Source: a virus (Duplodnaviria; Heunggongvirae; Uroviricota; Caudoviricetes). Taken from it: a stretch of 17,310 bases of DNA. The DNA lies in the IMG/VR virus record IMGVR_UViG_3300046689_000419, one strand, 5' to 3'. A program made the position numbers and the translations under genes. Position 1 is the stretch's first letter, and every line of letters begins with the position of its first letter. Below, in pieces: positions 1 through 17,310 of this stretch. The notes under the pieces were generated by a model. The model was not told where the DNA came from. It ran no database searches and saw nothing but the letters and a program-made list of their open reading frames with translations.

Positions 1-2
1 CG

Positions 3-110
3 GCGAGCTGGCCGAAGGCCTGGGGTGGGGACATCGCCGAGGTCTCCGAGATTCGTCGGAAACACGTCGTGAATGATCTTGTATCCGGTGGACTCGCGTG
101 CATAGCATGA
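3..110 (+). CDS. 3' end of an upstream gene, possibly the C-terminus of a Toprim primase
   Basis: Frame 3 is open from the window edge to TGA 108-110: ASWPKAWGGDIAEVSEIRRKHVVNDLVSGGLACIA. The WP..WGGD segment resembles the end of Toprim domains, but only 35 aa are visible. Confidence 0.35.
   Translation, partial: ASWPKAWGGDIAEVSEIRRKHVVNDLVSGGLACIA
79..108 (+). promoter_or_regulatory. Putative SigA/HrdB-type promoter giving a leaderless transcript at ATG 115
   Basis: TTGTAT (79-84), 18 bp spacer, TAGCAT (103-108, fits TANNNT), then 6 nt to ATG 115. There is no Shine-Dalgarno before ATG 115. Confidence 0.55.
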
Positions 111-114
111 CCCC

Positions 115-498
115 ATGGACGAACCCAATGAACTGGTGCGTGAGTACCTGATCGCCAGGGCCGCGATGGACAAGGCCCAGGCCCAGCTCGAAGAGGCTGC
201 CGCTCGGCTGCGCAAGCAGATGGAGAGTGACCAGCGAAAGTCGTTCCGGTGGGAGAAGGACGGCATCCGACGCTCGATCAGCTACGTGCAGCAGTACACG
301 ATCAACGTGGACGAGCCGGGGCTGCGCCGGGCACTGCGGGCCAAGACCTACGACCGGTACACCAAGCGGGTGCTGGACCGGCGGGCGATGGAGAAGGCGA
401 TGGACTCCGGTGAGGTGGACCCGGTGGTGGTCAGCCGGTTCACCTCGCGGATCGCGAAGAAGCCGTTCCTGACCTACTCCGAGAAGGAGGCCGAGTGA
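115..498 (+). CDS. Hypothetical phage protein, 127 aa, N-terminal coiled coil
   Basis: High GC3 codon usage; its stop overlaps the next start (TGATG). Confidence 0.85.
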   Translation: MDEPNELVREYLIARAAMDKAQAQLEEAAARLRKQMESDQRKSFRWEKDGIRRSISYVQQYTINVDEPGLRRALRAKTYDRYTKRVLDRRAMEKAMDSGEVDPVVVSRFTSRIAKKPFLTYSEKEAE

Positions 499-680
499 TG
501 GCCAAGCTGCTGATCGGCCTGGAGGGCCAGTCGATGGACCTGGAGAGCCTGCGCCGGCTGGTGGCGCTGGCTGACCACCTGGCCTTCCCAGACGGGGCGC
601 AGATCTCCTCGAACCTGACCTACATCGGGGTCAGCGTCGGCGAGGCCGAGATCAAGTGGGACACGGTGATGCACCCATGA
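498..680 (+). CDS. Hypothetical protein, 60 aa
   Basis: ATG 498 overlaps the upstream TGA with AAGGAGG upstream; ends in an ATGA overlap. Confidence 0.8.
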   Translation: MAKLLIGLEGQSMDLESLRRLVALADHLAFPDGAQISSNLTYIGVSVGEAEIKWDTVMHP

Positions 681-916
681 GCACTGCACCCACGGTCGGG
701 CGGATCGTGCACTACGTGTCGTACGGCACGCCCGGCGGCGAGTACCTGCCCGAGTGCCGCGCGGCGGTGGTCACCGAGATCAACCCGAAGGACATCGGCA
801 TCGCGGTGTTGAACCCGACTGGACTGTTCTTCGACCGGCAGATCCGCCAGTCCGAGGACAAGCACACCGGTGGCACCTGGCACTGGCCATGCGTGAGAAC
901 CGAGGAGAACGAGTGA
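677..916 (+). CDS. Small hypothetical phage protein, 79 aa (PTVGRIVHY...GTWHWP type)
   Basis: ATGA overlap at 677-680 and GTGA overlap at 913-916; high GC3. The motif is one I recognise from phage hypothetical proteins, function unknown. Confidence 0.8.
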   Translation: MSTAPTVGRIVHYVSYGTPGGEYLPECRAAVVTEINPKDIGIAVLNPTGLFFDRQIRQSEDKHTGGTWHWPCVRTEENE

Positions 917-1239
917 ACGTGGTAAATCCAAAGATCGTTGACGCCAGCGAGATCAAGCGGCGTCCGCGCAAGGCCCCGGCCACCCGGCTGATCGAGTCGC
1001 TGCCGCCTGGCCTGCTGACCGCGCGCCAGGTGGCCGAGCACTTCGACGTGAGCATCGAGACCATTCGACGGCTCGGCCGGGCGAAACTGTCGGACGGCGA
1101 GGCTAAGTTCACCGCACCGAGCAAGGCTGCGCGGACCGGTGACCTGATCGTCTGGCTGTACACCAAGGACGACATGAAGGAGCTCGCGGAGTACTTCGGG
1201 AGGAAGGAACCAACCACCACGAAGGGAAAGAGGAAGTAG
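913..1239 (+). CDS. Helix-turn-helix DNA-binding protein (MerR/excisionase-like), 108 aa
   Basis: GTG 913 with GAGGAG upstream; LLTARQVAEHFDVSIETIRRL is a typical HTH; basic C-terminal tail. Confidence 0.75.
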   Translation: MNVVNPKIVDASEIKRRPRKAPATRLIESLPPGLLTARQVAEHFDVSIETIRRLGRAKLSDGEAKFTAPSKAARTGDLIVWLYTKDDMKELAEYFGRKEPTTTKGKRK

Positions 1240-1485
1240 ATGAACGAAGTCACCAGGAAGGGAAGTGACGCCTTCGTCTTGTACGCGGGCGACCGGATCA
1301 CCGTGGGCGTGACCCACCAGATCGAGGTCGGCCGGGACAAGTCGTGGGTGAAGTACGAAGCCACCACCAGGCTTGACGAAGGTGAGAGCGCAGAAGACGC
1401 AAGGACCCGGGCCGTAGGCCACGTCAACGAGAGCGTCATGGTAGCCGTGCAGCAGACCGTCGAGAAGATCAGGAGCATGAAGTGA
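1240..1485 (+). CDS. Hypothetical protein, 81 aa
   Basis: ATG directly after the upstream TAG, purine-rich RBS, ends in a GTGA overlap. Confidence 0.8.
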   Translation: MNEVTRKGSDAFVLYAGDRITVGVTHQIEVGRDKSWVKYEATTRLDEGESAEDARTRAVGHVNESVMVAVQQTVEKIRSMK

Positions 1486-2291
1486 GGTTCGGCAAGAGCG
1501 CGGATGAGGCCGCGCAGGAGGCACCACGAGGGGGAGGTGGCGGAGACTTCATCCGCTACCTGAAGGACGGGGACACCACCTTCCGGATCCTGCAGGAGCC
1601 GGACGACTGGAAGTACTGGTGGGAGCACTTCAGCCCCGCCGGGTTCTCCTTCCCGTGCCCGCGCAGCCCGGAGGATCCGGTCGAGGACTGCCCCGGCTGC
1701 TCCTCGGACAACGAGAAGATGAGCAAGGTGAACCGGAAGATCGGGTTCAACGTGCTGTCGTCCTGGAACGGCCAGGAGTACGTGAACGCCTTCAAGGTGG
1801 GCCCGACGGTGGCCGACAAGCTGGAGAACCGGTACAAGCGGTTCACCACGATCTGCGACAGGGACTACACGATCACCCGGTACAAGTCCTCGGGGGACCG
1901 CTGGGACTTCGACGTGGAGGGTGGCACCCCGCACCCGATCGACCTGGACCGGTACGAGCTGAAGAACATCGAGGCGATGCTCCAGCAGTCCTGGGACGAG
2001 GCCTGGGGCGACCCGAGCCAGGCCCAGGCGAACTTGGCGGCGAGCAACACAGCCACTCAGGAGGCCGCGGTGGCCCAGAAGGTCAAGCGGGCCACCATCG
2101 CCCCGCAGAAGCCGGCTGTGCAGCCCGAGGAGCCCCCTTTTGAGCCGAAGGTCTACCAGGAGGCGGACCTTCGCCAGATGGAGTACGAGGACCTCCTGAT
2201 GACGGTCAAGCAGGACATGGGGGGCACCGTGCCGCCGGCCACCCTGACCACCACCAATGAGGTGGTGGACTGGCTGATGTCCCTGCAGTAA
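1482..2291 (+). CDS. Single-stranded DNA-binding protein, T4 gp32-like, 269 aa
   Basis: FIRYLKDGDTTFRIL...WWEH...CP...CPGC (putative Zn ligands), OB-fold-like core, Ala/Gln/Pro/acidic tail; AGGAG RBS; lies next to the polymerase. Confidence 0.75.
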   Translation: MRFGKSADEAAQEAPRGGGGGDFIRYLKDGDTTFRILQEPDDWKYWWEHFSPAGFSFPCPRSPEDPVEDCPGCSSDNEKMSKVNRKIGFNVLSSWNGQEYVNAFKVGPTVADKLENRYKRFTTICDRDYTITRYKSSGDRWDFDVEGGTPHPIDLDRYELKNIEAMLQQSWDEAWGDPSQAQANLAASNTATQEAAVAQKVKRATIAPQKPAVQPEEPPFEPKVYQEADLRQMEYEDLLMTVKQDMGGTVPPATLTTTNEVVDWLMSLQ

Positions 2292-2298
2292 CCCATCC

Positions 2299-2349
2299 GT
2301 GGGTGCGACCGGGCGGATCCAAGACCTCGAGACCCCCGGCCGCACCCAC
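2299..2349 (+). other. GC-rich stem-loop (15 bp arms, 1 mismatch, 21 nt loop); possible terminator or RNA processing element
   Basis: GTGGGTGCGACCGGG (2299-2313) pairs with CCCGGCCGCACCCAC (2335-2349). No U-tract follows. Confidence 0.65.
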
Positions 2350-2355
2350 CACCAG

Positions 2356-2369
2356 GTTTCACGTGAAAC
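2356..2369. promoter_or_regulatory. parS: Chromosomal-type parS site (ParB-binding palindrome)
   Basis: Exact 14 bp palindrome GTTTCACGTGAAAC, the established actinobacterial parS and the core of the universal TGTTTCACGTGAAACA. It is intergenic between SSB and dnaE. Confidence 0.85.
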
Positions 2370-2378
2370 GAGATACCC

Positions 2379-5165
2379 ATGAGGATCGTGCCCACACCCC
2401 GGTGGCGGATCATCCCGGCGCAGCCGGCCGCCGGTTGGTGGAGCGTACACACCCACTCCCGGTACTCGGTCAACGACGCGATGCCCACCGTCGAGGCGCT
2501 GGTGGCCAAGGTCAAGGCGCTCGGCCAACCTGCGTTGGGGTTGACCGACCACGGCAACATGGCGGGCAGCGTGGAGCTCTACCAGGCCTGCATGAAGGCA
2601 GGTGTGACCCCCTTCCCTGGGTCAGAGCTGTACTTCGTGCCGGACACGATGGCCTACCGCGCGGACCGGGCGGCCAAGGACCGCAAGGCGACGATGTACC
2701 ACCTCGGGGTGCTGGCCTACACCACGGCGGGCTACCAGAACCTGGTCAACCTCTCCACGCTCACGCATCGCAACCACCACTGGAAGCCGCTGGCCGACTA
2801 CCCGATGTTCGCTCAGCTGGCCGAGGACGGCCGGACCGAGGGGCTGGCGGTGACCACCGGCTGCTACTTCGGGTATCTGGCCCAGCTGCTCACCACCGGC
2901 TGTGAGCAGGCCGCCACGCAGTTCCTACACACCCTGAGCCGGTGGTTCCCCGATAGCGTGTACGTCGAGGTGCAGAACCACCGGATCGACCATGAGGACG
3001 GGTGGGACGATGAACAGCTGGCGCAGGCCCTGGTCGGGCTGGCCGACCAGGTGGGTCTTCCCGTGGTCATCACCCAGGACTCGCACTACCTCGATCCAGA
3101 AGATCGTCGGGACCATGACGGACTCAAGCGACTCGTCGCCTTCGGACCAGATCCCGACGACGCTGTTTTCCCCGGCGATGGTTTCCACCTCGCGGACGGT
3201 CGATGGATCGCTGAACATCATGGTGAACATCGCCTTGCGCGAGGCCTGGAAGGACTGGCGGATCTCCTCGGTCGCCACACACTCACAATCCCTGTCCTTG
3301 ACTCTTACACCTACTCCGTCCCGGAAGTAGTCGCCGACCCGTTCTTCGCGCTGGCGAACCGGGCGATCGCGGCCCTGGAGGGGATGTTCGCACCGGACAA
3401 GGTGCCACCGCGCTACGGCCTGCACCTGGACGACGAGCTGGAGGTGATCGACGCCTCCGGGATGGCCGGCTACCTGATGCTGGTCGCCCAGGTCACCGAC
3501 TGGCTGCGCGATCGGGACATCATGTTCCAGACCCGGGGCAGTGCCGCCGGCTCGCTGGTCTGCTGGCTGCTCGGGATCTCCAATGTGGATCCGATCGAGT
3601 GGAACCTTCGCTTCGAGCGGTTCCTGAGCAAGGATCGAACCAAGCCACCGGACGTGGACCTGGATGTGGCCCACGACCGTCGTGACGAGCTCCTCGAGAT
3701 GCTTGATACCCGGTTCACCGCGCATCAGATCGGGTCGTGGGCCACCTACTCGCTGAACGACACCGAGGACGAGTTCGGTGAGACCCAGCGAGGTTCTCTG
3801 CGAGTCCGATATTTTACCGCCGCTCAGAAGAAGGACGAGGGGGCCACCTCCTGGTCCGAGGTGCCCGCCGAGGACAAGGCCATGCTGGTCTCGCTCTCGA
3901 ACCGGCACCTGTACAAGGGGATGGGCACCAATGCCGCCGGCATCGTGCTGACCGGCAGCAAGGCCGAGTTCGAGGCGCTGGTGCCGATGGCCTGGATGGC
4001 CTCCCGCAAGGCGTTCGTCACCCAGTACTCCAAGGACCAGATCGAGGCGCTCGGGCTGGTCAAGCTGGACGCGCTGGGCCTGAAGACGATGACCATCCTG
4101 GACCGGACGATGCGGCTGCTCGGGCTGCCGCTGTCCCGGCTGGCCGACATCGAGTACAAGGACCTGCCCACCTACGAGCTGATCAGGTCGGGGCGGACCG
4201 AGGGGATCTTCCAGCTGGAGGGTCGGTCCACCCAGTGGGGGCTGCGGGACCTGAAGCCGACCACGATCAAGGACGTGATCGCGGCGATGGCGCTGTTCAG
4301 GCCAGCCACCATGAACACCGGCGCAACCCGCGCGTATATCGCGCGGAAGTTCAAGCAGGCTGCGGTGCCGGTGCGACACCCGCTGATCGCCCGGGTCATC
4401 GCGCCCACCTACGGGATCATGCTGTACCAGGAGCAGGTGATCGACATCCTGCGCGCGCTGGGTCTGGGTGCGGACGACTTGACCACCTTCCTCAAAGCGG
4501 TCAAAGCGTCCAACAAGGACATCGGCGACGCGGGTGCGGTGATCGAGACCTACCAGCAGTGGATCAACGACCGGTGCGTGGCAGAGGGGATGAGCCAGGA
4601 TGACATGGACTACCTGCGGGCCGCGATCGCTGGTTTTGCGGAGTACGGATTCAACCGTGCACACGCCACTGTCTACGGGATCACCGCCTATCGGTGCGCT
4701 TATCTGGCAGCTCGGCATCCGCTTGAGTTCCACACCGCTCTGCTGGGCGTGGCGAGTGGTGGCGAGTCGAAGAAGGAGAACCGCTACCTGCGGGCCACCA
4801 GGCTTCGTGGCATCCGGGTGCTCGCCCCGGACATCAACATCAGCGGAGCCAGCTACACGATGGACACCCTGGACGAGCGCCGGGCCGCGGTGCGCCGAGG
4901 ACTGCAGTCCATCGACGGGGTGGGCGGCCTCAGCGCCCGCCGCCTCGCCGACCTGCAGCCCTTCGAGGACCTGGACGATCTGGTCCAGCGGGCGGCCACC
5001 GCCTCGGTCTCGGGCCACAAGGAGTACGACGGGACCCCGGAGTCACTGACCGGGATCCTCGGGCACCTGTTCACCTCGGGTGCCCTGACCACCCTCATCC
5101 ATGGAAGGAACAACAATGTCAGCACGATGCGAGGCGATGGTACAGACCCGGATCAGCGGCCGTAG
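2379..5165 (+). CDS. dnaE: DNA polymerase III alpha subunit (family C), C-terminally shortened, 928 aa
   Basis: PHP motifs HTHSRYSVND, TDHG, GSE, YHL, TTGC, QDSHY; RGSAAGSLV; RFERF; catalytic PPDVDLD and KLDALG; EYGFNRAHA; HhH region GLQSIDGVG. Confidence 0.97.
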   Translation: MRIVPTPRWRIIPAQPAAGWWSVHTHSRYSVNDAMPTVEALVAKVKALGQPALGLTDHGNMAGSVELYQACMKAGVTPFPGSELYFVPDTMAYRADRAAKDRKATMYHLGVLAYTTAGYQNLVNLSTLTHRNHHWKPLADYPMFAQLAEDGRTEGLAVTTGCYFGYLAQLLTTGCEQAATQFLHTLSRWFPDSVYVEVQNHRIDHEDGWDDEQLAQALVGLADQVGLPVVITQDSHYLDPEDRRDHDGLKRLVAFGPDPDDAVFPGDGFHLADGRWIAEHHGEHRLARGLEGLADLLGRHTLTIPVLDSYTYSVPEVVADPFFALANRAIAALEGMFAPDKVPPRYGLHLDDELEVIDASGMAGYLMLVAQVTDWLRDRDIMFQTRGSAAGSLVCWLLGISNVDPIEWNLRFERFLSKDRTKPPDVDLDVAHDRRDELLEMLDTRFTAHQIGSWATYSLNDTEDEFGETQRGSLRVRYFTAAQKKDEGATSWSEVPAEDKAMLVSLSNRHLYKGMGTNAAGIVLTGSKAEFEALVPMAWMASRKAFVTQYSKDQIEALGLVKLDALGLKTMTILDRTMRLLGLPLSRLADIEYKDLPTYELIRSGRTEGIFQLEGRSTQWGLRDLKPTTIKDVIAAMALFRPATMNTGATRAYIARKFKQAAVPVRHPLIARVIAPTYGIMLYQEQVIDILRALGLGADDLTTFLKAVKASNKDIGDAGAVIETYQQWINDRCVAEGMSQDDMDYLRAAIAGFAEYGFNRAHATVYGITAYRCAYLAARHPLEFHTALLGVASGGESKKENRYLRATRLRGIRVLAPDINISGASYTMDTLDERRAAVRRGLQSIDGVGGLSARRLADLQPFEDLDDLVQRAATASVSGHKEYDGTPESLTGILGHLFTSGALTTLIHGRNNNVSTMRGDGTDPDQRP
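3115..3330 (+). CDS. Candidate overprinted gene in the +1 frame of dnaE, 71 aa
   Basis: 37 of 79 dnaE codons at 3093-3329 end in A/T versus 2 of the next 50, and the anomaly stops at this ORF's TAG (3328-3330). In-frame upstream ATGs exist at 2992 and 3010. Confidence 0.45.
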   Translation: MTDSSDSSPSDQIPTTLFSPAMVSTSRTVDGSLNIMVNIALREAWKDWRISSVATHSQSLSLTLTPTPSRK

Positions 5166-5436
5166 CCGGCCGATGTACACCTGCTGCGGGCAGCCCGACG
5201 CACACCTGCACCACAAGCTGACCAGGGCGCGGGGCGGGCTGCTGCTGGACGCGGTGGGCGAGACCTACCACCTGATGTACCTGTGTCCGGCTCACCACAG
5301 CGTGGCCCACGACCAGCCGGCCTTCGAGAACGGCCTGCTGCTGCGCGGCTCGGTGATCAGCGTGCCGGGCTCGTCGGTCCCGCTGTACACCGGTCCGGAC
5401 GAGTACCTGCTCGAGCACTACGGCGCGTCGGTATGA
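5116..5436 (+). CDS. HNH endonuclease family protein, 106 aa
   Basis: HLHHKLTRARGG...LCPAHHSVAH plus N-terminal Cys residues; GGAAGGA RBS before ATG 5116; overlaps the dnaE 3' end by 50 bp. Confidence 0.8.
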   Translation: MSARCEAMVQTRISGRSRPMYTCCGQPDAHLHHKLTRARGGLLLDAVGETYHLMYLCPAHHSVAHDQPAFENGLLLRGSVISVPGSSVPLYTGPDEYLLEHYGASV

Positions 5437-5612
5437 GTGTGCACGGGCGCACAGCCAAGGAGATCCTGGCTCGAGTGGAGCCTGGTGTCGGAGGGCCCAA
5501 CGAGGACTCCGAGGTGTTGGCGCTGCAGCTGCAAGTAGCGCTGGTGCACGCGGTCCTGGATCTGTCCCGGAACGTCTACATCGTGGCTGAGCAGTTGGCA
5601 GAGCGACTCTAG
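5433..5612 (+). CDS. Hypothetical protein, 59 aa
   Basis: ATGA overlap with the HNH stop; MSVHGRTAKEILARVEPG...LAERL. Confidence 0.7.
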   Translation: MSVHGRTAKEILARVEPGVGGPNEDSEVLALQLQVALVHAVLDLSRNVYIVAEQLAERL

Positions 5613-5639
5613 ACGAACAAACGTACGTCGTACTAGTGT
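5610..5639 (+). promoter_or_regulatory. Putative sigma70-type promoter overlapped by the SOS boxes
   Basis: TAGACG (5610-5615), 18 bp spacer, TAGTGT (5634-5639, fits TANNNT), in an AT-richer intergenic gap. Confidence 0.45.
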
Positions 5640-5643
5640 TCGA
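5613..5643. promoter_or_regulatory. Two tandem actinobacterial LexA (SOS) box-like operators
   Basis: TCGTAC-TAGT-GTTCGA (5628-5643) has 1 mismatch to TCGAAC-N4-GTTCGA. ACGAAC-AAAC-GTACGT (5613-5628) has 3 mismatches. Confidence 0.65.
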
Positions 5644-5670
5644 TATGGGAGTGACAGATGAAGGGTGCTG

Positions 5671-6426
5671 ATGAAGTTCTCCGAGACGGTGAAGAGCACC
5701 GCCCCTGACCTGGTGGTCAGCCGCCGGCATGATGCCTGGGTGGGCCGGAACGACGCGCACCCGCAGTACAGCCAGCACGCGCTGTCCTTCGCGCTGCGCC
5801 AGCTGTCCGCGGGGGACCGAGTGCGCAAGGGCACCATCAGCGCCTCCAGCCTGGGTGGCTGCGCGCGGGAGCAGCAGTTCACCTACCTCGGGCTGGCCAA
5901 GCTGCCACCGGATGAGAAGAACGCGGCGAAGATGCAGAACGGCTCGTTCATGCACCTGCGCTGGCAGCTGGAGGGGCTCACCGAGGGCTGGCTGGAGCGG
6001 GCCGAGGTGCCGATTCCCCGCAACCCGTACCGACTGAGCGGAACCATGGATGGGCTGCTCTACGAGGACTCGGTGCTCGAGCTGAAGAGCATCAACATGA
6101 ATGGCTTCTCCCGGGTGCAGACCTTCGGCCCGCTGTTCGACCATCTCTACCAGATGGCCACCTACATGCTGGTCAGCGGGCGCGAGAAGGGCGTGTTCAT
6201 CTACGAGTGCAAGGACAACCAGGAGTACAAGGAGATCGTGGTCGGCCGGAAGGACCTGCCGATGGTCGAGGCCGAGGAGCAGGCCCAGACCTTATGGGAG
6301 GCGGTAGAAGACCGCAACCTGATGGAGCCGCTGAGCAAGTGCCTGGACCGGACCGGCTGGAAGTACCAGTCCTGCCCGTACCGGGACCGATGCCTGAGCA
6401 TCCATGACTGGGACCAGGCGCGATGA
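5671..6426 (+). CDS. Cas4-like / RecB-family PD-(D/E)XK exonuclease, 251 aa
   Basis: SASSLGGCARE, GSFMH, SGTMDG..ELKS, QMATY, and C-terminal C-x10-C-x5-C (putative Fe-S ligands together with the N-terminal Cys). ATG 5671 preferred over GTG 5665. Confidence 0.85.
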   Translation: MKFSETVKSTAPDLVVSRRHDAWVGRNDAHPQYSQHALSFALRQLSAGDRVRKGTISASSLGGCAREQQFTYLGLAKLPPDEKNAAKMQNGSFMHLRWQLEGLTEGWLERAEVPIPRNPYRLSGTMDGLLYEDSVLELKSINMNGFSRVQTFGPLFDHLYQMATYMLVSGREKGVFIYECKDNQEYKEIVVGRKDLPMVEAEEQAQTLWEAVEDRNLMEPLSKCLDRTGWKYQSCPYRDRCLSIHDWDQAR

Positions 6427-6845
6427 GGATCGAGCCCAGCCAGGTGGTCGCGCCGGAAACGGCGCGCCAGAGGTTCTCCCGGCGGCTGATCGACGTGGAG
6501 GTGCTGGACGGCCTGGGCAGCGTGGACGAGCTGCACGAGGAGCTGATCGGCTACACCAACGTGATCCTGGGCCGGGCCGACCCACCCACCGACATGGACT
6601 CGGTGCTGGACCTGATGGAGATCGCCTCGGCGTACTACGCGCGGGCCAAGGAGATCGACATGCTGATCCACTGGGAGGAGCAGAACAGACGGGTGATTCG
6701 GGGCAGCCCGTACTACAAGTTCCGGACCGGTCAGCTGCGCTCGTTCATCGAGATGGCCAAGCTGATGGCCGAGCTCGGCAGTAGGCGACTGACCCAGGAG
6801 CGGCTGCTGTTCGAGGCGAGGTTCGATACGAACGGAGGCGACTGA
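6423..6845 (+). CDS. Helical hypothetical protein, 140 aa (possibly a UvsY-like recombination mediator; unverified)
   Basis: ATGA and TGATG overlaps, high GC3. The functional guess rests only on size, helical character and gene context. Confidence 0.8.
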   Translation: MRIEPSQVVAPETARQRFSRRLIDVEVLDGLGSVDELHEELIGYTNVILGRADPPTDMDSVLDLMEIASAYYARAKEIDMLIHWEEQNRRVIRGSPYYKFRTGQLRSFIEMAKLMAELGSRRLTQERLLFEARFDTNGGD

Positions 6846-7327
6846 TGGGCCGGCGGAAGACCAGAAGCGAACGGCTGATGCGCACCACGGACGTGATCCG
6901 GCTCGCGGAGCAGGGACACCGCGCGATGAGGGTGCTGGACCTGCTGATCATCGGGCAACACCCGGAGAAGAACCCATTGAAGCAGCTGGTGCTGTTCAAG
7001 CAGCACACCAGGGCGCTGATCGAGCTGCACTTCGCGATGAACGACTGCATGAAGGCGCAGCGCGAGATGATGCTGCTGGAGACCCCGAACAACCATCTGG
7101 CCTGGACCCAGGACGAGGATGAGTCGCTGGTGGAGTCCCGGGCCCGCGGCGAGGAGATTCACACCATCGCGATGACTCTGGGCAGGACGCCGGCCGCGGT
7201 GGCCACTCGGCTGAGCACCTTGATCGGCGTGCCGCGCTCGCAGATCGTGACCGCGTACATCGAGGGCACTGTGGACGAGGAGCCGGTTCGCGGGCTGTTC
7301 CACGGCAAGGCCAGGCATGTGTCATGA
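6845..7327 (+). CDS. Protein with a C-terminal Myb/SANT-like HTH, 160 aa
   Basis: WTQDEDESL...GEEIHTIAMTLGRTPAAVATRL (7103-7213) matches the WT.EED..L three-helix pattern. Confidence 0.75.
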   Translation: MGRRKTRSERLMRTTDVIRLAEQGHRAMRVLDLLIIGQHPEKNPLKQLVLFKQHTRALIELHFAMNDCMKAQREMMLLETPNNHLAWTQDEDESLVESRARGEEIHTIAMTLGRTPAAVATRLSTLIGVPRSQIVTAYIEGTVDEEPVRGLFHGKARHVS

Positions 7328-7644
7328 AGATCATCCCGATGGACCCCGAGGAGCGGGCCAGGGCGCGCAGGGCGGACCCGGAGACCTCGCACCAGGCTGC
7401 CGAGACGGTGGCGGTCCGGGAGAACCAGGTCTACGTCTACCAGGTGCTGTCCCAGCTGGGCCCGAGCACCGATGAGTGGCTGGTCTACTGCTACCCGCAG
7501 TACATGCGGGACCACCCACAGAGCCCCAGTGGGATCCGGACCAGGCGCAAGGAGCTGCGCGACAAGGGCATGGTGCAGTGGACCGGGCAGAAGGTACGAG
7601 GTAAGACAAACCGGTTGATGCGGGTCTGGGAAGTGATCCCCTGA
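7324..7644 (+). CDS. Winged-helix DNA-binding protein, 106 aa
   Basis: ARRADPETSHQAA N-terminal motif seen in phage wHTH proteins; SGIRTRRKELRDKGMV followed by a beta-wing ending RVW. Confidence 0.75.
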   Translation: MKIIPMDPEERARARRADPETSHQAAETVAVRENQVYVYQVLSQLGPSTDEWLVYCYPQYMRDHPQSPSGIRTRRKELRDKGMVQWTGQKVRGKTNRLMRVWEVIP

Positions 7645-7670
7645 CCACCACCGAGAAGGTCCCGGACGAG

Positions 7671-7859
7671 GTGATCCGGCAGGCTCTGCAGCAGGCCGCC
7701 TGGGACAAGCGCAAGGCGATCAAGGAGTACCGTGCGGCCATCGAGATGGCGCATGGTGCAGGTTGGCAGCACACTGAGATCGCGCGAGTGGTCGGGGTCA
7801 GCGAGGCTGCGGTCAGGCTGTACCTCAAGCGCACAGCTGCGGCCAGGAAACGACGATAG
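7671..7859 (+). CDS. Small HTH DNA-binding protein, 62 aa (72 aa if it starts at CTG 7641)
   Basis: GWQHTEIARVVGVSEAAVRLYL is an HTH; start codon uncertain. Confidence 0.75.
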   Translation: MIRQALQQAAWDKRKAIKEYRAAIEMAHGAGWQHTEIARVVGVSEAAVRLYLKRTAAARKRR

Positions 7860-7869
7860 GTGGTTACGG

Positions 7870-8634
7870 ATGGTCATCCACAAGCTGGCGCACCACTCGG
7901 GAAGGTACGACAACCACGCCATTGAGCAGGCGTTTGCGCAGGTCAGCGCCAAGTCGAGCGTGATCAGCCACACCGAGTTCGCGAACGATGCGCGGGCCAA
8001 GCGGCTGAAGGCCGCGGCGGGGAAAGCCGGCTGGGGATTCGCCCAGCAGAACACCAAGCCCTACGACGAGTGCTGTTTCACCTGGGACAACGCGGCGTGG
8101 GAGCTGGTGGACACCGCCTGGAAGACGCTCTCCACGATCCCCTGGTACTCCGGGTCCACCGGGAACAAGATGCCGGACTTCACCGCCTTCTCGGTGTTCC
8201 TGCGGCACAAGACCAGCAAGGAGCAGTGGATCTTCGTGACCACCCACACGCCCTCTCATGTCGCGGTGTGGACCGGGTTCCGGCCGCCCAGCAACCGGGT
8301 GAAGTGCTACCAGGACGGCGTGAAGACTCTGGGTCAGTGGGTCGGCGAACTGGACAAGAAGTGGCGGCAGAGTGGGATCGTGGTGGCCGCGGACTGGAAC
8401 GCCCCGTGTGAGCAGAAGTGGTTCCGGTCCTACCTGGAGAAGAACTTCGCTGCGGCCATGCATGTGATGGAGCCGAACACCAAGGCCCCGACCTACCCGG
8501 ACACCCATGACACCCGGTGCATCGACTGGGCCATCCTGGGTGGTGGCACGGCGCGCCGGGGAGTCAGCAGCGCGCTGAAGGTGGCGGACAGCGACCACAA
8601 GACCCTGCTCTACTCGGTGTCGAGGAAGACCTAG
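7870..8634 (+). CDS. Endonuclease/exonuclease/phosphatase (EEP) family protein 1, 254 aa
   Basis: EEP motifs in order: SHTEF (Glu), TTHTP (His), AADWN, CIDW, SDH. AGGTGG RBS before ATG 7870. Confidence 0.85.
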   Translation: MVIHKLAHHSGRYDNHAIEQAFAQVSAKSSVISHTEFANDARAKRLKAAAGKAGWGFAQQNTKPYDECCFTWDNAAWELVDTAWKTLSTIPWYSGSTGNKMPDFTAFSVFLRHKTSKEQWIFVTTHTPSHVAVWTGFRPPSNRVKCYQDGVKTLGQWVGELDKKWRQSGIVVAADWNAPCEQKWFRSYLEKNFAAAMHVMEPNTKAPTYPDTHDTRCIDWAILGGGTARRGVSSALKVADSDHKTLLYSVSRKT

Positions 8635-8642
8635 GAGGAGCA

Positions 8643-9590
8643 ATGGCCGGTCAGGCTCAGTTCACCCACATCCACTGTTCCTCGCGCTTCGACCGCTCTG
8701 CTGCCTCGCTGGAGGCGGACATGGACGACTGGATGGCGCATAGTTCCCTGATCACGGTGACCGAGGTCCGCCGGGACCAGAAGGCGGCCACCCTGCGCGA
8801 GGCGGGCTGGGCGCACTACAACTCCCCGCTGGGCAACAACGCCGACGACTGCGCGATCGCCTGGAAGACCAGCACCTGGCACCGCAAGGACGCCTTCGTC
8901 CGCAAGCTCTCCTCGGTGCGCTACGTCCGGGCCCTGGCGAACAAGCCCGGCCCGCCCACCTACGCCTGCAACGCGGTGCTCAAGCACGTGGTCACCGACC
9001 AGACCCTGCTGGTCAGCGTCACGCACATGCCGGCGCACCTGGAGGGCCACTGGGCGCATCCGGGCACCGATGCCTGGCGGGCCCGCAAGCAGGCCTACAC
9101 CGACGCGATGCACGGCTGGAGCAACCTGGTGCTGGCCCTGGAGCGCAGGTATCGCCCTGCTGGGGTGCTGGTGGTGGCGGACTGGAACCTGAACCTCAAG
9201 GAGCAGTGGGTCCGCGACTACATGGCCGGGCACTGGACCAAGGCCGGGCTGAGGCGGGCCTGGGTGCACTTCCCCACCGCGGGTGGCTCGCTGGGTGGGA
9301 ACCGGATCATCGACGGCTCCTACTACGGCGGGCTGAGCGTGACAGGAGGCCCGGACCTGATGCCCCGGGTGCGCTCGAGCGACCACCGCCCGTACTCCGA
9401 GTCCTTCAAGATGGTCGGCGGGCTGAAGCTCGGCTCGGTCACTGCGGCCGACCCGGCCACCGGGAACCTCGGCAAGGGTGTGGAGTGGTGGGGTTTCGGG
9501 GACTACGCCTTTGACGAGATGTTCGAGAAGGTGAGCGTCACCGAGGAGGGCACGGTAGTGACCTTCGACTTCGATACACCGCCCTACTGA
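8643..9590 (+). CDS. EEP family protein 2 with acidic C-terminal extension, 315 aa
   Basis: TVTEV, VTHMP, VADWN, IIDG, SSDHRP; AGGAGG RBS before ATG 8643. Confidence 0.85.
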   Translation: MAGQAQFTHIHCSSRFDRSAASLEADMDDWMAHSSLITVTEVRRDQKAATLREAGWAHYNSPLGNNADDCAIAWKTSTWHRKDAFVRKLSSVRYVRALANKPGPPTYACNAVLKHVVTDQTLLVSVTHMPAHLEGHWAHPGTDAWRARKQAYTDAMHGWSNLVLALERRYRPAGVLVVADWNLNLKEQWVRDYMAGHWTKAGLRRAWVHFPTAGGSLGGNRIIDGSYYGGLSVTGGPDLMPRVRSSDHRPYSESFKMVGGLKLGSVTAADPATGNLGKGVEWWGFGDYAFDEMFEKVSVTEEGTVVTFDFDTPPY

Positions 9591-9601
9591 GAGGCAGCAC
9601 C

Positions 9602-9694
9602 ATGAGTACCGAACTGTTCCACTGGCTGATCCTGATCGGGATCATCATCATCATCGTGCTGCTGCTGGTGCCCTACAGCCGGCGGCGGCCATGA
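9602..9694 (+). CDS. Single-TM micro-protein, 30 aa (MSTELFHWLILIGIIIIIVLLLVPYSRRRP)
   Basis: GAGG RBS 7 nt upstream, hydrophobic core, Arg tail, ATGA overlap. Below the ORF-track length cutoff. Confidence 0.75.
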   Translation: MSTELFHWLILIGIIIIIVLLLVPYSRRRP

Positions 9695-9768
9695 GTCTGT
9701 GGGCCATCCTGCTGATCATCCTGGTGGTCGTGGTGATCGCCTTCGTGTTCGGGCGAGGACGGCTATGA
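9691..9768 (+). CDS. Single-TM micro-protein, 25 aa (MSLWAILLIILVVVVIAFVFGRGRL)
   Basis: ATGA overlaps on both sides, hydrophobic core, basic tail. Confidence 0.75.
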   Translation: MSLWAILLIILVVVVIAFVFGRGRL

Positions 9769-9890
9769 GCCTGGCCAGTGAGTGGGAGCGGCTGGTAGAG
9801 GCGCTCAAGCGGCTCTGGATGGTGCTGGTGGAGAAGGGCTACGCCGGCTGGATCGTCTGGGCCGCCCGGCAGGCGGGCGCGCCGGTATGA
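9765..9890 (+). CDS. Amphipathic micro-protein, 41 aa (MSLASEWERLVEALKRLWMVLVEKGYAGWIVWAARQAGAPV)
   Basis: ATGA overlaps on both sides; high GC3. Confidence 0.7.
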   Translation: MSLASEWERLVEALKRLWMVLVEKGYAGWIVWAARQAGAPV

Positions 9891-10393
9891 CCGTGATCGG
9901 CATCGATCTGGGCACTCGGAAGGTAGCCGTCGCGGTGCTCACCGGTGATGGGCTGCAGCGGGCTACCGCCTATGCGCCGGCCGAGGGCCTGAGCCGGGGC
10001 TACCAGCTGCTCGAGCTGGGCCGGTACGTGCACGACCAGGCGCTGTTCCACGATGCCGACCAGGTGTGGATCGAGGACGTGATCGTCGGGAACAACCACA
10101 AGTACTCGCTCCAGCTGGCCCAGGTGCTGGGCGCGGTGCTGGCTGCGCTGGGGGTGAGCCCGGCGGGCCTGGATGTCCGGCTGGTGGGCAACAAGGCCTG
10201 GAAGAAGGAGATCGTCGGGAACGGTAACGCCAGCAAGGACATGATCAGGAACTACATCGTTGACACTCATCCTGACTATGCTCTGCTGTGTGCCGATGAC
10301 CAGGACAAGTACGACGCCACCTGCATCGGCCTCTATGGACTCGCCATCACCGACCGAGCCCGAGACCTCCGGCTGGCCGACGCACCCGAGTAG
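9887..10393 (+). CDS. ruvC: RuvC-like Holliday junction resolvase, 168 aa
   Basis: VIGIDLG, VWIED, WKKEIVGNGNASK and DKYDA carry the RuvC acidic catalytic residues; ATG 9887 sits in an ATGA overlap. Confidence 0.92.
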   Translation: MTVIGIDLGTRKVAVAVLTGDGLQRATAYAPAEGLSRGYQLLELGRYVHDQALFHDADQVWIEDVIVGNNHKYSLQLAQVLGAVLAALGVSPAGLDVRLVGNKAWKKEIVGNGNASKDMIRNYIVDTHPDYALLCADDQDKYDATCIGLYGLAITDRARDLRLADAPE

Positions 10394-10871
10394 CCACTCG
10401 CTGGACTCCTGGCTGGACCTAACCGGGCAGCGGATGCCGGACAGCGACGACCAGCGCTGGGTCTCCTACAACGTGAAGGACCTGTACCCGGACTGGCAGG
10501 CCCGCGCGCACTGCGCGGGAGTGGGCATCGGCTACTACTTCGGCGAGTCCATCCAGCAGGTCCGGCGGGCCTCCAAGCTCTGCGACGTGTGCCCGGTGTT
10601 CTACGAGTGCCTGACCCATGCCCTGGTCAACCGGGAGGCCTACGGGGTCTGGGCAGGCACATCTGGGCGGATGCGCCGCCGGATCTTCAAGATGGTGGAC
10701 ACTGGGCAGACCACGGTGGCCGAGGTGGTGGAGGTGTTCAGGAGTGGCGAAGGTAACCGATATCGGGTCCCCGGGCCCGAGCAAGGGGCTGGCGAACCAG
10801 CCCCCGTCCGCGAGCCGTACGCCGACCTTGCCCCGGAGCCGGTCCCCCGAGAGGTTCTGGGAACGGGCTAG
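10335..10871 (+). CDS. whiB: WhiB-family Fe-S transcription factor (start uncertain: 10335 or 10434)
   Basis: WQARAHC...LCDVCPVFYECL...GVWAG: four Cys plus the G-V-W-x-G turn. Confidence 0.92.
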   Translation: MDSPSPTEPETSGWPTHPSSHSLDSWLDLTGQRMPDSDDQRWVSYNVKDLYPDWQARAHCAGVGIGYYFGESIQQVRRASKLCDVCPVFYECLTHALVNREAYGVWAGTSGRMRRRIFKMVDTGQTTVAEVVEVFRSGEGNRYRVPGPEQGAGEPAPVREPYADLAPEPVPREVLGTG

Positions 10872-11256
10872 GGAGGCCTTCGACCTGCGCCTGGAGGGGC
10901 ACTCGCCGGCGGACATCGCGGAGATCCTCTCGATCAAGCCCGCGGAGGTCAGTCAGCTGCTCACCGAGCTGTACGGGTTCGAGGCCGGCTTCCTGACCGA
11001 CATCGAGCGGAAGACCGCGCTGGCCACCGAGGTGGCCCGCCTGGACAAGCTGCAGACCGCGGTCTGGCCCTCGGCGATGATGGGCGACCCGAAGAGCGTG
11101 GACTCCGCGGTGCGGATCATCATGGCCCGGGCCAAGATCACCGGCCTCGAGCAGGCCGACCCGGTGGTGAACAAGAACCTGGTGCTGGTGATGGGCGAGA
11201 AGGAAGAGGACTACATCAAGGCTCTGCGGAACGCCGGAGTGACAGAGCCGGGATGA
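10744..11256 (+). CDS. HTH protein, probable terminase small subunit, 170 aa
   Basis: AFDLRLEGHSPADIAEIL (HTH) then RLDKLQTAVWPSAMMGDPKSVDSAVRIIMARAKITGL, a pattern typical of actinophage terS-like proteins. GTG 10744 with GAGGT upstream. Confidence 0.65.
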   Translation: MAKVTDIGSPGPSKGLANQPPSASRTPTLPRSRSPERFWERAREAFDLRLEGHSPADIAEILSIKPAEVSQLLTELYGFEAGFLTDIERKTALATEVARLDKLQTAVWPSAMMGDPKSVDSAVRIIMARAKITGLEQADPVVNKNLVLVMGEKEEDYIKALRNAGVTEPG

Positions 11257-11263
11257 TGTAGAC

Positions 11264-11650
11264 ATGGCAGCCGCGTACGTGCCCATGGAGATCGACCAGG
11301 GCGAGGACTGGACCACCACGATCGTCTACACCGACGACTTCGATCAGCCGTACAACGTGATCGCGCCGTGCCGGATGGACATCAAGTCCAACCAGGGCGC
11401 GGTGCAGCTCTCGCTGTCCACCCCGGACGTGGAGCTCGAGGAGGGCTCCATCCCGGAGATCGGGATCAGCGAGGAGATCGGCCTGATCCAACTGCACATC
11501 GAGGACTCGGTGACCAGCAGCCTGATGCCTGGTACCTACCGGTACGACCTGTTCGTCACGGTGAACGACGGCAACGAGTACGCCGGCAACCAGATCCAGC
11601 GGCTGGTGGCTGGCACGGTGACCGTGAACCAGCGGGTGACGCTGCTATGA
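11264..11650 (+). CDS. Virion-associated beta-sandwich protein, 128 aa
   Basis: IDQGEDW...RMDIK...IQLHI...T..L.PGTYRYDLFV pattern typical of small Ig-like tail or baseplate adaptor proteins. Confidence 0.65.
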   Translation: MAAAYVPMEIDQGEDWTTTIVYTDDFDQPYNVIAPCRMDIKSNQGAVQLSLSTPDVELEEGSIPEIGISEEIGLIQLHIEDSVTSSLMPGTYRYDLFVTVNDGNEYAGNQIQRLVAGTVTVNQRVTLL

Positions 11651-11709
11651 GGAGCGCATTCGGGGTAGAGCACGGTCAAGCGGTGGTCTGGAAAGCCGCA
11701 GGCTCATCG
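11647..11709 (+). repeat. Copy 1 of the shared N-terminal leader (MRSAFGVEHGQAVVWKAAGSS)
   Basis: Aligns at DNA and protein level with 12363-12419. Confidence 0.85.
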
Positions 11710-12366
11710 CGCGATCGGGCCGACGCCGAGCGCTACCGGAAGGTCGGCAACACGATGACCGGGATCGCCGGCACCTCGGGCGCACTGGGCGCGGCTACTG
11801 GCGGGATCAGCCTGGCCGAGCACAAGGGCAAGGACCCGATGGGCTTCATCCACACGATGGCCGAGGCCAAGGGCAGGAAGATCTCTCCGGCGGGTCAGGC
11901 CAAGATCCTGCGCACGGTCTCCCGGGCGCACGCTGGCCAAGCGGTCGGAGCCACCGGGCTGGCCCTGGGCGCTGGTGGGCTGGCGGCTGCCTACAAGAAG
12001 AAGCAGAAGAAGGCCCTGGGCGCACCAGCTGCGCTGGCCAAGAAGGACACCGGATCCAAGCTCGGCACCACCGCGGTCGGCGGCGCGGCAGTGGGCGCAG
12101 GTGGCTTCAATGCCCAGTACCTGGCTCGGCACGGAGTGGGCTGGCATCAGCGCACCGGCCGGGCTGCACATCACCTGATCGCCTTGCACAACATGGGCGA
12201 GGTAGGGCTGTCCAGCAAGGAGCTGGCCGCAGCCAAGAAGACCCGGCGGATCGCCGGCCGGGTGATCGGCCTCAAGGGCGGTGGCGCGGTGGCCTCGGCG
12301 GGGGTCGCAGCAGCCGGCGGTAAGGCCATCTACGATGCGACGAAGCCAAGGAAGGCCCAGCCATGA
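11647..12366 (+). CDS. Gly/Ala/Lys-rich protein with MRSAFGVEHG leader, 239 aa; possible internal virion protein
   Basis: ATGA overlap at 11647; several Gly-zipper-like hydrophobic segments separated by basic stretches. Confidence 0.8.
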   Translation: MRSAFGVEHGQAVVWKAAGSSRDRADAERYRKVGNTMTGIAGTSGALGAATGGISLAEHKGKDPMGFIHTMAEAKGRKISPAGQAKILRTVSRAHAGQAVGATGLALGAGGLAAAYKKKQKKALGAPAALAKKDTGSKLGTTAVGGAAVGAGGFNAQYLARHGVGWHQRTGRAAHHLIALHNMGEVGLSSKELAAAKKTRRIAGRVIGLKGGGAVASAGVAAAGGKAIYDATKPRKAQP

Positions 12367-12419
12367 GAAGCGCGTTCGGGATCGACCACGGTGTGGTCTC
12401 CAAAGCCAGAGGCTCATCG
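12363..12419 (+). repeat. Copy 2 of the shared N-terminal leader (MRSAFGIDHGVVSKARGSS)
   Basis: Aligns with 11647-11709 with a 2-codon gap. Confidence 0.85.
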
Positions 12420-12647
12420 AAGTGGTCCAAGGACCAGAAGGTGACCGCTGGCAGTACCGGTGCTGGTGCTGCCATCGGCGGTGTGGCCGCCCACAAGCTC
12501 ACCCGAGGGTCCAAGGTGGGTGCTGCGGCTGGAGCCGGGCTGGGCGCGATGGCCGGCGGTTCGTTAGCCCCGGCGTCGAGGAAGAGCGCGAAGGCGTTCA
12601 AGCGTGAGTACAAGCGCAAGGGCTTCAACTGGGAGAAGAGGTCGTAG
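12363..12647 (+). CDS. Gly-zipper, basic protein with MRSAFGIDHG leader, 94 aa
   Basis: ATGA overlap; GAGAAIGGVAA...GAAAGAGLGAMAGG glycine zipper; Lys/Arg-rich tail. Confidence 0.8.
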   Translation: MRSAFGIDHGVVSKARGSSKWSKDQKVTAGSTGAGAAIGGVAAHKLTRGSKVGAAAGAGLGAMAGGSLAPASRKSAKAFKREYKRKGFNWEKRS

Positions 12648-12649
12648 GC

Positions 12650-13339
12650 ATGGCCAACGTGGTGAAGCTGGTCAACGGTGGCGCGATCCAGGTGCGCACC
12701 GGGGTGATCCAGGGCATCGGCCCGGTCGGTCCGCGCGGGGTCTCCGGACCCCAGGGCCAGCAGGGCGACCAGGGCCCGGTCGGCGAGACCGGCCCGATGG
12801 GCCAGATCCTGAGCGTGCAGGGGCGGACCGCGGTGACCACCACCAACGCCTTGGCCGCGAACACCGACACGCTGATCGCCTTCGGCGGGATCGACTACGA
12901 CCTGCAGACCAACTTCTTCCCGAGCTCGTCCAACATCTACCTGACCGACGCCGGCGACTACCTGCTCAGCGTCTACCTGGCCTTCGATGACGGTGCGGCC
13001 GGTGGCCGGAGCGTCTGGTTCCAGTCGGTGAGCGGCGGGCTGATCGCCCGGTCCACCCGGCAAAGCGTGGCCGGCTCGGTGTTCTACACCGACCTGTCCT
13101 TCCCCTGGCGGTCCAAGCTCGGCAACGAGACCATCAACGTGCTGGCCCGCTCCTCGGTGGCCCTGAACGTCTCGGCCGGCGCGCTCACGGTGACCAGGGT
13201 GGGCTCCGGTCCGAAGGGCGACATCGGCCTGGTCGGCCCGCAGGGACCTCCGGGAGCCACCGGGGCTCAGGGCCCGACCGGTCCGGCCGGCGCTCCGGGC
13301 GGCGCGTACGCCACCTACAACCAGCTGGTCGGGCACTAG
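12650..13339 (+). CDS. Collagen-like virion fibre protein with a central C1q/TNF-like domain, 229 aa
   Basis: 10 GXY triplets (12719-12808), a beta-rich globular region (IAFGGIDYD...AGDYLLSVYL), and 11 GXY triplets (13208-13306). Confidence 0.8.
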   Translation: MANVVKLVNGGAIQVRTGVIQGIGPVGPRGVSGPQGQQGDQGPVGETGPMGQILSVQGRTAVTTTNALAANTDTLIAFGGIDYDLQTNFFPSSSNIYLTDAGDYLLSVYLAFDDGAAGGRSVWFQSVSGGLIARSTRQSVAGSVFYTDLSFPWRSKLGNETINVLARSSVALNVSAGALTVTRVGSGPKGDIGLVGPQGPPGATGAQGPTGPAGAPGGAYATYNQLVGH

Positions 13340-13348
13340 CATTCAGCC

Positions 13349-15232
13349 ATGACCTACGCGCAGGCCCAGTCCTCGAGGCTGGGTCAGCGAGTTGCGCCGG
13401 AGACCACCTACGTGCAGATCTTCGACGTGGACCCGGCCACCGAGACCGCGGACCTGGTGGAGGCGGCCTGGCCGGGGATGCTGGTCTACCGGCAGGACCG
13501 CTCGATCCTGCAGATCTACGACGGCACGGCCGGGGCCTGGGCCGATGTCGCGGGTGGAGTGGCCGGCCAGCTCACCTACGTCGGCCCGGTAGAGCCCACC
13601 GGTGGCCCGTTCAACGTCGGTGATGTCTGGTACGACGACTCCAACGGCTATGCCCAGTACATCTGGAACGGCACCGCCTGGGTGCCCTCGGGCGGGGTGC
13701 ACACCTTCCAGAACCCGGGCTTCTTCGACCTGGACGGTGATCCGGACACCCCGCCGGCCTACATCGAGCCGGTGGCCATCGCGGTGGGGGACATCTGGTA
13801 CCAGATCGATGACGGCAACCGGCCTCGGCGCTGGGACGGCACCAACTGGGTGGACGCCAAGGACCCGAACACCCAGATCGTGGAGGCGGTCGCGGGCAAC
13901 GTCACCGCCATCGACGCGCTGAGTCAGACGGTCAACGAGCTGGCCATGGTGGCTACCTCGGCGGACAACACCGCGGACACCGCCGATGGCCGGGTCTCGA
14001 TGTCGGACTACAACCCGGGCACCGACGACATCCTCTACGACCAGGTGAAGGACCAGATCGACCCGGACACCGGAGCGATCGTCCCGGTGACCGTCTCGGT
14101 GTCCCGGCAGAACGGCTCGATCTGGTTCACCCGGACCCGGCCACGCGCGAACCTGTGCACCAACCCGTCCTTCGAGGTCAGCCTGGTGGACTGGAACGGC
14201 GTGGCGGCCACCATCTCCCGGGTCACCGACCCCCATGAGATCGCCGGCGACTGGACCATGCAGGTCAGCAACGACGCCTCGGCCGCCGACCACTACACCC
14301 GGTGGAACCCGGTGGTCGGCCAGCCCTGCGTGCCCGGTGAGATCTACACCGCCTCGGCCTTCGCGGAGCTGGTCAGCGGCACCGGGCTGGGCGTGCACAT
14401 GGCGCTGGCCTGGTACGACGCGACCAACACCCTGATGACCACCACGGCTGGAGACCCGCTGGACCTGGTGACCAACTCCTGGGACCCGGCGCTGGCCGGC
14501 ACGATGGCCGAGCCCCGGATGAAGGTGACCGGCACGGTGCCGGCTGGGGCGGCCTTCCTGCGCGCCCGGGCGATCAGCCCGGCGGCCAACGTGAACGATG
14601 TCTGGCGCTGCTCGGCGGTGCTGGTCGAGCAGGAGGACGACCTGGGCCGGTACTTCGACGGTGCCTCCTACGACGGGCACTGGGACGGCACCGCGCAGGT
14701 CTCCACCTCCTACCTGTCCGGGGACAAGATCATCGCGATCTGGGAGCTGCGTGACCAGTCCTGGATCCAGAAGTACCTGACCTCGGAGACCCTGTTCAAC
14801 CTGGACGCCAGCAAGCTGGTCGGCTCCCTGAACGCCGGCATCCTGAGTCCGAACACCCTGAACGCCAACGCCCTGGTCGCCACCTCGGTGACCGCCTCGG
14901 AGAGCCTGAGCGCCGGAGACATCGTGAACGTCTGGAACAGCAGCGGCACCTTCCGGGTCCGCAAGGCCTGCGCCTACCCGGGCCAGCAGTACGAGGCGCA
15001 CGGGTTCGTGCTGGACGCGGTGAGCTCGGGGCAGAGTGTGTCGGTCCACCACGTGGGCTACAACTCGTTCCGGTCCGGGCTGGCCCCCGGGGCGCAGTGG
15101 GTGTCCACTGTTGCTGGGCAGGTCACCAACACCCCGCCCACCTCAGTGGGCTCGATGGTGCAGCGGATCGGATTCGCGCCCGCCTCGGGAGTGCTGAACT
15201 TCGAGCCGATGGCTCCTATCCGGATCATCTAG
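13349..15232 (+). CDS. Minor tail / fibre protein with a carbohydrate-binding-like domain, 627 aa
   Basis: Two GD(V/I)WY...W(N/D)GT.WV repeats, NLCTNPSFE (CBM4/9-like start) and a C-terminal beta domain (ASESLSAGDIVNV...AHGFVL...GLAPG). Confidence 0.8.
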   Translation: MTYAQAQSSRLGQRVAPETTYVQIFDVDPATETADLVEAAWPGMLVYRQDRSILQIYDGTAGAWADVAGGVAGQLTYVGPVEPTGGPFNVGDVWYDDSNGYAQYIWNGTAWVPSGGVHTFQNPGFFDLDGDPDTPPAYIEPVAIAVGDIWYQIDDGNRPRRWDGTNWVDAKDPNTQIVEAVAGNVTAIDALSQTVNELAMVATSADNTADTADGRVSMSDYNPGTDDILYDQVKDQIDPDTGAIVPVTVSVSRQNGSIWFTRTRPRANLCTNPSFEVSLVDWNGVAATISRVTDPHEIAGDWTMQVSNDASAADHYTRWNPVVGQPCVPGEIYTASAFAELVSGTGLGVHMALAWYDATNTLMTTTAGDPLDLVTNSWDPALAGTMAEPRMKVTGTVPAGAAFLRARAISPAANVNDVWRCSAVLVEQEDDLGRYFDGASYDGHWDGTAQVSTSYLSGDKIIAIWELRDQSWIQKYLTSETLFNLDASKLVGSLNAGILSPNTLNANALVATSVTASESLSAGDIVNVWNSSGTFRVRKACAYPGQQYEAHGFVLDAVSSGQSVSVHHVGYNSFRSGLAPGAQWVSTVAGQVTNTPPTSVGSMVQRIGFAPASGVLNFEPMAPIRII

Positions 15233-15239
15233 GACATAC

Positions 15240-17310
15240 ATGGCGATCGACTGGGGAGCGTGGGAGTACTCCGGCGGCAACGGGATGCGGGTCGGGGTCG
15301 ATGTCAGCGTCGCCCCGGGAGCCGGCGGCCCGGTGGTGAACACCACCAGCTACGTGGTGTTCAGTGTGGACTACTGGACGGAGAACCAGCACACCTACGG
15401 GGACACCCAGACCCTGAACCTGGGCGGCTCGATCGGTGGCTCGATCACCTTCACCAACAACGACGGAGCCACCGCGCAGAAGCGTGGCACTCGGACCTAC
15501 ACCTACTCCTACGACTCCAACGACTACGGCAGCTCGCCGGGCAACCGGACCTTCTCGGCCACCCTGAGCGGTGCCTACAACGGGGTCACCCCATCCAGCT
15601 CGCACACCACCGCGATCCCGGCTCGGCCCTACGACAACCCGGATCCGGTCACCGCGGCCACCCTGAGCCGGGTCAGCGACGAGACCAACAAGGTCAGCTG
15701 GGTCAACCACGACACGAATGGCAAGCCCTACACCAAGGTGTACGTGGACCGGTTCATCTACGACTACGGCACATACCCGGGCCAGCCCTGGACCACGGTG
15801 AGCACCGCTGCCGGGACGGCCATCTCCTACTCCGATGCCGGGGCGATCCCGAACCGGAAGTGGGAGTACCGGATCAAGCCGTGGAACTCGGCCGGCTACT
15901 CGGCCTCCTATGACTTCACCAACGTGCTGTGGACCTCACCGGCGGTGCCCACCGCGCTCACCCTGGACCCGGTGTTCTCCGACTGGGTGGTCGGCTGGAC
16001 CAACAACACCTACTACTCCGAGTACGTCACCGAGATCTGGCACGCCGCGGATGGGGTCTGGGACCTCACCGCGCTGGGCACCCGGCCGGCTGGCCCACCG
16101 AACAGCCTGACCAGCTTCCAGCATGTCGGCGCGGCGAGCGGGGTCCGGCACAAGTACCGGCTGCGCACCAAGACCAGCACGGGCACGGTGCTCTACTCCG
16201 CCTGGTCCGCGGAGACCCCGGAGACCGCTGGTACCAGCACCGCCCCGAATGCTCCGACCAACCTGTCCCCGAGCGGCAGCACGGTCTTCGACCCGACCCA
16301 GCCGATCGTGTTCACCTGGCAGTACAACACCACCGACGGCTCGGTGCAGACCAGCTTCTCGGTCCGGCACCGAGTGGTGGGCTCGCCCACCTGGACCACG
16401 GTCCCGCAGGTGACCGGCACCCCGGGCACGGACCACACCTACACGCTGCCGGCCGCCAGCTACGGCAACGACCAGAGCGTCGAGTGGCAGGTGATGACCT
16501 GGGGCTCGAGCACCACCGGCTCGGCCTGGTCGGCCTCCGCGGTGTTCGTCACCCAGCCGGTGGTGCCCAAGAAGTACCCGATGTACCTGGACATCACCAG
16601 TGGCCGGATGGTCGCGGACAGTGCTCCGGTCACGGTGCCGTACGCCGCCAGGTACCTGGCAGTCGGGCAGAGCGTGCCGAACACCACCTTCACGGTGATC
16701 AAGTGGGACACCGACATCAGCCCGGCGGTCGGGATCACCTACAACGCCGGCACCGGGGAGTTCACCGTCCCCGACGATGGCGTCTACGTGGTCACCGCCA
16801 GCCTGGGGTTCGTCTCGAACGCCACCGGCTCCCAGCGGGTGATCTCGCTTTACCTGAACGGCGCGTCGGTTCAGCAGGTCAGTGGCACCCCAGGCGGTGG
16901 TACCGCGATCCCGGTGGTCACCGTGGCGGTCGCGCTGTCCTGCACAGCCGGGGACAAGCTGTCTATCTACGGCTGGCAGAACTCCGGTGCTCCGCTGTCC
17001 ACGGTGGGCGGCGCGATCTACATGCGGGTCAGCATCGTCAAGATGGTCCCGGGAGCTCCGGGCAGTGGTGGTGGCGGTGGGGGCAGCGGGGGAGCTCCCA
17101 GCGGCGCGGCGGGTGGAGACCTGGCTGGCTCCTACCCGAACCCGGTGCTGAAGGCTGGCTCGGTGACCGCGGACAAGGTGGCCACCGGCGTGTTGAACTA
17201 CACCTTCACCCAGGCAGTGGCAGCGGCTACCTGGGTGATCGACCATCCGCTGCCGTACCGGCCCAACGTCGCGGTGGTGGACTCCACCGGCCGGCGGGTC
17301 GAGGGTGATC
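15240..17310 (+). CDS. Large tail/fibre protein (partial, at least 690 aa): fibronectin type III domains, C1q-like domain, Gly linker
   Basis: I translated frame 3 from ATG 15240 (AGGA RBS) to the window end with no stop: MAIDWGAWEYSGG..., FN3-like units (KVSW...YRIKPWNSAG; VGW...YRLRT; FTW...WQVMTW), C1q-like IKWDT...GEFTVPDDGVYVVTASL, a Gly run and AGGDLAGSYPNP. It is absent from the ORF track because it has no stop in the window. Confidence 0.88.
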   Translation, partial: MAIDWGAWEYSGGNGMRVGVDVSVAPGAGGPVVNTTSYVVFSVDYWTENQHTYGDTQTLNLGGSIGGSITFTNNDGATAQKRGTRTYTYSYDSNDYGSSPGNRTFSATLSGAYNGVTPSSSHTTAIPARPYDNPDPVTAATLSRVSDETNKVSWVNHDTNGKPYTKVYVDRFIYDYGTYPGQPWTTVSTAAGTAISYSDAGAIPNRKWEYRIKPWNSAGYSASYDFTNVLWTSPAVPTALTLDPVFSDWVVGWTNNTYYSEYVTEIWHAADGVWDLTALGTRPAGPPNSLTSFQHVGAASGVRHKYRLRTKTSTGTVLYSAWSAETPETAGTSTAPNAPTNLSPSGSTVFDPTQPIVFTWQYNTTDGSVQTSFSVRHRVVGSPTWTTVPQVTGTPGTDHTYTLPAASYGNDQSVEWQVMTWGSSTTGSAWSASAVFVTQPVVPKKYPMYLDITSGRMVADSAPVTVPYAARYLAVGQSVPNTTFTVIKWDTDISPAVGITYNAGTGEFTVPDDGVYVVTASLGFVSNATGSQRVISLYLNGASVQQVSGTPGGGTAIPVVTVAVALSCTAGDKLSIYGWQNSGAPLSTVGGAIYMRVSIVKMVPGAPGSGGGGGGSGGAPSGAAGGDLAGSYPNPVLKAGSVTADKVATGVLNYTFTQAVAAATWVIDHPLPYRPNVAVVDSTGRRVEGD

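Follow-up and report, generated by a model that had tools for sequence, protein, structure and literature searches.

The closest described counterpart is Bacillus phage phi29. According to PMC2731898 and PMC9437464, both of which cite Meijer et al. 2005, its genome carries five host-type parS sites that are bound by Spo0J, the host ParB; Spo0J is implicated in moving the phi29 genome into the prespore, and Spo0A boxes suspend the lytic cycle. Other mobile elements with a centromere-like site for the loading of a ParB-type protein, namely P1, N15, the extrachromosomal prophages of mycobacteriophages and the Streptomyces plasmid SCP1, encode their own ParA and ParB and use a private parS. These private sites show no cross-reaction with the chromosomal system; in the case of SCP1, neither of its two ParBs binds the 14-bp site of the chromosome (PMC13245405). 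In Actinobacteria, GTTTCACGTGAAAC or its 16-bp form is the chromosomal parS of M. smegmatis (3 sites), C. glutamicum (10) and S. coelicolor (about 21), and the partners of ParB include SMC and TopA (PMC7022226); the extended consensus tGTTTCACGTGAAACa was taken from PMC7022226 and PMC2346475. Chromosomal sites of this kind are clustered near oriC, beside parAB. On extrachromosomal DNA, one host-type parS is said to suffice for Spo0J/Soj-dependent partition: a single chromosomal parS reportedly stabilised an unstable plasmid in B. subtilis, in work attributed to Lin and Grossman (Cell, 1998). That plasmid was a laboratory construct, whereas the DNA described below belongs to a natural virus.

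The stretch of DNA that we analysed, hereafter the window, is 17,310 nucleotides long and corresponds to bases 20008-37317, minus strand, of a 61,735-bp IMG/VR viral record (G000) rated 76% complete. It contains one exact copy of GTTTCACGTGAAAC, which matches at all 14 bp the parS core of Actinobacteria and most other bacteria (Table 1). As the preliminary description had stated, this palindrome is intergenic and stands 9 bp upstream of a dnaE gene: the dnaE-like gene is separated from a 269-aa gene by 87 nt, and the site, which falls in this gap, is identical to the parS of M. smegmatis, C. glutamicum and S. coelicolor (PMC7022226). Compared with tGTTTCACGTGAAACa, 14 of the 16 positions agree, the core being complete (14/14) and both outer positions of the 16-bp form being non-consensus (flanks G and G). 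The chance estimate of roughly 1e-5 per window given earlier is borne out as well, since the composition of the window (66.6% GC) predicts about 1.6e-5 exact matches; dinucleotide shuffles of the window gave 0.01 matches at ≤2 mismatches. The site is a single copy in the whole 61,735-bp record searched at ≤2 mismatches, and no parA or parB was found either in the window, in agreement with the preliminary description, or in the rest of the record.

Table 1. Features of the window, parS placements in related contigs and other loci mentioned in the text. Plain numbers are window positions.
Feature	Location	Strand	Remarks
HTH protein gene	754-1239		upstream of parS
269-aa gene	1482-2291	+	conserved dnaE neighbour in relatives
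GC-rich hairpin	2299-2349	+	3' of the 269-aa gene; 3' arm ends 6 nt before parS
parS 14-mer GTTTCACGTGAAAC	2356-2369	.	exact palindrome, read from the sequence
Spacer GAGATACCC	2370-2378	+	9 nt, from parS to the dnaE ATG
dnaE-like DNA polymerase III alpha gene, 928 aa	2379-5165	+	Pfam PHP, DNA_pol3_alpha, DNA_pol3_finger, HHH_6
N-terminal extension of DnaE	2379-2460		precedes the PHP HxH motif
Second half-dyad ACGAAC..GTACGT with abutting LexA-like dyad	5614-5643		just upstream of the Cas4-like exonuclease gene
LexA-box-like dyad TCGTACTAGTGTTCGA	5628-5643		1 mismatch to TCGAAC-N4-GTTCGA
Cas4-like exonuclease gene	5665-6426		
RuvC-like gene	9782-10393		
212-aa gene	10618-11256		weak Sigma70_r4_2 match, E = 5e-5
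parS in G011	DnaE codons 17-21		encodes V-S-R-E-T; 48 nt into the gene; G011 complete, terminal repeats, DTR-bounded
parS in G010	inside a 74-aa gene		just before a CxxC...CxxC zinc ribbon
parS in G021/G022	C-terminal end of a shortened homologue of the G010 ribbon gene		9 nt before the next ATG
parS in G055	gene junction		a 135-aa gene has its stop codon, TGA, within parS
parS in G054	within the methyltransferase domain of a 426-aa FkbM/TPR protein		encodes F-H-V-K
tRNA-Tyr gene in G011	L012:3877-3958		between a 277-aa gene and dnaE
SPFH/Band-7 gene, G000	G000:C1:47505-48362		outside the window
SPFH/Band-7 gene, G011	G011:67828-68715		
SPFH/Band-7 gene, G055	G055:37742-38656		Pfam PF01145, E = 2e-10
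SPFH/Band-7 gene, G027	G027:8192-9007		
SPFH/Band-7 gene, G046	G046:47859-48743		

The gap that holds the site also contains a strong, GC-rich hairpin, and the fold of 2289-2400 has an MFE of -41.3 kcal/mol (z = -3.4). An equivalent hairpin occurs between the homologue of the 269-aa gene and dnaE in relatives, its structure being kept across the clade and its sequence not. The hairpin may act in termination, attenuation or RNA stability. It has no U-tract and was not called by a simple terminator scan, and a simple scan of the pre-dnaE gap found no sigma-70-type promoter, so that dnaE is probably read through from upstream. The only Shine-Dalgarno-like stretch in the gap, AACGAGA, consists of the last parS bases and GAG. 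An RNA-hairpin role for the palindrome itself was considered and is unlikely, as the predicted fold of 2289-2400 leaves it unused.

DnaE served as the clade marker. The window protein is 60-83% identical to those of 17 viral contigs, and the nearest cultured phages by DnaE are Gordonia phages, at 36% identity; a near-identity search against cultured phages gave no match, and parS was not found in the 83,324-bp record G061, taken as Gordonia phage GMA6. All DnaE proteins of the clade start with a conserved basic, Pro-rich extension (M-R/K-I-I-P-T-P-R-W-R-I-x-P...). The product of the 269-aa gene, labelled SSB in the preliminary description, has no Pfam and no PHROG match, so that the label is a conjecture; a weak Atlas lead (score 0.86) makes a gp32-like ssDNA-binding protein possible. 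In relatives, homologues ending ..VDWLM.. stand before dnaE. Host leads were few: the genome collection contributed no more than a DnaE of 38% identity, on a contig of Streptomyces levis, and a 627-aa window protein, which matches only fibre and decoration domains from unrelated phages, yielded none. The host is probably actinobacterial. The S. levis sequence is a phage-like dnaE gene on the 71.5-kb contig 22 of the JCM 6924 assembly (L248), which may be a prophage or a co-purified phage; among the S. levis parS matches listed, none is on a contig numbered 22, and contig naming may differ between the record and the search tool.

Two further features of the window are recorded here in their own right. 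Next to the Cas4-like exonuclease gene, the LexA-box-like dyad, which is abutted by a second half-dyad, may mark a further site for a host regulator in this phage. As for companions of parS comparable to the Spo0A boxes of phi29, it was the only host-regulator-like site seen. Between the RuvC-like gene and the structural genes, the 212-aa gene may encode a phage late-gene sigma factor or regulator.

To see how the site is distributed among relatives, an IMG/VR search with the DnaE protein was followed by one with a DnaE alignment (A1), 66 loci being retrieved in all, and the whole clade contigs (62 records, 2.56 Mb) were scanned at ≤1 mismatch; many of these contigs are fragmentary and some are near-duplicates from sibling samples. 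The scan returned 7 perfect copies, of which 6 are distinct, where composition predicts 0.002-0.005. They lie in the window's own record and in six other contigs (G010, G011, G021, G022, G054 and G055; G021 and G022 being sibling-sample duplicates), and no contig has more than one. One-mismatch copies were found only in G025 and G032, with 0.17 expected in 2.56 Mb, and the reversed word was absent from all 62 contigs. Under a Poisson model, 6 or more perfect copies would arise in this amount of DNA with a probability of about 1e-17 or less. When 420 palindromes of 14 bp with the same half-site composition were counted in 549 kb of DnaE-centred loci, a selection blind to parS, parS occurred 5 times and each of the other 419 was absent. 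In 1.12 Mb of DNA surrounding distant metagenome DnaE homologues there was no site at ≤1 mismatch; this metagenome scan by DnaE alignment returned mostly homologues of about 30% identity and served solely as an out-group; L287, the single clade member among its returns, lacks the word ahead of dnaE. In the whole viral collection the 14-mer occurs in at least 119 stretches, a count that comes without a size or composition baseline, is uninformative and was left out.

Perfect copies outnumber one-mismatch copies by 7 to 2, where composition predicts a ratio of 1 to 48; this excess indicates purifying selection. The same bias is seen in a real Streptomyces chromosome: the S. levis genome, our positive control, contains the word 20 times in perfect form and 4 times with one mismatch; at least 17 of the perfect copies share a single contig, and the reversed word was not found in it. 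In both the identity of the 14 bp and the preference for perfect over near-perfect copies, the phage sites thus resemble those of actinobacterial chromosomal ParABS. The outer positions differ, T flanks being present in 6 of 14 half-sites across all phage sites versus 21 of 30 in S. levis. The parS word is under selection in this clade. Only about 11% of the clade contigs have a perfect site, and among the 14 genomes that are at least 90% complete, one has a perfect copy and one more a 13/14 copy, which marks the trait as dispensable and sporadic.

With regard to its place in the genome, the site moves freely. The sequence at the pre-dnaE position is unrelated in most relatives, and a scan of viral contigs for the exact arrangement seen in the window (parS + GAG + N6 + ATGARRAT) gave no further contig. 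The exception is G025, whose DnaE is 70% identical and which has a homologous copy at the same spot with one central mismatch (13/14), after the same hairpin arm and followed by a 9-nt spacer beginning GAGA and by the dnaE ATG; 13 of the 14 site positions are identical between the two, as against 5 of the 9 spacer positions. The preliminary description had counted absence or degeneration in close relatives against its proposal, and taken literally this is what the position shows, with absence in most and 13/14 in one; the pattern stems from turnover of a selected site and not from chance.

The perfect copies elsewhere in the clade lie in unlike surroundings, up to 33 kb away from dnaE and mostly within the early or replication module (Table 1). 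In G011 the V-S-R-E-T peptide stands where all other clade DnaEs listed have a Pro-rich linker, the second half of the N-terminal extension being rewritten so that it now encodes parS; in the same genome a tRNA-Tyr gene fills the gap that in the window holds the hairpin and parS. The copies in G010 and G021/G022 flank a small zinc-ribbon gene on opposite sides, about 100 nt apart relative to the ribbon (alignment A3), and the latter has a 9-nt spacing beginning GAG, as in the window, before a gene other than dnaE. In G055 the site is directly followed by GGAGGTG and then by the ATG of a 77-aa gene. Wherever it is read in frame, the word imposes four consecutive A/T-ending codons on genes that have only 14-28% such codons, and the encoded peptide is not conserved; these two observations indicate that the constraint acts on the DNA. 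Since the same word is found in other genes and gaps of relatives, the selected function is independent of position: selection acts on the DNA word and not on its place.

A quick IQ-TREE phylogeny of DnaE (58 rows) shows the carriers scattered. G055 is a deep branch, G054 is sister to one non-carrier and G011 to two, G010 and G021/G022 form one small clade, and the window's record and G025 fall inside a 12-member subclade whose other members are negative; G012, the sister of the window's record, is uninformative for the site, as its contig starts inside dnaE. This scatter requires at least 5 independent gains.

The preliminary description had allowed for a phage-encoded ParB. ParB_N (PF02195) and the ParA-type AAA_31 and CbiA profiles are absent from the 16 clade contigs searched, including the complete G011. 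Tyrosine or serine integrases were not found in G000 (only 76% complete), G010, G011, G054 or G055; the ParB/ParA and integrase profile searches were all positive in named control genomes. On these gene contents the phage looks lytic, but a distant clade member, G057, is flagged as a provirus. The open reading frames of the carriers G000, G011, G054 and G055, with G010 scored too, were also compared with those of four complete non-carriers, and no family common to the carriers was missing from the four non-carriers other than an SPFH lipoprotein. This lipobox-bearing SPFH/Band-7 protein occurs in 3 of 5 large parS carriers versus 2 of 34 others (5 of 39 contigs). We considered it as a parS-linked binder and rejected it: it is not a DNA binder, and the association is post hoc, with no support outside the discovery set.

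Set against the known systems, the locus differs from self-encoded ParABS in both components, as the phage has neither protein and its site is the host's and not a private one, which separates it from P1, N15, the mycobacteriophage prophages and SCP1. It also differs from the chromosomal arrangement in that the origin-proximal cluster beside parAB is replaced by one orphan copy. With phi29 and Nf, virulent Bacillus phages, it shares the host chromosome's own parS, the lack of an integrase and of parAB, including in the complete G011, a host ParB as presumed or shown reader, and the feature that having the site matters and its position does not. The differences are that phi29 has five sites and Spo0A boxes leading to entrapment in the endospore, whereas here there is one site per genome, and that here a minority of the clade carries the site, gained repeatedly and even within coding sequence. 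The present phages form a clade of about 80 kb and high GC, known from sequence alone, with a DnaE polymerase and a likely actinobacterial host that makes exospores or none.

Taking these results together, we consider it probable that host ParB is loaded at this orphan site, from which clamps spread on the phage DNA, and that the genome is then handled like a chromosome origin. By keeping a functional copy of the host parS, the phage would have host ParB loaded onto its own DNA: judging from established ParB biology, dimers of the protein would attach to the site, become closed CTP clamps and move out over the adjoining phage DNA, and the partition complex formed in this way could engage ParA and recruit SMC. 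Whenever growth is slow, the host sporulates or a carrier state is established, so that lysis is delayed, the chromosomes of the host could take the unintegrated genome along into spores or daughter compartments. Binding by host ParB we infer from the identity of the sequence; as to what it is for, transport to daughter cells or into spores is one purpose suggested by analogy. Carriage is the least certain step of the mechanism, and by the same analogy it would be the most likely benefit; host sporulation need not be part of it, and the single site may serve some other ParB-dependent end. The hijacking of host ParB put forward in the preliminary description is supported by the selected word, the perfect host-type parS and the lack of phage ParA/ParB; a link with dnaE and the want of a precedent are not supported.

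The same evidence fits a takeover in which replicating phage genomes, each with a single parS, soak up ParB together with SMC, TopA or ParA, with no role in inheritance, so that host segregation and division are disrupted or phage replication intermediates are compacted and organised. For this purpose too a selected host-type site would work anywhere; most sites are in the early or replication module, actinobacterial ParB has SMC and TopA among its partners (PMC7022226), and the phage looks lytic. However, phi29, the only worked case, points to segregation, and a takeover function would be expected to be kept more uniformly across the clade. We regard this alternative as unlikely.

A local switch is a further alternative. 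Host ParB bound at -23 to -10 relative to the start codon would gate the initiation of transcription or translation for dnaE, or for any other gene that follows the site, and phage replication would be coupled to ParB occupancy or the host cell cycle. ParB-family clamps such as KorB can repress genes. In four contexts (window, G025, G021/G022 and G055) the site stands 9-12 nt before a start codon, where it abuts or overlaps the Shine-Dalgarno stretch; two of these four concern dnaE, and the G011 copy falls within the first 21 dnaE codons. But the downstream genes vary (dnaE, a 138-aa gene, a 77-aa gene), three copies are intragenic and far from any start (G010, G054 and, 48 nt in, G011), most clade members lack the site although their dnaE is equally conserved, and no promoter-like signal was found in the gap. 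Moreover, in genomes this tightly packed the few non-coding slots lie beside start codons, whether they have a regulatory role or not. The tie to dnaE expression proposed in the preliminary description is thus not upheld, the word being found in other genes and gaps of relatives. As the position is free among relatives, the place before dnaE is best seen as one of few non-coding slots and probably not as a dnaE-specific switch, and a local regulatory effect of the placement seems to us quite unlikely.

Still less can be said for a reader other than host ParB. The word would then equal parS by accident and be bound by a protein of the phage, fold as a hairpin in RNA, or act as a target for recombination or homing. 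The HTH protein encoded upstream in the window, with weak HTH_17, HTH_DeoR and excisionase-like matches, would be a candidate, and the palindrome could form a 5-bp RNA stem. Against this, it would be extraordinary for the word to match the host centromere exactly in six separate contexts by coincidence, the presence of the site is not followed by that of any gene family, the palindrome is left out of the predicted RNA fold, and there is one copy per genome where an operator set would number several; we hold such a reader to be very improbable. A chance match, or the chimera with host origin-region DNA that the preliminary description had mentioned, could appeal to the lone 14-bp match in the window and to the lack of the site at that position in most relatives, but with the Poisson probability given above, all controls empty, the match to the host limited to 14 bp and both flanks being phage genes syntenic with at least 60 relatives, which argues that the contig is not chimeric, it deserves next to no credence.

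Loading of host ParB onto an orphan site, which remains the explanation we prefer, is not a new mechanism: the preliminary description knew of no described case, and phi29 with its five host-type sites is one (PMC2731898 and PMC9437464), the principle having been in print since 2005. Our search of the literature found no report of a host-type parS in actinophages, and the novelty is in the breadth and the evidence, drawn from an uncultured high-GC phage clade. More tentatively, copying the host centromere may be a general convergent phage strategy that extends beyond phi29 and sporulation and serves to load ParB-CTP clamps, with ParA, SMC or TopA as their partners; this is possible, and we would not put it higher. 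If it is true, there would be a ParB-dependent route to a carrier or dormant state, or to the organisation of phage DNA, even in hosts without endospores, and a single exact host parS would evolve repeatedly in unrelated lytic phages, even at the cost of odd codons in essential genes.

The repeated gain and turnover of the site, even in coding sequence, is unusually clean comparative evidence for a selected 14-bp protein-binding word in a virus, and these phages would offer natural single-site substrates for ParB research. If host ParB does load at these sites, lytic actinophages would ride the host chromosome-segregation machinery, which would bear on pseudolysogeny and carrier states and on how phages persist without lysogeny in slow-growing, filamentous and sporulating soil bacteria.
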